A stretch of DNA of 60,248 nucleotides, from NCBI GenBank assembly GCA_015058065.1, contig SVDB01000001.1, positions 1 through 60,248 of the forward strand, given 5' to 3'. A program made the position numbers and the translations under genes. Within the stretch, counting starts at the first letter, position 1. Each line of letters begins with the position of its first letter. Below are positions 1 to 60,248 of this stretch, in pieces. The notes below the pieces were generated by a model. The model was not told the DNA's origin. It worked only from the letters and a program-made list of their open reading frames with translations, and did no database searches. This DNA comes from Clostridiales bacterium. Lineage in GTDB: Bacteria > Bacillota > Clostridia > Peptostreptococcales > Anaerovoracaceae.

Positions 1-48
1 AAGGAAGCAGTAGAAGCCAAGGAGTACAAGGTTACCGGAATAGAATAG
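1..48 (+). CDS. 3' terminal fragment of an unidentified CDS entering from upstream of the window
   Basis: Frame 1 is open from base 1 (KEAVEAKEYKVTGIE) to TAG at 46-48. A strong terminator follows 30 nt later. Too short to name. Confidence 0.3.
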   Translation, partial: KEAVEAKEYKVTGIE

Positions 49-77
49 CGAGGCTCCAAAAAAAGAAGATAAAAAAG

Positions 78-113
78 ACGCTGCCGTAACATATGTTACG
101 GCAGCGTCTTTTT
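78..113. terminator. bidirectional rho-independent terminator
   Basis: GACGCTGCCGTAAC-atat-GTTACGGCAGCGTC forms a 14-bp perfect stem (78-108). An A-run lies upstream and a T-run downstream. It sits between convergent genes. Confidence 0.85.
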
Positions 114-170
114 CATTTTCCGATAACCGCGGATCGCCGCTTTTATCCGATCTTTTATTCAGTCATGTGA

Positions 171-1193
171 TCAGGCATTCGCCAGGACCTTGATATCCTC
201 TTCGCTCGTCGACCAGCTGGACGCGAGCCTGACTATCGTATGTGTCTCATCATATACGCCCCAGCGGTCGAATATGACGCTCTCCGCCAGTTCCTCCATC
301 TCCTCTTCAGTCATCAGGATAAGCTGCTGGTTCGTAGGTGAATCCATGTAGACCCTCCAGCCTTTTTCCTTGATTATCTCTTTGATCTTCGCTGCCATTT
401 CGATAGCGTGTCGGCTGATCCTGAAGTACAGATCGTCAGTAAAGAGCGTGTCGAACTGGATACCGAGGAGTCTCCCTTTCGCCAGCAGCGCTCCCCTTTT
501 CTTTATCGATGTCATGAAGTGCGCAGGCTTATTGCCCTTCGTGAACACGACCGCTTCTCCGCAGAGCGCGCCGACCTTGGTGCCGCCGATATAGAACACG
601 TCGACCAGCCTGGCGATATCCTGAAGTGTAAGGTCGCACTCATAACTCATCAGCCCGTAGCCCAGCCTCGCTCCATCCAGATAAAGCGGTATCTTATACT
701 CATGGCAAAGGTCAGAAAGCGCCGTAAGTTCAGCCTTGCTGTACAGCGTGCCCGGCTCGGTCGGAAATGAGATGTAGACCATTCCCGGGAACACCATGTG
801 ATCATGCGTCATGTCACTATAGAATGTCTCGAGATACTTTCTGACAGCACCGGCTTCCAGTTTGCCCTCCACTGCAGGAAGTTCGATGACCTTGTGTCCT
901 GTGAACTCTACGGCTCCGGACTCATGGACGCTGACATGTCCGCTGGTCGCGGCTATTACTCCCTCCCAGTCGCGCAGCATCGTGGAAATGATCACGGAGT
1001 TGGTCTGAGTTCCTCCGACAAGGAACTCTACCTCCGCGTCAGGCAGTCCGCATGCCGCCTTGATCTTATCTTTGGCACTCGCCGTGTAATGGTCCATGCC
1101 GTAGCCCGGCAGGCTTTCCATGTTGGTCTCTTCAAGTCTCTTCAGTATTTCCGGATGAGCTCCGGCAATGTAATCGCATTCAAATGAAACCAT
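171..1193 (-). CDS. low-specificity threonine aldolase / beta-eliminating lyase family, PLP-dependent
   Basis: 340-aa ORF with AAGGAG RBS before the ATG at 1193. Family-typical N-terminus (FECDYIAGAHPEILKRL, GGTQTN, YLDGARL). Confidence 0.85.
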   Translation of the reverse strand: MVSFECDYIAGAHPEILKRLEETNMESLPGYGMDHYTASAKDKIKAACGLPDAEVEFLVGGTQTNSVIISTMLRDWEGVIAATSGHVSVHESGAVEFTGHKVIELPAVEGKLEAGAVRKYLETFYSDMTHDHMVFPGMVYISFPTEPGTLYSKAELTALSDLCHEYKIPLYLDGARLGYGLMSYECDLTLQDIARLVDVFYIGGTKVGALCGEAVVFTKGNKPAHFMTSIKKRGALLAKGRLLGIQFDTLFTDDLYFRISRHAIEMAAKIKEIIKEKGWRVYMDSPTNQQLILMTEEEMEELAESVIFDRWGVYDETHTIVRLASSWSTSEEDIKVLANA

Positions 1194-1224
1194 GAAACGC
1201 TCTCCTTTTTACTCCTATTTACTC

Positions 1225-2424
1225 CTATTCCCGATACATCTTTTCTCTCAGCGTATCCGCGCAGACTGATGCCGTAGACCAGCACATCTGCAGGTTATAC
1301 CCGCCTGTTATCCCGTCCGCGTTCAGCGCTTCTCCTATAACATAAAGACCGTCGAAGCGTTTCACGCTCATGGTCTGCATGTCGACTTCATCAAGAGATA
1401 CTCCTCCGAAAGTGACCATGCCACGCTTGTCGACTCCTTTCACGATGAAGTCGTCGTGATCGAGATACGACGCGAGTACATTTGTCCTTATGTCGCCCAG
1501 AAGTCCCCGCGAACGCTCGCGCAGCGCGCGCTGCACGCGCTTTGGTAGTTCATACATTTCCTTATTATAACACAGCCTTATAAGTTCGCCCGGTTCGGCA
1601 TACTTCGAGATATTCAGTATCACCGGTCCCGAAAAGCCATCGTGCGTGAACAGCAGGTCTCCTTTCATTTTTGCGGCCTTGCCCTTGCATGTATTGACCG
1701 CGTCGCTGCTGAACGCTATAACAGTGACATCCGGGATCGAGATGCCGGCAAGATCCGCGTATGGATAGTCCCTGACATATACTGGAGCCAACGCTGACCT
1801 GGGCTCGTCGATGCCGAGTCCCAGTTCGCTCAGCATCTCAAACACGGATCCATCCGAGCCGGTCTCCGGATAGGTGATGCCGCCGGAAGCGATCACGACG
1901 TTCCGCGCCATGACCTCATACCCGTTCATCAGCGAGACCTCCCAGATGCCGTCTGTTCTTCGCAATCCGGCTGCTTTGGTGTCCGTCTCTATCTGCCAGA
2001 GATTGGAGGCCGCCTCTTCTACAAGCGCATCCAGTACGTCCTTCGACTTCATGGACGCCGGAAAAACGCGTCCGGCATCATCCATGCCTCCCGGTCCGTA
2101 ATACGCGCCTACAGGATCGCCATTCTCGTCCGCGAGCTCTATTCCGCGTCCGGTAAGCCACCTGGCGAGTTCAAGGTTGCTGTGCCTGTAAAGGCAACGC
2201 CTCAGAGCCTGCCCTTCACTGCCATAAGCGTAAACGAAATCCTTTACCGAGCCGCCATGCGTTATGTTACAGTGTCCGCCTCCGCTCATCAGCAGTTTGC
2301 TTCCCAGCGCGGAACTGCCTTCGAGCACCAGACCCGGCGCTCCTCCCAGATCCAGGTTCGCCGCAAGCATCAGCCCTGATGCCCCGCCTCCTATTACGAT
2401 GATTTCATAGACTTCCTTATTCAT
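1225..2424 (-). CDS. HI0933/BaiN-like FAD-dependent oxidoreductase
   Basis: 399 aa with N-terminal dinucleotide fold IVIGGGASGLM. C-terminal GEALNADGITGGYNLQ is typical of the HI0933-like flavoprotein family. Confidence 0.85.
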   Translation of the reverse strand: MNKEVYEIIVIGGGASGLMLAANLDLGGAPGLVLEGSSALGSKLLMSGGGHCNITHGGSVKDFVYAYGSEGQALRRCLYRHSNLELARWLTGRGIELADENGDPVGAYYGPGGMDDAGRVFPASMKSKDVLDALVEEAASNLWQIETDTKAAGLRRTDGIWEVSLMNGYEVMARNVVIASGGITYPETGSDGSVFEMLSELGLGIDEPRSALAPVYVRDYPYADLAGISIPDVTVIAFSSDAVNTCKGKAAKMKGDLLFTHDGFSGPVILNISKYAEPGELIRLCYNKEMYELPKRVQRALRERSRGLLGDIRTNVLASYLDHDDFIVKGVDKRGMVTFGGVSLDEVDMQTMSVKRFDGLYVIGEALNADGITGGYNLQMCWSTASVCADTLREKMYRE

Positions 2425-2450
2425 GACTGCATTCTATCATATATAGGCGC

Positions 2451-2522
2451 GCATACATAAGCATACATAAGCGTCCATGCATATATAACACGCATACATA
2501 AGTATTTATGCATATATAAGCG
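2451..2522. repeat. short tandem repeat, two 31-bp units plus a 10-bp partial copy
   Basis: GCATACATAA occurs at 2451, 2461 and 2492. ATGCATATATAA occurs at 2477 and 2508. Period is 31 bp. The repeat lies in the promoter region of the HI0933-like gene. Confidence 0.6.
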
Positions 2523-2605
2523 GGCATTTGAGCGGGCAATCGGCGTGCATCCTCTTTATAGTACACAAGTAAATGCATAGGTACATGACCGTAATTTACG
2601 CGGGA

Positions 2606-3427
2606 TCACTCTTTGCGGACGCGGCTCCTCAATATCTCCACGATGGGGCCGATGTCAAATCCTCCCCTGTTATCATCAAAAGTAAAGTACACATCTCTGC
2701 CCGGAAGGAAACCGTTGCTCCAATAATCATATTCCCGAGACTCAGATCTGTCTCTGTAATCATTCTTTCCGTACATGCCCTGGTGTTCGATCCTGACTTC
2801 GGTTTTGAAATCGATCTCTGAAAGGATCGTGAAATCCGGATAAAAAACTCGCGTCTCCCCTTTTACCGGCAATTCATACACAAACGTGTATCCTGCTTCA
2901 ACCAGAAAGTTATAAATAAGAGCCTCAGACTTGGATCTTACCATGCTGCCATCGATCGTAGGCTGAGTCAGCTCTTCCGGCTTGTACAGATCGAAAGTAG
3001 CTTTATATGCCTCAGCCTGCTGTTTCCATTTTCTAGCGGCCTTGTTTCGTATGTCTGAGCGAAAACTGCTTGATCTGTATGCCTTGGGGAGTTTCGTATT
3101 GATGTTTCCGAATGAGATGGACTCGTATTTTGCAAGAAAGTCCTCAATAAGCGAGATGTCCTGATCGATCACGGTTATTGATTCTGATAAATAGCGCGCC
3201 TCACGAATAGCCCGGATTTCCGGTTTCGTTTCATTTCCAAGATACTTGATCCTTTCGTCACAGGGACCGCGCACGCCATAATAGATGTGTTCTTTTATCT
3301 TGCGCAATGGTTTTATTATTATCTGCGAATACTCTGAAAGCTCATTGAGTCTGTCTTGCTGACTGTTCCTGATCGTTTTCAGCTGGGTCAAATAGTATTT
3401 AATGTCTAAAAGCAGTTTGTTCTCCAT
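2606..3427 (-). CDS. hypothetical protein with C-terminal PD-(D/E)xK (Vsr/DUF559/TnsA-N-like) nuclease-fold motifs
   Basis: Ordered E / D / E-x-Q pattern: RSKSEALIYNFL, FYPDFTIL, VRIEHQG. The N-terminal ~170 aa are helical with no motif I recognise. ATG 3427 (MENKLLL) is preferred over TTG 3454, but neither has a good RBS. The gene is ~38% GC versus ~55-60% in neighbours. Confidence 0.55.
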   Translation of the reverse strand: MENKLLLDIKYYLTQLKTIRNSQQDRLNELSEYSQIIIKPLRKIKEHIYYGVRGPCDERIKYLGNETKPEIRAIREARYLSESITVIDQDISLIEDFLAKYESISFGNINTKLPKAYRSSSFRSDIRNKAARKWKQQAEAYKATFDLYKPEELTQPTIDGSMVRSKSEALIYNFLVEAGYTFVYELPVKGETRVFYPDFTILSEIDFKTEVRIEHQGMYGKNDYRDRSESREYDYWSNGFLPGRDVYFTFDDNRGGFDIGPIVEILRSRVRKE

Positions 3428-3656
3428 GCTTAAAATTCTAATGCATGGAAACAAAAAAACTCAAGCAACTGAAGCACTTATTCCTGCAACTATTGCACTA
3501 TTTTCAATTATTGCACTTTTTTATGATCAGGCGCAGTACATAGCATAATATAAGTTAATGCCCTGCCCTCCAGCATTTATCATCATCTGCTGTTCCCTCC
3601 CGCAATTTCGCACAAAACCTCATCTCTTTCCCTGAGTAAGTTGATCATTATTTATT

Positions 3657-3976
3657 TATTACTTTTTTAGCAAAATTACTGCCTGAAGCAATACATTTTA
3701 GGTTGTTGCAGCGTTTCATTTATTACCTTAAGAGGAAAAAATGCGATATAAGCAATAATTTTTCTGTGTTACAAGGTTGTTTTTTATTGCTTCATAAGGT
3801 AAAAACCCCATTCAAGTAATAACAAGTATGGAATTTTATTCCAAATATTATTGCCGCGTTAGCAAAAAACGACTCGAAAGTAATAACAGGCTTGGGATTT
3901 GAGTCTAAAATGTATTGCCGCGTTAGCAAAAAACGACCCAAAAGTAATAACAGGCCCAAAACAAATGAAAGGTTTT
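3657..3976. repeat. five-unit tandem array with exact 64-bp period
   Basis: Units start at 3657, 3721, 3785, 3849 and 3913. Conserved in register: TATT(A/G)C at positions 1-6, AG at 13-14, an A-run at 16-19 and AAG(C/T)AATA at 30-37. The last two units are 41/43 identical over their first 43 nt. Confidence 0.85.
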
Positions 3977-4020
3977 ATCCTGACAGTGTATCGCCTAATT
4001 AAGAACAATCTTTTCTGCAC

Positions 4021-4049
4021 ATAAAAATCCCCGGCATCCTCAGCCAGGG
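4021..4049 (-). terminator. rho-independent terminator of the EIIC-like gene, ~190 nt after its stop
   Basis: The minus-strand RNA folds CCCUGGC-ugaggau-GCCGGGG (7 bp including one G-U) followed by AUUUUUAU. On the plus strand the same stem has a C-A mismatch and no U-run. Confidence 0.6.
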
Positions 4050-4062
4050 ATAAAGTGCCAAA

Positions 4063-4210
4063 CAGCCCTGTGGGGCTCAGTATGAAACATCCTTGGGTGT
4101 TTCAGTGTTAGCAGCCCTGTGGGGCTCAGTATGAAACAGCCTTGGGTGTTTCAGTGTTAAACAGCCCTGCGTGTCTCGTTGTGAAACAGACTTGTATGTC
4201 TTGGTATGAA
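4063..4210. repeat. three tandem 49-50-bp repeats, each with two hairpins
   Basis: Units 4063-4110 and 4112-4159 are 47/48 identical. The third unit from 4162 is ~70% identical. Each intact unit has AGCCC-tgtg-GGGCT and TGAAACA-8 nt-TGTTTCA. Confidence 0.85.
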
Positions 4211-4239
4211 AATGTCTTATGGATCTCGATCGCTGTTGT

Positions 4240-5334
4240 TTAAAGTTTCAGATCGCCGTCCTTGACCCATCCGAGCTTGCGGCATCCCATGTTGATCAAC
4301 GGCGCCAGTATTGCCGGCAGCACGAAACAGATCATTACAAGACCGATCCAGTCCATTCCCGTTATCGCCGCCTTCGTTCCATTGGCGATGTCATTTACCC
4401 ATCCGGAGTAAACACCGATCTGGCCTACGAATCCGCAAGTCCCCATTCCGCTGGATACCGGAGCTCCGTTCATCTGGAGTTTGAACAGGCAGGTCGCTAT
4501 CGGTCCTGTGATCGCAGCGGTCAGTGTCGGAGCGATCCAGATGCGTGGATTCTTCACGATATTGCCCATCTGGAGCATCGATGTCCCGATGCCCTGTGAG
4601 ATAAGACCGCCCCATTTGTTTTCAGGGAACGACATTACAGCGAATCCGACCATCTGCGCGCAGCAGCCGGCAACAGCAGCTCCTCCGGCAAGACCTACCA
4701 GTCCGAAAGCGGCGCAAATTGCCGCGGAAGAGATAGGCAGCGTAAGAGCCATACCTACGATCACTGATACGAGGATCCCCATCATGAACGGTCTGAGTTC
4801 GGTCGCCCACATGATGAGGTTTCCGATCTTCATCGCCGCGGCTCCGAGTCCCGGAGCCCACCAGGCCGACAGAGCGACACCCACGCCTATGGTCACCAGC
4901 GGCACAACGAGTATGTCGACTCTGGTCTCGCCTGCCACTGCCTTTCCGCATTCAGCGGCGATGATCGCGACTATGAGTACAGCCAGCGGTCCGCCTGCTC
5001 CGCCCAGTCCGTTCGCGGCGAATCCTACGGTAGCCAGTGAGAAAAGTACAAGATTAGGGCTTTTCAAAGCGTACCCGATGGCGATAGCCATCGCCGGACC
5101 GGTCATCGCGACTGCAAGGCCTCCGACTGTATATTCCGCTCCGCCGATGGTGCAGACCGGGTTCGTCAGGAATCCCACATGGAACTGTGTCCCGATGGTA
5201 TTGATGATCGTGCCGATCAGAAGCGAGCAGAAAAGACCCTGCGCCATTGCCGAAAGCGCGTCGATGCCGTAGCGCTTCGCGCTGATCTCTATATTTTTAC
5301 GTTCCAGAAATGCCTTTACTGAATCCTTTGTCAT
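4240..5334 (-). CDS. PTS EIIC-like membrane protein (PTS_EIIC_2-type)
   Basis: 364 aa and polytopic. N-terminus FLERKNIEISAKRYGIDALSAMAQGLFCSLLIGTII is as in this family. AGGAGA RBS. No EIIA, EIIB or kinase partner is nearby. Confidence 0.7.
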   Translation of the reverse strand: MTKDSVKAFLERKNIEISAKRYGIDALSAMAQGLFCSLLIGTIINTIGTQFHVGFLTNPVCTIGGAEYTVGGLAVAMTGPAMAIAIGYALKSPNLVLFSLATVGFAANGLGGAGGPLAVLIVAIIAAECGKAVAGETRVDILVVPLVTIGVGVALSAWWAPGLGAAAMKIGNLIMWATELRPFMMGILVSVIVGMALTLPISSAAICAAFGLVGLAGGAAVAGCCAQMVGFAVMSFPENKWGGLISQGIGTSMLQMGNIVKNPRIWIAPTLTAAITGPIATCLFKLQMNGAPVSSGMGTCGFVGQIGVYSGWVNDIANGTKAAITGMDWIGLVMICFVLPAILAPLINMGCRKLGWVKDGDLKL

Positions 5335-5427
5335 TTCGTCTCCTATCCTATATAATTCTCGTAGGTTTTAACGGCGATGCGCCGGATAAGCCATTATAAC
5401 ACATATTTTATTGAAAGGGGTCTGCTA

Positions 5428-6597
5428 ATGAGTCGTGTAGAACGGGCAGAAGCAAAACTTGAGCGCGAGGCTAAACAGGCTGCTCAGCGTGAGCGGTCAG
5501 ATCAGGCAGGAAAAACAAACGTGAAAAGAAAAAAGAAAAAGAAAAAAGGCGGATGCCTGTGGCTGCTGGTACTGGTACTGGCGATCCTGGTGGGATTCGG
5601 CGGGTATTACACTCTTGGGCTCGCGGCAGTCGATCCTAACAGTGATGAGCAGGTAGTGGTAGACATCCCGAGCGGGACCGGAGCCTCAGCGATAGTGGAT
5701 ATACTCGATAACGCCGGACTGGTCAAGAACAGATTCTGCGCCAAAGTCAACGCGAGGATCGGACACTACAACGGTCTGCAGGCAAATACATACATATTCA
5801 GTCCTTCGATGTCTTTCCGCGAAATAATGAACGCCATCAACAACGGCTCCTTCGACTATCTATCCAAAGAGAGCGTCGAAGTCAAGGACGGCGCGAGGCT
5901 CCAGCAAGTGGCTGAAGCGGTCTCAGAGCAGCTCCCGTACACGGCTGAAGAGATACTGGCCGTCTGGTCGGACACCGGATATCTCAATGAGCTTATCGAC
6001 AAATACTGGTTCCTGACGGATGACATCCTTGATGATGACGTGATGTTCCCTCTCGAAGGATATCTGTACGCAGACACCTATTTCGTGACTGACAACATGA
6101 CGATCGAAGGCTTCACGGAGATGTGTCTCGACAGGATGGATGAAGAACTGTCAGCGCGCAAAGACGACATAGAGGCTTCGGGATTCACAGTGCATGAACT
6201 GCTGACCCTGACATCGATCGTCACTAAAGAAGCGCGGGCTGACGACCAGCCAAAAGTCGCCGGAGTCTTCATGAACAGACTCGAGCAAGGCATGTCGCTC
6301 GGATCGGACGTTACCGTCTGCTACATTTTCCAGGAGGATAGAGTCGAGCTCAAAGTGAGCCAGCTCGAAAGCACCAATCCGTACAATACCCGTAAGTACG
6401 CGGGACTCCCTCCGGGGCCGATCTGTCAGGTGATCGGGGACGCGATCGACGCGGTGCTCCATTACGAAGCGTCTGACAACATCTTCTTCTTCGCTGACGA
6501 AGATGGCGTAGTGCATTACTACAAGACTCAGGCGGACTTTGAACAGGGCATCGAAGACGAAGGTCTCCTCAAGGATGACGACTCTGATGAAGGCTAA
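5428..6597 (+). CDS. mltG: endolytic murein transglycosylase MltG (YceG-like)
   Basis: Basic N-terminal tail plus one TM, then YceG-domain motifs (NPYNTRKYAGLPPGPIC). ATG 5428 is preceded by AAGGGG. The track start at 5377 is an upstream extension. Confidence 0.85.
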   Translation: MSRVERAEAKLEREAKQAAQRERSDQAGKTNVKRKKKKKKGGCLWLLVLVLAILVGFGGYYTLGLAAVDPNSDEQVVVDIPSGTGASAIVDILDNAGLVKNRFCAKVNARIGHYNGLQANTYIFSPSMSFREIMNAINNGSFDYLSKESVEVKDGARLQQVAEAVSEQLPYTAEEILAVWSDTGYLNELIDKYWFLTDDILDDDVMFPLEGYLYADTYFVTDNMTIEGFTEMCLDRMDEELSARKDDIEASGFTVHELLTLTSIVTKEARADDQPKVAGVFMNRLEQGMSLGSDVTVCYIFQEDRVELKVSQLESTNPYNTRKYAGLPPGPICQVIGDAIDAVLHYEASDNIFFFADEDGVVHYYKTQADFEQGIEDEGLLKDDDSDEG

Positions 6598-6648
6598 AGC
6601 CTGCGTAAACAAAACTATTTAAGCGCAAACTTACAAAGCATGAATATA

Positions 6649-6695
6649 AAGGACCGCGTCCGTCAAGGCGCGGTCCTTCGTTATGCTCTTTTTCC
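6649..6695. terminator. rho-independent terminator between convergent mltG and NUDIX genes
   Basis: AAGGACCGCG-10 nt-CGCGGTCCTT (10-bp stem), then a T-rich tract CGTTATGCTCTTTTTCC. Confidence 0.7.
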
Positions 6696-6739
6696 GTTTT
6701 TAGTTTTGGCCCTTCTTTATGCTTTGCCGCTTTACAGCG

Positions 6740-7234
6740 CTATCGTCTTATCACGGTGCAGTGCTCGCCTTCATAGCAAAGTGTCATGGATATCTCCTTC
6801 TTGCCGGCGAGCAGTTCCTCGAGGAATGCCCTGTCGCCTTCCCAGGTCGGTAGATCGAGCATCTTTTCGTGCGGCACCCAGGCCAGTTCTCCCTCGCTGC
6901 ATTCAGGTGGCTCATATGCTCCGGTCTCGGAAAAGATCCGTGCAGCCTCTTCATCCGCGGGCACAAAATCCGACGAGGAGTATAGGTACATGTCTTCAGC
7001 TTCATACTCATCCGACCTGAACTCTATGATCCCGTGGAACACCCACGACCTGAGCCTGAGTCCGGTCTCTTCGAGCACTTCGCGCGCCACGCACTGATCA
7101 GGAGTCTCTCCGGGCTCGACCTTGCCTCCGACACTGATCCACTTGCCCTCGTTCATGTCACCGGGCTTTCTGTCGCGGTAAAGCATCAGCCAGTATCCGT
7201 TATTCTCTATATAGCAAAGAGTCGTTCGTTTCAT
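6740..7234 (-). CDS. NUDIX hydrolase, MutT/8-oxo-dGTPase-like
   Basis: Nudix box GGKVEPGETPDQCVAREVLEETGL. 164 aa. Confidence 0.85.
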   Translation of the reverse strand: MKRTTLCYIENNGYWLMLYRDRKPGDMNEGKWISVGGKVEPGETPDQCVAREVLEETGLRLRSWVFHGIIEFRSDEYEAEDMYLYSSSDFVPADEEAARIFSETGAYEPPECSEGELAWVPHEKMLDLPTWEGDRAFLEELLAGKKEISMTLCYEGEHCTVIRR

Positions 7235-7261
7235 GAGAAATATCCGTAAAAGACGAGCCGC

Positions 7262-8473
7262 CTAGAAAAGCGGCTCCTGTGTGTATTTCTTTACGTTTTC
7301 TTTTGTGTAGATCAGTACCTTGTCACCTTCCTGAAGCATCAAATCTCCGTCCGGCTTTATCGTTCTGCCGTCCCTCTCGACCAGCACTATGAATGTCTGA
7401 CGCGAGATGTCGAGGTCTCTTATCTTCATTCCGTTCCACGCGTGATTCTTTCTGAGGATGATCTCCTTTACGTCCTCGAGCATGCCCTCCGTCGCGGATT
7501 CCGCGCAGATGATCAGTTTGTCTCCCTCGAGTATCTCGACATCGCCTCTCGGTACCATGGTATCTCCGTCCCTGATGACCAGAGCTATGATGGATCCGCT
7601 TGGCATCGCGACCTCGCTGATGGTCTTTCCTATCCACGCGTCGCCAGGATCGATCGAGGCCTTGATAAAGCGGACATCCTGTTCCTGCTCTATGTCCGCG
7701 AGCCTTGTCGCCAGCTGATACTCTTCAACGAATCCTGCGGAAATGATACCCGTTGGGATGGCTACCAGCCCGACTCCGAGGAATGTGATGATTATGCCCA
7801 ATATCTGACCAACTACGGTGATCGGATATATGTCGCCGTAGCCAACGGTCAGCAGAGTCGATGTCGCCCACCATATCGCGGAGAAGGCGTTTTTGAAAAC
7901 ATCAGGCTGCGCTTCGTGCTCCACACTGTACATGCAGAGGCTGGACGCCAGGATCAGCAGCGTGATGACGAACACCGACGCGAGAAGCTGCGTCTTCTTC
8001 TTTGAAATAACATTTCCGATGAGCGAAAGTGAGTCGGAGTAAGCGTTTATCCTGAACAGCCTGAAGATCCTGACTACTCTGAACATGCGGAATACTGCCG
8101 CGCCCGCAGGAAAGAACGTCGGCATGTAATGCGGCAGGAATGACAGAAGGTCGATGATACCGTAGCCGGAAGTCACATATCTGCCTATCGCTTTTCCGGC
8201 TGAATATCCTCTGTACTGCTGTCTTGCGGTAAGTATCCTCAGCACATAGTCTATGGCGAAGAAAAGCACGGTGATCTCATCGACCCACGTCAGCAAAGCG
8301 CCGTGCGCTTCCTTTACGGAATCGAAGGTCGCTGCGAAGGCGCACACTAAATTGGCGACGAGAGCCAGCGTGCTGAATATGTCGTAGAACTGATTCAGCT
8401 TGCTGTCAGTCACGCCGGTCGAGACCATCGCGAACAGTTTCTTTTGCGTTTTTTCCCAGTTGCTTTCTTCCAT
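7262..8473 (-). CDS. voltage-gated-type K+ channel with two C-terminal RCK_C (TrkA-C) domains
   Basis: Selectivity filter TVGYGD. S4-like segment RMFRVVRIFRLFRI. Two repeats of the ~80-aa TrkA-C pattern. Confidence 0.85.
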   Translation of the reverse strand: MEESNWEKTQKKLFAMVSTGVTDSKLNQFYDIFSTLALVANLVCAFAATFDSVKEAHGALLTWVDEITVLFFAIDYVLRILTARQQYRGYSAGKAIGRYVTSGYGIIDLLSFLPHYMPTFFPAGAAVFRMFRVVRIFRLFRINAYSDSLSLIGNVISKKKTQLLASVFVITLLILASSLCMYSVEHEAQPDVFKNAFSAIWWATSTLLTVGYGDIYPITVVGQILGIIITFLGVGLVAIPTGIISAGFVEEYQLATRLADIEQEQDVRFIKASIDPGDAWIGKTISEVAMPSGSIIALVIRDGDTMVPRGDVEILEGDKLIICAESATEGMLEDVKEIILRKNHAWNGMKIRDLDISRQTFIVLVERDGRTIKPDGDLMLQEGDKVLIYTKENVKKYTQEPLF

Positions 8474-8953
8474 CTACCCTTCTACTCTGATGCTTTTGAT
8501 CTTCTGGTCCACGAGAGGCTTGTCCCTGAAGTTGCGTCTGGCGCTGACGATCCTGTCAGCGACATCCATGCCCTCTGTCACCTTTCCGAATGCCGCGTAC
8601 TGGCCGTCAAGGTGAGGCGACGTCGAAGTCATGATGAAGAACTGCGAACCTGCGGAGTTCGGATCCATGGCTCTTGCCATCGAAAGGACTCCCCTTACAT
8701 GCTTCAGATCATTCTTGAAGCCATTGGCCGCGAACTCGCCCTTTATTGTGTATCCCGGGCCGCCGGTGCCTGTTCCCTCAGGGCATCCGCCCTGGATCAT
8801 GAATCCCGGTATGACTCTGTGGAAGATGAGTCCGTCATAAAACTCAGCGTTGGCGAGTTTCTCGAAATTCGCTGCTGTCTCAGGCGCGATCTCAGGATAG
8901 AGCTCACCCTTCATGATGCCGCCGTCTTCCATTTCAATGATAAAAGTCTTCAT
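8474..8953 (-). CDS. cyclophilin-type peptidyl-prolyl cis-trans isomerase
   Basis: [25 protein letters not shown] and SQFFI motifs. Its stop abuts the next gene's start. Confidence 0.9.
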
Positions 8954-9010
8954 TGATCGATATCCTCCGTTTGTGTTTTTAATGATTATACATTTTTATA
9001 AGCGCCGCGT

Positions 9011-12000
9011 CTATTCCACGGATTTCAGCGATTCAGTCATCGAAACGTCGCGAAGTCTCTTCTGCATCGCAAAGTTCACGAGGAACGCGAACAGGAACGT
9101 GAGCGCTACCGCGATAGGTATGTCGTACGGACCGTGGCGCGCCTCAAAGTAGATCATGCTGAGTACGATATTGTCTATAACGAACTTCAGCAGCCAGTCT
9201 CCGAGCGGTATGCCGACCAACGCCGCTACCGCTGTCAGGAACAGGTTCTCGCGGAACACGTACTGCGATACCTCCAGCTGATAGAATCCCAGCACCTTTA
9301 TTGTGGCGATCTCGCGGAGACGCTCCGTTATATTGATGTTCGTCAGATTATAAAGAACTATGAACGCCAGCAGAGCGGCTGAGAGTATGACGACATACAC
9401 GATCGCGTCAAGGCTCTTCATCATTCTGCTCACGTTTTCACGCACATCGATGTTCGTCTGTACCGCGGCGGCGTATTCATATCCGGCAGCGGCCGCGGAA
9501 GCGGTCCTTATCACGTCTTCTTCGGTCCCCTCTTCGAAGTTGATGAATGCCGCCTTTATGTCAGGCTCCTTGCCGAAACCTTCCCTGTACGTATCCGTAG
9601 TCATGTAAATGCTGTCGTATACGTAGTTGTCCGCTATTCCTACGACCGTTACGGTCATCTCGCGATAATCATCGCGGATGGTGACCACGTCACCTACTTC
9701 TATCCCATAATCGTGATTCATCTTGCGGACTATCACTATCTCGCCCGGGCCCGGATACTCGATCGGCTGATCGCCTTCATGCAGATCCACAAACTGACCG
9801 AAATCCTCTCCTTCAGTAGCTATGCAAGTGACATCTGTCGTCTTGTCGCCGATGATCAGCGTGACTTCGCCGCGATGCAGGAACCTCACGTTATCCGGAG
9901 AAATGTCAACATCCTCCTGCAGTTCATCCATAAAGTCAGCCTGCCGGTCCCCGGTCATGTTCTTGCTGAACATCACCGTTATGTCGTAAAGAGATATCTC
10001 ATCGAACTGGTAGTCCGCTATCTTTGAAATGGTAGCCTTTATCCCTATGCCCGCTATCAGAAGAGCCGTGCAGCCACTGACTCCGATGACCATCATCAGG
10101 AATCTTTTTCTGTCTCTGAAGATGTTACGGATCGACACCTTGTAAAGGAAACTGATGCGCTCCCACAGAGGTCTTATCCTCTCGAGCAGTATGCGCCTGC
10201 CTGCCGGAGGAGTCTTAGGCCTTATAAGATCGGACGGCGAAACCTTGAAGTCCGCCGCGATCGAAACCCACGTCGCTCCCATCGAGCAGAGCAGAGCGAC
10301 CGCCAGAACCGCAAGCCCCAGTTTGTAGTTTATGATGTAGTCGACGGTATGACTGAAATCGTACATCATCGTGTACGCGTTCCAGATAACGGCCGGGAAC
10401 ACCTTGCAGCCTACGAAAAAGCCGAGGACTGCTCCGAGGAAAGCCGCGCTTCCCGAATAGAACATGTACTTGCCGACTATCTGGCTGTTGCTGTACCCGA
10501 GAGCCTTCAGCACTCCTATCTGAGTGCGCTGCTCTTCGACCATGCGTGTCATCGTGGTCATGCAAACGAGCGCCGCGATCAGGAAGAAGAACAGCGGGAA
10601 TATCTTTGCTATGTTGCTGACAATGCTCGAGTTGCTGTCGAAGGATGTGTAACCCGCATTTTCCTTTCGCGAGAGCGCGTAAGAGTTCCCGATGTCCATG
10701 TCATCTATTTTCTCCTGCGCCTCGTCCAGCTTGTCCTTGGCTTCGTCAAGTTCTTTTTTTGCCTTGGCGAATTCGCTGTCCGCCTCTTTTTCTTTTTCCT
10801 GCAGTTTCTTCTCGCTGCTGTCGAGTTTTTTCTCCTGTCTGTCGAGTTCTTTCAGCCCCGCCTCTGCCTGCGCGAGACCGTCCTGAGCCTGTTTGAAACC
10901 CGCTTCTGCCTGCGCTATGCCGGCCTCGAGACTCGCTATATTGCCGTTCAGTTCGGCTATCTGAGCGTTGAGCGGCGCGACCTGCGCGTTGTATTCATCC
11001 TGAGTTATCTGCCCGGCGGCGAGAGCCGCGTCAAGCTGTCCCTTTGCCGCGTTCGCCTGGGCCAGACCTCCCTCGGCCTGCTCTTTTTTCGACTTAAGAT
11101 CGCTGATAGTGGCGTTGAGGTCCTCGATCGCTTTGTTAGCCTCGCTGACCGCAGCTTTCAGTTCTTTACGGGTCTTTTTTATCTTTCCCTCGCCGCTGCT
11201 GATCTTGTTTTCAGCCCTGTCGATCTCCCTTTCCGCGTCCGCCTTTTCTTTATTGTATTTGGCCAGGTTTTCTTCATATTCTTGTTTCTTTTCGTCGAGT
11301 TCATCCTGCGCTTCCTGTCTGGCGGTCTCTCTGCGTCCCGCAGTCACTGCTTCCGCCAGTTCTTTCATGCTGTCTTCGTGCGCTTTCAGTTTGTCCTCGT
11401 GCTCCGGGGTCATCGATGCCTCGTCGCCTTCCAGTTTTATGTACAGATTCGTATAATAATCGACCGCGAAAGCCTCTTTCGGGATGAAGAAGAAAGTGTC
11501 CAGACTTCCGTTGCCTATATCCGTCGATCCTCTCTGATAGTCGAGATAAATAGGCGTATTGACCAGGCCGACAATGACGAAGTCGGTCACATTGAAGTCA
11601 TCGAGTTTGTCCTCGTCGTTCTCATCGGTCAGTGTGATGTGATCTCCGATATGGAAACCTTCGTCCGTTATGCTGTACGCGTCGACCACACACTCGTTTT
11701 CCTTCTCAGGCAGCCTGCCCTCGGTGACATTGAGCGTGTTGATGGTCTCCGGAAGCGAGATGGCTTTCAGCGCCTTTGATTCACCTTCCCCGGAACTTGC
11801 CATGACGTCTATCTGTATCGATCCCTCAGCGTCGGAGACACCTTCCCATGACTCCGCGAGCGCTACGCTGTCATCATCCGCACCGTATGAAGAAAGTATC
11901 TGATAGTCATAAAAATTCGTTTTGTCGAGGTATGCACTCGCGGTGCTGACCATCGACTCCTTGCAATCCTTCAGGCCACTGAAAAACCCCACTCCAAGAG

Positions 12001-12073
12001 CCACGATCGCGAAGATCGCCAGATATCTCGCAAGTGAGGTCTTTATTTCCCTGAAGGTCGACTTTCTGAGCAT
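9011..12073 (-). CDS. FtsX/MacB-type ABC transporter permease with a long coiled-coil insert
   Basis: 1020 aa with two FtsX-like four-TM modules. The first extracytoplasmic loop carries ~240 aa of heptad-like, K/E/A/Q-rich sequence. Confidence 0.8.
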   Translation of the reverse strand: MLRKSTFREIKTSLARYLAIFAIVALGVGFFSGLKDCKESMVSTASAYLDKTNFYDYQILSSYGADDDSVALAESWEGVSDAEGSIQIDVMASSGEGESKALKAISLPETINTLNVTEGRLPEKENECVVDAYSITDEGFHIGDHITLTDENDEDKLDDFNVTDFVIVGLVNTPIYLDYQRGSTDIGNGSLDTFFFIPKEAFAVDYYTNLYIKLEGDEASMTPEHEDKLKAHEDSMKELAEAVTAGRRETARQEAQDELDEKKQEYEENLAKYNKEKADAEREIDRAENKISSGEGKIKKTRKELKAAVSEANKAIEDLNATISDLKSKKEQAEGGLAQANAAKGQLDAALAAGQITQDEYNAQVAPLNAQIAELNGNIASLEAGIAQAEAGFKQAQDGLAQAEAGLKELDRQEKKLDSSEKKLQEKEKEADSEFAKAKKELDEAKDKLDEAQEKIDDMDIGNSYALSRKENAGYTSFDSNSSIVSNIAKIFPLFFFLIAALVCMTTMTRMVEEQRTQIGVLKALGYSNSQIVGKYMFYSGSAAFLGAVLGFFVGCKVFPAVIWNAYTMMYDFSHTVDYIINYKLGLAVLAVALLCSMGATWVSIAADFKVSPSDLIRPKTPPAGRRILLERIRPLWERISFLYKVSIRNIFRDRKRFLMMVIGVSGCTALLIAGIGIKATISKIADYQFDEISLYDITVMFSKNMTGDRQADFMDELQEDVDISPDNVRFLHRGEVTLIIGDKTTDVTCIATEGEDFGQFVDLHEGDQPIEYPGPGEIVIVRKMNHDYGIEVGDVVTIRDDYREMTVTVVGIADNYVYDSIYMTTDTYREGFGKEPDIKAAFINFEEGTEEDVIRTASAAAAGYEYAAAVQTNIDVRENVSRMMKSLDAIVYVVILSAALLAFIVLYNLTNINITERLREIATIKVLGFYQLEVSQYVFRENLFLTAVAALVGIPLGDWLLKFVIDNIVLSMIYFEARHGPYDIPIAVALTFLFAFLVNFAMQKRLRDVSMTESLKSVE

Positions 12074-12074
12074 G

Positions 12075-12947
12075 CTACCACTCTATTTCGGACACCGGAA
12101 CAGGTTCGGTGTTTATCTTCACATCCTGTACTCTGCCGCTTCTTACGCTGATGACGCGGTCTCCCATAGGCGTGATCGCCTTGTTGTGCGTTATTATGAT
12201 CACTGTTGCTCCGGACTTATGTGCCTGATCCTGAAGCAATTGCAGGATCGCCTTTCCGGTGTTGTAGTCGAGCGCTCCCGTAGGTTCATCACAGAGCAGC
12301 AGTTTCGGATTCTTGGCCAGAGCCCTGGCTATGGCGACTCTCTGCTGTTCACCTCCGGACAGCTGGCCCGGAAAGTTATACATCCTGTCGCCCAGGCCGA
12401 CCGCTTTCAGGGTCTCTGCCGGATCGAGCGGATCGCTGCAGATCTGGGTCGCGAGCGACACGTTTTCGAGCGCAGTGAGGTTCTGTACCAGATTGTAGAA
12501 CTGGAACACGAAGCCGATGTCATATCTGCGGTACCTGGTCAGTTCACGCGAGTTGAGACTGCTGATCTCCCTGCCGTCCAGCAGGACCTTTCCGCTCGTC
12601 AGAGTGTCCATTCCTCCGAGTATGTTGAGGAGCGTCGTCTTGCCCGCGCCGGACTCACCGACCACTATGGCAAGCTCGCCTTTGGCAACGCTGAAAGTCG
12701 CGTCAGCGAGCGCCTCTATATCGACCTCTCCCACGTGATATACCTTGCGGACATGGTCGAACACGACATAGTCAGCAGTGTCTGCAGGCGGCGCGCTTAC
12801 CGGGTCTTTCTCAGGGGCCTCAGGTTCCTGAGGGTCCGGCAGTTCTTCGGTCACTTTCTCGATCAGTCCGTCCAGGACTCCCGCTTCCTGAAGCACCAGA
12901 TATTTTTCAATTAATTCAAGATCCTTTTTATCGCTTTTATCGCTCAT
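12075..12947 (-). CDS. ABC transporter ATP-binding protein (MacB/LolD-like)
   Basis: Walker [10 protein letters not shown], signature LSGGEQQR, Walker [10 protein letters not shown] ~60-aa acidic/Pro-rich N-terminal extension is present. The stop lies 1 nt before the permease start. Confidence 0.9.
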
Positions 12948-12961
12948 TTCCCGGTTCTCCG

Positions 12962-13858
12962 TCAGATGAATATGTTTATGCTGCCGATAACGAATCCGAT
13001 CAGCGCGCCGAGGTCGACTATCATCTTCAGTTCGGTCTTCATGACAGTCAGAACGCCTTTTTCCAGTTCTTCTACCGGCATAGAATTGATCTTATCTTCG
13101 ACTACCTTCGCGACATCGATCCTGCGCAGCGCGGAATTGACCGCGTTCACCACCGATTCCCTGTACGCCTCGGTGATCTTGGTCTTCACGTAATCCGCGT
13201 CGTAACCCGCCTGCTCCAGCACGTGCAGAGGCGTCCTGTCTCCGAGGTCGTGTATCCTCGACACTGTGATCTCATTCACCATCTCGGGACCTCTCGTATC
13301 GATGAATTCCTCCATCTTTTCGCTGACCGTGCTCATGATCCTGTCGATGAGTTTCTCGGAAACCACCAGCGTCAGGAACGCGGATCCGGACACGTGCTCG
13401 CGAAGCATCGTCTTGCCCTCGCGTTCAAGCGTTCCGGGTATGTCCATCCTTCTGATGGCGTCGGTTATCTTGAAAGCCAGAAGTTCGGTGAAGTTCTCTT
13501 CGATCCTGTCATATCTGTCAGCGCCGCCGACCATCACTGCTCCGGTCTCTCTGATGTCATTGCCGAGAATATCCATGACCCTGTCGATCAGCGGCTTTTC
13601 TACTTCTTCCGTCAGAAGCCTCCCTGAAATATCTTCACGCGTGAAGAGTTCGTTCTGGACGATCTTTCCGGCCGATTTCGCCAGCCTTGCCTTGCCCTTC
13701 GGGATAGCGCCGGGCGTGAACGGCAGACGGTGCCCGAAGACACGGACCTCCTTGTGCGGGTAAAACAGCATCTTTACCGCTATGAGATTCGTGAAGTATC
13801 CTATTACCGCTCCTATCAGAGGCGGCAGCAGATATGATGTGATGATGTCCCAGTTCAT
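12962..13858 (-). CDS. DUF445 family membrane-associated protein
   Basis: N-terminal TM followed by KMLFYPHKEVRVFGHRLPFTPGAIPK, characteristic of DUF445. The junction with the antiporter gene reads TAAATG. Confidence 0.75.
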   Translation of the reverse strand: MNWDIITSYLLPPLIGAVIGYFTNLIAVKMLFYPHKEVRVFGHRLPFTPGAIPKGKARLAKSAGKIVQNELFTREDISGRLLTEEVEKPLIDRVMDILGNDIRETGAVMVGGADRYDRIEENFTELLAFKITDAIRRMDIPGTLEREGKTMLREHVSGSAFLTLVVSEKLIDRIMSTVSEKMEEFIDTRGPEMVNEITVSRIHDLGDRTPLHVLEQAGYDADYVKTKITEAYRESVVNAVNSALRRIDVAKVVEDKINSMPVEELEKGVLTVMKTELKMIVDLGALIGFVIGSINIFI

Positions 13859-16180
13859 TTATTCGCCACCCCCTGTGACACTCCCTGCCGCCTGTTCGCC
13901 TGCATGCGACCCTGCCTTGCCCACTGAGTGGGAAGCGATGCGGCTGAGATCCGTATTCGTGCCTATGATCCAGAGTATGTCACCCTTTTCTATCAGCATG
14001 TTGGAGTCCGGCATGTTAGTCGCGTAACCGTCACGCTCAAGCCCGAGTATCATGCAGTGACTGCGGGCAGTGATCCCGCTTTTCTTTATCGGCTTATCCA
14101 CGTAAGGCTCATTGCCGCGCACCTGTATCGCCGCGCACGCGAGAGCATTGTCTTTATCGTAATCCTCATCGAGGAATTCCTTGAGTGTCCGCATATGGAC
14201 ATCCTGATCTATGTCAAGCGTCTTGTAGAACGTCTCGAGCGACATCCTGTCTCCTATCACATGCACTTTATCTCCCGCGTGGAGTACTGTCCTCGCCGGA
14301 GGCATCGGCATGCGTTTGTCGCCGTGTCTTACCTTGACGACATAGACCGCTTCCTTGCGTCCCCAGTCAAGATCCGCGATCGTCCTGTCTTCGTAAGCCG
14401 CGCCCGCCGGGACTTCCCAGCTGAATATGCTGTAGTCCTCGTTGAGCCAATGCCGCCTTTCCCTGGCGCCGCCGCGTTCTTCCATGGTCTTCTGATTGAG
14501 ATTCGCGAAGAAGCGTGTCTCGAGCTGCAGATAATAAGTCGCTACAAAGTCCGACCTGGCGATCAGGAAGACGCTGAGAGGTATCAGCAGCAGAATCAGC
14601 GGATCGTATATGTCAAGGATCGTCGTCAGCGGGATCAGAGCGATGAGCTCCAGTATGACTACCTTTATTATGACCATCACCGCGAGCGGCGGTCTGTTGG
14701 CCAGCTTATCGACCCACAGCTGCGTGAACGCCGCGCCGCGGTTGCGCATGAACGGTACCGCGAAGACCGCGAGCGCCAGATAATTCACCGCGATCACAAC
14801 GGCTTTCGCCGCGCCGGTCCCCATCAGAGATGAGAGCAGCGGGTACAGTCCTTTGCAGCACGCAAGAGTCAGGACCAGCATGATGCTGCCATATATGGCC
14901 ACCTTGAGGAAGAAATCCTTCAGCACGACTTCCCATTCGGAGTCGCGCTCTTCTTCGCTTCTGTCAGCAGAAGTGTAATAAAGCACCTTCTCTTTGATCC
15001 TGTCCGGCACCACCTTCGATATGAACAGTATTATGCGGTCCTGCTGCCTTATCAGCACCGGCGTGATGATTATAGTCAGTATCGACGCCGCCACGATGAC
15101 CGGGTATAGATAGCTGTCCATCACGCCGAGCGAAATACCCAGATTCGCGATGATGAACGAAAACTCTCCGATAGGCGCCAGCGATATGCCTCCCCTAAGC
15201 GCAGTGACAGGTTCCTGTCCGGAAAGCATCATTCCTATGGTAGCGAATATGAGTTTCGCTACGACTGCGAGTATCGCGATCGGGACTATCGAGGTCCAGC
15301 GTTCCGCTATTATCTCAGGGTCGACCATCATGCCTACCGAAAGGAAGAATATCGCCCCGAACATGTCCTTGATGCCTTCAGTCACCCTTTCGACATCGTG
15401 AACGTGCCGTGTGCCGGCGAAGAGCGAACCCGCGATGAAAGCTCCGAGTTCCATCGAAAATCCGAGCCAGTGCGCGAGCATTCCCATCAGGAAACAGAAG
15501 CCAAGGCTCAGCAGCGTGAGCGTCTCGTCACTCATGAGTCCCATTGTCCTGTCGAGTATGGTCGGCAGAAAGAAGATGCCAAGCACGAGCCAGAGCACGA
15601 GATATGTGATCATCAGGATCATGTGGATAGCCATGCTGCCCGGATCGGATGTCTTGCTCATGGAAATCGTAGTCAGCACTACCATCATGAATACGGCGAT
15701 CACATCCTCCATCACGAGTGACCCCATCACAAGACTCGTATACTTCTTCCCTTCGAGACCCATCTCGCTGAAGCATTTCTGGATCACGACAGTGGAGCTG
15801 ATCGACAGCATCGCGCCGAGGAACACGGAATTCATGGTGTTCATGCCTGCCAGAATGCCGAAGCCGTAGCCTACGAGCATGACGCCGCCCATCTTTACAG
15901 CGGCCGAGACGACCGCTGTCCCGCCGATCTCAGAAAGTTTGTTGAAATCGAATTCAAGTCCGATATGGAACAGGATGATCACGACACCGATCTCGCTCCA
16001 CGTCTCTACGGAAGCCGTGCTCTCAATGTTCAGGAACAGCGGGAAGTGCGGTCCGATGATAAACCCCGCGACAATATATCCCAGGATCGTAGGTATCCTG
16101 AGCTTTCTGAATACTATCGTGACCACCGCCGCGGTGGTAAGCATTAACGCGAGATCTATTATGAGTTGAGGTACTTCCAC
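13859..16180 (-). CDS. cation:proton antiporter (CPA2-like) with C-terminal RCK_C domains
   Basis: 773 aa. N-terminus LMLTTAAVVTIVFRKLRIPTILGYIVAGFIIGP is typical of Na+/H+ exchanger-family proteins. Two TrkA-C-like repeats lie at the C-terminus. Confidence 0.8.
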   Translation of the reverse strand: MEVPQLIIDLALMLTTAAVVTIVFRKLRIPTILGYIVAGFIIGPHFPLFLNIESTASVETWSEIGVVIILFHIGLEFDFNKLSEIGGTAVVSAAVKMGGVMLVGYGFGILAGMNTMNSVFLGAMLSISSTVVIQKCFSEMGLEGKKYTSLVMGSLVMEDVIAVFMMVVLTTISMSKTSDPGSMAIHMILMITYLVLWLVLGIFFLPTILDRTMGLMSDETLTLLSLGFCFLMGMLAHWLGFSMELGAFIAGSLFAGTRHVHDVERVTEGIKDMFGAIFFLSVGMMVDPEIIAERWTSIVPIAILAVVAKLIFATIGMMLSGQEPVTALRGGISLAPIGEFSFIIANLGISLGVMDSYLYPVIVAASILTIIITPVLIRQQDRIILFISKVVPDRIKEKVLYYTSADRSEEERDSEWEVVLKDFFLKVAIYGSIMLVLTLACCKGLYPLLSSLMGTGAAKAVVIAVNYLALAVFAVPFMRNRGAAFTQLWVDKLANRPPLAVMVIIKVVILELIALIPLTTILDIYDPLILLLIPLSVFLIARSDFVATYYLQLETRFFANLNQKTMEERGGARERRHWLNEDYSIFSWEVPAGAAYEDRTIADLDWGRKEAVYVVKVRHGDKRMPMPPARTVLHAGDKVHVIGDRMSLETFYKTLDIDQDVHMRTLKEFLDEDYDKDNALACAAIQVRGNEPYVDKPIKKSGITARSHCMILGLERDGYATNMPDSNMLIEKGDILWIIGTNTDLSRIASHSVGKAGSHAGEQAAGSVTGGGE

Positions 16181-16202
16181 TTACTATCCTTTACTGATCG
16201 TA

Positions 16203-16754
16203 TTATCCGTAGTTGAGCGCCTTCCGGATCTTCTTCCAGCCGGGCATGAATCTGTCCATGAGCGCGTAAAAATCCGCTCCGTGATTCGGTACGACGGTGT
16301 GTACAAGCTCATGGAGTATAACATAGTCGAGTTCCGCGTCAGACCTTGTCGCAAGCATGAGACTCAGGTTGATGTGCCCTGTTTTCGTGTTGCAGCTTCC
16401 CCAGCGGGTGTGCATGTCACGCACGGTCCATCCGCTGCAGCGCAGACCTGTCCAGTTTTCTATTTCAGGAAGCCTGGCAGCGACACGCTTTTTGAGTTCA
16501 GCCCTTCGCGCCTCTTTATCCGCCCTGTCGGCAGGCTCAGGATGCGCGGATGCGTTCGCCCGGACACGGCTGACGGCTTTGTCTATCCAGTCCCGCCTGC
16601 TCCTTACAAAAGCTATCACTTCCCTGTCTGACACGATGTAAGGCGCGCTTATGACTATCCTGCCATCAGGCGCCTTTACCCTCATATTGATTCTTTGAAT
16701 GCGCTTTCTGGTCAGTTCGACCTTCAGCCCGTCTATGTAAATCGATTTAGTCAT
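16203..16754 (-). CDS. YgjP-like (DUF45) metal-dependent hydrolase
   Basis: HELVH zinc motif followed by NHGADFYALM. 183 aa. Confidence 0.8.
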   Translation of the reverse strand: MTKSIYIDGLKVELTRKRIQRINMRVKAPDGRIVISAPYIVSDREVIAFVRSRRDWIDKAVSRVRANASAHPEPADRADKEARRAELKKRVAARLPEIENWTGLRCSGWTVRDMHTRWGSCNTKTGHINLSLMLATRSDAELDYVILHELVHTVVPNHGADFYALMDRFMPGWKKIRKALNYG

Positions 16755-16785
16755 ACATAATTATTATACCATAGACCGTAAAACT

Positions 16786-16818
16786 ATAAAAAGAAGACCC
16801 GTTTCCGAACGGGTCTTC
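16786..16818 (-). terminator. rho-independent terminator after the symporter gene
   Basis: GAAGACCCGTT-tccg-AACGGGTCTTC forms an 11-bp stem. The minus strand reads a U-run (TTTTTAT) after the stem. Confidence 0.85.
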
Positions 16819-16847
16819 CTTTTATCTCTTTTTGAAGTGTTTTCAGG

Positions 16848-18260
16848 CTATTTCCAGCAATCGACCTTGTCTTCGCTGAGTCCGATATCCGCAGCTTTGA
16901 AGTGAGGCGCAAGACCCTGCTTCTTCTGCTTTGTATAATCGTTCAGAGCCTTGATGGCAACCCCGCCGAGTATCGCGATAGTCGGAATGTTGCAGATGAC
17001 CATGAGTCCCTGGAACATGTCAGCTGTATCCCATACGAGACCGGCGCTCAGTGTAGCTCCGAGGAATACGAGGAAGATGGCGATGATTCTGAACACCAGA
17101 ACCTCTACCTTGCTCATATCTCTCTTGAGGATAAACGCGAAGCAGCCTTCGCAGTATGAATAGTTACCGATCAGTGTAGTGAACGCGAACAGCGACATCG
17201 ATATAGCGATGAAGATCGGTCCGAAGTTACCGAGCGAAGCGTGCAGGCATGTCTGAACATATCCGGCAGCGTCATCCTGGAACTTTGAAGGATCAACAGA
17301 GATTGTGGACAGGCACATGAACGCTGTAGCGGAGCAGATCAGCAGTGTGTCGATGAATACAGACAGTGTCTGAACGAGTCCCTGCTTGACAGGGTGAGCA
17401 ACGTCAGCCTTGGCTGCAGCATTCGGAGCAGAACCCATACCGGCTTCATTGGAGTAGAGACCTCTCTTGAGTCCCCACATGATGCAGGATCCCGCGAATC
17501 CTCCGAAGATGGCCTTGAAGTCGAACGCGCTCTTGAAGATCATTCCGAACATAGCGCCGAGGTTCTTCGCATTGATAACGATGACTACCAGGGACATAAC
17601 TACGTAAATGATTCCCATTACCGGTACGAGGTAACCTGTGACCCTGGTCAGTTTCTTAGCTCCGCCGAGGATGATGACTGCGAAGAGAGCGGCAAGGATA
17701 ATGCCGATGATCTTCGAGGTCGTGCCTTCCTTGTAAAAGTCGAATGTCGCAAATGTTGACTGCAGATTGAACGCGGCAAGCATGTTGTATCCTACAGCGT
17801 ATGTAAAGATGATCAGTATCGAGAAAATGACACCGAGCCATCTCTGGCCTAGAGCGTTCTGCATGTAGTATGAAGGTCCGCCGTAATAAGTGCCGTCATC
17901 GGCTTTCTTCTTATAGATCTGAGCGAGTGTGGACTCGATGAACGCGTTAGCGCCGCCGAATATGGCTGTGATCCACATCCAGAAGATGGATCCCGGACCT
18001 CCGGTGATGATAGCTGTACAAACGCCGATGATGTTTCCGGTACCAACTCTGGAAGCGGTGGATACCATCAGCGCACCGAACGATGAAATGCTTTTGTCAT
18101 CAGAAGGCTTTTCTGTTACTACCCTGAACATCTCTCCGAACATGCGGATCTGTACACCCTTTGTTCTGATCGTAAAGTAGATGCCTACGGCGATCAGGAA
18201 CAGAGGAACCACATATGGCTTATACAGCCAGTTGTTCATGAAACTTACGATTACTTCCAT
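16848..18260 (-). CDS. alanine/glycine:cation symporter (AGCS family)
   Basis: 470 aa with family motif SSFGALMVSTASRVGTGNIIGV...GGPGSIFWMW. Confidence 0.9.
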   Translation of the reverse strand: MEVIVSFMNNWLYKPYVVPLFLIAVGIYFTIRTKGVQIRMFGEMFRVVTEKPSDDKSISSFGALMVSTASRVGTGNIIGVCTAIITGGPGSIFWMWITAIFGGANAFIESTLAQIYKKKADDGTYYGGPSYYMQNALGQRWLGVIFSILIIFTYAVGYNMLAAFNLQSTFATFDFYKEGTTSKIIGIILAALFAVIILGGAKKLTRVTGYLVPVMGIIYVVMSLVVIVINAKNLGAMFGMIFKSAFDFKAIFGGFAGSCIMWGLKRGLYSNEAGMGSAPNAAAKADVAHPVKQGLVQTLSVFIDTLLICSATAFMCLSTISVDPSKFQDDAAGYVQTCLHASLGNFGPIFIAISMSLFAFTTLIGNYSYCEGCFAFILKRDMSKVEVLVFRIIAIFLVFLGATLSAGLVWDTADMFQGLMVICNIPTIAILGGVAIKALNDYTKQKKQGLAPHFKAADIGLSEDKVDCWK

Positions 18261-18304
18261 TTCGATCTCCTTTTGATATTCTCCCTATACCTAAGACATT
18301 AATG

Positions 18305-18341
18305 ATAAAAAAGCGGGCTGCCTCGCAAACCGGCAGCCCGG
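18305..18341 (-). terminator. terminator or attenuator hairpin 45 nt upstream of the symporter start
   Basis: The minus strand reads CGGGCUGCC-9 nt-GGCAGCCCG then CUUUUUUAU. It lies ~85 nt after the preceding stop codon. Confidence 0.65.
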
Positions 18342-18424
18342 CCCCGTTTGTTGGGTGTATTTTACCAAATGGTTCGGACGCTTGTCCATAAAATAAATCG
18401 ATTTTGTATAATTGTATACAATCA

Positions 18425-18748
18425 TTAAGAGAGCGGTACAACGCAGCACACAGGCGCGGGTTTTATGCCGTCCAGTTCAAACTTTTCGATCCATGGATAG
18501 CGCTCGTACCTGATCGCAGCGCCGTCTTCGATCAGCACCCCATGCATCGGCACGTAGACTGCTCCTATCTGTGACTCTTCGCGTATGTACCCGCCCGGGT
18601 CGTCCGGTCCTTCTTCGCCGGTAAAACTTACCGACACCTCCGCCTTGGAGGGATCACATCAAGTGCGCGCGTCATCCGTCAGAAGCACTATGTCGCTGTA
18701 GCCCAGACGCTTCATGTATTCAATTGCCGCGTCATTGAGTCTTATCAT
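18425..18748 (-). CDS. candidate small selenoprotein (UGA read as Sec at 18659-18661; U-C motif)
   Basis: ATG 18748 lies 1 nt after the ProX-like stop. There are 29 codons, then TGA, then 77 more in-frame codons to TAA at 18425. SECIS-like hairpins lie at 18655-18633 and 18635-18617. The track reports only the distal 70 aa from an internal GTG. Confidence 0.5.
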
Positions 18749-18749
18749 T

Positions 18750-19238
18750 TTACATCTTCACGAAATGCAGTTCGTTGCCGTGTTTTTTGATCAGTTTGAC
18801 CACATCTCTGGTATTGATATAAACCGTCGCGGTGTTATCGCAAGGATGTATGCCCATCAGTTTGTTTTCGAAGTCCTTGTCGAAATATACGACAACGTCC
18901 TTCTCTTCGTTTGCCAGGATGCCCAGCGGCGTCACCGCTCCGCGGATGAGGCCCATCTTTTCCATGAGGTCTTCTTCCGAAGCGAAAGTGAGCGGGCGGG
19001 TATCATGTTCCTTGCGGAACTCCTTGAGATTTACCTTTTTGTCTTCAAGGCACGTGATGAGATAGTACTTGCGCTTCTTGTCATCGCGCACGAAGAGATT
19101 CTTGGCGATCTGCTCAGGATGAGGCAGGCCGCACTCGAGCATCTCGTCTATCGTGTAGACAGGCTTGTGTTCGACTATTTCGTATTTGATCTTGCTGCTG
19201 TCGAGCAGTTTGACTATGTCTTCTTTCGTAAGTGTCAT
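18750..19238 (-). CDS. YbaK/ProX-type aminoacyl-tRNA editing domain protein
   Basis: 162 aa. The pattern KNLFVRDDKKRKYYLI...GAVTPLG is typical of prolyl-tRNA synthetase-associated domain proteins. Confidence 0.75.
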   Translation of the reverse strand: MTLTKEDIVKLLDSSKIKYEIVEHKPVYTIDEMLECGLPHPEQIAKNLFVRDDKKRKYYLITCLEDKKVNLKEFRKEHDTRPLTFASEEDLMEKMGLIRGAVTPLGILANEEKDVVVYFDKDFENKLMGIHPCDNTATVYINTRDVVKLIKKHGNELHFVKM

Positions 19239-19288
19239 GTCGTACCCTTTCTGTCAGGACCTGTGACTGCCGCTCGGATCGCGGACGA

Positions 19289-21004
19289 TCACTTCTTGCC
19301 TGTAAGTGTGCCAAGCAGATTGCGTCCTATGGCGGATCCGATGTTTCCTCCGATGGTCCTGCCCTTCTTGCCCAGCACGGCTTCGCCTATTGTCTTTCCG
19401 ATCTCTCTCCCGATGGTCCCGCCAGTTGATCTGATGACCTGGCGTGTGCCCGACTTGCCGAGGAAGTTGTCAGCGATCTCGCCCAGCGAGGAGCCGCCTT
19501 CATCTTCAGCCTTCGCGGCCTTTTGAGCTTTTGGCGCCTGCTGCGCTGCAGGTTCCGTGTAAGTCTGTGTATCAACGTCGATGGTAAAGCCTTCGTCGGC
19601 CGCGGCCTGAGCCGCAGGCTCAGCGGCAGGTATGCCCGAAGTGTTACCGTATACCTGCCCGTCAGGCCCGGTCACGGTGCCTGACGCCGCGGCCGTTCCG
19701 CCCGGTATCCTGCCCGTGATCTTCTCGTAAGCCGAGAAATTGTCCACCATTTCGAGATATTTGCTGTTGAGAGGTGAATTTTCGACCGTCGCGGTCCTTT
19801 CCTCATCTGTCAGCGCGCCCATGCGGCTCTCAGGCGGCAGCACGAAAGCGTACTCCGCCACCGACGGCGCGCCTTTTTCATCGAGCATCGAGACCACAGC
19901 CTCGCCGGTTCCCAGATTCTGCATCAGTTCCTTGGTGTCGAATTCAGGGTTTTCCCTGAAAGCGTCAGCAGCAGCGTTCAGAGCCTTCTGCTCTGCCGGC
20001 GTATACGCGTGCAGTCCGTGCTCTATCTTGTTTCCGAGCTGCGACATCACCGCTCCCGGAATGTCTCCCGGGCTCTGTGTCACGAAGAAAATGGAAACGC
20101 CCTTCGACCTGATCAGCTTCACTACCTGCTCTATCTTCTCGAGCAGTACCTTGGAGGCATTCTTGAACAGAAGATGCGCCTCGTCGAAGAAGAACACCAT
20201 CTTAGGCTTCTCCGGATCCCCTACCTCAGGAAGCAGTTCGAAGAGTTCTGACAGAAGATACAGCATGAATGCCGAATACAGCCTCGGTTTATTGATAAGC
20301 GTCTCGGCGTCCAGTATGTTGATGATCCCTCTTCCGTCCGGCGCGGTCAGGAAGTAATCCCTGATATCTATAGCCGGCTCACCGAAGAACCTGTCCGCTC
20401 CTTCCGATTCGAGAGCGACTATTGCTCTGATGATCGCGGATGTCGACTGCTGAGGTATCAGGCCGTAATCCATTTTGAACTCGTCCGAGTGGTCGGCGCA
20501 GTACTGCAGCGTCGCTTTCATGTCTTTTGTATCGATCAGCAGCAGGCCGAGATCGTCCGCGATCTTGAATATGACCTGCATGAGTTCGGTCTGAGTATCG
20601 TTGAGATCGAGGACCTGGCTGAACAGCAGCGGTCCCATCTCTGACACGGTCGTGCGCAGAGGCGTTCCCTTATCTGAATAGATGTCGAAGATCGATACCG
20701 GAAAGCCGCGGTAGCAGAAAGTATCTCTGATATCGAAGCGGTCGAGTCTCTTCTGCATCCCTTCGCTGTCATCTCCCGGTACCGCGATGCCCGCCATGTC
20801 ACCCTTGACATCGGACATGAATACCGGAACTCCCAGCTGCGAGAAACTCTCCGCGAGCACCTTGAGTGTCACGGATTTGCCCGTTCCTGTGGCGCCGCAG
20901 ATAAAGCCGTGTCTGTTGGCTTTGTCCGGTCTCAGGCATATCTTATCGCCAAGCGTTTCGCCATCACCCTTTCTGGCGAAATAGATCATACCGTTATCTA
21001 CCAT
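19289..21004 (-). CDS. HerA-like NTPase, DUF853 (YjgR-type)
   Basis: Walker A GATGTGKSVT and Walker B FFFDEAHLLF. Gly/Ile/Arg-rich C-terminal tail (GGTIGREIGKTIG...). Confidence 0.8.
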   Translation of the reverse strand: MVDNGMIYFARKGDGETLGDKICLRPDKANRHGFICGATGTGKSVTLKVLAESFSQLGVPVFMSDVKGDMAGIAVPGDDSEGMQKRLDRFDIRDTFCYRGFPVSIFDIYSDKGTPLRTTVSEMGPLLFSQVLDLNDTQTELMQVIFKIADDLGLLLIDTKDMKATLQYCADHSDEFKMDYGLIPQQSTSAIIRAIVALESEGADRFFGEPAIDIRDYFLTAPDGRGIINILDAETLINKPRLYSAFMLYLLSELFELLPEVGDPEKPKMVFFFDEAHLLFKNASKVLLEKIEQVVKLIRSKGVSIFFVTQSPGDIPGAVMSQLGNKIEHGLHAYTPAEQKALNAAADAFRENPEFDTKELMQNLGTGEAVVSMLDEKGAPSVAEYAFVLPPESRMGALTDEERTATVENSPLNSKYLEMVDNFSAYEKITGRIPGGTAAASGTVTGPDGQVYGNTSGIPAAEPAAQAAADEGFTIDVDTQTYTEPAAQQAPKAQKAAKAEDEGGSSLGEIADNFLGKSGTRQVIRSTGGTIGREIGKTIGEAVLGKKGRTIGGNIGSAIGRNLLGTLTGKK

Positions 21005-21189
21005 TTATATGCTCTCCTTCCCACTATCTTCCGTTCTGCGCAGGCCGGCAACACGGAAAGTTACATATCATATCATCATGCTCGAATTATACCATACCCG
21101 CTGTTTACAGTCTTTCATTGTTTTGCTTATTGTTATATCATTGTGAGGCATAATCATTTCAGGAACTGAAAAACAATGAAAAGGCAGTA

Positions 21190-24114
21190 TTGATGTATCA
21201 GACAGAAACAAAACTTGCAAAAGGTGATAAACTTCACGGCTTTACCGTGACAAACATCCGTGATATCCGGGAGATCGGCGGCAGACTCGTTGAGATGCTC
21301 CACGATGTGACAGGAGCGAAACTCGTGTGGGCTGACAACGGAGACGAGAACAAGCTCTTCTCGGTCGGTTTCAGAACTATCCCCGAGGACAGCACCGGCG
21401 TGTTCCATATACTCGAGCACTCTGTCCTCTGCGGTTCCGATAAGTTCCCGGTCAAGGAACCATTCGTAGAACTTCTCAAGACCTCGATGAACACATTCCT
21501 GAACGCCATGACGTTCCAGGACAAGACGATGTACCCGGTATCCAGCCGTGTCGAGCAGGATTACCTGAATCTGACAGAAGTCTACCTTGACGCGGTGTTC
21601 AAGCCGCGTATGCTCACGGATCCCAACATCTTCTATCAGGAAGGCTGGCATATAGATACCACCGGCGACGAGCCTGTGTTCAAGGGAGTCGTCTTTAATG
21701 AAATGAAGGGCGACATGTCCAATGTGGACCAGATCGCGGAGCGCCACATGGGCAAGCTTCTTTTTCCGGAGCACTGCTACGGCTACAACTCCGGCGGAGA
21801 TCCCGATGAGATCCCCGATCTGACTTATGAGTCGTTTGTCGAAAGATATAAAAGGTTCTATCACCCGTCGAATTCATACTTTTACCTTGATGGAGATGTT
21901 CCTATCGGCAAAACGCTCGGGATGATCGAGACATATCTCAAAGACTACGACAGACGCGATGACATACCGGAGTTCACCACTCAGGCCCCGGTCAGAAATG
22001 ACCGTGTCATCGACTACGCCGTCAGCAGTGAAGATGACAAGCCTATGATCTGCTTCGGCAAGATTATCGGCAGCTGGGAAGACAGAGACAAGAATCTCGC
22101 CCTCAGCGTGATCCTCGAACAGATCGCAGACTCGAATGAGTCTCCGCTCAAGCGCGCGGTGCTTTCTTCGGGACTCGCTGAGGATATGGAGATATATGTA
22201 TCTGACGGTATAGCGCAGCCATATCTCATGATGATATTCCGCGGGATCAGCTGTGAGGACGGCTCAAAGCCTGACGCAGCCGCGCTGGAGAGCATTGCCG
22301 GCAGGCTGCTCGCCATAGTTGAGGAAACTATCGGCAGGATCACGGCCGAAGGTTTTTCAAAGAGAGGCCTCGAGGCGTCAGTCAATCAGACCGATTTCAG
22401 GTTCAGGCAGTATCCTGAGCCGCAGGCTCTCTACAGGGCGATCGGCGCGTTCAGTTCATGGCTCTACGACGGCGATCCGGCACTGTATCTCAACACTGAC
22501 GCAGCGATCGCGAACGTTCGCGCCATGATAGATGACGGCAAGATGGAAGCTCTCGCAGCGGAAATATTCAGCGACACATCTGATTACTCAAGGCTCATGC
22601 TCGTCCCGAGCGCGGATTACGCCGCGAAGGAAGCCGCTGAGGAGGCTGCCCGGGTAAAGGCAGCAGTCGACGCGATGAGTAAAGCGGAAAGAGACGCCCT
22701 CGATGAACTGAACCGCGGTCTTCTCGAATGGCAGCAGAGCGAGGACAGCGAAGAGGCTCTTGCAACGATACCTCAGCTGGATCTCGCTGACATCGACCCG
22801 ATGCCGGAGCTATACGGTACAGAAGTAAAAGATATAAAAGGCGCTAAGGTGTTGTTCCATCCTGTCGCGTCTAATGGGATCGTGTACATAAACGCCTATT
22901 TCCCTCTCACTCAGCTGACCATTTCCGAGCTTCCGGCAGCAGCGCTGATCACGGAGTTCTTCAGGGACCTGCCTACAGAGAGGTATGATGTGCTCACACT
23001 GCAGAACGAGGTACGCATGTATGTCGGCACCATCTCCTTCGGTCTGGACATTCTGGCTGTTGATGACGACAAGGACACCTGCGCTCCAAGCCTCAGGGTC
23101 AGAGTTTCAGTCCTCGAGGATAAACTGCCGCAGGCTGAGGATCTCATAGTTGAGATACTGACCAGCACGCGATTCGACGACAAGGCGATGATGCGTGAAC
23201 TGATAACGCAGATCGACGAAGATTCCAAGCGTACCGCCGTTTCCAGCGGTCACCGGCTCGCTATTTTAGAAGCAAGGTCTCACTGGTCTGCCAGAGACGC
23301 CGCTGCTGAGGCTGTCAACGGATACAGTTTCATGCAGTACATGCATAAGATGAGCAGTGCGGCCGATGACGAGCTCGACGCTTTCACCTCTTTCGCCAAC
23401 GATGTGATCAAAAACAGTGTCAACAGACAGAACGCCATCATAAGCGTTACCGCAACGGAATACGCGGATGTCTCACACCTGGTCAGCATGCTCCCTGAGG
23501 GCAGCGCGATGCCTGAAAAGGCAGCTTATGTTTCGTCGCTCCCTCGCCGGATGGGGATCGAGCTGCCTGCTGCCGTCTCGTTCGCGGTAACGGCATATGA
23601 CATGGTAGCTGAAGGTCACATGATGAACGGCAGCATGTCAGTCGCAGCCAACATCATCTCGCTGGCTCACCTGTGGAATGTCATCAGAGTACAGGGTGGC
23701 GCGTATGGCGCTTCGATGACAGCAGGCCGCACCGGATCTGTTTTCTGCTACACATACAGAGACCCGAGCCCTGCCCGCTCACTTGGAGTCCACACCGGCC
23801 TGACAGAGTTTGTTGACAGTCTGATGACTGCAGAGAATGGTTCCATCGACGGATATATCATTTCTACGATCGCTGCGAATGAGCCGCTGATATCGCCGGG
23901 CGCGAAAGGAAGAGCAGCAGATGACTTCTTCCTCTCCGGGTACTCCGATGCAGACAGGATAAGGCTCCGCCGCGAGATGCTGGACACAAAGCCGGCAGAT
24001 TTCGCGGGCATGCGTGCCGTGCTCGCTGACATGGCAGAGAGAGGAACAGTATGCGTCGCAGGACCGAGATCAGCTCTCGACACCTGCGATGACCTCGAGA
24101 TATTCTCTTTATAG
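21190..24114 (+). CDS. M16-family (insulinase/PreP-like) zinc metallopeptidase
   Basis: 974 aa with the inverted zinc motif HILEH followed by a downstream E. Confidence 0.85.
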   Translation: MMYQTETKLAKGDKLHGFTVTNIRDIREIGGRLVEMLHDVTGAKLVWADNGDENKLFSVGFRTIPEDSTGVFHILEHSVLCGSDKFPVKEPFVELLKTSMNTFLNAMTFQDKTMYPVSSRVEQDYLNLTEVYLDAVFKPRMLTDPNIFYQEGWHIDTTGDEPVFKGVVFNEMKGDMSNVDQIAERHMGKLLFPEHCYGYNSGGDPDEIPDLTYESFVERYKRFYHPSNSYFYLDGDVPIGKTLGMIETYLKDYDRRDDIPEFTTQAPVRNDRVIDYAVSSEDDKPMICFGKIIGSWEDRDKNLALSVILEQIADSNESPLKRAVLSSGLAEDMEIYVSDGIAQPYLMMIFRGISCEDGSKPDAAALESIAGRLLAIVEETIGRITAEGFSKRGLEASVNQTDFRFRQYPEPQALYRAIGAFSSWLYDGDPALYLNTDAAIANVRAMIDDGKMEALAAEIFSDTSDYSRLMLVPSADYAAKEAAEEAARVKAAVDAMSKAERDALDELNRGLLEWQQSEDSEEALATIPQLDLADIDPMPELYGTEVKDIKGAKVLFHPVASNGIVYINAYFPLTQLTISELPAAALITEFFRDLPTERYDVLTLQNEVRMYVGTISFGLDILAVDDDKDTCAPSLRVRVSVLEDKLPQAEDLIVEILTSTRFDDKAMMRELITQIDEDSKRTAVSSGHRLAILEARSHWSARDAAAEAVNGYSFMQYMHKMSSAADDELDAFTSFANDVIKNSVNRQNAIISVTATEYADVSHLVSMLPEGSAMPEKAAYVSSLPRRMGIELPAAVSFAVTAYDMVAEGHMMNGSMSVAANIISLAHLWNVIRVQGGAYGASMTAGRTGSVFCYTYRDPSPARSLGVHTGLTEFVDSLMTAENGSIDGYIISTIAANEPLISPGAKGRAADDFFLSGYSDADRIRLRREMLDTKPADFAGMRAVLADMAERGTVCVAGPRSALDTCDDLEIFSL

Positions 24115-24127
24115 CCGCAGTCAAAAA

Positions 24128-24157
24128 GATCCCTCCGCCCTCGCGGTGGGATCTTTT
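24128..24157 (+). terminator. rho-independent terminator after the M16 peptidase gene
   Basis: GATCCCTCCGC-cctc-GCGGTGGGATC (11-bp stem, one mismatch) followed by TTTT. Confidence 0.7.
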
Positions 24158-24178
24158 CATTTGCGGTCATAAATGCAT

Positions 24179-24427
24179 TTACAGGTTTTTGGCCTTATAG
24201 ATCTGTGTATAGCTGCCGTCGTCATTGCAGATGACCATCTGCTCCATCTCATCGTGGGCAGGGTCAAAAAGCGGCTCCGGCGCGCTGTATCTGACGCAGG
24301 TGCCGCAGCTGCTGCTGAGGCTTCTCGGAACTGGCATGGTACGCGCCTCAAGGCCTTTGGATTTGCAAAGACGTTCGAATCTTATCGATCCGAAATGCAT
24401 GAAAAATGTAGCGATATATGTATTCAT
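24179..24427 (-). CDS. DUF3343 (putative Se/S carrier-like) protein
   Basis: The pattern YIATFFMHFGSIRFERLCKSKGL...PVPRSLSSSCGTCVRY matches the DUF3343 family. ATG 24427 is preferred because TTG 24445 lies inside the upstream terminator stem. Confidence 0.7.
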   Translation of the reverse strand: MNTYIATFFMHFGSIRFERLCKSKGLEARTMPVPRSLSSSCGTCVRYSAPEPLFDPAHDEMEQMVICNDDGSYTQIYKAKNL

Positions 24428-24443
24428 AGCGTCAGTATAGCAC

Positions 24444-24470
24444 AAAACCGGGGGTGATTCCCCCGGTTTT
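24444..24470 (-). terminator. rho-independent terminator after the tusA-like gene
   Basis: AAAACCGGGGG-aatca-CCCCCGGTTTT forms a perfect 11-bp palindromic stem with A/T runs on both sides. Confidence 0.8.
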
Positions 24471-24482
24471 AGTACTATTATG

Positions 24483-24683
24483 TTACTTCGAGATCTTGAG
24501 CAGATACTCTCCGCCCTTGTCTTCTACCTCTACCTTGTAACCCTGGCTCTGGGCATAACGCGTAACGTTTTCGAGAGGAGCCTGAGCGTCTACCATGACT
24601 TCATAGTAGTTCTCTTTGCTCTTCATTGCCTTCTGAGTCATGATCACAGGCATCGGGCAGGACAGCCCTCTTGCGTCTACCAT
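24483..24683 (-). CDS. TusA/SirA-like sulfurtransferase
   Basis: 66 aa with the CPxP active-site motif in RGLSCPMPV. Confidence 0.8.
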   Translation of the reverse strand: MVDARGLSCPMPVIMTQKAMKSKENYYEVMVDAQAPLENVTRYAQSQGYKVEVEDKGGEYLLKISK

Positions 24684-24701
24684 AATGCACCTCCGCTTTT
24701 T

Positions 24702-25784
24702 TTAAGCAGCTTCCTTTGCAGGTTCCTTCTCCTTGACGTATGTGTTGACAACGCCGATGAGAGCAACTACTACGATGCCGATGATAACAGCGATCTTGCC
24801 TGCAGGTGTAGGGCCTTCGCCGCTCGAAGCGAGTCCGAAGTTGTGGCAGAAAGCAGCACCGACCATGAGGCCGAGAACTGTTACAGCGCTGTCAGCGTTT
24901 CCTTCACCGGACATAACGAGCTGTCTGAGCGGGCATCCGCCGAGCAGTACGCAAGCGAATCCGACGAGGAGCATGCCGAGGCAGTTCCAGAGTCCGTCTG
25001 TGTGAGCGATAGGCTGCTCAGTAAATCCGAGCTTGAATCCGCCGAGTACCAGGTTGGTTACCAGAGCGGAAGCGAGGATAGCGATGAATCCCCAGAGAAG
25101 TCTTGTCTCTTTGAAGAGAACGAGGTCTCTCATACCGCCGACCATGCACAGTCTTGTTCTCTGAGCAAGGACACCGACGATGAGTCCGGCAGCGAGGGAA
25201 AGACCGATCGCAGCGTGCATCGAGCCAGGACCTTCTTCAGAGAAAGCGATGTATGCAGGCTTCGCGAGAAGCAGTACGAAGATAACTACCTCGAGTACAG
25301 GCATCCAGTAACCTTCACCTGCTGTCAGGCTGTATGTTCTCTTGAGCGAGTATCCGTTCTTGAGGAAGAAGATTCCGCAGAAGATACCAATTACGAATCC
25401 GACGAGTCCGAGGAGAGCGTTCAGGTCTCCGCCGGCCAGTCTCAGGATCATCCTGAACGGGCAGCCGAGGAACATAAGGCATCCTACCATCGCGAAGAAT
25501 CCGAGAACGAATCTTGTCATAGGAGCGGAACCGCCCTTGGAGCTGAACTCCTTCTTTGCGAACGCGGCTACGAACGCGCCGATCACGATACCGATGATCT
25601 CAGGTCTGATGTACTGTACCGGAGGTGCCTTGTGAAGTCCGAGGCCGCCGGCTGTATCACGCAGGAAGCATGCGATGCAGAATCCCATGTTCTTCGGGTT
25701 TCCGAGGAACGCGAGACCGGCTGCGATGATACCGATCACGAGACCCGCGATGATGATCATTAGCTTATCATTTTTCTTTTCCAT
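24702..25784 (-). CDS. yedE: YedE-family putative selenium/sulfur-compound transporter
   Basis: Polytopic YeeE/YedE pattern with paired Cys sites (GFCIACFLRD; LGGCPLR). ATG 25784 follows GGAGGATCAAT. The track start at 25871 is an upstream extension through the leader. Confidence 0.75.
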   Translation of the reverse strand: MEKKNDKLMIIIAGLVIGIIAAGLAFLGNPKNMGFCIACFLRDTAGGLGLHKAPPVQYIRPEIIGIVIGAFVAAFAKKEFSSKGGSAPMTRFVLGFFAMVGCLMFLGCPFRMILRLAGGDLNALLGLVGFVIGIFCGIFFLKNGYSLKRTYSLTAGEGYWMPVLEVVIFVLLLAKPAYIAFSEEGPGSMHAAIGLSLAAGLIVGVLAQRTRLCMVGGMRDLVLFKETRLLWGFIAILASALVTNLVLGGFKLGFTEQPIAHTDGLWNCLGMLLVGFACVLLGGCPLRQLVMSGEGNADSAVTVLGLMVGAAFCHNFGLASSGEGPTPAGKIAVIIGIVVVALIGVVNTYVKEKEPAKEAA

Positions 25785-25819
25785 ATTGATCCTCCATATA
25801 ATCCATATTGAAAAGTCCC

Positions 25820-25852
25820 AAAAATAACGTATGAGGCGGTCTCCCGCCTCAT
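25820..25852 (-). terminator. terminator or attenuator hairpin ~45 nt upstream of yedE
   Basis: The minus strand reads AUGAGGCGG-gaga-CCGCCUCAU then ACGUUAUUUUU. It lies ~120 nt downstream of the PAP2 stop. Confidence 0.55.
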
Positions 25853-25970
25853 AATAGTTTACATTCATCACCGCTCAATAACCAATTGACTGACTTGATT
25901 GAGCGTTAACGCATTATTGATTTCCTCTATAACGCCTGCCGCTATTTTCCCTTCCGTCAAATAGCACGGC

Positions 25971-26699
25971 TCAGTGTTTCGGTTTGTAGCCGCGGATAGA
26001 CTCACTTTTTCTGCTCTGTCTGCTGTCATACTCAAACGCGAGATCAGCGTCACGCACATTCTTCCTGCGCGCGGTTACGACCGCTGAGAACAAAAGCAGC
26101 AGAGTCGCGCTCAGCAATATGGCTCCGATGATGTCCGTGCACCAATGTACTCCGCAATAAAGCCTTCCGCCTATCGTGGCCAGTGTCGTCAGGAAACAAA
26201 GGATCCTGACAAGAACGCCCAGTCCCTTTCCGAAATACTTGTCTGAAACGATCATGACTGCGACCAGCACCGTCATGACCAGCATGGTATGGGATGACGG
26301 GAACGATGCCTCAGGCTCTGTCTCTCCCGGCATTATTATCGGTCTGTAGTTGATGATGAACTTCTCAAAGAATACATAGCATCCGATAACTGCCGCGAAG
26401 AGTCCGCCAAGTGCCCATATCTCCCTGTCCACTTTCAGCAGACTCCTGCGCTTTATCATCTGCACCAGTCCCGCGAGCGCGAAAAGCCCGCATATACCGA
26501 TGGCCGCGTAGCCGATATAGTCTGTGATGTCGTACCACAGCATATTCACGCCTGTCAGGTCGTGTACGAACTGATTCAAATGCGAAAACCCGATCTTTGT
26601 GCCCGCCGGTCCTATCGCTGCGACATCATATATGCCCAGCATGACTATAAGTCCGGCGAACAGCCCGCCGGTGACGACCGCTCCAATGACTCTTTTCAT
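25971..26699 (-). CDS. PAP2-family phosphatase (membrane)
   Basis: PAP2 motifs PSSHT and GVHWCTDIIG. Six predicted TM segments. Confidence 0.8.
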   Translation of the reverse strand: MKRVIGAVVTGGLFAGLIVMLGIYDVAAIGPAGTKIGFSHLNQFVHDLTGVNMLWYDITDYIGYAAIGICGLFALAGLVQMIKRRSLLKVDREIWALGGLFAAVIGCYVFFEKFIINYRPIIMPGETEPEASFPSSHTMLVMTVLVAVMIVSDKYFGKGLGVLVRILCFLTTLATIGGRLYCGVHWCTDIIGAILLSATLLLLFSAVVTARRKNVRDADLAFEYDSRQSRKSESIRGYKPKH

Positions 26700-26756
26700 C
26701 AGAATAATTCTCCCAAAAACTTATTATATCTATCGTGTGTTATATGATCGCCCGTT

Positions 26757-27575
26757 TTATTTGCTTACGCTTACAGGTGTTGCAGGTCTCGCGATGTTCT
26801 CCGCGTTGAGCGCCGCCGGGATCTCTTTCATTAGATAAGCGAACTCGTCCCAATAGTCAGCTGTCTTCACCCATACTCTCACAGTATACGTCAGTCCACC
26901 CGGGACCCCTGCCGTGATAAGCACCTGCGGAGCAGGCTCGCTCTTCGCCTTCTCAGACCTCGCGATCACATCTTTCATTATTCCTTCGACCCTGTCTGCG
27001 TCTTCAGAGCCCGCTATGTCGAAGTTGAGGTCGACTCTTCTGAGAGGCTCAGCGCTCGCGTTCGAGATGCTCGAATTCATCAGGCTGCCGTTAGGTACCG
27101 ATACTCTGCGGTTGTCTACGGTGGTAAGGACCGTATATACGAGCGAGATGCTCCTTACAGTGCCCTCTTCACTGCCCGTACTGATGTAGTCGCCTACGCT
27201 GAACGGGCGGAATATGATCAGCATGATGCCTCCCGCGATATTGCTCAAAGCTCCCTGAAGCGCCAGACCGATGGCAACGCCTACCGACGCGATCGCAGCT
27301 ATCACCGATGACATAGGCACGCCGAGCAGCGCAACTATCGACACGACCAGGACCACATACAGCGCCGCCCTTATAAATGTCATGATATATTCTTCCGCTG
27401 TCGGGTCAATGGACTTGAGCGAGCGGAGCTTTTTCAGTCCTTTGATGATGCGTTTGATAATAAAACTTCCGACCAGATAGACCAGGATCGCCAGAAGCAG
27501 CTTGAGCCCGATATCCATCGCGCCGTCGCTTATTTTTTCGAGAAGCCTTTCCCAATTGCTGATATTTACATCCAT
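26757..27575 (-). CDS. small-conductance mechanosensitive channel (MscS family)
   Basis: Three TM segments then FRPFSVGDYI...GTV..ISL..T.L.T.DNRRVSVPN. Confidence 0.85.
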   Translation of the reverse strand: MDVNISNWERLLEKISDGAMDIGLKLLLAILVYLVGSFIIKRIIKGLKKLRSLKSIDPTAEEYIMTFIRAALYVVLVVSIVALLGVPMSSVIAAIASVGVAIGLALQGALSNIAGGIMLIIFRPFSVGDYISTGSEEGTVRSISLVYTVLTTVDNRRVSVPNGSLMNSSISNASAEPLRRVDLNFDIAGSEDADRVEGIMKDVIARSEKAKSEPAPQVLITAGVPGGLTYTVRVWVKTADYWDEFAYLMKEIPAALNAENIARPATPVSVSK

Positions 27576-27749
27576 CTTTCTTGTCCCTTCTCTTGTCTGC
27601 GAATTACCTTATAATATTATCACGCGCGCGAGCGCCGTGTCCATTGAGACTCGTTCTTCAATTGCCATACGCACCCTTCAATGATACAATACTTTAGAAA
27701 TAACTGAACAAGCCGCGCCGCGGCACGATACTTAACGGAGCAAATACTA

Positions 27750-28205
27750 ATGAAGAGAGTAATCACATACGGAACATATGACCTCCTGCACTACGGTCAC
27801 ATCAATCTCCTCAAGAGAGCCAAAGCCCTCGGTGACTATCTCATCGTTGCGATATCGACCGATGAATTCAACTGGAATTCCAAACAAAAGAAGTGCTACT
27901 TCACCTATGAGCAGCGCAAGGCGCTCGTCGAGGCAGTCAGATATGTAGATCTGGTCATCCCGGAAGAGAACTGGGAACAGAAAAAAACCGACATGCATGA
28001 GTACCACATCGATACGTTTGTTATCGGTGATGACTGGAAAGGCAAGTTCGACTTCCTCAGAGAAGAAGGAGTCGAAGTCGTTTACCTTCCGCGTACCCCT
28101 GAGATAAGCAGCAGTCAGATCAAGAAAGACCTCTATGACGCAAACGCCGTTGACGGAGAGAGCAAAACATCGCACGACGATATAGATACCAATCCTGAAA
28201 AATAG
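27750..28205 (+). CDS. tagD: glycerol-3-phosphate cytidylyltransferase
   Basis: N-terminus MKRVITYGTYDLLHYGHINLLKRAK (HxGH) and RTPEISSS (RTxGISTT-like). Confidence 0.9.
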   Translation: MKRVITYGTYDLLHYGHINLLKRAKALGDYLIVAISTDEFNWNSKQKKCYFTYEQRKALVEAVRYVDLVIPEENWEQKKTDMHEYHIDTFVIGDDWKGKFDFLREEGVEVVYLPRTPEISSSQIKKDLYDANAVDGESKTSHDDIDTNPEK

Positions 28206-28217
28206 ACTGACACAAAA

Positions 28218-28246
28218 ACCGCCGGCCATAAGCCGGCGGTCTTTTT
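28218..28246. terminator. bidirectional rho-independent terminator
   Basis: ACCGCCGGC-cataa-GCCGGCGGT forms a 9-bp stem. An A-run lies upstream and CTTTTT downstream. It sits between convergent genes. Confidence 0.85.
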
Positions 28247-28277
28247 ACTGCCATTCTTCTGATCGGATCAGCAAAGA

Positions 28278-29057
28278 CTAGAACGAAATGATCTCCTGAT
28301 TCAGATCGTCTACTGTGACGTTCACGTTATGATAACGTTCTCTCTTCTTCGTGATATTTCCGAAGTTGATAGCCTCCTTAGGGCAGTACTGCACGCAGGC
28401 GCAGCACGAGATGCATTTATCACTGAATACGACCGCCTTGCCGATATATCTGATATTGCCGACAGGACATACCTTCGCGCAGGTCCCGCACATCACACAG
28501 TTGTCGTTCGCTTTAAGAGTCTGGCCCTGTTTGCGCGCGATATCAGCCCACATAGCGTGCTCAGCTGAATTCCAGTAAGCCTTAGGAACGCCTCTCCTGG
28601 ACTTGACGTTGTTCTTGATGTCATTCGCGAACTTCTCAGCGAAGTGTTCAGCCCTGGCCTGCGCCTCGACAGCGCCCATCTTAGGCATCATAAGGTCGTG
28701 CGGGAAGAGCCAGATGCAGGTGCACTGGTGCGTGACCGCGGCCCAGTAATCGAGAGGAATGATCTCGTTGAGTTTTCTGAGACCTTCGCCCTTATATGCC
28801 GCGCTCTGGTTGATAGCGAAAGTATAAGCGTCAGGACTGACTTTGATATCGTACAGATATCTTTCGACATGGCCCGGAAGTCCGCCGCCGTAGCATGGGA
28901 ATATGAATCCTACCCTTTTCGCTTCTCTGACATCTGTCATAGCAGGATACTTGCGCATCATGATTATATCCGTATCGCCAAGGATCTTAGCGATGTTCTT
29001 TGCCATATCCAGACAGTTCCCGGTACCCGAATAGCAGAAAATTACATTCTCTTTCAT
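28278..29057 (-). CDS. flavodoxin-like / 2x[4Fe-4S] ferredoxin fusion (EFR1-type)
   Basis: N-terminus VIFCYSGTGNC. Two CxxCxxCxxxCP clusters are present (CVMCGTCAKVCP, CISCCACVQYCP). ATG 29057 follows GAGGAG. Confidence 0.75.
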   Translation of the reverse strand: MKENVIFCYSGTGNCLDMAKNIAKILGDTDIIMMRKYPAMTDVREAKRVGFIFPCYGGGLPGHVERYLYDIKVSPDAYTFAINQSAAYKGEGLRKLNEIIPLDYWAAVTHQCTCIWLFPHDLMMPKMGAVEAQARAEHFAEKFANDIKNNVKSRRGVPKAYWNSAEHAMWADIARKQGQTLKANDNCVMCGTCAKVCPVGNIRYIGKAVVFSDKCISCCACVQYCPKEAINFGNITKKRERYHNVNVTVDDLNQEIISF

Positions 29058-29316
29058 ATGTAGTCTCCTCTTCATTTGCGAAAGCTCCCCCACCTTCGCG
29101 TCAACAATTATTATCTACATTATTTATTATACAACAGACCGGCATGTTAAAAAAAGCGTTTCGGAAACTGTTTTGCAGAGCAGAGTTTTCGTCAGGCGCG
29201 GCAATGGAGCTGCCCTGCGCGGCAGTTTACAAATATCAGTCTTCAGATTATACTTTGTCTGTAATCAGACATAAGCGATCATTGATTCAGCTTAAAAATC
29301 AACGGAGATCATATCC

Positions 29317-30039
29317 ATGGCAAAGAACAAAGCAAGAAGCAGCAGCCCTGCGGCTCAGTCAGGCAAACAGAAAAAAGCTCAGAACAGCAAGCCTAAGAAC
29401 GACAAGGCTCAGAAAACCGGAAGCAAGCTTCCTGACAAAACTCCGGAGCAGCAGAAGGAAGTGCTTTATCAGATCAAGACCAAGCGCGATTCAGGCGTTT
29501 TGAAAGCATATATCACTTTTACTTACCGCGTGTTCCATCCTAAGGTCACAGCGAGGATGGTGCTCTACGGATTATTGATATTAGCGCCGGGCTTTGTCGT
29601 TAAAGCCCAGGCTCTTAAGATCGCTCTGTGGGTATTAGGTGGACTGGTCGTGCTTCTCGGACTGTTCCGCCAGTATATTTCGCTTGCCCTTACAAAAAGG
29701 TCGGATGCGGATTACCGCAACGGTACAGAATTCGTATATGAATTCACGCAGAATGACGCTTCATTTTTCCGCGATGGAGAACTGACTGCGTACAGCAGCA
29801 AATATAAAGACATCGATGCTGTCTTCTATGACGAAGAATATTACTATCTTAGTCTGACGAGCAGAGAATTCTTTGTCATTCCTATGGACAGATTCACAAT
29901 AGGAGATCCGTCCACTTTCAGCGATTTCATATACAAGAGATGCAAAAAGGTATGCCGCTGGATCCCTGCAAAGCTTGGCAACAAGATCAAAAAATACCAG
30001 TCAAGCCGCGCTATCGTAAGGGACCAGAAGAACCGCTAA
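29317..30039 (+). CDS. YcxB-like membrane protein (TM hairpin plus bacterial PH-like domain)
   Basis: Lys/Gln-rich N-tail, two TM segments, and a C-terminal YYLSLTSREFFVIPMDRF segment as in the YcxB family. Confidence 0.6.
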   Translation: MAKNKARSSSPAAQSGKQKKAQNSKPKNDKAQKTGSKLPDKTPEQQKEVLYQIKTKRDSGVLKAYITFTYRVFHPKVTARMVLYGLLILAPGFVVKAQALKIALWVLGGLVVLLGLFRQYISLALTKRSDADYRNGTEFVYEFTQNDASFFRDGELTAYSSKYKDIDAVFYDEEYYYLSLTSREFFVIPMDRFTIGDPSTFSDFIYKRCKKVCRWIPAKLGNKIKKYQSSRAIVRDQKNR

Positions 30040-30054
30040 AAAAAGGAGCTGAAC

Positions 30055-30648
30055 CTATGCGTTCAGCTCTATTATTTTTTTGACGAGCGGTTCAAGATTG
30101 TCTCTGCTCATGCCGTCATAATCGTTTTTGGCTCTTTCAATTATGAGATCCGCGTCCTCTTTGGCATACAATCCGTGAGCCCCGACCTCAATAAAATTCT
30201 TGAACAGTGTTTTGTCCAGCATCACCAGTTTGTTCTTCCGGATCTTTCCCGGGAGCATGAAGAAGTTTATATTGTTTTGTCCTTCACACCCGTTCCGGCG
30301 GCGAAGCAGATCGACATAAGACCTGCTGTCAGGGTCACCGAGGCCTACGCCGCATATGAAGAGATTCCTTCCCTCAAGTCCGAAATTATTATAATTCTGC
30401 CACAGCATGTTCAGCATGTAGATATCACCGTTGCGTACGGCGCCGATGAATACGACATTTTTATAAAAGCTGACATATCCCAGTTTTCTCTTGTCAAACC
30501 CCATGCCATCACATCCCAGTTCCTCCATCAGCCACTTTGCGTACTGCAGGGAGGTGCCGTGCTTGCCTGCGCATACAACGATCGTGTCTATTGAATCACC
30601 GGTCTCTGCTCTCCGGTTTTCTCTTGCTGTCCTGTTAGGATTCTTCAT
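30055..30648 (-). CDS. flavodoxin-domain protein (HemG/Flavodoxin_5-like)
   Basis: 197 aa. The pattern IVVCAGKHGTSLQYAKWL resembles flavodoxin-like proteins. The assignment is tentative. Confidence 0.45.
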   Translation of the reverse strand: MKNPNRTARENRRAETGDSIDTIVVCAGKHGTSLQYAKWLMEELGCDGMGFDKRKLGYVSFYKNVVFIGAVRNGDIYMLNMLWQNYNNFGLEGRNLFICGVGLGDPDSRSYVDLLRRRNGCEGQNNINFFMLPGKIRKNKLVMLDKTLFKNFIEVGAHGLYAKEDADLIIERAKNDYDGMSRDNLEPLVKKIIELNA

Positions 30649-30829
30649 CTGTTTTTTAACCTCTCACCTTATAATAAGGGTCATAACACCGAAAACTATG
30701 CCATAAAATATTACTATATAATCAGCATACAAATCAAACATTGTCAGTAATCCTATCTACGCCTTCGCGGAGGGTGAAATCCTTTATAAAAAATAATGTC
30801 ATTAATTTCACATTATCTTCACATTAGTA

Positions 30830-30857
30830 TTGACTTGGACTTAAGGAATGCTATAAT
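30830..30857 (+). promoter_or_regulatory. sigma-70-type promoter with extended -10
   Basis: TTGACT, 16-nt spacer, TGcTATAAT. It lies ~75 nt upstream of ATG 30931. Confidence 0.65.
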
Positions 30858-30930
30858 CAGACTTAAAGAAGTGTTGAATCGCATATTCAATATTCTTATA
30901 ATAGTACTATTATTTATAGGAGGTTTTTTT

Positions 30931-31857
30931 ATGTCTAAATGGATTCTTATTGGTATAGCCCTTTTAGGCCTTATCTACAACGTCATTCTGATGTGGAGAA
31001 AGATGAAACAGATCCGCGCAATGTCTGAAACAGAATTCGGTTGCAGCGGTGAGGAACTCTGGCAGTCGCAGAAGAAGCATTTCTGGTATAACTTCATTCT
31101 TGCCGGAATCATTGCTAACTTCTTCGACACACTGGGCATCGGATCATTTGCTCCTACTTCGACATACTTCAAAATCGGAAAGTCAGTAGACGACGTTCTC
31201 GTACCTGGTACACTGAACGTAGGCGACACGGTTCCTGTATGTGTAGAGGCGGCTGCATTCTTCGGTCTCGTTGACATGGATGTTCTCACGCTCGTTACCA
31301 TGATCGTTTCATCCGTTCTCGGTTCATACCTCATGGCCGGTATCGTTTCCAAGTTCGACCGTAAGCACGTACGTTACGCTCTGTTCGTAGGACTGTTCCT
31401 CCTCTCCGTCGTTATGTTCATGAAGTGGAGAGGCATTGGCCCGTTCGGAGAAGTCGGAACAGCTATGGGTCTTCGTGGAATCAAGCTGATCATTGCTATC
31501 GTTGTCAACTTCATCCTCGGCGGACTGATGTCCATCGGCGTAGGTCTCTATGCTCCTTGCATGGCTCTCTGCGCACTCCTCGGACTCGATGTCGGCTGCG
31601 CATTCCCTGCTATGATGGGTTCCTGCGCATTCCTGATGGCATACGGCAATGGTCCTAAGTTCATCAAGGAAGGTCGTTACGACATGAACGCTTGCTGGGC
31701 TATGGCTCTCGGCGGCGGTCTCATCGGAGTTCCTATCGCAGCTTGGATCGTTGGAAGCATGCCGCTTTACTGGCTGACTCTCCTGGTTGTAGTTGTCTGC
31801 TTCCTGACTTCGCTCCTCTACCTGAAGGATGCTATCAAGAAGGGATCTGCTATCTAA
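30931..31857 (+). CDS. TSUP (TauE/SafE-like) family permease
   Basis: 309 aa and polytopic, with two half-repeats (LGIGSFAP; GGLMSIGVGLYAP). ATG 30931 follows AGGAGG. The track start at 30796 is an upstream extension. Confidence 0.5.
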   Translation: MSKWILIGIALLGLIYNVILMWRKMKQIRAMSETEFGCSGEELWQSQKKHFWYNFILAGIIANFFDTLGIGSFAPTSTYFKIGKSVDDVLVPGTLNVGDTVPVCVEAAAFFGLVDMDVLTLVTMIVSSVLGSYLMAGIVSKFDRKHVRYALFVGLFLLSVVMFMKWRGIGPFGEVGTAMGLRGIKLIIAIVVNFILGGLMSIGVGLYAPCMALCALLGLDVGCAFPAMMGSCAFLMAYGNGPKFIKEGRYDMNACWAMALGGGLIGVPIAAWIVGSMPLYWLTLLVVVVCFLTSLLYLKDAIKKGSAI

Positions 31858-31889
31858 TTACTATCAGCGATTCAGAAACAATGAATTAC

Positions 31890-31925
31890 AAAAGAGTCGG
31901 TCAAATGACCGGCTCTTTTATTTTC
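31890..31925. terminator. bidirectional rho-independent terminator
   Basis: AAAAGAGTCGGTC-aaat-GACCGGCTCTTTT then ATTTTC. It sits between convergent genes. Confidence 0.8.
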
Positions 31926-31945
31926 ACTTTTTAGTTTTTAGGTTT

Positions 31946-32539
31946 CTAATTGTAACTCTCTCTCAGCTTGCCGTCAGACCTGACGACCTTTCTTTTATAC
32001 GGAGCAAGCAGGTCATCGAGTTCGTATTTGTCGAATGGCACCAGAGCGTAGAATTTATCCAGGCTTTTTTCCGTTTCGGAGTCTCTGGTCTGTATGTTCA
32101 GAGTTGCCTTGCCTTCTATACAAAGTACTCCTGCCTCGTCATCGCGTATGATTTTTTTGATCTGTGCGTCACGTATGTAATAGGTCTTGAGCTTCATTCC
32201 CTGCTGATATACGTAATAGACAGTATCGTCGCTGACCTCGAACCTCGCGTTGTGAAATCCGTTGAATGGATCCTGGGACATCCGCTTGCCTCGTCGTGCA
32301 ACAATATACGTAAGAGCTGCGACTGTCCAGATCATTAAGTGTACCGGAAGCTGACTCGACTCAGCGCTCTGCGTCCTGAGCGCTACGTTTACTATGACAG
32401 CCAGGCCCACTGCGAGGATCCCGTATGAAGCGAGCCTGAATCCGGAGCCTTTCTTCGTGCCCTTAGCCCACTTATGTTTTCGTGCATTAAGTATACCGAG
32501 ATCTCCAGGGTATACATCATTATTAGGATCTAACCTCAT
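31946..32539 (-). CDS. hypothetical membrane protein (two TM plus PH-like C-terminal domain)
   Basis: 197-aa ORF with two hydrophobic segments and a beta-rich C-terminus. I recognise no family motif. Confidence 0.5.
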   Translation of the reverse strand: MRLDPNNDVYPGDLGILNARKHKWAKGTKKGSGFRLASYGILAVGLAVIVNVALRTQSAESSQLPVHLMIWTVAALTYIVARRGKRMSQDPFNGFHNARFEVSDDTVYYVYQQGMKLKTYYIRDAQIKKIIRDDEAGVLCIEGKATLNIQTRDSETEKSLDKFYALVPFDKYELDDLLAPYKRKVVRSDGKLRESYN

Positions 32540-32697
32540 ATATTTTTCACCTCTTTACTAAATGGCATCCGCACAGCCTGCATACAGGCTGTTCCGCCTT
32601 ATAAATATCTTTTATATTGTACATTATCTGTATCTAAAAGTAAATTTACACCACCTCGTTGAAGTATACGCGGCGATAATGGATTGTCTGTATTCTG

Positions 32698-32725
32698 TTG
32701 ACTTGGTTTTAAAGAATGGTATAAT
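32698..32725 (+). promoter_or_regulatory. sigma-70-type promoter with extended -10 for the LysR gene
   Basis: TTGACT, 16-nt spacer, TGgTATAAT. It is 26/31 identical to the promoter at 30830. Confidence 0.65.
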
Positions 32726-32774
32726 CTGTATTAAGAAATTCTTTTATCAATTTGTTTAAGCGAGTTCTGTATTA

Positions 32775-33659
32775 ATGGATATTCTGAAATGCAAAGCATT
32801 TGTAACGGCCGCTGATGAAGGCAGCTTCACTGCGGCCGGAAAGATAATGGGCTATACTCCTTCAGGCATCAGCCAGCTTGTTTCCGCAGCGGAAAAGGAA
32901 TTCGGGTTTTCCCTTCTGATGCGCAAGAGCAACGGAGTCGTACTGACACGCGAGGGCGAATACATCTATCCCCTTGCCATAGAGTTCATCGAAAAAGAGG
33001 CCGAATTATATAAAGCCGCTACCGAACTTTCGGGGATGTACAAAGGCAATGTAATGATTGCCGCGTATTCCAGCATCGCTGCGCAGGTGCTTCCTCAGAT
33101 CATCAAGGATTTCACCGATCTGCACCCTTCCATCAATATTCAGATAGAAGAGGCTACCAAGAATAAGATCGATAAGATGGTCACCTCCGGCAAGGCTGAT
33201 CTTTCGTTCTCATCGCGGCTTTCAAACAAATCTTTTATGTGGATACCTTTCGCCGAGGACCGCATGGTAGCCGTTCTTCCAAGAAATCACCCTGACGCGG
33301 ATTCCCCGGCATACCCTATCAAGAAGTGCAAAAAGGAAAATCTCATTATGCCGAGCGAAGGAGATGACGCGGATGTAAGGGAGCTCTTCAAACGTCACGG
33401 GATCGTCCCTAATGTGCGGCTTACCACTCTCGAAAACTATACAGCCATAAACATGGTAGAAAAGGGTCTGGGCATAGGCATAATGAACGAAGGCATCACC
33501 AGGAACTGGAAGACCGGAACGGTCATCATACCCGTAGATCCTCCGAGCAGCATAGAACTGGGCATTTCCCTGCCTTCACTTGAAGACGCGGCGCCTGCTG
33601 TCAGAGAATTCGTGCTCTTCGCTGCGGATAAACTGAATGTAAAAATACCTGAGCAATAG
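32775..33659 (+). CDS. LysR-family transcriptional regulator
   Basis: N-terminal HTH FVTAADEGSFTAAGKIMGYTPSGISQLV plus a LysR substrate-binding domain. Confidence 0.9.
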   Translation: MDILKCKAFVTAADEGSFTAAGKIMGYTPSGISQLVSAAEKEFGFSLLMRKSNGVVLTREGEYIYPLAIEFIEKEAELYKAATELSGMYKGNVMIAAYSSIAAQVLPQIIKDFTDLHPSINIQIEEATKNKIDKMVTSGKADLSFSSRLSNKSFMWIPFAEDRMVAVLPRNHPDADSPAYPIKKCKKENLIMPSEGDDADVRELFKRHGIVPNVRLTTLENYTAINMVEKGLGIGIMNEGITRNWKTGTVIIPVDPPSSIELGISLPSLEDAAPAVREFVLFAADKLNVKIPEQ

Positions 33660-33689
33660 CTCAGGTATTTTCATTTGCAGAATCATTCT

Positions 33690-33717
33690 CCGGGCAGTTA
33701 ACTGCCCGGTTTTTTTA
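33690..33717. terminator. rho-independent terminator
   Basis: CCGGGCAGT-ta-ACTGCCCGG then TTTTTTT. It sits between convergent LysR and feoAB genes. Confidence 0.85.
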
Positions 33718-33728
33718 TGCATCGTATA

Positions 33729-36077
33729 CTATCCCAATCCGATCGATAACCCTATAAGGCGTACGATCAGCGCGGCTATCCACGCGATGCAGCACTGGCA
33801 GAGGACCACGTACAGCGCCCAGCCGCCACCAAGTTCTCTTTTTACTGCCGCGACAGCTGCCACACAAGGAGTATAGAGCAGGCTGAACACCAGCATCGAA
33901 GCTGCTTCAAGAGATGTAAGCGCTGCAGCCACGCCTCCGGCGAAGAGAACATTCATCGTTGCCACGACGCTCTCCTTGGCCATAAATCCGCTTATGAGGG
34001 CCGTCACTATGCGCCAGTCTCCCAGCCCTACCGGTTTGAATACAGGAGCCAGAACTCCCGCTATCGCTGCCAGCATGGAATCCTGCGCGTCCGCCACCAT
34101 GTTGAATCCGAAGTCGAAACTCTGCAGGAACCAAACGACTATCGTCGCTATGAGGATCACCGAGAACGCTCTCTGCAGAAAATCCTTGGACTTGTCCCAG
34201 ATGAGATGACCTACGTTCTTGGCTGAAGGCAGCCTGTAGTTAGGAAGCTCCATGACCAGAGGCACCGCCTCGCCTTTGAAGACAGTCTTTTTCATGACTA
34301 TGGCTGACAGGACTCCTGTTACGACTCCGAACAGGTAAAGCGCGGTCACTATCCACCATCCGTTTCCCGGGAAGAACGCCGCCACAAAGAAGCCGTATAT
34401 CGGCAGCTTCGCCGTGCAAGACATGAACGGTGTCAGCAGTATCGTCATCCGCCTGTCTCTGGAACTCGGCAGCGTGCGTGTAGCCATTACGGCAGGCACT
34501 GTGCAGCCGAAGCCTATCAGCATCGGAACGATGCTCCGGCCTGAAAGTCCGATTTTCCTAAGAGGCTTGTCCATAACGAACGCTACTCTTGCTATATACC
34601 CGCTGTCCTCAAGCAGCGACAGGAAGAAGAACATGGTCACGATTATCGGCAGGAAGCTCAGTACGCTTCCTACTCCCTCGAATATTCCGTTCATCACCAG
34701 ACTGCTTATCGCGGGATTCACGTTTCCGGCATTCATTGCGTTTTCTGCAGCCGCGCCCAGAGCTCCGATGCCGTCCTCGAGCAGACCCTGCAGGAACGGT
34801 CCTATGACCGCGAATGTCAGGAAGAACACAGCCGCCATTACCGCGATGAAAACCGGTATGGCAGTGTACTTTCCGGTCAGGACGCTGTCCCACCTACTGC
34901 TCCTGATATGCTCCCTGCTCTCTTTCGGGCGAGTAATGCAGTTATCGCACACCTTATATATAAAGGAGTAGCGCATATCAGCCATCGCGGCGCTCCTGTC
35001 GAGTCCGCGCTCGTTTTCCATCTGCAAAATTATGTGCTCGAGAGTCTCCTTTTCGTTCTGATCGAGTTTAAGAGCGTCAAGGATAAGATGATCGCCTTCG
35101 ATCAGTTTTGCAGCGGCAAAGCGCTCAGGAATTCCGGCTCTTTCGGCGTGGTCTTCTATGAGATGGCCGACCGCGTGCAGGCAGCGATGCACCGCTCCCC
35201 CATGCTCTGTACTGTCGCAGAAATCCTGTCTCATAGGGCCTTCCTGATACTTCGCCACATGGATGGCGTGGCTCACGAGTTCGTCTACGCCCTGGTTCTG
35301 AGAAGCTGATATAGGCACGACTGGCACGCCCAGCATCTGTTCCATCAGGTTGATATCTACAGCGCCGCCATTGCCCGTCATCTCATCCATCATGTTGAGG
35401 GCTACGACCATCGGGAATCCCATCTCGAGCAGCTGCATCGTCAGATACAGGCTGCGGTCGATGCTGGTCACGTCAAGTATGTTTATGATCGCCTTCGGCT
35501 TTTCTTTGAGCACGAAGTCTCGGGAGACTATTTCCTCACCTGAGTAAGGAGACATCGAATAGATACCCGGCAGGTCGGTGATGAGCGTATCCGGATGCCC
35601 CTTTATCATGCCGTCCTTGCGGTCAACAGTAACGCCCGGAAAATTGCCCACGTGCTGGTTTGATCCGGTAAGCTGATTGAACAGCGTCGTTTTGCCGCTG
35701 TTCTGGTTGCCCACGAGTGCGAACGTCAGAGTCGTACCTTCAGGCAGAGGCGCTTCGCCTTTCTTTTCGTGGTACCTGCCCTCTTCGCCCAGACCCGGAT
35801 GCTCTGTCTCGTCTTCGGCCACGCGTTCTTCTACCTGTTCAATGACCTCATCATCTGTCAGCCTGATCACTATCTTGTCAGCGTCAGACAGACGAAGAGT
35901 CAGCTCATACCCATGTATGCGGACCTCCATCGGGTCTCCCATCGGCGCGAATTTTATGAGTTTCACATGCGCTCCGGGGATCACTCCCATGTCGAGCAGA
36001 TGCTGTCTGAGAGCGCCTTTGCCTCCGACCGAACATATATATGCTGATTGCCCCTGTTTTAATTCACTGAGTTTCAT
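33729..36077 (-). CDS. feoB: FeoA-FeoB fusion ferrous iron transporter
   Basis: The N-terminal ~75 aa form a FeoA SH3-like domain (GAHVKLIKFAPMGDPMEV). This is followed by G-domain GNQNSGKTTLFN, DLPG and the FeoB membrane domain. Confidence 0.9.
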   Translation of the reverse strand: MKLSELKQGQSAYICSVGGKGALRQHLLDMGVIPGAHVKLIKFAPMGDPMEVRIHGYELTLRLSDADKIVIRLTDDEVIEQVEERVAEDETEHPGLGEEGRYHEKKGEAPLPEGTTLTFALVGNQNSGKTTLFNQLTGSNQHVGNFPGVTVDRKDGMIKGHPDTLITDLPGIYSMSPYSGEEIVSRDFVLKEKPKAIINILDVTSIDRSLYLTMQLLEMGFPMVVALNMMDEMTGNGGAVDINLMEQMLGVPVVPISASQNQGVDELVSHAIHVAKYQEGPMRQDFCDSTEHGGAVHRCLHAVGHLIEDHAERAGIPERFAAAKLIEGDHLILDALKLDQNEKETLEHIILQMENERGLDRSAAMADMRYSFIYKVCDNCITRPKESREHIRSSRWDSVLTGKYTAIPVFIAVMAAVFFLTFAVIGPFLQGLLEDGIGALGAAAENAMNAGNVNPAISSLVMNGIFEGVGSVLSFLPIIVTMFFFLSLLEDSGYIARVAFVMDKPLRKIGLSGRSIVPMLIGFGCTVPAVMATRTLPSSRDRRMTILLTPFMSCTAKLPIYGFFVAAFFPGNGWWIVTALYLFGVVTGVLSAIVMKKTVFKGEAVPLVMELPNYRLPSAKNVGHLIWDKSKDFLQRAFSVILIATIVVWFLQSFDFGFNMVADAQDSMLAAIAGVLAPVFKPVGLGDWRIVTALISGFMAKESVVATMNVLFAGGVAAALTSLEAASMLVFSLLYTPCVAAVAAVKRELGGGWALYVVLCQCCIAWIAALIVRLIGLSIGLG

Positions 36078-36154
36078 TTTTCACCCGATTCATTGTGGTT
36101 AGTAGTAACAAACGAATCATCTCACAAACAGAGAGTTTATTCAATCCCGGGGCA

Positions 36155-36178
36155 ATAAAAAAGCGGACTAGTGTCCGC
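36155..36178 (-). terminator. rho-independent terminator after the Cys-rich peptide gene
   Basis: The minus strand reads GCGGAC-acua-GUCCGC then UUUUUUAU. The stem overlaps the TAG stop. Confidence 0.6.
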
Positions 36179-36329
36179 AGTTTGTTCCCTGCCTGTGTTT
36201 CGGGCAGGAATCCGCGTACGGGCAGCCGACACAATGGTTGCCCTTCTTTTTTTCTTTATACAGATAGCGGGCGGCAAAGAATAGTATCACCGCTATCGCT
36301 ATTACCGCCAATACCGTTGCCGTGTTCAT
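36168..36329 (-). CDS. FeoB-associated Cys-rich membrane peptide (53 aa), absent from the ORF track
   Basis: My own translation: MNTATVLAVIAIAVILFFAARYLYKEKKKGNHCVGCPYADSCPKHRQGTNCGH. GGAGG RBS lies 8 nt upstream. It has one TM plus a Cys-rich tail and sits directly downstream of feoB. Confidence 0.75.
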   Translation of the reverse strand: MNTATVLAVIAIAVILFFAARYLYKEKKKGNHCVGCPYADSCPKHRQGTNCGH

Positions 36330-36378
36330 TGCTTGCCCTCCTTTCCGATATTGAACGATCCTTCATGAAACCAACGAG

Positions 36379-36414
36379 CACAGTGCACGGTACAATAACG
36401 CGCCGTGCACTGTG
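36379..36414 (-). other. 12-bp perfect stem-loop between feoB and the Cys-rich gene
   Basis: CACAGTGCACGG-12 nt-CCGTGCACTGTG. No U-run follows on either strand. Confidence 0.6.
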
Positions 36415-36454
36415 AAATAGTTATTGGATAGTTATTGAGAAGTACAGCTGTGTG

Positions 36455-38470
36455 TTATGCTGCAGCTCCTGCCTTGGAAGCTTTCTTGTGCAGTGCGTAC
36501 TGCTCGTCGAAGTGCGATCTTACCTTCTTGCCGATCATGACAACGGCAAGCACCATCAGCGCTTCGGCGATCAGCCCCGGCACGAATCCTGCTGCAAGGT
36601 GTCCCTCTGTAAAGAGAGTACCGAACTGATTGATCAGGAACGCTACGGTGTAGCCCGTACAGAGCTGAAGTCCGATAGCTCCCCAGAGCCATCCTCTGCT
36701 CTTCATTTCAGAGTTCATTGCGCCGATAGCCGCGAAGCACGGAGGCGTGTAGAGGTTGAAGAACAGGTACGCCAGCGCTGTCACTGAGGTCAGTCCCATA
36801 GTCATGGCGACCGTGTTGGCTCCGCCCGTCATAGCGAGCTCCTCTGTGTCGATGAAGGCCGTCAGTCCGTAAACTACTGCCAGAGTACCGACAACGTTCT
36901 CCTTCGCGATGAATCCCGTAATGGCTGCAGCTGCGAGCTGCCATACACCGAAGCCAAGCGGTATGAGCAGGATGGCGAACGGCGAAGCGATAGAGGCGAG
37001 GATCGAAGTGTTTTCCGCTCCCTCTTCGACTACATTGAAGTGCCAATCGAAGGTCTGCATGATCTGTACGACCGTATTGCAGATCAGGATGATCGTAGCA
37101 GCCTTGATGATGTATGCCTTAGCGCGCTCCATCATGGATCTGAAAGCGAACTTGAGGCTTGGTGCCTTCCACTTAGGGAGTTCCATGATGAAAAAGGATT
37201 TTCTGTATTTATAGCCCGTAATGCCCTTGATGAGCAGCGCTCCGAGGAAGATCAGCAGGAGTCCGAAGAAGTAACTCAGCAGACTTACCCAGCCGGCTCC
37301 GGCGAAGAACGCTCCCGCGAAGAGAGCGATGACCGGGATCTTGGCTCCGCACGGAATGAATGTTGCGAGCATCGAAGTCGCTCTTCTCTCTCTTTCGTCA
37401 CGGATCGTACGGCAGGCCATGATGGCCGGGATTCCGCAGCCGGTTCCGATGACTACAGGGATGACCGACTTGCCCGACAGACCTACTCTCTTGAAGATAG
37501 GGTCCATGACCGCGCTCACGCGGGCCATGTAGCCGCAGTCTTCAAGAAGAGCGATCAGGAAGTACATCACCATTACGAGAGGCAGGAAACCTACTACAGC
37601 TCCGACTCCGCCGACTATGCCATCAGCAAGCAGCGCGGAAAGGATCGCCGGACTGTTTTCGAGCTGTCCCGCTACCCATCCCTGGAAGGTCTCGATCCAT
37701 CCGACGAGCCAGTCAGCCACGAGAGGTCCGAGCCATGCCTGGGATACCCAGAATACGAACCACATCACAGCCGCGAAAACAAGGATACCGGCGATAGGAT
37801 TCGTCAGCACGGCATCGAGCTTGTCTGACTTCTGGGATTCAGCTGAAAGCACTGTTCTCTTTTCGACATCAGCTACGATATCGTTTACAAAGCTATAGCG
37901 CTTGCGGTCTTCCGCGTCGACTGCGTTCTTGTCATGCAGGTCGATGTCCGCCTGCAGATATGGAGCCTCCTGCGTAGTGCCCGCAAGAGATATGGCCTTC
38001 GCGATCATTTCGCTGAGCCCTTTGTTTTCTGTGGATACCGTTTCGAACACAGGACATCCGAGCTTCGCGGACAGTTTGGTCGCGTCGATCCTCGTGCCCT
38101 CTTTCTCATTGATGTCAGTCTTGTTCAACGCTACTACGACCGGGATGCCAAGTTCGAGAAGCTGAGTGGTAAAGAACAGCGATCTGCTCAGGTTGGTGGC
38201 GTCTACAATGTTTACGATGGCATCCGGATTCGCGGTGCGTACGTACTCACTGGTGATACCCTCTTCCGGTGTGAACGGCGACATCGAATAAGCTCCCGGA
38301 AGGTCTACTGCGATGACTTCCTTGCCACCCGCGTATTCCTTCTTGAGCTGGAACTCTTTACTGCCTACCGTTACGCCGCCCCAGTTGCCGACCTTCTCGC
38401 TCCTGCCCGTAAGAGCATTGTACATTGTGGTCTTGCCGCTGTTAGGATTTCCGGCAAAAGCAATTCTCAT
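36455..38470 (-). CDS. feoB: ferrous iron transport protein B
   Basis: G-domain GNPNSGKTTMYN, DLPG, NKTD, followed by the FeoB gate/membrane domains. GGAGG RBS. Confidence 0.92.
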   Translation of the reverse strand: MRIAFAGNPNSGKTTMYNALTGRSEKVGNWGGVTVGSKEFQLKKEYAGGKEVIAVDLPGAYSMSPFTPEEGITSEYVRTANPDAIVNIVDATNLSRSLFFTTQLLELGIPVVVALNKTDINEKEGTRIDATKLSAKLGCPVFETVSTENKGLSEMIAKAISLAGTTQEAPYLQADIDLHDKNAVDAEDRKRYSFVNDIVADVEKRTVLSAESQKSDKLDAVLTNPIAGILVFAAVMWFVFWVSQAWLGPLVADWLVGWIETFQGWVAGQLENSPAILSALLADGIVGGVGAVVGFLPLVMVMYFLIALLEDCGYMARVSAVMDPIFKRVGLSGKSVIPVVIGTGCGIPAIMACRTIRDERERRATSMLATFIPCGAKIPVIALFAGAFFAGAGWVSLLSYFFGLLLIFLGALLIKGITGYKYRKSFFIMELPKWKAPSLKFAFRSMMERAKAYIIKAATIILICNTVVQIMQTFDWHFNVVEEGAENTSILASIASPFAILLIPLGFGVWQLAAAAITGFIAKENVVGTLAVVYGLTAFIDTEELAMTGGANTVAMTMGLTSVTALAYLFFNLYTPPCFAAIGAMNSEMKSRGWLWGAIGLQLCTGYTVAFLINQFGTLFTEGHLAAGFVPGLIAEALMVLAVVMIGKKVRSHFDEQYALHKKASKAGAAA

Positions 38471-38522
38471 AATAATGATTCCTCCTTCTATAACATTTCG
38501 ACAGCAAATCTCTCTGCGGCGG

Positions 38523-38819
38523 TCATACTATGATCGCTTCTGAAAGCAGATTGTCGAGGTTGTATCTGCCGTCCTTGATAACGACGATACAGCTTTTTCT
38601 TTTTTTGGATATCAGAGTTATAGGTTCACCTTCATAGCAGCCGAGTCTGAAAAGGAATGAATTCATTTCATCATCGTCTGTGTTGATCTCTTTGATCGTA
38701 TAGGTGACTCCCGGCTCTGCGTTCAGCAGCGTGCGCTTTGCCGTAACATCTTCCGCTCCCTTGTCGACGGTTGGAGCAGATGTTTTGCTGCTGTTCCATA
38801 GTGCGAATTGTGCTTGCAT
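38523..38819 (-). CDS. feoA: FeoA-family protein
   Basis: The C-terminal ~70 aa match the FeoA pattern (YTIKEI...RLGCYEGEPITLISK). AAGGAG RBS. The ~25-aa N-terminal extension is uncertain. Confidence 0.75.
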   Translation of the reverse strand: MQAQFALWNSSKTSAPTVDKGAEDVTAKRTLLNAEPGVTYTIKEINTDDDEMNSFLFRLGCYEGEPITLISKKRKSCIVVIKDGRYNLDNLLSEAIIV

Positions 38820-38860
38820 TTCTTTGTCTCCTTAAGGAATGTTTGATTTCTCTAACATAG

Positions 38861-38892
38861 TTAGTTATAACTAATTTTTGTATTTGTGTCAA
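38861..38892 (-). promoter_or_regulatory. feo promoter with a 14-bp perfect palindrome over the -10
   Basis: On the minus strand: TTGACA (38892-38887), 17-nt spacer, TATAAC (38869-38864). The palindrome TTAGTTATAACTAA lies at 38861-38874. Confidence 0.55.
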
Positions 38893-38928
38893 GAAATATC
38901 CCACTTTATTTGTAGGATTTTATTGCAT

Positions 38929-38960
38929 GCAAAAACTCCCGCTCACTATGAGCGGGAGTC
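38929..38960 (-). terminator. rho-independent terminator after pfkA
   Basis: ACTCCCGCTC-5 nt-GAGCGGGAGT forms a 10-bp stem. The minus strand continues UUUUUG. Confidence 0.85.
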
Positions 38961-38984
38961 CTGTTTTATTTTCTATGTATGCTG

Positions 38985-39950
38985 TTACATGCTCAGCACG
39001 TCTACTCCTTTGTAAAGATCGTAGTCGATGCCTCTTGTCATCTCGAGAGCTTCAGCTATATCGAAATCCACGATATGACCGTCCCTTTCACCGATCGCGC
39101 GGTTCTCGATGCCGTTCTTCAGGAGTTCTACCGCGCGCATTCCGCACTGTGTGGCGAGCATCCTGTCACGGAACGAAGGCGAGCCGCCTCGCTGCAGGTA
39201 TGACAGAACGATCAGTTTGACGTCTCTGTCAGTCCTTTCTCTCAGCATTTTGATGAGTTCATCAGTTTCTATTCCGACGCCCTCCGCCTTGATAATGATA
39301 TTGTGGAGTTTGCCGGATCCGATACCTTCAGCAACCTTTCTGTAAACCTCGTCAAGGTCACCGTCGATCTCGGGGAGCAGTACACATTCAGCACCTCCGG
39401 TGATCCCCGAGTACAGCGCGATATCGCCGCAATGGCGTCCCATTACCTCTATAATGCTGGTCCTTTCATGAGATGAACTGGTGTCCCTTATACGGGTTAT
39501 CGCGTCAAGCACGGTATTGATCGCCGTGTCAAAGCCGATAGTGTAGTCGGTATAGGCAAGGTCGTTATCTATCGTTCCCGGAAGTCCCATCACTCCGATC
39601 CCGTATTTTTCAGAGAAGACCTTCGCTCCGGTAAGAGAACCGTTGCCGCCGATGACTATGAGATCCTCGATCTTCAGATCATTCAGGGTCTTATATGCCT
39701 TTTCCATTCCCTCTTCGGTCGGGAAGTGGGCGCTCCTTGCCGTTTTGAGGATCGTTCCTCCGCGCTGCAGGATATCTCCGACCGACCTTCTGTACAGTCT
39801 TTCTACATCACCTTCGATCAGACCTTCATAGCCTCTCTTGATGCCGTATACTTCCATGTCATAGTAGATGCCGTATCTTACGACCGCTCTGACCGCCGCG
39901 TTCATTCCCGGGGCATCCCCGCCGCTTGTAAGAACTCCTATCCTTTTCAT
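38985..39950 (-). CDS. pfkA: ATP-dependent 6-phosphofructokinase
   Basis: MKRIGVLTSGGDAPGMNAAVRAVVR, PGTIDND, MGR. 321 aa. Confidence 0.95.
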   Translation of the reverse strand: MKRIGVLTSGGDAPGMNAAVRAVVRYGIYYDMEVYGIKRGYEGLIEGDVERLYRRSVGDILQRGGTILKTARSAHFPTEEGMEKAYKTLNDLKIEDLIVIGGNGSLTGAKVFSEKYGIGVMGLPGTIDNDLAYTDYTIGFDTAINTVLDAITRIRDTSSSHERTSIIEVMGRHCGDIALYSGITGGAECVLLPEIDGDLDEVYRKVAEGIGSGKLHNIIIKAEGVGIETDELIKMLRERTDRDVKLIVLSYLQRGGSPSFRDRMLATQCGMRAVELLKNGIENRAIGERDGHIVDFDIAEALEMTRGIDYDLYKGVDVLSM

Positions 39951-40019
39951 TTCCGTTCTCCCAATCTTTCTGTTTTATATGTCAGTTTGACGGTCTGCCG
40001 GACCGCGATTTACCTTATG

Positions 40020-40049
40020 ATTATACTCCTTTTTGAGCTTTTATATCAA
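40020..40049 (-). promoter_or_regulatory. candidate pfkA promoter
   Basis: On the minus strand: TTGATA (40049-40044), 18-nt spacer, TATAAT (40025-40020). Confidence 0.5.
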
Positions 40050-40082
40050 CGAAGCATTGCTTCCGGACATGCCATCGTTCCT

Positions 40083-41075
40083 TCAGACACGGGAGCGGTA
40101 GATAGCTTTCATGACCTCATGGAATGCCGCGTAGAGCACTCCGGCTATAGGCCATACGATCCAGGTGTATTCCCAGGCCATGTTGACGAAGCTCCATCCG
40201 AGATATACAGCCAGTACGACAGCCCAGTAAACGCCGTCATATTTGCCGGCCTTTTTGCCGAGTCTGGTGTAGTCTCCCTCTTCGAGAAGCTTGTCATATC
40301 CGCCCTGTCTGATGCATGTGAGAACGATCAGTTTGACACCGACTGCCACGGACGTAAGAAGAAGCGCTACTCCTATCAGCGGGAGCAGGTCCGTATTGTT
40401 GCTGTAGTGCACTATACTCATGATCAGCAGCGGGATAGCCGAGACCACGCAGAGCATGATCCCTATGATCAGACGGCGGCTGTGCGTGCCGGCATATTCC
40501 GCGCGGCGCTCCTTCACCATTCCGCTGACTCCGTATTCCGTGTCGATGTATGTATTCTCAAGGTATTCATACTGCTTTCCGCGCATGCCGGCCATCAGGA
40601 AGATCGCCACCGCGCACGCCACGATCATAAGAAGGATGACCGTTCCTCCCATTTCGGCGATCTCATGCTGCAGTGAGATCATACCTATCTCTGCGAGACC
40701 GCCAAGCAGGATCAGTATGACAGGCGAGAATATGCAGAGCATCACACCGGTAGATATCATGGAAGCGGCTTTCCTGTTATGTTCAAGGAACGCGTTCGCT
40801 TCCTCGAGGCTCACGCTTCTGACCGCGTCTTCGAGCCCGCTTTCGATCGGTGGATTCTCAGACCCGTCCGCTGTCTCGATCTCATCCCTGAGCAGATAAT
40901 CAGTGCTGACTCCGAACACCTCCGACATCTGGATGATCTTCTTCATATCCGGCACCGCCTGCGCACCTTCCCACTTGGATACTGACTGTCTGGATACGCC
41001 GAGCTTGTCGGCGAGGTCTTCCTGTGACCATCCGTTTTTCTTTCTGTTCTCGATTATCTTGTCTGCTAAGATCAT
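40083..41075 (-). CDS. XRE-family HTH regulator fused to a multi-TM domain
   Basis: N-terminus RKKNGWSQEDLADKLGVSRQSVSKWEG, followed by ~5 hydrophobic segments. Confidence 0.85.
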   Translation of the reverse strand: MILADKIIENRKKNGWSQEDLADKLGVSRQSVSKWEGAQAVPDMKKIIQMSEVFGVSTDYLLRDEIETADGSENPPIESGLEDAVRSVSLEEANAFLEHNRKAASMISTGVMLCIFSPVILILLGGLAEIGMISLQHEIAEMGGTVILLMIVACAVAIFLMAGMRGKQYEYLENTYIDTEYGVSGMVKERRAEYAGTHSRRLIIGIMLCVVSAIPLLIMSIVHYSNNTDLLPLIGVALLLTSVAVGVKLIVLTCIRQGGYDKLLEEGDYTRLGKKAGKYDGVYWAVVLAVYLGWSFVNMAWEYTWIVWPIAGVLYAAFHEVMKAIYRSRV

Positions 41076-41186
41076 TTTATTTCCTCCTGTTGATGATGCG
41101 CTTGCCGCGCCTTTTCGCTTTTGCTTTCTGACACAAAAGTACTATTTCGCGCGGTTGCACACTACCAACCCTGTTTTTCAATCTGT

Positions 41187-41199
41187 CAACCGGCGGTTG
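41187..41199. promoter_or_regulatory. palindrome overlapping the -35 of the XRE gene promoter (candidate auto-operator)
   Basis: CAACCG-g-CGGTTG is a perfect palindrome. On the minus strand it overlaps TTGACA (41189-41184). A second GCAACCGC copy lies ~35 nt downstream. Confidence 0.4.
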
Positions 41200-41222
41200 C
41201 AAGTAGTTGCTTTTTCAGGTTT

Positions 41223-41639
41223 TTATAGGTTTTTGACGTCGATCGTCCTGAATCCGTTCTCAATGAGCATCGAAGCGAATATGCCCGATCCGTCGGTCAG
41301 CCTGCCCGAGAATGTACCGTCATAGATCCTGCCTACTCCGCATGACGGACTTCGCGACTGGAGTATCGCAAGATCTATCTGTTTCTCGCGGGCGAGTTTG
41401 AGACAGATCGAAGCGCCGTCCCTGAATTCCCTGTCCTTGTTTTCGCCGGCTTTGTTCATTACCACGCCGTCCACTATTTCGCAAGGGATGCGCGGCGTTT
41501 CGAGGCCGCCTGCCACTTCAGGACAAACCGGTATCACTTCATGACCTTCAGTAAAGGCCAATACCTTTTCGCTGTAATTGTCTCCGCCGTTGTATTTGCA
41601 TTTCTGCCCTAAAAGACAGGCGCTCACCATTATTTTCAT
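41223..41639 (-). CDS. DUF523 protein (TudS-like thiouracil desulfidase family)
   Basis: VSACLLGQKCKYNGG and PVCPEVAGGLETPR Cys motifs. The ATGA overlaps the upstream gene. Confidence 0.75.
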   Translation of the reverse strand: MKIMVSACLLGQKCKYNGGDNYSEKVLAFTEGHEVIPVCPEVAGGLETPRIPCEIVDGVVMNKAGENKDREFRDGASICLKLAREKQIDLAILQSRSPSCGVGRIYDGTFSGRLTDGSGIFASMLIENGFRTIDVKNL

Positions 41640-42679
41640 TTCCGTTCTCCCCGGACCTGCCCCGGCTGTTCATATCCGTCTGTTCCGGCTGACACCGGAT
41701 CGTAGCGGTGCCGGCTCATGTCCACATTTCCGTTCTCTCTGAAAGCGACTCCTTCCGCCTCCAGAAGTTCCCGCTGCTCGTGCCATCCGGGCACAGTGCG
41801 GCCCGCGTGATTTACTACCCTGTGACAAGGATGGTCGCCGTACCTGTCAGCCATGCTCATGATCTTTCCGACCAGGCGGGAATTTTTAGGTCTTCCGAGA
41901 GCCGCGGCTATCTGCCCGTAGGACATCACCTTGCCCGGAGGTATGCTGTCAGCGACGGCATACACCTCGCTGATGAGCTTTTCGTTCATGACCCCGGCAG
42001 GGTCTGATGTAAGTCTGAAACTCTCATCGACAAGGTCCATGACATCGCTGTCGCCGAGCGTATCGTCCAGTGTTACTGAGATCCACTTGCTGTGGTTCAT
42101 ATGGTACGCCGGATAGATGCCTTTTATCCTGTGAAGCACGGCGATCTTGCTTTCATCAGCCTTCAGGTTCAGCACGTCTGTCGCCTCTTCATCTGATTCC
42201 TTGTCAAGCAGACGTCGGTCTATATTCATTATGAGTCCGAACCATTTATTGTTGTCTGAATGTCTGAAGACTCCAGCAGCGGAATATCTTTCGCTTTCCC
42301 ACGGAAAGTCGGGCTCCACCGCGTATCTTCTGAGTATCGCTGCCGCTACGCGGTTGCTCTGGTCTGACGCGAACGCCACTTCATCACAGCATTTTTCCGC
42401 TATGTCCCGGAGGAGCGCTTCGTAAGCTTCCCGTACTGATCCGACAAAAGCTCCGGAGTAGTTCGGCATGCGCAGCGGGATATACTCCTCGCCCATCATA
42501 TTGTCGAGCACTCTTCCGCGCACTGAGCCGTTTTCGTACACCCTTATCTCCGCGGTAAAATCGCCACCCATGAATTCTTTGGACAGCGAGAAACAGGTTC
42601 CCTTATCAACGAATCCGTACTCTGCCAGCCGCTTCCTGCTGAAGCGCATCCGGCTGAACACCTTCTGCTCTATCGTCAT
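41636..42679 (-). CDS. MmcQ/YjbR-domain plus MGMT-family (O6-alkylguanine transferase-like) fusion protein
   Basis: The central YjbR pattern is KWFGLIMNI...HMNHSKWISV. The C-terminus has GKVMSYGQIAA...PCHRVV with the active-site Cys motif present. Confidence 0.7.
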   Translation of the reverse strand: MTIEQKVFSRMRFSRKRLAEYGFVDKGTCFSLSKEFMGGDFTAEIRVYENGSVRGRVLDNMMGEEYIPLRMPNYSGAFVGSVREAYEALLRDIAEKCCDEVAFASDQSNRVAAAILRRYAVEPDFPWESERYSAAGVFRHSDNNKWFGLIMNIDRRLLDKESDEEATDVLNLKADESKIAVLHRIKGIYPAYHMNHSKWISVTLDDTLGDSDVMDLVDESFRLTSDPAGVMNEKLISEVYAVADSIPPGKVMSYGQIAAALGRPKNSRLVGKIMSMADRYGDHPCHRVVNHAGRTVPGWHEQRELLEAEGVAFRENGNVDMSRHRYDPVSAGTDGYEQPGQVRGERK

Positions 42680-42695
42680 CTTTTTTCCGGTCTTT

Positions 42696-43367
42696 TCATT
42701 CCGCGGCTTTGCCTCTCTTCGTTATGCGTCGGAATGTGTCAGCAAGGTCTTCATTCCTGACGTCTCTGGGCTCGAACCTGCACACCCTGCAGGCGAACTG
42801 TAAGAAACTCGCCTGAAGCGCGATCACCAGTACGGTCCCTATGCCGAACGGAGCTCCCATCAGTACGCCGGCCAGCAAAGCTGCCATTTCAATGGCAAAC
42901 CTTACGATGCCTATAGGGGCCTTTGGGAACTTCTTGCCGATCACCACCATGAGCGTATCGCGGGGTCCCGCTCCGAGGGCCGGCTTCATGTAGAGGATCG
43001 TAGCGAACGCGGTTATCATCTGTCCCGCAAGAGTATAGATCACTCCCACAAATACGTTTGGAGGCTCAGGCACGAATGCCAGTATCTTCAGGAAAACATC
43101 AGACATCCACGAGATGAGAAAAACATTCATGAATGTTCCGATACCAAGCTTGCCCTTGCCCAATAAATCGATCAGCAGCACCGCTGCCCCCGTAACGAGT
43201 ACAGCCGTTCCGAAAGTCATTCCCGTGACATTTGCAGTACCGATCGCGAGAGTGTTCCATCCATTTGTGCCCGCTGCTCCGGCGAGCACTCCAAACACCG
43301 TGCCGAGCGCGAACAGCGCCAGTCCGATGGTGCATATCACTATTCGTTTACAGTATTCCTTTGCCAT
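42696..43367 (-). CDS. YczE/YitT-like membrane protein
   Basis: 223 aa with six hydrophobic segments. N-terminus KRIVICTIGLALFALG...GWNTLAIG is as in YczE-like proteins. Confidence 0.55.
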   Translation of the reverse strand: MAKEYCKRIVICTIGLALFALGTVFGVLAGAAGTNGWNTLAIGTANVTGMTFGTAVLVTGAAVLLIDLLGKGKLGIGTFMNVFLISWMSDVFLKILAFVPEPPNVFVGVIYTLAGQMITAFATILYMKPALGAGPRDTLMVVIGKKFPKAPIGIVRFAIEMAALLAGVLMGAPFGIGTVLVIALQASFLQFACRVCRFEPRDVRNEDLADTFRRITKRGKAAE

Positions 43368-43527
43368 CTCTTATAATCCCACAGTTCCCTTACACACGTC
43401 CGCATCATGGCTGCAGAGGATCTTCCGCCGCTGTCCAGAAGCTTTTTCCCTATCTTTATGTAACCACAGTTCAGTATATGTATTTTTATCGACGCTTTAT
43501 GTCTTTGATATCTTTCAATAATGACTT

Positions 43528-44757
43528 CTACCCTTCAGGATAGTGTTTGCGCATATATTCTATGGTGCGGTAAAGCACGGTGCCCTTGTAGATGTCATCA
43601 AGATGACCGGCAAAATCCAGGCCGTATTTCTCACCCAGCCTCTGAAGGCCGGCATTTATCACGCGCTCATCTTCCGCTGAGCTCTCTCCGAGATAATCGT
43701 CGATCGTCATCTGCCTGCCTTCATCGCCTGACAGGTTATATATACCGGCTCCCACCAGTCTCACCGGACGCTTTTCTACCTGATCGAGAAGTCTGAGCGT
43801 CTCTGTATATATCGTCGCCGCGTTCGCGGCTGATGTCACTATCCTCGATCTCGTGATGCTTTTCATGTCTGCGTACGTCAGTTTGAGAGTGACACCATAT
43901 CCGTGCAGCCCATGCCTTCCGGCTCTCTCTTCAACAGACAGGGCGAGCAGAAGGAGCGCGTCACGCAGCAGATCGTAGTTGCTGACATCTTCCTGGAACG
44001 TGATCTCGCGGCTGAGCGATTTCGCGTCTTCAGGCTTATACGCGGTCACTCTGCGGTCGTCGATGCCCATCGCCAGCTCAGTCATAAGGCGGCCGTGCTT
44101 TCCGAAGCGCTCTTCTATCTCTTCTCTGCGCTCCTGTATGTCGCGCACCGTGTGGATACCGATCCGGTTCAGCTTTTCAGCGGTCTTGCCGCCGACAGTA
44201 TAGAGAGCCCTCACATCACGGTCAGACATCAGTTCAACAAATGCTTCAGCATCCGGTATCTCGAAGTATCCGTTTGGTTTCTTTTCCTCACTCGCAGTTT
44301 TCGCGGCCGTCTTGGAATAAGCTACCCCTACGGAGCATGTAAGCCCGAGTTCACTGCGTATTCTGGACTGGATCTCTCTTGCCATCTCGCCCGCGCGCTC
44401 AAAACTGCCGGCGCTGTAGGTCACATCTAGATAAGCTTCATCAAGCGCTACTGTCTCCATCACTACAGCGTAATCGTTCCAGATATTCCGGATCTGAGCA
44501 GAGACTTTTCTGTATTTTTCGAAATCCGGGTGCATATAGACAGCGTTAGGACATAGCCTGTATGCCTCTTTTATGTTCATGGCGGAATGGACTCCGAACT
44601 TTCTGGCCTCGTAGCTGCAGGTAGCTACCACTCCGCGTTCTGAAGGGAGCGCGCCGATTATCAGCGGCTTTCCCGCAAGCCCGGGATCGTCCCTGATCTC
44701 TACGGAAGCGTAGAAAGCATCCATATCCACATGTATTATGATCTGACTTCTGGCCAT
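43528..44757 (-). CDS. dinB: DNA polymerase IV
   Basis: IIHVDMDAFYASVE, SIDEAYLDV-like LDEAYLDV, and a little-finger domain. Confidence 0.92.
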   Translation of the reverse strand: MARSQIIIHVDMDAFYASVEIRDDPGLAGKPLIIGALPSERGVVATCSYEARKFGVHSAMNIKEAYRLCPNAVYMHPDFEKYRKVSAQIRNIWNDYAVVMETVALDEAYLDVTYSAGSFERAGEMAREIQSRIRSELGLTCSVGVAYSKTAAKTASEEKKPNGYFEIPDAEAFVELMSDRDVRALYTVGGKTAEKLNRIGIHTVRDIQERREEIEERFGKHGRLMTELAMGIDDRRVTAYKPEDAKSLSREITFQEDVSNYDLLRDALLLLALSVEERAGRHGLHGYGVTLKLTYADMKSITRSRIVTSAANAATIYTETLRLLDQVEKRPVRLVGAGIYNLSGDEGRQMTIDDYLGESSAEDERVINAGLQRLGEKYGLDFAGHLDDIYKGTVLYRTIEYMRKHYPEG

Positions 44758-44789
44758 TTACATCTGCCCTTCCGGGTCCAGCACCTCTC

Positions 44790-45473
44790 CTATTTAAGCC
44801 TGAGGCTTTTCAGGTATTCTTTTTGCTCCGCGCTTATCCGGTAACTGTCGACCGCTTTGCTGATGGTCTTATTGTGTGTCCATTTGTCGAGGCGGCGGTC
44901 TTCGATATACGGCAGTACAGTTTCGTACTGCTTCGCCAGAGCTGTCGCGAAATACCACGCGATCATCATGTTGACATAGTATTCTTCCGACCTGACCCGC
45001 GCGACCATCTCCGGATACCCGGTGTCAAAATCTTCATCCAGAAAATGCTCCATGAGCATCCCTATGCCGAACCTGACAGTATATGTTTCGTCAGAGCGGA
45101 TCCAGCGCTTTATACTATCCACCAGCTCCGCTTTGTGTTTCCTGAAGATCTTAGGTGACATCTGGTCACAGGTCGCCCAGTTGTCCACAAACGGAAGAAA
45201 GCGCTCCGTCTCTTTCAGGCACTTATCAAAATCCTTTATCCCCGAGATAATGAAAGCGTGCAGCTGATTCTCGTCAAAATAGCGATGAGGAAGGTCGTTC
45301 AGGAACGTACTGACTTCTTCATCTTTTGCCAGCTGTCCCGCATACTTTCTCAGGTCCGGAGTCCTGACCCCTATCACCGTGCATGGATCGACCGTTGGCA
45401 GAAGTTTGGTCTGAAAGTCGCGGTATTTTTTATCCTGAAGTCTGAATAATTCTTCTATTATCTGATCGTTCAT
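44790..45473 (-). CDS. DNA alkylation repair protein (AlkD-like HEAT-repeat)
   Basis: The pattern YRDFQTKLLPT...IGVRTPDLRKYA...WATCD is typical of the family. Confidence 0.8.
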   Translation of the reverse strand: MNDQIIEELFRLQDKKYRDFQTKLLPTVDPCTVIGVRTPDLRKYAGQLAKDEEVSTFLNDLPHRYFDENQLHAFIISGIKDFDKCLKETERFLPFVDNWATCDQMSPKIFRKHKAELVDSIKRWIRSDETYTVRFGIGMLMEHFLDEDFDTGYPEMVARVRSEEYYVNMMIAWYFATALAKQYETVLPYIEDRRLDKWTHNKTISKAVDSYRISAEQKEYLKSLRLK

Positions 45474-45488
45474 GATTATCTAAACACC

Positions 45489-46031
45489 TTATCTGATGCG
45501 GCTGATATTGTCTTCACGCAGATCGTGCGCGCCCTTGTTGTCGGTCGCGTATCCCAGAGCCAGCGCTATGACGAAATCGTAGCCCTCAGGGCACTCAAGT
45601 CTGCCCCTCAGTTCATCTGCCTTGCTGCCTATGAACGCCGCGCGCGGGTAACCGAGGATCACGCTGCCCAAACCGAGTCCCTCGGCGGCAAGCGCCATGT
45701 TTTCTACCGCGATCCCGCAATCGATATGCGTCCAGTGGTAATCTTTCTTACCAAAGATGAAGATAACGGTTGGCGCATGGAAAAAGATCTGAAAGTCCGG
45801 TCCGAACAAAGGCTTACCGTCAGGTGTCTGAATGAGTTTGGCCGCTTCGTCATGGATCTCCTGTATGAGACCGGCATTCTGCACTACAGAGAAATGCCAC
45901 GGCTGTCTGTTCTTCGCGCTCGGCGCCTCAAGTCCTGCCTTCAGTATCTGAGCCAGAACGTCTTCAGGCAGCTGATCGCTTTTATAGACGCGGTGTGACC
46001 TTCTGTTCTCTATCGCCTGCAATACTTCCAT
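45489..46031 (-). CDS. nitroreductase-family protein
   Basis: RRSHRVY, APSAKNRQPWHF. 180 aa. GGGGAGG RBS. Confidence 0.85.
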   Translation of the reverse strand: MEVLQAIENRRSHRVYKSDQLPEDVLAQILKAGLEAPSAKNRQPWHFSVVQNAGLIQEIHDEAAKLIQTPDGKPLFGPDFQIFFHAPTVIFIFGKKDYHWTHIDCGIAVENMALAAEGLGLGSVILGYPRAAFIGSKADELRGRLECPEGYDFVIALALGYATDNKGAHDLREDNISRIR

Positions 46032-46256
46032 TTTGATTTCCTCCCCTTTTACGTCCCTGTATATTCAACATCTGAGCGTATGCCTTTTATTGACTGCATT
46101 TCCCGCAGTCGCTGCTTTGACACAGCCGTGCCACGGATTCCAGATGTCGTGCATGATCGGTCATTCCCGCCCTGTCAGGACGCTGAATTTTTTGCTGAAG
46201 AAGATCTACTTGTTCATTTGATAATAGTATTTCCGCAAAATCAAATCAATGATAGT

Positions 46257-47144
46257 TCAATCTGTTGATGTTTTGTCGCTGTTTATGATCAGTATCGCGG
46301 CGATCACCAGTACGATCCCGAGTATCTTCAGGAAATTTGACTCTTCGCGGAAAACAAATATCCCGACAAGCGCGCCTACTATCGGCTCGGACGCGCCGTA
46401 GATCGCGGCTTTTCCGCTCTCTATCAGTCCCAGTCCTTTTGAAAACACGAATTGCGCCAGAACCCCCGTCACAAGGCACATTATGAACGCGACGGCGATT
46501 ATCATTGGCTCAGCCACGCATTTCTCCACTAAGCTCGCGCCTCCGCTGAACGGTATGAGAAAGAGAAAACTGAAAAGCAGTGTATACATCGTAACGGTCT
46601 CAGGATCGTTCTTTTTTACCGCGGCGCTTGTCAGGATGTTATTCAGCGCGTAAGCAAGTCCTGTCAGCACGCCCGTCAGTATAGCGACTGCCGGAGGCGT
46701 GTATCCCTCACCTATCACACCCGTCACGAATACGCAGCCGATGACAGTCAGTACGAGCGCGGCAAGTTTTGCGCGGGTGAACTTTTCTCCAAAGAACAGC
46801 CTGGCCAGGATCATCACAAATACCGGTGATGTGTAGAGCAAGACAACGGCGATGGACGCCCTGCTGTTGATAATGGTGTAGAAATATAAGAAATTAAAAA
46901 GCACGCCATTGATAAGGCCGCACAGCATAATGATCCACAGGTCTTTCAGTTCTATCCTGAACTTTGACCTGTCGCGGACAAGGATGACAAGCGAAAAGAC
47001 CATCACAGACAGCATCTGGCGCAGGAATGATATCTGCATCGTTCCGAGTCCTGCCGCGCTGAGATAGTTGATATAAATGCTGATGCTGCCCCAGCAGGCA
47101 CCGGCCAGTATTACAAGCAACGCCCCTTTTCTGTTACTGCTCAA
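46257..47144 (-). CDS. DMT-superfamily (EamA) transporter
   Basis: Ten TM segments in two EamA repeats. TTG start preceded by AAGGAG at 7-nt spacing. Confidence 0.8.
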   Translation of the reverse strand: MSSNRKGALLVILAGACWGSISIYINYLSAAGLGTMQISFLRQMLSVMVFSLVILVRDRSKFRIELKDLWIIMLCGLINGVLFNFLYFYTIINSRASIAVVLLYTSPVFVMILARLFFGEKFTRAKLAALVLTVIGCVFVTGVIGEGYTPPAVAILTGVLTGLAYALNNILTSAAVKKNDPETVTMYTLLFSFLFLIPFSGGASLVEKCVAEPMIIAVAFIMCLVTGVLAQFVFSKGLGLIESGKAAIYGASEPIVGALVGIFVFREESNFLKILGIVLVIAAILIINSDKTSTD

Positions 47145-47282
47145 TCTATCGCTCCTTTTCGCCTGTTTACAGACATACTATACCACAATAAAAAACCGGG
47201 GCGCTATCGGACCATATGGATCAGGATGGCGCTGCCGGTGTTATTTACGCAATATGCCGCTTTTGTATCCGCGGCATCTCTG

Positions 47283-47768
47283 TCATTCCGCTGAGATAAC
47301 GATAGTCACTTTTTCCGCCCCAAGGAGGTCTTCCAGCTCGCTTTTACTTTTGTTTTCGATATGGCCAAGCCTGGTGTAAGACCATGAGTTGCTCCCATAA
47401 AACACGACTATACTGCTGCCGGTATACAGGACTATATCTCCGGGCTCAGTGGTCGTGCTGACATCGCTGCTCGGGAGGGTCGTTCCTATAGATCCCACCT
47501 GTTCAAACCCGCCGTACTTAGAAGCGTCGATAGTGACCGGCTCCTCCGCGGCAAGCTCCGCGAGCGCTTTTACGGACTCATTGTCTTCCCATGTGACTTC
47601 AAGTTTTTCCCCATTTATCGTCATCATAATGGATGCCATTTCAGTGCTCTCCTCTGTGTTTTCCGTTGTCTGCTCTGCGGCTGGATTTTGCTCAGGCTCT
47701 TTTCCTTCTGTGCATGAAGTCAATATGGCCAGCATCAGTACCAATGTAATTATAAGCAGTCTTCTCAT
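47283..47768 (-). CDS. cyclophilin-like-fold lipoprotein
   Basis: Lipobox LAILTSC. The C-terminal GDIVLYTGSSIVVFYGSNSWSYTRLG segment is as in cyclophilin-like (non-PPIase) family proteins. Confidence 0.65.
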   Translation of the reverse strand: MRRLLIITLVLMLAILTSCTEGKEPEQNPAAEQTTENTEESTEMASIMMTINGEKLEVTWEDNESVKALAELAAEEPVTIDASKYGGFEQVGSIGTTLPSSDVSTTTEPGDIVLYTGSSIVVFYGSNSWSYTRLGHIENKSKSELEDLLGAEKVTIVISAE

Positions 47769-47807
47769 TGCGGTTTTACTCCTGTGCTTTCTGTCAAGAC
47801 CTGAAGC

Positions 47808-48329
47808 TCACAGGGCCTTTGCCATGTTCCTTATTTCATTCAGTGTCTCTTCTGTCACCTCACCGGCAGATGTGAAAAAGCCCTTGTCCTCCAGATCGAG
47901 ATATCCGAGAAAGTCTCCGTCGAACGAGAATCTCGCTCCCGTATACTGGTCTTTATCACCTGAGGCAAGGAACATCGAGATATATTTCAGGCTCTCCGGC
48001 GCTTTCGGGTAAAGCGCAGCGTAAAATCTGTCGACAGCGCATTTGAGTTGCCCGCTGATGCCATGATAATAGATCGGTGAAGCGAGGATAAGCATTTCCG
48101 CATCCTCCAGCGCGGCATATATTTTATCCATGTCATCTTTCTGTACACACTCGCCGTTACCCTTGCCATGGCAATATTCACAGGCCAGGCAGCCCCTGAT
48201 GTTCATACGGCAGACATCAAAGCGCGTGACCTGATGCCCCGTCTCTGCCGCCGCGGCTGTAAAGGCATTTGCCATTTTTACCGTATTGCCATTCGGACGC
48301 GGACTTCCGTTAAGTATTACTGCCTTCAT
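47808..48329 (-). CDS. flavodoxin-family FMN reductase / iron-sulfur flavoprotein-like
   Basis: MKAVILNGSPRPNGNT and CLACEYC motifs. Confidence 0.8.
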   Translation of the reverse strand: MKAVILNGSPRPNGNTVKMANAFTAAAAETGHQVTRFDVCRMNIRGCLACEYCHGKGNGECVQKDDMDKIYAALEDAEMLILASPIYYHGISGQLKCAVDRFYAALYPKAPESLKYISMFLASGDKDQYTGARFSFDGDFLGYLDLEDKGFFTSAGEVTEETLNEIRNMAKAL

Positions 48330-48348
48330 CTCTGTGCCTCTTCATGTA

Positions 48349-49347
48349 TTACAGGTATTTCTCAAAGAATTCCTGCAGCTTGTCGAAAGGGATCGCGCCG
48401 TTTGCGCCGCCATCGTAGAGGTCTGTGTGCGAAGCTCCTTCGATCACAAGCAGTTCCTTATTATCTGTATACTTGTTACCATTGACCATATTATCAAACG
48501 CGTCCTTGCCGAAATAGAAGGAATGCGCCTTATCTCCGTGCATTACCATGACCGCGCTTCTGATCTCATTGGAGTATTTCAGGATAGGCTGATTCATGAA
48601 TGACTCGCATCCGATGACGTTCCATCCTCCGTTTGAGTTGAGTGATCTCGCGTGATAGCCTCTGTCTGTCTTGTAATAAGCATGGTAGTCCTTGACAAAG
48701 TACGGCGCGTCCTCAGGCAGCGGATCGATGACACCTCCTCCGAGCGCGTACTCTCCGGCTTTAAGATCCGCGAGTCTCTGCGCGCACATCGCAGTTCTGT
48801 GGGCGTAACGCTGTTCTTCGCTGTCTTCGGAATCAAAGTAGCCGTTCGCGTTGACTCTTGTCATATCATACATCGTTGAAGCGACTGTCGCCTTGATCCT
48901 TGTATCAAGTGCAGCGGTATTGATCGCCATTCCGCCCCATCCGCAGATACCGATGATGCCGATGCGGTCAGGATCGACTCTTTCGTACAGGGACAGGAAG
49001 TCCACTGCCGCCATGAAGTCTTCAGTATTGATGTCCGGTGACGCCATGTATCTTGGCTGGCCGCCGCTCTCTCCGGTAAAGGAAGGGTCAAAGGCGATAG
49101 TCAGGAATCCTCTCTCTGCCATCGTCTGAGCGTAAAGGCCTGAGCACTGCTCCTTGACAGCTCCGAAAGGTCCGCTTACCGCGATCGCGGGAAGTCTGCC
49201 CTCCGCATCCTTAGGTATATACATATCCGCGGCGAGTGTGATGCCGTAGCGGTTGACGAAAGTTACCTTGCTGTGATCGACTTTGTCACTCTTTGCGAAA
49301 GTCTTGTCCCATTCCTTTACAAGTGCGAGTTCTTCTTTTCTAATCAT
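48349..49347 (-). CDS. alpha/beta hydrolase with a Cys in the nucleophile elbow
   Basis: 332 aa. The elbow reads G-I-C-G-W-G (aa ~133-138) where G-x-S-x-G is usual. Confidence 0.7.
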   Translation of the reverse strand: MIRKEELALVKEWDKTFAKSDKVDHSKVTFVNRYGITLAADMYIPKDAEGRLPAIAVSGPFGAVKEQCSGLYAQTMAERGFLTIAFDPSFTGESGGQPRYMASPDINTEDFMAAVDFLSLYERVDPDRIGIIGICGWGGMAINTAALDTRIKATVASTMYDMTRVNANGYFDSEDSEEQRYAHRTAMCAQRLADLKAGEYALGGGVIDPLPEDAPYFVKDYHAYYKTDRGYHARSLNSNGGWNVIGCESFMNQPILKYSNEIRSAVMVMHGDKAHSFYFGKDAFDNMVNGNKYTDNKELLVIEGASHTDLYDGGANGAIPFDKLQEFFEKYL

Positions 49348-49375
49348 TTCCGATCTCCTTTGATATACGCTGATC

Positions 49376-49621
49376 TCAATTTTTTTCTGCCGTCCTAATA
49401 AGATGATCCATACAGTCGACTTTACGCTGGCTTCTGTGCAGCTCCTCGACCAGGTCGCATCTGCATCTGCGCAGGCATTTTATTATCTCATCATCGAGAC
49501 CTGCTTCGTGCAGTCTGCATACCCTATCGATATCCGCGCTGCTGCATCCCGCGTCACCCATATTCACGATCATTTTTTCAATATCATTGTTCTTCATGTC
49601 TGTATGGTAACTGATTGCCAT
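49376..49621 (-). CDS. small Cys-rich hypothetical protein
   Basis: 81-aa ORF with six Cys, first gene of the operon divergent from a LysR gene. No clear RBS at any candidate start. Confidence 0.4.
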   Translation of the reverse strand: MAISYHTDMKNNDIEKMIVNMGDAGCSSADIDRVCRLHEAGLDDEIIKCLRRCRCDLVEELHRSQRKVDCMDHLIRTAEKN

Positions 49622-49691
49622 GTTATTCGCTAATGGCTATAATGAATATCATGATATTCTTTTTATGCATATCTTGGAAAGGAGCTTCAGT

Positions 49692-50576
49692 ATGGATATC
49701 CGCAGTCTAAGATACTTTCTCGCTGTCGCAAGAGAAGAGAACATGACAAGAGCAGCCGAACTTCTTCATGTGACACAGCCTACCCTGTCAAAGGCTCTTA
49801 AAGGACTTGAGGAAGAACTTGGAAAAAAATTGTTCACACGTAAAAGTTTCAGCATAAGGCTGACTGATGAAGGGATGCTTCTGCGCGACAGGGCCGAGGA
49901 CCTCGTAGCGATGGCTGACAAGATAGAGCATGAATTCACTGCTCTCGACGATATCACCGGCGGAGATCTGTACTTCGGTCTGGCAGAGTCTTATCAAATA
50001 CGGTACCTCGCGCGTGAGATCAGCAGGTTCAAGGCTGCGTATCCCGGGCTTAACTACCATATCACGAGCGGAGACACCGAGCAGGTCACGGAAAAGCTCG
50101 ACAAGGGTCTGCTGGATTTCGCGGTGATATGCAGCGAGCTCCCTGATCCCCGCAAATATGACTACATCACCTTCCCTGAAAAGGATCGATGGGGAGCTGT
50201 GATGTCTACAGACCATACTCTCTCGGGCAAAGACGTCCTCACAGTCGATGACCTTGCCGGACATCCTTTGTTCTGTTCGGAGCAGAGCTGGAACCGGGAG
50301 ATAAGCGAATGGGCCGGTGACAGAGCCGGCGAACTCAGACTTGAGGGCTCGTTCAGGCTGTCTTATAACGGCTCCATGTTCGCGCTTGAGGGGCTTGGAA
50401 TACTGCTGACTTTTGAACATCTTGTCGATTGTTCTGAAGGCAGCGGACTCGTATTCAGACCGCTCTACCCTGTCAAGGAAACGGGTTTCTACCTGATATG
50501 GAGCAAGCATCAGACGTTCACACCTATTGCTGAAAGATTCCTTGCTCAGGTCACGAAGTCTTTCTCGGAGCATTAA
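49692..50576 (+). CDS. LysR-family transcriptional regulator
   Basis: MDIRSLRYFLAVAREENMTRAAELLHVTQPTLSKALKGLE. ATG 49692 follows GAAAGGAG. Confidence 0.9.
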   Translation: MDIRSLRYFLAVAREENMTRAAELLHVTQPTLSKALKGLEEELGKKLFTRKSFSIRLTDEGMLLRDRAEDLVAMADKIEHEFTALDDITGGDLYFGLAESYQIRYLAREISRFKAAYPGLNYHITSGDTEQVTEKLDKGLLDFAVICSELPDPRKYDYITFPEKDRWGAVMSTDHTLSGKDVLTVDDLAGHPLFCSEQSWNREISEWAGDRAGELRLEGSFRLSYNGSMFALEGLGILLTFEHLVDCSEGSGLVFRPLYPVKETGFYLIWSKHQTFTPIAERFLAQVTKSFSEH

Positions 50577-50611
50577 AAAACGGCTGTATTTTTTACAGCC
50601 GCTAGCCCGGA

Positions 50612-51685
50612 CTATTCCATAGCAGTGTACGGTGTTACATCTATCCCGATATCAGCTGCCATGTCAATGCACTCTCCCTGTTTGACAGCGTCAAGGATAA
50701 GGCACCAGGCATGGTATTTATGCAGCAGTTTCCTGCATTTCATAGCTATCGGACATTTATCCGATATCAGTTCTCTGTAATACACGAATATCTCATATAT
50801 CACTTTATAATCATCAAGAATCAATTCCATCGTGTCGGCAGTATCCAGATAGATGGAAATGATCTCATCAGGGTCCTCGATCTCGGATATCCCAGTGATC
50901 GGACCTTCATCAAGCAGTCCCGCGATGATATCTCCGATGCCCCTGAACTCTTCCTGTGACGGACCGTTTCTGAGTACCTCTGCCGCGCCGGACTGCTCCC
51001 AGCATGTCAGCGCTGAGTAAGCAGGCATCACATCATTATGGACGCCATCCGTCAGCAGCCAGCGTCTGATCTCTTCTGTATCCGGATCTAAATGCTCAAT
51101 GGCATGGATGCGCCCCCATCCGTGGGTCTTCTTAGCGAGTTCCCATATTTCATTGTTGCCGTCACCCCAATGGTGCATCACTATGATCGCGAAAAGTGTA
51201 AACTCATCACTGAGGCCGATAGTTCTGACCGCTTTTTTGAGTTTAGGCATTTTATCCGTCTCAAAGAGTTCCAGCAGGGACAATCCGAACTTCACACCCT
51301 CTCTGTCTTCTGATTCAAAGAGAAGATGCATCCCGTAATCGAACAGATTGCCAGGATCGAGCTTGCTGTGATTCTCGGCGATATAATCCTGAAGATCCTC
51401 GAGCACCACGATAGCGCGGAGATTCCTTGCAAGTATCCTGAGCAGATCATCGGCCAGACTGAAATCTCTCTTGGCAGCCGCTCTTATGGCGTCTGTCATC
51501 AGTATGTGATCATCTTCGCTGACTTCGGGCATGCTCGTATGGTATAAGGTGACTCCATCCAACGCCCCATCTGCCCATTTTATTGCCGCCTCACCCTCCG
51601 CATTGTCAGGCAGCGAAAAATCTCCCGGCAATTCACCGTTCACTAACGCGGAAGATACATATTCAAATAATGAAGACTTACTCAT
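50612..51685 (-). CDS. hypothetical protein (alpha-helical, acidic)
   Basis: 357 aa from ATG 51685 (GGAGAG RBS). I recognise no motif. Confidence 0.5.
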   Translation of the reverse strand: MSKSSLFEYVSSALVNGELPGDFSLPDNAEGEAAIKWADGALDGVTLYHTSMPEVSEDDHILMTDAIRAAAKRDFSLADDLLRILARNLRAIVVLEDLQDYIAENHSKLDPGNLFDYGMHLLFESEDREGVKFGLSLLELFETDKMPKLKKAVRTIGLSDEFTLFAIIVMHHWGDGNNEIWELAKKTHGWGRIHAIEHLDPDTEEIRRWLLTDGVHNDVMPAYSALTCWEQSGAAEVLRNGPSQEEFRGIGDIIAGLLDEGPITGISEIEDPDEIISIYLDTADTMELILDDYKVIYEIFVYYRELISDKCPIAMKCRKLLHKYHAWCLILDAVKQGECIDMAADIGIDVTPYTAME

Positions 51686-51789
51686 CTTGATCTCTCCACA
51701 CATCCAGGATCGTTGACACTTATATGATACCATACCGGCCATGGTCCCGTCCGATTGACTTGTTATCAGGATAGTTCCATAATTTGCTT

Positions 51790-53184
51790 ATGAACAATAA
51801 TGACACATCCAAAGGCAACAGGCATATTTTAGCGGCGGCCATGATAACGTCCTTCATGACCACTTTCATGTCGAGCGCGCTCAATCTTTCGGTTCCGTCG
51901 CTCGAAAGTTATTTCGGGGTCAACGCCGCTTTTGTCAGCCTGATCATCAGTTCATACACGATCTCGGTAGCAGCCATGAGTCTGCCGATGGGTAAGATCT
52001 CAGATATAACCAGCCGCAGGATGGTTTTTCTGACCGGTATCGCCGGTTTCGGCATCCTGTCAGCCGCAAGTATTTTCGCGCCATCGATCGTGATCCTTTT
52101 GGTGCTCCGCGCGCTGTCAGGTATTTGCGCAGCCATGATATTCGCTACTAATAACGCTATTCTGATAAGTTCGTTCCCGCATAACGTACAGGGCAAGGTC
52201 CTTGGTTATTCTGTCGCGGCTACATATACAGGTCTTACAGCCGGTCCTGTGGCAGGAGGTCTGCTGAACAGCGCCTTCGGATGGAGATCCATTTTCGCGG
52301 TGTCAGTCATCGTCTCAGCCGCGGCATTTTTCACGGCATTCAGAGCTGTTCCACAGGATACCCCCGCTGCGCATGCTTCCGGAACGGACACTGCCGGCCT
52401 CGCGCTGTACATATCTTCAATAGTTCTCAGTCTGCTCGGAATGACAGGTCTCGGCAGCAATATTGCCGCGCCGTACATGCTCGCGGCAGGGTTGGTCCTT
52501 ATCATCGCCTTCTTTGTTCATGAGTCGAAGCGCGAAAGTGCCGGAAAAAGTTCTGTCATGAGGGTCAGCATGTTCAGGCAAAGCCGGACTTTCACGTTCT
52601 CCAATCTGGCTGCTCTGCTCAATTACGGAGCTACTTTTGCCATCAGTTATGAAATGAGCATTTATCTGCAGGTCATACTCGGCATCCCGTCAGGAAAGGC
52701 CGGTCTGATGCTCGTGACCATGCCCGCGGCGCAGGCCCTTTTGTCACCCATCACCGGAAGTCTTTCCGACCGCGTCAGACCGTCAATACTGGCCAGTACG
52801 GGCATGGGGATATGCGCGCTCACTCTGATGCTTTACTCCCGGATAGACGGGAATACTTCCATATTTTATGTCATGGCTGTGCTGTGCGTGACTGGGATGG
52901 GCTTTGCACTGTTTTCATCTCCCAACACGAATGCCATACTGAGCTGTGTAGGCAAGGAAGACTACGGTGTCGCCAATTCCATAATCGCCACCATGCGCAC
53001 CTACGGGCAGTCATCCGGGATGGCGATCCTCAGCACGATCACCGCGGTCGTACTGGGAAGCGGTACACTTGAAGCATCTCCTCAGGCTGACATACTTCGA
53101 ATGATGCATATATCGTTCATTACGTTCGCGTGTATCTGTCTTCTTGGCCTCTTTTTCTCTCTGGCCCGCGATCGCAGAGCCTGA
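51790..53184 (+). CDS. MFS transporter (14-TM, DHA2/EmrB-like)
   Basis: 14 hydrophobic segments. MFS motif A-like GKISDITSRRMVF. Confidence 0.8.
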   Translation: MNNNDTSKGNRHILAAAMITSFMTTFMSSALNLSVPSLESYFGVNAAFVSLIISSYTISVAAMSLPMGKISDITSRRMVFLTGIAGFGILSAASIFAPSIVILLVLRALSGICAAMIFATNNAILISSFPHNVQGKVLGYSVAATYTGLTAGPVAGGLLNSAFGWRSIFAVSVIVSAAAFFTAFRAVPQDTPAAHASGTDTAGLALYISSIVLSLLGMTGLGSNIAAPYMLAAGLVLIIAFFVHESKRESAGKSSVMRVSMFRQSRTFTFSNLAALLNYGATFAISYEMSIYLQVILGIPSGKAGLMLVTMPAAQALLSPITGSLSDRVRPSILASTGMGICALTLMLYSRIDGNTSIFYVMAVLCVTGMGFALFSSPNTNAILSCVGKEDYGVANSIIATMRTYGQSSGMAILSTITAVVLGSGTLEASPQADILRMMHISFITFACICLLGLFFSLARDRRA

Positions 53185-53192
53185 CTATAAAA

Positions 53193-53218
53193 GGGAGCCT
53201 TGCCGGCTCCCGTTTTTT
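53193..53218 (+). terminator. rho-independent terminator after the MFS gene
   Basis: GGGAGCC-ttgcc-GGCTCCC then GTTTTTTG. Confidence 0.85.
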
Positions 53219-53277
53219 GTTTGATAACAGTGGGCTTTGCTATTAATATGGACATTCTACACACGATCTCGTTGCTG

Positions 53278-53586
53278 TCACGTTATCTGTCTCGCATTCA
53301 TCTTATACTTAGGGTGATACTTAAGGCGCACTGACTGGCCCACTATAAGATCATAGGTCGGGTTGGAAATGACCCCTTCGACTTCTTCTCCATCTTCTGT
53401 CTGATATATTGCGTAATAGATGAATGTGATATCCTCTGTTCCGCCTGAATCCTCGATCCGCGAGATGATTCCTGTGGTTTCGATCCCGTTTTCTTCTATC
53501 TGCTTTTTCATGTTTCGGGATATAAAGATGATAACCGCGCATATCACAATAAATACAGCCCACATGATCACGCCTTTCACACCCAT
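53278..53586 (-). CDS. DUF3592-like small membrane protein
   Basis: One N-terminal TM followed by a beta-rich domain (GIISRIEDSGG...YYAIYQTEDGEE). AAGGAGG RBS. Confidence 0.55.
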   Translation of the reverse strand: MGVKGVIMWAVFIVICAVIIFISRNMKKQIEENGIETTGIISRIEDSGGTEDITFIYYAIYQTEDGEEVEGVISNPTYDLIVGQSVRLKYHPKYKMNARQIT

Positions 53587-53609
53587 TATTGATCCTCCTT
53601 AAAAAGATG

Positions 53610-53876
53610 TCAGTATGTCCTGAATCTGCGCTCGCTTTCGACTGGCGGAATAGCTTTTACATCCATATTCTCTATACGCACAAATGAGCCCCGCTCGATC
53701 GCTATGATCACATTGTCTATCTGTTCCTGTGTCCCCTGGATCTCCATAGACACGGATCCATCCGGTTCATTCCTGACCCAGCCTGTGACACCATAATGAT
53801 CCGCGGCATGTCTGGCCCGATATCTGAATCCAACCCCCTGGACCCATCCTTTGAATATTATGTGTTTGCGCTGCAT
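53610..53876 (-). CDS. acylphosphatase
   Basis: KGWVQGVGFRY and GWVRN motifs. Start at ATG 53876, because the longer track ORF runs through the upstream terminator. Confidence 0.85.
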   Translation of the reverse strand: MQRKHIIFKGWVQGVGFRYRARHAADHYGVTGWVRNEPDGSVSMEIQGTQEQIDNVIIAIERGSFVRIENMDVKAIPPVESERRFRTY

Positions 53877-53945
53877 GATCTTACCTGAATACTGAAATAT
53901 GTTCACATCTTTATGATACCACATCGCTTTGAATCTGCTGCAGAA

Positions 53946-53977
53946 ATAAAAAACGGCTGCGCGTTTCAACAGCCGTC
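53946..53977 (-). terminator. rho-independent terminator closing the ATPase operon
   Basis: The minus strand reads ACGGCUG-10 nt-CAGCCGU then UUUUUAUUU. Confidence 0.7.
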
Positions 53978-54100
53978 TATGGCGGAGCCCTGACATCGAC
54001 ATGTGACCTTAAAAAGACTGGATCGTACAAACGTTGAAATTCCAAAGAGGAAAAGGACCGTCCTCGTTTGTACCCAGAATTGTGCCCAATATTGTATCTG

Positions 54101-54937
54101 CTAGAGCTCTATCGTTTCGGTTTTTATCTCTTTATCATGACTGCAAAGAACAGCTGCACATGCAGTGTCATTTGCTTCCTTTGCGACCCAGCGCAGAGTT
54201 TTGAATTGCAGTGCCGGATCAGCGGCGAATCCCGGTGCTTCCATCTTTTCCCAGCTGCGCGGAGATACGGCAGCGTCCGAAGCCAGAAGCACATACCTCT
54301 CTTTATTTCTGACAATGACTCCGCAAAGCCCGTCTGTATGCCCCGGCATATTCACCATCATGATGCTGCCGTCACCTGTGATATCTATGGCTTTGTTCAT
54401 CGGGCCAAGCAGATGGCCTCTGAAGAACACTCTTTCCGCACCCTCTACATCCCATAGCTGCTCCGGCTGTCTGATACGGTATTTCGTCCTTACCGACCAG
54501 TATGCTTCATCCTCAGGTATCACTATCCTCTTTGCCCGGCTCACCGATCTGAGTCCCGAAACATGATCCGGATCAAGATGTGTAATGAGCACTGCGTCTA
54601 TATCTTCCTGCCTTATACCCATGGATCTCAGCTGTTCATCCACTGCCATGCCCGCAGGTACGTATGGCCTGTACAGCGCGGCCAGGTGCGCGGGCAGAAC
54701 GCTTTTTACAGCTTTGGGATCATAGACTCCATCCGGACTGATATCTCTGCTCCAGCCTGTATCCACAAGAAAAAGCCCTGCCGGATGCTCTATCAGATAT
54801 GAAAACACCGGGAGTGTTACCCGTTTGCGATCGGGAGCCATAACGGCTTTCCGGAAGCCAGTCATTATACTGCCGCCGCCGTACGGCAGATCCTCATGTA
54901 TTCTTATGAACCCGCAATTCAGTATGTGTATTTTCAC
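54101..54937 (-). CDS. MBL-fold metallo-hydrolase
   Basis: THLDPDHVSG (HxHxDH-type motif variant) and downstream His/Asp ligands. The GTG start overlaps the upstream TGA (GTGA). Confidence 0.8.
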   Translation of the reverse strand: MKIHILNCGFIRIHEDLPYGGGSIMTGFRKAVMAPDRKRVTLPVFSYLIEHPAGLFLVDTGWSRDISPDGVYDPKAVKSVLPAHLAALYRPYVPAGMAVDEQLRSMGIRQEDIDAVLITHLDPDHVSGLRSVSRAKRIVIPEDEAYWSVRTKYRIRQPEQLWDVEGAERVFFRGHLLGPMNKAIDITGDGSIMMVNMPGHTDGLCGVIVRNKERYVLLASDAAVSPRSWEKMEAPGFAADPALQFKTLRWVAKEANDTACAAVLCSHDKEIKTETIEL

Positions 54938-55833
54938 AGCAACTTAAGTCCTTTTGTCATAAGCAGGAGTCCCAGGGTGACTATCAGCACCGTGCTGACT
55001 CTCGTGATGTACTTATTATACCTCTTCGGAATGAATTTCCCGAACATTCCGAAAAAGATCATGAGCACGCATGTCCCCATTCCGAATGCGAACATCGAAG
55101 CAGCCCCGGATCTCCAGGAGCCGGAGGCAGCAGCAAACATCCACATAGCCGTCAGCGCTCCGCATGGCATCAGTCCCGTGAGCAGCCCTACAATGACGGG
55201 TCCTCCTCTGAATCTGCATGGCTTTGTCAGTTGAGGGCTGATGCGCCTCAGGAACGGAACGCCCCACATCATAAGTCCGATGATGACAACAAGCAGCCCG
55301 CACATCGTTAGAAGCATGCTTTTGAATTCCGTATCATAGCTAATCACCGTCCCCATGGCGCCGAATACTGCACCGACAATGGTATAACTTATGAGCCTTG
55401 TCCCATTGTACATCAGCGCATTGTTCTGAGTGAGCATTATGCCTCCGCACATGCCTATGCAATGCGCGCCTGTAAGAACACCTATCATGAATAGCAGTCC
55501 AAAGGATGCTCCCCGCTCTGCCTGCGGGATATCTACCATACCGGTAATGACCGGGACAGCAAAATACAGCAGCACTACCGCCGCTGCAGAAATGATGTCT
55601 GACCTTATCCCGCTCTTTCCTTCTCCTGCGGGATAACCGATATCCGACAGTTTCTTTTCTATGCTTTCAGCGCTTATGATATCCGGAGCATACTGAACTA
55701 TGACTTCGCTTTTTCTGTAGCTTGCGTCAGCAGAAAGTACTCCGCGCATGTGTATCAGCGCCTGTGCGATCTCATCCTCGCACTGAGGACAAATCATGCC
55801 GTCGACTCTTTTTCTGAAGGTTTCTCTATCCAT
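54934..55833 (-). CDS. HMA-domain protein fused to a DsbD_2/TauE-like six-TM membrane domain
   Basis: The N-terminal ferredoxin-like HMA domain has GMICPQCE. The membrane part has GAHCIGMCGG. ATG 55833 overlaps the ATPase stop by 8 nt. Confidence 0.7.
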   Translation of the reverse strand: MDRETFRKRVDGMICPQCEDEIAQALIHMRGVLSADASYRKSEVIVQYAPDIISAESIEKKLSDIGYPAGEGKSGIRSDIISAAAVVLLYFAVPVITGMVDIPQAERGASFGLLFMIGVLTGAHCIGMCGGIMLTQNNALMYNGTRLISYTIVGAVFGAMGTVISYDTEFKSMLLTMCGLLVVIIGLMMWGVPFLRRISPQLTKPCRFRGGPVIVGLLTGLMPCGALTAMWMFAAASGSWRSGAASMFAFGMGTCVLMIFFGMFGKFIPKRYNKYITRVSTVLIVTLGLLLMTKGLKLL

Positions 55834-57466
55834 CAACCGCATCCTTCCTCTCAAGCTTTCTTATTCTCAGAGAGTTAAGCAGTACTCCGTTTGAGCTAAG
55901 AGCCATTGCCGCGGCAGCTATTGATGGATTGACGATGCCTGCTGCCGCCAGCGGTATGCATATCACGTTATATATGACCGCCCATGTCAGGTTCTGCCGT
56001 ATGTTCCTTACGGTTTCCCTTGACATACTGAACACGAGAGGCAGCGCGCTGATGTTGCTTCCTGCGATCATCACATCCGCCGCATCGATCGCTATATCGG
56101 TCCCGGTGCCCATGGCTATGCCTGTATCTGCGCAGACCAGAGCAGGAGAATCGTTTATGCCGTCTCCTACCATTGCTATAGTCCGCCCTTCGCTTTGGAG
56201 TTTTCTGATGATGTCGGCTTTGTCTGCCGGCTTGACCTCATACACGACCTTCTCCGGTCCGATGCCCAGCTTCATGGCGGCCGTCTTTGCTTTGGCCTCC
56301 TTGTCGCCGCTTATCATGAACACATCCATGCCGCTCTCCTTAAGAGCTGCGACCATTTCTTCAGCGCCGGGTCTGAGCATCTCATCTTCACCCTCCACGG
56401 TCAGCCCCATGGTGAGCGTTCCCGTTTTATCGAATACGATGGTGTCAGTCTTATAAGCGTTCTCAAGCTGCTCTCCTCCTCGAAACAGAATGCCGAGCTC
56501 TGCTGCCCTCCCTGATCCTGTCATTATCGAAGTCGGCGTTGCAAGGCCAAGAGCGCACGGGCACGCGATCACAAGAGTCGAACAAAGACAGGACACAGCC
56601 TGCCCCATGTTTCCCGGGTCGATCACCCAGTACCAGAGGCAAAAGATTCCTGCGGATATCAAAGTCACTACCGGCACGAATACTGTTGCGATCCTGTCCG
56701 CGAGTCTGGCTATCGGCGCCTTTTCATTCTGAGCGTTGCTTACGATATCTATTATTTGCGCGAGCATCGTTTTCTTTGAGATGTCCTCGCATGAGATCTC
56801 AGCGTGTCCCTCTCTTACCAGCGTGCCGCAATACAGTATATCGCCCGCACCCTTGAACACCGATTCGCTTTCGCCCGTCAGCATGGATTCATCTGTCATA
56901 CACGAGCCTGAAATGATCCTTCCGTCGACCGGTATGTGATCACCGGCTCTGACTGGAATGACATCTGCCTCTGTCAGTTCACTTATCTGTACCTCTGTTT
57001 CTTTTCCCTCACGCAGTACAAATGCTGTTTCCGGTCTGAGTCTTATGAGCCTGCGGATCGCAGCGGAAGCTTCATATCTTGAAGTTGTCTCCATGTACTT
57101 TCCGAAAAGGATCAGCGACAAAAGCACGCATTCCGAAAGGAAATATACTTTAGTATTCTGATGTACAGTGAAAGTGACATATGCGCTGTAAAGGTAGATT
57201 ATCGTAGTCGAAAGAGCTACCAGAAAATCCATTCCCAGAACGCCTTCCTTGAGTGATCTGTACGCACCTCTGTAGAAGTAAGATCCCGGCCAGAACTGAA
57301 CGGCGGTAGCGAACAAGAGCTGTATAAGAGGCCTCATGCCCCACATTAGGGGCATGGTAAGAAGGACGCTCGCGCAGAGCGTCCTTAGAAGCTTCATCCG
57401 CTGATGTATATCACTTTCCTCATCCCCGCAGGCCGGGCATGATATATACAGATCTGACGGATCCAC
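55826..57466 (-). CDS. P1B-type (heavy-metal) ATPase homolog lacking the nucleotide-binding N-domain and the N-terminal HMA domain
   Basis: TGES (aa 197-200), CPC (aa 302-304), DKTGT (aa 346-350), SGD (aa 386-388), GDGIND (aa 434-439). Only ~35 aa separate DKTGT from SGD. GTG start lies 1 nt after the upstream TAA. Confidence 0.8.
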   Translation of the reverse strand: MDPSDLYISCPACGDEESDIHQRMKLLRTLCASVLLTMPLMWGMRPLIQLLFATAVQFWPGSYFYRGAYRSLKEGVLGMDFLVALSTTIIYLYSAYVTFTVHQNTKVYFLSECVLLSLILFGKYMETTSRYEASAAIRRLIRLRPETAFVLREGKETEVQISELTEADVIPVRAGDHIPVDGRIISGSCMTDESMLTGESESVFKGAGDILYCGTLVREGHAEISCEDISKKTMLAQIIDIVSNAQNEKAPIARLADRIATVFVPVVTLISAGIFCLWYWVIDPGNMGQAVSCLCSTLVIACPCALGLATPTSIMTGSGRAAELGILFRGGEQLENAYKTDTIVFDKTGTLTMGLTVEGEDEMLRPGAEEMVAALKESGMDVFMISGDKEAKAKTAAMKLGIGPEKVVYEVKPADKADIIRKLQSEGRTIAMVGDGINDSPALVCADTGIAMGTGTDIAIDAADVMIAGSNISALPLVFSMSRETVRNIRQNLTWAVIYNVICIPLAAAGIVNPSIAAAAMALSSNGVLLNSLRIRKLERKDAVDG

Positions 57467-57467
57467 C

Positions 57468-57971
57468 TTATCTACCTTCTTTCAATTTCTTATACTGTTG
57501 CCAACACTTCCACGAGCAAGGCAGGCAAAATACAGGGATGTGGAACAGGAGCACCCAGCTGAGCCAGTCGACACCCTGATAATACGCTCCGTTATAAGTC
57601 ACGCCTTTCATCAGATCAAAGTATGAGAAGTTCCATACTCCCCAGTTACCCGTGAACGATCCACACAGATGGAGAATCAGGAATGATGCTGTCGTAAAGA
57701 CTCCTGCTACCGAGCCGACTATGCTGGCCGAAGGTCTGCCGCTTTTTGCCAGGAAAAGTGTGATGACCGGCAGCACATAAACAGTCAGATTGAGCACCCA
57801 AAGCGAGATAGGTATCGAGTATCCCCAATTGAGCGCCTGACGGATGTGATCGCCGTCATGAACAAGTATGGCGATGATCATAATGATCGAGCATGTAGTG
57901 ATGGTTTTCGCTATGTCCGCAGGCATCCTTTTGTCGAGAAATCCTGCAGTTTTTTCTTCTCTTCTGGACAT
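57468..57971 (-). CDS. hypothetical four-TM membrane protein, first gene of the ATPase operon
   Basis: 167 aa with GGAGG RBS. It has an HDGDH motif after TM1 and a C-terminal CLPCSWKC. I recognise no family. Confidence 0.55.
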   Translation of the reverse strand: MSRREEKTAGFLDKRMPADIAKTITTCSIIMIIAILVHDGDHIRQALNWGYSIPISLWVLNLTVYVLPVITLFLAKSGRPSASIVGSVAGVFTTASFLILHLCGSFTGNWGVWNFSYFDLMKGVTYNGAYYQGVDWLSWVLLFHIPVFCLPCSWKCWQQYKKLKEGR

Positions 57972-57993
57972 TTAGTAACCTCCGCTTTCTTTT

Positions 57994-58009
57994 TCTACCA
58001 TTTGGTAGA
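57994..58009. promoter_or_regulatory. 16-bp perfect palindrome, candidate TetR operator on the operon side
   Basis: TCTACCA-tt-TGGTAGA lies between a possible minus-strand -10 and the GGAGG RBS of the first operon gene. Confidence 0.6.
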
Positions 58010-58049
58010 TTTAAAATATCACAGGTTTTTCCTATGCGCAATAGTTTTA

Positions 58050-58078
58050 TTGACCGTTTGGTAGAAATAATGTAGAAT
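58050..58078 (+). promoter_or_regulatory. tetR-gene promoter overlapped by a second, imperfect operator copy
   Basis: TTGACC (58050-58055), 17-nt spacer, TAGAAT (58073-58078). TGACCGTTTGGTAGA (58051-58065) shares the TTTGGTAGA half-site. Confidence 0.55.
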
Positions 58079-58109
58079 TTTGTCAGATAGAATCATCGGA
58101 GGTATTTGT

Positions 58110-58691
58110 ATGCCTAAAATCGTAGACAGAGATCAGATGCGCATGGATATCCTTATGGCTTTCCAGCGCTGCATAGACGTAAAACCTATAGATACTATTT
58201 CACTTCGCGATATCGCCTCAGAAGCAAACATGGCCCACCCTACACTTCTCCACTACTTTGGATCGAAGGATGAGCTCATACTTGAGTACGTGAAATATAC
58301 CAGGGAGTATATGACGCAGCACTGCATTGACTGGTTCCTTTCACATCCAAGAAGCAACTATGACTCTAATCTTGCTTACATGAACGCATTCATGCAGTAT
58401 GTCGCTGACGGACAGGCAAATGAATTCAGACCTAATGCGACTACACAGACGTATGTCCTGGGTCATTACAGTGAAGAGATCGGCAGAATGGTCACGGATG
58501 AATTCCGTGAATGGCGGGAAGTCATGGAAAAATGTCTGATTCAGATCTATGGAGAAGAAGCCGGTAAAAACGAAGCTGAAGCCATGATGATCCTCATATC
58601 CGGGACATTCATATGCAACTACAACCGCGCCCTTACCGGCAATATAAATGACAATATAATTGGATATCTCAGCAATCTGGCAAAATCATAA
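58110..58691 (+). CDS. TetR/AcrR-family transcriptional regulator
   Basis: N-terminal HTH ISLRDIASEANMAHPTLLHYFGSKDEL. ATG 58110 follows GGAGG. Confidence 0.88.
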   Translation: MPKIVDRDQMRMDILMAFQRCIDVKPIDTISLRDIASEANMAHPTLLHYFGSKDELILEYVKYTREYMTQHCIDWFLSHPRSNYDSNLAYMNAFMQYVADGQANEFRPNATTQTYVLGHYSEEIGRMVTDEFREWREVMEKCLIQIYGEEAGKNEAEAMMILISGTFICNYNRALTGNINDNIIGYLSNLAKS

Positions 58692-58743
58692 GTTTGTACC
58701 CAATCCAGTTTGAATCCTATGTTGATTATCCACATTCTCTGCC

Positions 58744-60195
58744 TCAAATCATATTATTTTCCCAGAATGCCACGGCATCATTGATCCAGCCTTCCGCATT
58801 TGTCCCTGTCCCAAGACCAAATCCATGCGGCAATCCGGTATAAGAGTGAAACTCTGTCGGAATGCCCATCTCAGACATAGCATCAAGCCTGGCTTTCATC
58901 GTACGCCAGTTTGCGATGCCATCGCTTGTTCCAACAGCGCTGTATGTAGGCGGCTCATATCCTGTCACCTCTGAAAGGCCGGTATAATTAACGATGACAG
59001 CAGCAGGATGCGGATACGCTTTCTCACCAAAGTATTCCGTACCGTAAGTTCCGACCCAGTCTGCCATTCTTCCGCCTGCTGAGCCTCCCCACAGAGAGTA
59101 TCCGCCGGTATCAACTTCCAGTTCTTCCGAATGCTCAAAGATAAAGGCAACAGCTCTCGAAAGGTCTTCGCAGGCAGTCTGCCATCCCGGTCTGTATATC
59201 AGGGCGAAAGCGTTATAGCCTTTCTTCGAAAGTTCAAGTGCATGCGGAAAACTGTCGTGCATCGCGCCAACGTATGCAAAGCCGCCTCCCGCATTGCATA
59301 TCGCAAATTTTGCTCCGGGATCACCCTTAAAGAAGAACAGCCCCGTGTCGTTCTTTGCAGGATCGTCCTTCTTCTCTGTTTCTGAATAGATATCGTAAAA
59401 AATGACGTCCCCACTCTCTGCATGAGCCTTCATATAATTGCAGATCTCGACGGTTTTGTCCGGATCGATGTAGTTGTACCATGTCAGCCTGAGATCACCC
59501 AGAGTACTGCCGCTCATATATCCGCTGTTTACGGGGAATATAAGTCTGCCGTAATCTCCGAACGCAGGATCATTTAAAACGTCTGCTGTCGGGGTTTCTT
59601 TTGAATAGTATTCCTCGATCTCTATATCTTCAAAGAACACCGGCAGCGCATTGTACAGGTATTCCCTTACAGCATCAAAATCATGATATCCCCCATCTTT
59701 CTGATAAAAAACGTAATGATCCGGGGTGAATGTTTCATTGCGCGACAGCATCTCATTTGCCATATCGATGCTCTGACTCTTCACTCCGTCTTTCGTTCCG
59801 ACTGCATGATAGATAAAGTACCCGCGCTCATCGAGATCGTTGTCCTTTACAAGCTGCTCTATGAAGTCTACGTTCTTTTCTATCTGAAAATCTCCGTATC
59901 CGCCGTAATACCAGCTGGAGCCGCTCATCGGGAGAAAGTATCTTATGTAATCATAGTCGTAGCAGAACTCAAGCCAGGTCGTAACAGATCCCAGCGAGAA
60001 TCCGCCAAACGCCCGGTGATCTCTCGATGCTTTCAGATCCTCATCTGAGACCGATCTCGCGTAAGTATGGTATTTACCTTCGACCGCCGGCATCAGATCA
60101 TTCTCGAAGTCCTGATGGAACGCCCTGAATGCTCTTACCGAACTGCCAAAATCCGTCCCGGTAAAGTCATTATAGACAATATGAAGTGACCTCAC
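58744..60195 (-). CDS. two-domain esterase (esterase-family domain plus alpha/beta-hydrolase fold-3 domain), 5' end uncertain
   Basis: Two nucleophile elbows are present: GFSLGS (N-terminal half) and GGSAGG (C-terminal half). The ORF begins at a GTG only 7 codons after an in-frame TAA, 53 nt from the window edge. Confidence 0.7.
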   Translation of the reverse strand: MRSLHIVYNDFTGTDFGSSVRAFRAFHQDFENDLMPAVEGKYHTYARSVSDEDLKASRDHRAFGGFSLGSVTTWLEFCYDYDYIRYFLPMSGSSWYYGGYGDFQIEKNVDFIEQLVKDNDLDERGYFIYHAVGTKDGVKSQSIDMANEMLSRNETFTPDHYVFYQKDGGYHDFDAVREYLYNALPVFFEDIEIEEYYSKETPTADVLNDPAFGDYGRLIFPVNSGYMSGSTLGDLRLTWYNYIDPDKTVEICNYMKAHAESGDVIFYDIYSETEKKDDPAKNDTGLFFFKGDPGAKFAICNAGGGFAYVGAMHDSFPHALELSKKGYNAFALIYRPGWQTACEDLSRAVAFIFEHSEELEVDTGGYSLWGGSAGGRMADWVGTYGTEYFGEKAYPHPAAVIVNYTGLSEVTGYEPPTYSAVGTSDGIANWRTMKARLDAMSEMGIPTEFHSYTGLPHGFGLGTGTNAEGWINDAVAFWENNMI

Positions 60196-60248
60196 ATTTG
60201 TAGGAACGCGGATTTACCCGTATACTGAAGTTGCAACCACACAACTCA

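Follow-up and report, generated by a model that had tools for sequence, protein, structure and literature searches.

In the A-type iron-sulfur carrier IscA, the cluster ligands are Cys35, which follows strand 2, and Cys99 and Cys101 at the disordered C-terminus. Vicinal chalcogen centres are found in the C-terminal GCUG of mammalian thioredoxin reductase and in the C-terminal Cys-Cys of MerA. The A-type carriers IscA, SufA and HesB are described by PF01521, and the HesB-like selenoprotein family, which has the motif UxGP, by TIGR01911. In anaerobes, the HesB-like proteins form an established family with Sec or Cys (PMC1794560), and SaoC and SaoL are selenoproteins with a CU motif (PMC13188914). 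The CC/Se family is likewise listed as a selenoprotein, with the motif CxxU, and was first predicted in Moorella thermoacetica (PMC13188914, Table 1). Bacterial SECIS (bSECIS) elements are recognised by a loop of 3-9 nt, a stem of 4-16 bp and a G as the first or second loop nucleotide, with 16-37 nt from the UGA to the loop and a minimum free energy (MFE) of -7.5 kcal/mol or lower (PMC13188914).

Here, we analysed a 60,248-nt stretch of DNA from a Clostridiales bacterium (the window). Judging from its sequence and that of its relatives, the segment 18748-18425 is very probably a genuine selenoprotein gene in which the TGA at codon 30 is read as selenocysteine.

An in-frame TGA conserved in a rumen and gut lineage

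An earlier note on this DNA had joined two short ORFs across an in-frame TGA into a single frame of 107 codons. We confirmed the coordinates, and our translation was identical to that of the note. The minus-strand frame opens with ATG at 18748-18746, reaches TGA at 18661-18659 and then stays open to TAA at 18427-18425. The 70-aa ORF that the note had traced to an internal GTG was also confirmed, with its start at 18637. The parts of the frame are as follows.

18425 to 18748, minus strand: predicted selenoprotein gene, complete, 107 codons plus the TAA stop
18746 to 18748, minus strand: ATG start codon, 1 nt past the TAA of the upstream gene (18752-18750), with likely translational coupling
18659 to 18661, minus strand: in-frame UGA, codon 30, predicted selenocysteine codon
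18656 to 18658, minus strand: Cys31 codon UGU, vicinal partner of the predicted Sec30 (U-C motif)
18635 to 18637, minus strand: internal GTG, origin of the spurious 70-aa ORF in gene calls
18443 to 18448, minus strand: Cys101-Cys102 codons UGC UGC, a vicinal Cys pair conserved at the C-terminus

The predicted product is MIRLNDAAIEYMKRLGYSDIVLLTDDARTUCDPSKAEVSVSFTGEEG...PAPVCCVVPLS. Its predicted active-site motif is A-R-T-U-C-D-P, in which position -3 is not a Cys. Throughout alignment A6 Cys31 is invariant, and it is encoded by TGT or TGC across loci, so the residue is kept through synonymous variation. C101 and C102 are invariant in the 26 short-form rows of alignment A2, fragments included. 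In most homologous loci the start overlaps the upstream stop as ATGA; locus L005 has a spacer before the ATG, with an AGGAG Shine-Dalgarno preceding the start.

When 5.8 billion proteins were searched with the joined sequence, 27 relatives came back. These comprised 24 C-terminal fragments of about 70 residues and three full-length proteins with W at the TGA column. The DNA beneath the W residues is TGA, on short contigs that were translated with a TGA=Trp code. TGA occupied the codon-30 column in the window and throughout L001-L022, in all 21 distinct close loci; 18 of the loci are GTDB species representatives, found by scanning a single genome for each GTDB species. In that scan, close relatives were found only in rumen/gut MAGs of the Anaerovoracaceae/Mogibacterium group, all 18 being labelled Mogibacterium, Anaerovoracaceae or 'uncultured Clostridiales'. 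The codon-30 context was T-U-C-D/T-P/S in all 18 species loci and in the metagenomic loci L001-L004. Among these loci are the three long forms (L018-L020), which are about 50% identical, have 225-240 residues and carry an additional C-terminal helical domain; the terminal CC is absent from them.

Seven distant relatives also had TGA at this column (L023, L025/L026, L027, L029, L030, L031 and L032). One of these, L023 (P0039), has three TGAs on a contig of 1x coverage, and its gene model was not relied on. Because TGA lies at the identical column in every homologous locus examined, the frame arrangement is not a product of chance.

The earlier note had expected the 29 N-terminal codons to be conserved, and they evolve as coding sequence. 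Among 18 short-form sequences, divergence per site in codons 1-29 was 0.11, 0.13 and 0.45 at codon positions 1, 2 and 3, respectively, indicating that this part is translated and under purifying selection. The substitution pattern was of the coding type on both sides of the TGA.

Candidate SECIS hairpins within the coding region

A SECIS-like hairpin directly 3' of the UGA, followed by a second stem, had been proposed in the earlier note. Both hairpins exist, and they are designated H1 and H2 here.

18637 to 18651, minus strand: hairpin H1, CCUCC-AAGGC-GGAGG, 5 bp, accessory, directly 5' of H2
18616 to 18636, minus strand: hairpin H2, UGUCGGUAA-GUU-UUACCGGCG, loop at 18627-18625, predicted SECIS

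The 52 nt from the UGA onward fold into exactly H1 and H2 with an energy of -17.8 kcal/mol (z = -2.75), which was matched by 0 of 200 shuffles. The SECIS candidate is the second hairpin. H2 fits the bSECIS model throughout: its stem has 9 bp, its GUU loop follows the UGA by 31 nt, and its energy is -9.7 kcal/mol; the 3-nt loop is the smallest size that the model allows. H1 fails as a bSECIS, as its loop is only 12 nt from the UGA and starts with AA, with G at neither the first nor the second position. With the UGA at the A site, ribosome footprints would put H1 (nt +10 to +24) at least partly in the mRNA channel, and H2 would for this reason be the element free for SelB. In Rfam scans of the whole window at the gathering threshold, and of 18540-18720 at a permissive setting, no SECIS family was found, the matches being those expected by chance.

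Conservation of the downstream hairpin in orthologous loci, which the earlier note had set as a check, was found for H2, which is kept and covaries. Across 20 distinct sequences, 96.7% of H2 cells were paired, and double-sided changes occurred in five of nine pairs (13 cells). None of 500 shuffles equalled this result, and 3' partners that were slid along the sequence paired in only 23-57%. Locus L002 has a compensatory change at two synonymous sites, GUA>GUG (Val) and UUU>UUC (Phe). In the clade with CxxU motifs, compensatory H2 changes are accompanied by Val>Ala and Thr>Ala replacements. Third-position divergence was 0.20 in codons 31-46 compared to 0.45-0.49 elsewhere, in keeping with a constraint on the RNA in addition to that on the protein.

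Every Sec-encoding member has an H2 with a stem of 6-9 bp and a G-N-U loop, 28-31 nt past the UGA. The stems are clade-specific (UCGGUAA/UUACCGG, UCAGCAA/UUGCUGA, UCAACAA/UUGUUGA and UCUGUAA/UUACGGA), and in a few distant members H2 by itself is weaker than -7.5 kcal/mol. An H1 of 3-6 bp always lies directly 5' of H2 in each clade, its sequences including CUCCU/AGGAG, ACCU/AGGU and UUCA/UGAA. No stem was found at the H2 site of the Cys-Cys homolog L024 (TGC TGC), and in the recently converted Cys form L028 the H2 stem persists as a fossil.

The following model of decoding is proposed. Translation would start at the ATG, with coupling to the upstream YbaK-like gene through the stop codon of the latter, and the UGA at codon 30 would be decoded as selenocysteine. 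The ribosome would at least partly unwind H1, which is close to the UGA, leaving H2 exposed. H2 could then act as a bacterial SECIS, recruiting SelB with Sec-tRNA(Sec). As a coding-region SECIS the locus would be a clean case, in which compensatory changes fall on synonymous sites and also come with coupled amino-acid changes; it leaves the understanding of selenocysteine decoding unchanged.

Relatives with Sec or Cys and other readings of the TGA

The earlier note had expected homologs to align across the TGA column, and they do, with TGA or Cys there. An exhaustive HMMER profile search of 1.84 billion proteins found just 68 representatives at E <= 0.001. Among the relatives were a group with S-U-C-A-P-P and a CxxU group (C-N-T-U-G and C-Q-N-U), together with a T-U-C member, P0090 (L029), which has the U-C arrangement of the window inside a clade of the CxxU type. 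The Cys forms were P0083 (C-Q-N-C), matched by the window-clade profile at E 2.2e-5, and a G-C-C-S group with genuine TGC TGC codons. The exchange is seen in a pair of 95% identical proteins, in which P0095 (L027) has TGA and P0083 (L028) has TGT at the Sec column. Members of PF28096 and L024 have TGC TGC at the equivalent positions.

These Cys forms carry precomputed Pfam matches to PF28096 ('CC_Se_fam'). NF041239 aligns end to end with P0083, at 19.2 bits against a cut-off of 40. The window protein itself had no match to NF041239 even at E <= 10, nor to TIGR01911 or PF01521 at the same threshold. At E <= 0.01 and at E <= 10, the joined protein had no relevant match in Pfam or NCBIfam. PF28096 never came up in local Pfam scans, even for proteins with a precomputed PF28096 match. 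The full-length close homologs P0001 and P0002 have no precomputed match to PF28096 or other Pfam domain.

With hhalign, the window clade aligned to PF28096 members at 98% probability (E 1.4e-13) over 81 columns (residues 2-82), and in this register U30-C31 falls on C31-C32 of the PF28096 members. The last 25 or so residues, with the invariant C101-C102, could not be aligned to them. A clostridial CC or UC family, which the earlier note had named, thus does exist, as NF041239/PF28096; the window protein is only a distant homolog that the curated model misses. On this sequence evidence, the gene belongs to the CC/Se motif (seleno)protein superfamily as a distant branch that is unannotated and lies outside the curated definitions. 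It extends the superfamily past the reach of NF041239 and PF28096 and introduces a U-C variant of the active site. A literature search for Sec use in Mogibacterium or Anaerovoracaceae found nothing specific, and the Moorella protein is not discussed in the text of the GOS paper.

We also checked the genes around the locus.

18750 to 19238, minus strand: YbaK/ProX-like tRNA_edit protein (Pfam PF04073, E 1e-27), syntenic neighbour
24179 to 25871, minus strand: yedE-like, TusA and Se_S_carrier (DUF3343) genes

In 16 of 17 short-form loci the genes run in the order HerA-like ATPase, YbaK-like gene, selenoprotein gene and AgcS symporter, the YbaK-like gene being directly upstream in the same fraction. 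In L021 the selenoprotein gene directly follows HerA, and the long forms have a different location, where a MetNIQ-type transporter lies downstream of them. The YbaK-like gene was rejected as an obligate partner, as it is not beside the gene in L021 or L018-L020. The yedE/tusA/DUF3343 module, which the earlier note had taken to fit a selenium-using organism, is indeed present; it is not an obligate partner either, being absent from five gene-bearing genomes (L009 and L011-L014). The genomic context of the loci compared gave no functional clue.

Of the other readings of the TGA, read-through without selenocysteine survives best, and we consider it unlikely. Here a near-cognate Trp, Cys or Arg would be inserted, or TGA would have been reassigned in this lineage, and the hairpins would merely stimulate read-through. 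In its favour, Sec machinery was not found in the sequence examined, which comprised the 60-kb window and the locus flanks. No selA, selB or selD was among the 53 window ORFs in a Pfam sweep. ARAGORN found no tRNA-Sec (selC) in the window or in 19 loci with +/-10 kb flanks, which were scanned for tRNAs only. Past the right edge of the window there were only an IS110 transposase and dehydrogenases, and no sel gene. Some database entries show W at the column, and H1 and H2 together could in principle slow the ribosome. Against this, TGA terminates 15 of the 53 long ORFs in the window, and the genome is therefore on the standard code (code 11), without reassignment. The W in these entries stems from short contigs, in which the DNA reads TGA. 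Furthermore, the column swaps specifically with Cys, as expected for Sec, H2 has the loop G, spacing and stem of a bacterial SECIS, and the protein is homologous to the curated selenoprotein family NF041239.

Two independent genes, a 29-residue peptide ending at the TGA and a 70-residue protein from the internal GTG, are less probable still. Both ORFs exist mechanically, and a GGAGG lies just before the GTG, but it abuts the start codon with zero spacer. The seven codons from TGA to GTG are conserved across clades as protein (C-x-P-[SP]-x-x-E), with synonymous variation, and the frame is unbroken between the two parts in every locus. Cys-form homologs are single polypeptides across both parts, and an AlphaFold2 (AF2) model places both parts in one domain (pLDDT 84). 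By comparison, a pseudogene, in which the TGA marks recent inactivation of a Cys- or Trp-containing gene, would suit a locus that is split by gene callers, held in databases mainly as 70-aa fragments and without visible sel genes in the window, yet it is effectively refuted by conservation, since the TGA is shared by 18 species-level genomes and by relatives down to about 33% identity (A6), frameshifts and extra stops are absent, purifying selection flanks the TGA and no close ortholog has a sense codon at the column.

Selenocysteine at codon 30 is thus the preferred reading. Genome annotation routinely truncates selenoprotein genes, and public databases show this one in three wrong forms: 70-residue fragments, 29-residue stubs and full-length proteins with a false Trp. 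The gene would add a selenoprotein to an abundant, uncultured rumen and gut lineage.

Predicted fold and comparison with known systems

The AF2 model was built on P0001, which has W at the Sec column, with 29 aligned sequences. It has a mean pLDDT of 84 and a pTM of 0.75, and shows an N-terminal helix followed by six strands. U30/C31 lie between the strands at 19-24 and 38-43, and C101-C102 come after the last strand. Local pLDDT was 72-76 in the Sec loop and about 51 in the last eight residues (101-108). The Cys101-Cys102 tail is probably flexible, in line with the low model confidence there.

The top six PDB matches of this model in Foldseek were all IscA/SufA chains, at a probability of 1.00 and TM scores of 0.53-0.61. 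The proteins matched were IscA from E. coli and T. elongatus and SufA from E. coli, at TM scores of 0.54-0.61; for the window protein the fold is a predicted one. The conserved positions of the ligand Cys residues of IscA were confirmed. A sequence link to IscA/SufA was not found by hhalign (probability below 1%) or by a profile search of PDB sequences, and weak PF01521 matches occurred on two PF28096 members, P0092 and P0112. As no sequence-level link was found, the relation to IscA/SufA suggested by the model is a similarity of fold and not family membership. If the model is correct, the superfamily as a whole is linked to the IscA/HesB fold, which offers a first testable idea of its chemistry.

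The product would fold like an A-type Fe-S carrier (IscA/SufA/HesB), with Sec30-Cys31 at the place of the first ligand Cys of IscA and Cys101-Cys102 in a flexible tail at the C-terminus, at the place of the C-x-C of IscA. In the most likely reading of the model, Sec30 would serve a small thiol/selenol centre as its reactive or ligand residue; any specific chemistry is much less sure than the gene itself. The centre may cycle via a selenenylsulfide with Cys31 or with the C-terminal CC pair. Another option is that it binds a soft metal, an Fe-S cluster or a chalcogen and passes it on.

A further reading, which we regard as doubtful, is that of a distinct family specific to rumen and gut Anaerovoracaceae. 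It would combine an A-type carrier scaffold with a selenium-dependent Sec-Cys plus Cys-Cys centre for a metal, an Fe-S cluster or a chalcogen, and with decoding by H1 and H2 in tandem. The centre would then serve for binding or transfer rather than as a simple redox pair, and the tandem hairpins would replace the single SECIS stem-loop.

In terms of its possible chemistry, the predicted protein would resemble thioredoxin reductase, MerA and SaoC/SaoL in having an adjacent U-C and a vicinal Cys pair on a flexible tail, an analogy that does not extend to homology. The likeness to IscA (C35 and C99-x-C101) lies in a length of about 107 residues, a chalcogen in the predicted loop between strands 2 and 3 and two Cys at the extreme C-terminus. 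Unlike IscA/HesB, the window protein has U-C-D-P and not U-x-G-P or G-C-S-G, and its C-terminal Cys residues form C-C and not C-G-C.

The window protein has several features in common with the CC/Se family (NF041239 'Moor_selen_rel'/PF28096). Both have about 100-115 residues, an N-terminal helix-strand-loop-strand and a Sec/Cys column, and the Sec forms of both carry a hairpin with a G-N-U loop over a conserved Phe codon, 28-31 nt after the UGA. The window protein lies below the curated cut-off of NF041239 (40 bits) and also outside its CxxU/C-C motif definition. Its own motif is T-U-C-D-P, in contrast to the CxxU or G-C-C-S of the family, and its C-terminal third (RYEKYPWIEKFELDGIKPAPVCC), unalignable to that of the family, ends in a vicinal Cys pair of its own.

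Tryptophan and cysteine at the selenocysteine column

Full-length versions of these selenoproteins were found in public protein collections with Trp at the Sec column (P0001-P0003, P0039, P0045, P0049, P0053, P0055, P0090, P0091 and P0095). The loci concerned are L001, L023, L025-L027 and L029-L032. Inspection of the DNA of the loci showed a TGA under the false Trp in all those checked. The residue appears because short contigs were translated with a code in which TGA specifies Trp. Such translation also introduces false 'W' residues. The artefact is a convenient route to selenoprotein genes.

Tandem paralogs of the CC/Se motif superfamily lie at L029:298-597 and L029:622-918, both with an in-frame TGA. 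The motif is C-S-S-U-G (CxxU type) in one and S-N-T-U-C in the other, the latter being of the U-C type that the window protein has, and therefore both motif types coexist in one genome. Exchange of Sec for Cys was seen between L027:399-707 and L028:574-882, which share 95% protein identity and differ at one column in having TGA (L027) or TGT (L028). The 7-bp hairpin persists in the Cys form of L028, apparently a fossil SECIS left by a recent Sec-to-Cys change. In the 48-aa protein P0081, the first ~25 residues are fused directly to the C-terminal VCCIW tail; the protein has either lost its middle part by deletion or is an artefact of assembly.

Long forms of the selenoprotein

Three relatives' loci encode longer versions:

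L018:10001-10705, with L019 and L020 starting at the same position: long forms, 225-240 residues in length

These retain T-U-C-D-P-P and both hairpins, with a ~120-residue helical domain, which gave only a weak DUF7674 match, in place of the C-terminal CC tail. A MetNIQ-type ABC importer lies downstream of the long-form genes, and a Cys/Met-metabolism PLP enzyme is encoded ~5 kb from them.

Flanking and distal features of the window

The stretch that separates the selenoprotein gene from the AgcS symporter gene contains two features:

18388-18359, minus strand: promoter-like site
about 18340-18306, minus strand: GC-rich hairpin GGGCUGCC-GGUUUGCGA-GGCAGCCC, then a U-run

The hairpin and U-run could form an AgcS leader/attenuator or the upstream operon's terminator. 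Rfam returned no match for this region (about 18306-18388, minus strand).

Towards the right edge of the window are:

within 55826-57971, minus strand: P-type ATPase ORF of 546 residues (E1-E2_ATPase, Hydrolase)
54934-55854: DsbD_2/HMA protein, next after the ATPase ORF

A 167-residue ORF with no family match ends 2 nt before the start of the ATPase ORF, in a different frame, and the two may represent a frameshifted or split heavy-metal ATPase. Contigs L033-L036, which carry the window's last gene, extend past position 60248 and encode an IS110-family transposase, an esterase, an Fe-alcohol dehydrogenase and an aldo-keto reductase, the last split into two ORFs in L033.

The yedE-like module and other families with Sec forms

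Three further features were located:

24179-25871, minus strand: yedE-like (Sulf_transp), TusA and Se_S_carrier module
24480-25763, plus strand: 427-codon ORF with no family match, antisense to the yedE-like gene
41223-41639, minus strand: DUF523 / 2-thiouracil desulfurase family protein with the motif S-P-S-C-G

The module is present in the window and many relatives, yet L009 and L011-L014 keep the selenoprotein gene without it. In all likelihood the antisense ORF is a shadow ORF rather than a gene. The window YedE is a Cys form; Sec forms of the same family have GUxSG. The S-P-S-C-G protein is likewise the Cys form of its family, for which Sec forms (SxSUG) are listed in a 2026 review (PMC13188914).

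Follow-up and report, generated by a model that had tools for sequence, protein, structure and literature searches.

ATP-driven autophosphorylation is the defining property of P-type ATPases, and to our knowledge every characterised member has an N-domain, situated where the HAD fold has its C1 cap. In the established P1B classification, CPC in M4, YN in M5 and MxxSS in M6 form the signature of the P1B-1 group, in which an N-terminal HMA domain is common but not universal. The locus described here lies in a 60,248-nucleotide stretch of Clostridiales DNA (the window), and encodes a 546-residue CopA-like protein from which the N-domain is missing. All five open reading frames of the original prediction were recovered at the same positions, and the features of the locus are collected in Table 1.

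Table 1. Features of the locus, with positions in the window
Feature	Position	Strand	Basis
N-domain-less P1B-1-type (CopA-like) P-type ATPase, 546 aa	55826..57466	-	Pfam, NCBIfam, PDB alignment, AF2
In-frame junction, ~110 N-domain residues missing; residues ~355-363, LTVEGEDEM	56378..56404	-	A1, HMM and PDB alignments
X, 167 aa, four-helix membrane protein	57468..57971	-	Alignment A2, AF2
HMA (GMICPQCE) fused to six-TM DsbD_2/TauE-like membrane protein, 299 aa	54934..55833	-	Pfam
MBL-fold hydrolase, lactonase-like, variant HLDPDH motif, optional module member	54101..54937	-	Lactamase_B Pfam match
TetR-family regulator, 193 aa from conserved MPKIV start	58110..58691	+	TetR_N Pfam match, 2.2e-9
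Operator-like perfect palindrome TCTACCAAATGGTAGA	57994..58009	.	Sequence read, conserved in relatives
Operator-like site 2, TTGACCGTTTGGTAGA on + strand	58050..58065	.	Sequence read
Intrinsic-terminator-like hairpin and T-run, about 120 nt past MBL stop	53951..53978	-	Terminator-like sequence

The absence of the N-domain, as originally predicted, was confirmed by HMM matches, alignment to PDB structures, a multiple alignment (A1) and superposition of an AlphaFold2 model. In Pfam, E1-E2_ATPase matched residues 143-323 (7.5e-48), while the HAD Hydrolase model was matched by its distal part alone, at 361-447. The NCBIfam TIGR01525 match was split in two, its first stretch pairing residues 79-354 with positions 1-262 of a profile of 560. 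Against Legionella pneumophila CopA (3rfu), residue ~355 pairs with ~435 and the match picks up near ~550, with about 110 residues absent; in A1 the gap spans columns ~500-617. D346 and G434 are 88 residues apart, compared with 195-200 in full-length relatives carrying SEHP, which bears out the predicted difference in spacing. The junction is in frame, as had been stated, but its position, given as 56381-56413, was corrected to about 56378-56404. The protein has no SEHP, and the adenine- and ribose-binding residues of P1B N-domains (the SEHP His and GxG) are all missing. The N-terminal HMA domain is likewise absent, as claimed, but a CxxC remnant (SCPAC, CPAC10-13) is kept, which in A1 falls opposite the CxxC of HMA1, the first such domain of full-length relatives. 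The AlphaFold2 model (pLDDT 78, pTM 0.70; pLDDT about 68 at the junction) had CopA and ATP7B as its best Foldseek matches, and superposed on CopA structures with query-normalised TM-scores of 0.79-0.82 and target-normalised ones of 0.66-0.68. In both analyses the protein has the eight-helix membrane topology and overall fold of P1B-1 ATPases.

A motif check located all of the P1B landmarks that had been predicted (TGES, CPC, DKTGT and GDGIND). The phosphorylation and HAD motifs are D346KTGT, SGD386-388 (SGDK386-389), K416 and GDGIND434-439, the actuator motif is TGES197-200, and the transmembrane metal site consists of CPC302-304, YN499-500 and MALSS521-525 (MxxSS). DKTGT, (T/S)GD, the Lys and GDGxND are invariant in A1. 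Judged by its motifs and fold, the 546-residue protein is a P1B-1 ATPase of the CopA type, the Cu(I)/Ag(I) group.

The ATPase gene belongs to a conserved module, in which X is followed by the ATPase and then by HMA-DsbD_2, with an orthologous TetR and an operator palindrome, and which was found with short and full-length ATPases alike. Of the four-gene operon originally proposed, X, ATPase and HMA-DsbD_2 are conserved together with TetR, but the MBL gene is absent or elsewhere in many relatives. Direct reading verified the coupled junctions: TAAgGTG between X and the ATPase (57470-57464), an 8-nt ATGGATAG overlap (55833-55826), where the ATG start of HMA-DsbD_2 overlaps the ATPase stop, and GTGA (54937-54934). 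The hairpin beyond the MBL gene probably marks the operon end.

The four-TM protein said to lead the operon proved to be X, which matches no Pfam or NCBIfam family; about 200 homologous clusters exist, none of them named. Its AlphaFold2 model (pLDDT 89.9) matched no fold among PDB structures. X lies directly upstream of the ATPase in every module locus examined, and H38-D39-x-D41-H42, H101, WGxWN and YQGxD are invariant in an alignment of X (A2). By the positive-inside rule, the invariant His/Asp cluster (HDxDH) probably faces outward.

In the next gene, the predicted fusion of HMA to DsbD_2 was upheld by Pfam scores of 118.7 bits for DsbD_2 (PF13386; cut-off 24.9) and 35.4 for HMA (cut-off 24.8). 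The protein carries HCIGMCGG and MPCG motifs, and has 452 homologues, with source names of the form ‘sulfite exporter TauE/SafE / copper chaperone CopZ’. Its gene is directly downstream of the ATPase wherever the flank was read, except at the IS-disrupted locus L022 and the stand-alone loci L018 and L024. The idea that its HMA was relocated from the ATPase did not hold, since the same fusion lies beside a full-length ATPase with two HMA domains of its own (L013). The hydrolase predicted to end the operon in the window was confirmed by its Lactamase_B match. Its gene is also present in L009-L012, as well as in L004 and L016, where it is divergent, and absent from L001, L007, L013, L014, L020 and L023. 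The protein has HLDPDH instead of HxHxDH, and all lactonase equivalogs in NCBIfam scored far below cut-off (best 79.5 bits, cut-off 390); it is placed in the general MBL fold only, and its PDB relatives are AHL lactonases and 4-pyridoxolactonase.

A divergent TetR beside the operon was likewise confirmed, by its TetR_N match and by 193-residue orthologues (58-75% identity) beside the module in L001, L004, L013, L015, L016 and L022. Its reading frame is open from a TTG at 58080, and four Cys are conserved among the orthologues. The nearest solved structures are RamR-like; this resemblance to RamR-type organic-ligand sensors, and not to known copper sensors, makes induction by copper no more than putative, and counts as a point against the copper-pump reading. 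The perfect palindrome follows closely on an extended -10-like TGtGATATT and precedes the X start codon by about 22 nt. L009 and L012 share its motif, L011 has a near-identical one, and variants of it are found in L004, L013, L014 and L015. Site 2 overlaps the -35 of a tetR promoter predicted by promoter scan (TTGACC-17-TAGAAT, 58050-58078), and L004, L013, L014 and L015 have related TnACCAnnnGGTnA sites ahead of X. TetR and the palindromes at the promoter fit a TetR-family repressor with a divergent operon, and the palindrome is a predicted operator.

The ortholog search showed the short form to be conserved across species. The same architecture occurs in ~90 database clusters, at 100% to 52% identity, with a D-to-GDG distance of 79-91 residues, and the largest clusters have up to 6507 members. 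It was also present in four independent Mogibacterium/Anaerovoracaceae MAGs, at 88-97% identity. The ATPase had a dN/dS of 0.07-0.14, and X one of 0.02-0.05. The short ATPase is a natural, selectively maintained form under purifying selection, in line with one of the two original suggestions. The original prediction took full-length ATPases in the same setting, with the short form unique to this assembly, as the mark of a deletion or artefact; module loci with full-length ATPases do exist (L013 and L014), yet the short form is not unique to the assembly. DKTGT, CPC, GDGxND, YN and MxxSS are kept in all N-domain-less lineages, distant ones included, and the TGES and (S/T)GD patterns were matched in nearly all, being missed by P0318 and P0304. 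Directly after (T/S)GD, 90 of 94 N-domain-less sequences have K or R, compared with 20 of 162 full-length sequences; exceptions are V in P0304, S in P0305 and E in P0318. Rare singleton variants of the P0037 lineage have in-frame deletions, and some lose DKTGT.

The module superclade was split from other CopAs at 99.5%, and two N-domain-less lineages, P0355 and P0444, grouped outside it with 92.5% bootstrap support. As N-domain-less CopA-like proteins thus also occur outside the module, the tree indicates two or more independent losses of the N-domain. On 8 contigs P0355 occurs by itself, with its motifs kept without X or DsbD_2. As to the proposal that the short protein works with the HMA-DsbD_2 partner, at least this one lineage shows that the N-domain-less state does not in general depend on the partners. 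Short ATPases occur in gut and rumen anaerobes, and the module is common in gut and rumen Clostridia. The short proteins are currently annotated as ordinary ‘Cu2+-exporting ATPases’, which hides the difference, and no published description of an N-domain-less CopA family was found in the literature.

We suggest, with a little less than even confidence, that the protein is a functional Cu(I) pump-like protein which forms its aspartyl-phosphate from an N-domain-independent donor, within the X/HMA-DsbD_2/TetR module. On this view the hinge of the P-domain would have lost its N-domain in a clean excision, and of the N-terminal HMA domains only the CxxC peptide would be left. Because the residues for aspartyl-phosphate formation and hydrolysis and the Cu(I) site are all retained, the short ATPase most likely still runs the E1P/E2P cycle, moving Cu(I) outward. 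The phosphoryl group on D346 would come from a donor that needs no adenine pocket. The leading candidate is acetyl phosphate, which fermenting anaerobes contain in abundance; alternatives would be other small donors of the acyl or pyrophosphate kind, or ATP weakly held by the P-domain alone. The Lys or Arg found where Asn usually follows (T/S)GD may assist in binding the donor. The DsbD_2-borne HMA, membrane-tethered and cytosolic, would deliver Cu(I) to the pump, X would act at its exit side, and the dedicated TetR repressor would bind the TnACCAnnnGGTnA palindrome at the promoter. When its N-domain site is blocked by FITC, H,K-ATPase loses ATPase activity but keeps hydrolysis of acetyl phosphate and pNPP (PMC4215238), and Na,K-ATPase is phosphorylated by acetyl phosphate (PMC2217063). 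These studies provide a precedent for an N-domain ATP site that is dispensable for small donors.

A distinctly less probable account is that the protein no longer cycles, and serves HMA-DsbD_2 and X as a scaffold or relay (a Cu(I)-binding adaptor, gate or passive conduit). The real transporter would then be HMA-DsbD_2, as a secondary carrier of the LysE-superfamily type. Consistent with this, the module always includes another candidate metal transporter that has an HMA of its own, rare variants lack DKTGT, and the N-domain was lost more than once, mostly within this one module. Such repeated loss could mean that catalysis is dispensable there, which also speaks against the pump reading. However, DKTGT, (S/T)GD, K416, GDGxND and the A-domain TGES vary little or not at all over >45% divergence, in independent lineages too, and phosphoryl transfer is the only role that we know of for these motifs. 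The low dN/dS applies to the whole gene, and the stand-alone lineage keeps the same motifs. Motif conservation thus favours a phosphoenzyme over a scaffold.

It is unlikely, though a degree less so than the explanations that follow, that ATP is still the donor, bound at low affinity by the P-domain alone with the aid of the K or R after (S/T)GD. In P-type ATPases the P-domain holds the ligands of the gamma-phosphate and of Mg, and a basic residue is enriched at TGD+1. Against this, all adenine and ribose contacts, the SEHP His and GxG among them, are gone, and H,K-ATPase loses its ATPase activity once the N-domain site is blocked (PMC4215238). We regard as more doubtful still an N-domain supplied in trans, by a separate nucleotide-binding protein whose docking on the P-domain would make the pump ATP-driven again; no finding speaks for it directly. 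When all six frames of the 60-kb window and of the flanks fetched for short-ATPase loci were searched with a profile built from 154 CopA N-domains, no N-domain-like ORF was found, while two full-length control ATPases scored 1e-29 to 1e-30; nor is any soluble protein conserved in the module, the MBL gene being optional. Finally, a recently crippled pseudogene or assembly artefact, the other original suggestion, has nothing in its favour except the unusual architecture itself, and was rejected as extremely improbable given the four MAGs, the ~90 clusters diverging to 52% identity, dN/dS of about 0.1, the full set of motifs, the in-frame junction and the intact operon.

A large family that deletes the N-domain and keeps the residues for phosphorylation, dephosphorylation and ion binding raises the question of what phosphorylates the aspartate. 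If the donor in the proposed Cu(I) pump is a small acyl phosphate, this would be a new energy-coupling mode for primary transport. In its boldest form, which we consider possible but improbable, these would be the first P-type primary ion pumps energised by a non-nucleotide donor, acetyl phosphate or similar, with X and HMA-DsbD_2 as obligate entry/exit partners; strict anaerobes would then have their metal efflux tied directly to the acetyl-phosphate pool. For studies of structure and mechanism, the family would also provide a minimal P-type core, and it would add an unannotated copper-handling module of X, HMA-DsbD_2 and a Cys-rich TetR.

Among known systems, CopA (3rfu and 4bbj from L. pneumophila, 7r0g from Archaeoglobus fulgidus) shares with the short ATPase the eight-helix core, TGES, DKTGT, (T/S)GD, GDGxND, CPC, YN and MxxSS, at 30-32% identity and a TM-score of about 0.8 over the query. 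It differs in having the whole N-domain (~110 residues, with SEHP and GxG), an N-terminal HMA where the short protein has a CxxC peptide, and Asn instead of Lys after TGD. CopA genes lie in CopY/CsoR/CueR-CopZ operons, in contrast to the X/HMA-DsbD_2/TetR module. Closer are the full-length module ATPases P0112 (L013) and P0079 (L014), of 776-784 residues, which are 56-58% identical over shared regions but keep two HMA domains, an N-domain with SEHP, and TGDN. Their loci have the same flanking X and DsbD_2 and operator motif as the window; HMA was detected in L013, and an orthologous TetR lies beside L013, with none seen beside L014. X resembles CcoS/FixS (with CcoI), KdpF, FXYD and sarcolipin as a small membrane partner of a P-type ATPase, and its gene is immediately upstream of the pump gene and translationally coupled to it. 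Unlike these partners, X has four helices and a His/Asp cluster, and matches none of them in sequence or fold. The bare HAD core recalls the cap-less (C0) HAD members, by resemblance only; unlike theirs, the core of the short ATPase stays wired to transporter A- and M-domains.

To determine whether the ATP-binding N-domain is truly missing from the 546-aa P-type ATPase, as had been predicted from the sequence, we compared the protein with profiles, sequences and structures of known members. Only the distal part of the Pfam Hydrolase model was matched (ATPase residues 361-447), and the match to TIGR01525 was split in two, the first stretch ending at query position 354 and profile position 262 of 560. 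Alignment to L. pneumophila CopA runs up to DKTGTLTxG (chain position ~435) and resumes at chain position ~550. The spacing from DKTGT to GDGxND is 88 residues, compared with 195-200 in SEHP-bearing full-length relatives, and a multiple alignment shows a single clean gap of ~113 columns in the short proteins between DKTGTLTxG and xxLRPxA. An AlphaFold2 model (pLDDT 78, pTM 0.70) superposes on CopA and ATP7B, with TM-scores of 0.79-0.82 by query length and 0.66-0.68 by target length. TGES, CPC, DKTGT, SGD, K416 and GDGIND are retained, together with the P1B-1 signature YN and MxxSS. These results confirm that the N-domain is missing. The N-terminal HMA domain is also gone, as predicted, but one CxxC remains (CPAC10-13), aligned with the first-HMA CxxC of full-length relatives.

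The ATPase gene lies second among four minus-strand ORFs arranged head to tail, in the order X, ATPase, HMA-DsbD_2, MBL, where X is a membrane protein. On rereading the sequence, the gene junctions were exactly as originally described: TAAgGTG between X and the ATPase, an 8-nt ATGGATAG overlap between the ATPase and HMA-DsbD_2, and GTGA between HMA-DsbD_2 and the MBL gene. An Rfam scan of 53000-60248 gave no match. The MBL-fold hydrolase has HLDPDH in place of the canonical HxHxDH metal-binding motif, and scores far under each NCBIfam lactonase cut-off.

Features of the ATPase operon and of other genes discussed in the text
Feature	Coordinates	Strand	Remarks
X	57971-57468	minus	167 aa; no Pfam or NCBIfam match
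P-type ATPase	57466-55826	minus	546 aa; Pfam and NCBIfam
HMA-DsbD_2 protein	55833-54934	minus	Pfam and NCBIfam
MBL-fold hydrolase	54937-54101	minus	Pfam and NCBIfam
TetR gene	58110-58691 (conserved start 58110; ORF open from 58080)		divergent from operon
Operator-like site 1	57994-58009		at operon promoter
Operator-like site 2	58050-58065		overlaps -35 of tetR promoter
Terminator-like hairpin	53978-53951		after MBL gene
Acylphosphatase gene	53610-53879 (ORF open to 54002)	minus	PF00708, 1.3e-21; just downstream of operon terminator
Ferrous-iron transporter gene	33729-36077	minus	
Ferrous-iron transporter gene	36455-38470	minus	

The original prediction allowed either a recently crippled pump (or an artefact) or a naturally N-domain-less form. 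Of the best 120 database clusters, ~90 share the short spacing, at 79-91 residues, and their identities lie between 100% and 52%; several of these clusters hold thousands of sequences, and their sizes include 6507, 1614 and 1117. The short form is also present in four MAGs from goat gut and rumen (two Mogibacterium, one Anaerovoracaceae and one 'Clostridiales') at 88-97% identity. Pairwise dN/dS against these MAGs was 0.07-0.14 for the ATPase, 0.02-0.05 for X and 0.07-0.20 for HMA-DsbD_2. Because the short form is so widespread and its dN/dS so low, recent crippling or an assembly artefact is rejected. The original interpretation is supported in part: the naturally N-domain-less form stands, and its family is conserved and under purifying selection. 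The 300-aa 'members' of the ATPase clusters, considered as a sign of decay, are actually the neighbouring HMA-DsbD_2 protein.

Several groups of variants were seen among the database relatives. Many low-abundance relatives of P0037, an abundant short ATPase, are 93-98% identical to it (mostly 96-98%) and carry differing in-frame internal deletions of 8-63 residues, with DKTGT or the CPC helix gone in some (P0059-P0066, P0072, P0073, P0075, P0081-P0096). Either the decay of rare alleles or faulty assembly may account for them. The near-identical short ATPases P0044 and P0048-P0056, relatives of P0034, contain, precisely where the N-domain has been lost, a low-complexity tandem repeat of variable length (GTDGPAKGLAES...-like), giving D-to-GDG distances of 96 to 178. 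It therefore appears that the junction loop tolerates long insertions, which are probably disordered. P0080 and P0093, which have an N-domain and a length of 660-664 aa, were rejected as full-length close relatives. In the multiple alignment their N-terminal ~430 residues match the short ATPase P0019, and the C-terminal part is of another ATPase type, whose M5/M6 is without YN and MxxSS; such chimeras could be either real recombinants or products of assembly.

In all related loci with flanks read, an X homologue (166-191 aa) precedes the ATPase and HMA-DsbD_2 follows it. Of the four genes of the predicted operon, these three form the conserved unit, and the fourth, for the MBL hydrolase, is optional. 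At loci L013 and L014 the same module holds full-length ATPases (776-784 aa) with two HMA domains, an SEHP N-domain and TGDN, and the ATPase at L016 (P0301) is intermediate, lacking the N-domain and retaining the HMA domains. Since these forms exist, the HMA domain on DsbD_2 is, as judged from such comparisons, an ancestral feature of the module and not compensation for the HMA lost from the ATPase. HMA-DsbD_2 has HCxGMCGG and MPCG motifs within transmembrane helices, and its relatives are labelled by their sources 'sulfite exporter TauE/SafE / copper chaperone CopZ'. At L022 (the isolate Anaerovirgula multivorans, GCA_900188145.1; 4275-7617), Y2_Tnp/Y1_Tnp transposase genes break the TetR-X-ATPase module after the ATPase HMA region. 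At L004 (9225-9776) and L016 (8989-11998) the module lies beside TnpV, DUF6809 and phage-type integrase genes, which suggests that in some relatives it is carried on integrative mobile elements.

Representatives at 50% identity were searched exhaustively, and inspection of the best 150 revealed eight without an N-domain. Two of the eight were checked and found in the module, P0301 and P0304 (Atopobiaceae MAG, L023); P0355 and P0345 stand alone, with neither X nor DsbD_2 adjacent. P0355 (715 aa; L018/L019, 5001-7148) is CopA-like with HMA domains at both ends, and was seen on 8 contigs in surroundings unrelated to the module (EF-P, peptidase M28, DUF4369). In bootstrapped neighbour-joining, the module-associated superclade was split from other CopAs in 99.5% of replicates, and P0355 and P0444 grouped together outside it in 92.5%; the method did not settle in which order the two short groups and the full-length group branch within the module clade. 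On this topology the N-domain has been lost at least twice, because P0355 and P0444 lie outside the superclade. DKTGT, CPC, GDGxND, YN and MxxSS are retained in all N-domain-less lineages, and TGES and (S/T)GD were matched in nearly all (P0318 and P0304 each miss one pattern). The residue after (T/S)GD is K/R in 90 of 94 N-domain-less sequences versus 20 of 162 full-length ones, where Asn is found in 104. K/R is also found at this position in the stand-alone lineages; the exceptions are three other N-domain-less proteins, P0304, P0305 and P0318.

X is predicted with high confidence to be a four-helix membrane protein (pLDDT 89.9). It is conserved very strongly: mean column identity in the family is 58%, with H38, D39, D41, H42, R44, H101, WGxWN and YQGxD invariant. 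None of 29 members matched Pfam at E <= 1, and Foldseek found no match to the structure in the PDB. By the positive-inside rule, the His/Asp cluster and aromatic loop would face outward.

A 193-aa TetR orthologue (58-75% identical) with four conserved cysteines usually adjoins the module, either divergent or downstream. In the window and in L001, L004, L013, L015, L016 and L022 the cysteines lie in QRC, H/K-C, E-K/Q-C and F-I/L-CNYN. Four conserved cysteines are uncommon in the TetR family, and suggest metal or thiol sensing; the closest solved structures are RamR-like sensors of organic ligands. In divergent loci a TnACCAnnnGGTnA palindrome lies directly downstream of the -10 region of the X promoter, and the window contains two such sites. 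The putative target of the TetR is TCTACCAAATGGTAGA.

To our knowledge, the sole role of DKTGT, (T/S)GD, the Lys, GDGxND and TGES is aspartyl-phosphate formation and hydrolysis. As these phosphorylation and dephosphorylation motifs are invariant, we infer that the short ATPase still runs an E1P/E2P cycle; the rival reading is that it no longer cycles and serves DsbD_2 and X as a scaffold. The protein has no adenine pocket, and no N-domain-like ORF was found in six frames of the window or of the flanking DNA retrieved for short-ATPase loci. A small phosphoryl compound would therefore probably phosphorylate the Asp in place of ATP; weak, direct use of ATP is the alternative at this step. An N-domain acting in trans from within the DNA searched is rejected, as an HMM built from 154 CopA N-domains, when applied to the six-frame ORFs of the window and 19 loci, matched only the two full-length controls; one encoded elsewhere in the genome would be a less likely rival. 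Fermentative anaerobes contain abundant acetyl phosphate. By analogy, when FITC blocks the ATP site in the N-domain of H,K-ATPase, ATPase activity is lost and acetyl phosphate and pNPP are still hydrolysed (PMC4215238), and Na,K-ATPase is phosphorylated by acetyl phosphate (PMC2217063). Acetyl phosphate is the leading candidate donor.

Acetyl phosphate and the phosphoenzymes of P-type ATPases are both substrates of acylphosphatases. The acylphosphatase gene next to the operon was nevertheless rejected as a functional link, being past the terminator and missing from all related loci, even L009 with its 97% identity; its adjacency is probably coincidence. Elsewhere in the window are two ferrous-iron transporter genes ~380 nt apart, one encoding a FeoA-FeoB fusion (782 aa) and one FeoB (671 aa).

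In a full-text literature search of incomplete coverage, neither a P-type ATPase lacking the N-domain nor the X/HMA-DsbD_2/TetR module was found described. That a P-type pump should be conserved while lacking the ATP-binding domain is contrary to specialist expectation, and the energy coupling of such a protein is directly testable. The 546-aa protein is like P1B-1 CopA in sequence and fold, but lacks the N-domain, a defining feature of known P-type ATPases. Because this one defining feature fails, we file it as a new architectural variant, set apart from the ordinary members of the CopA family.
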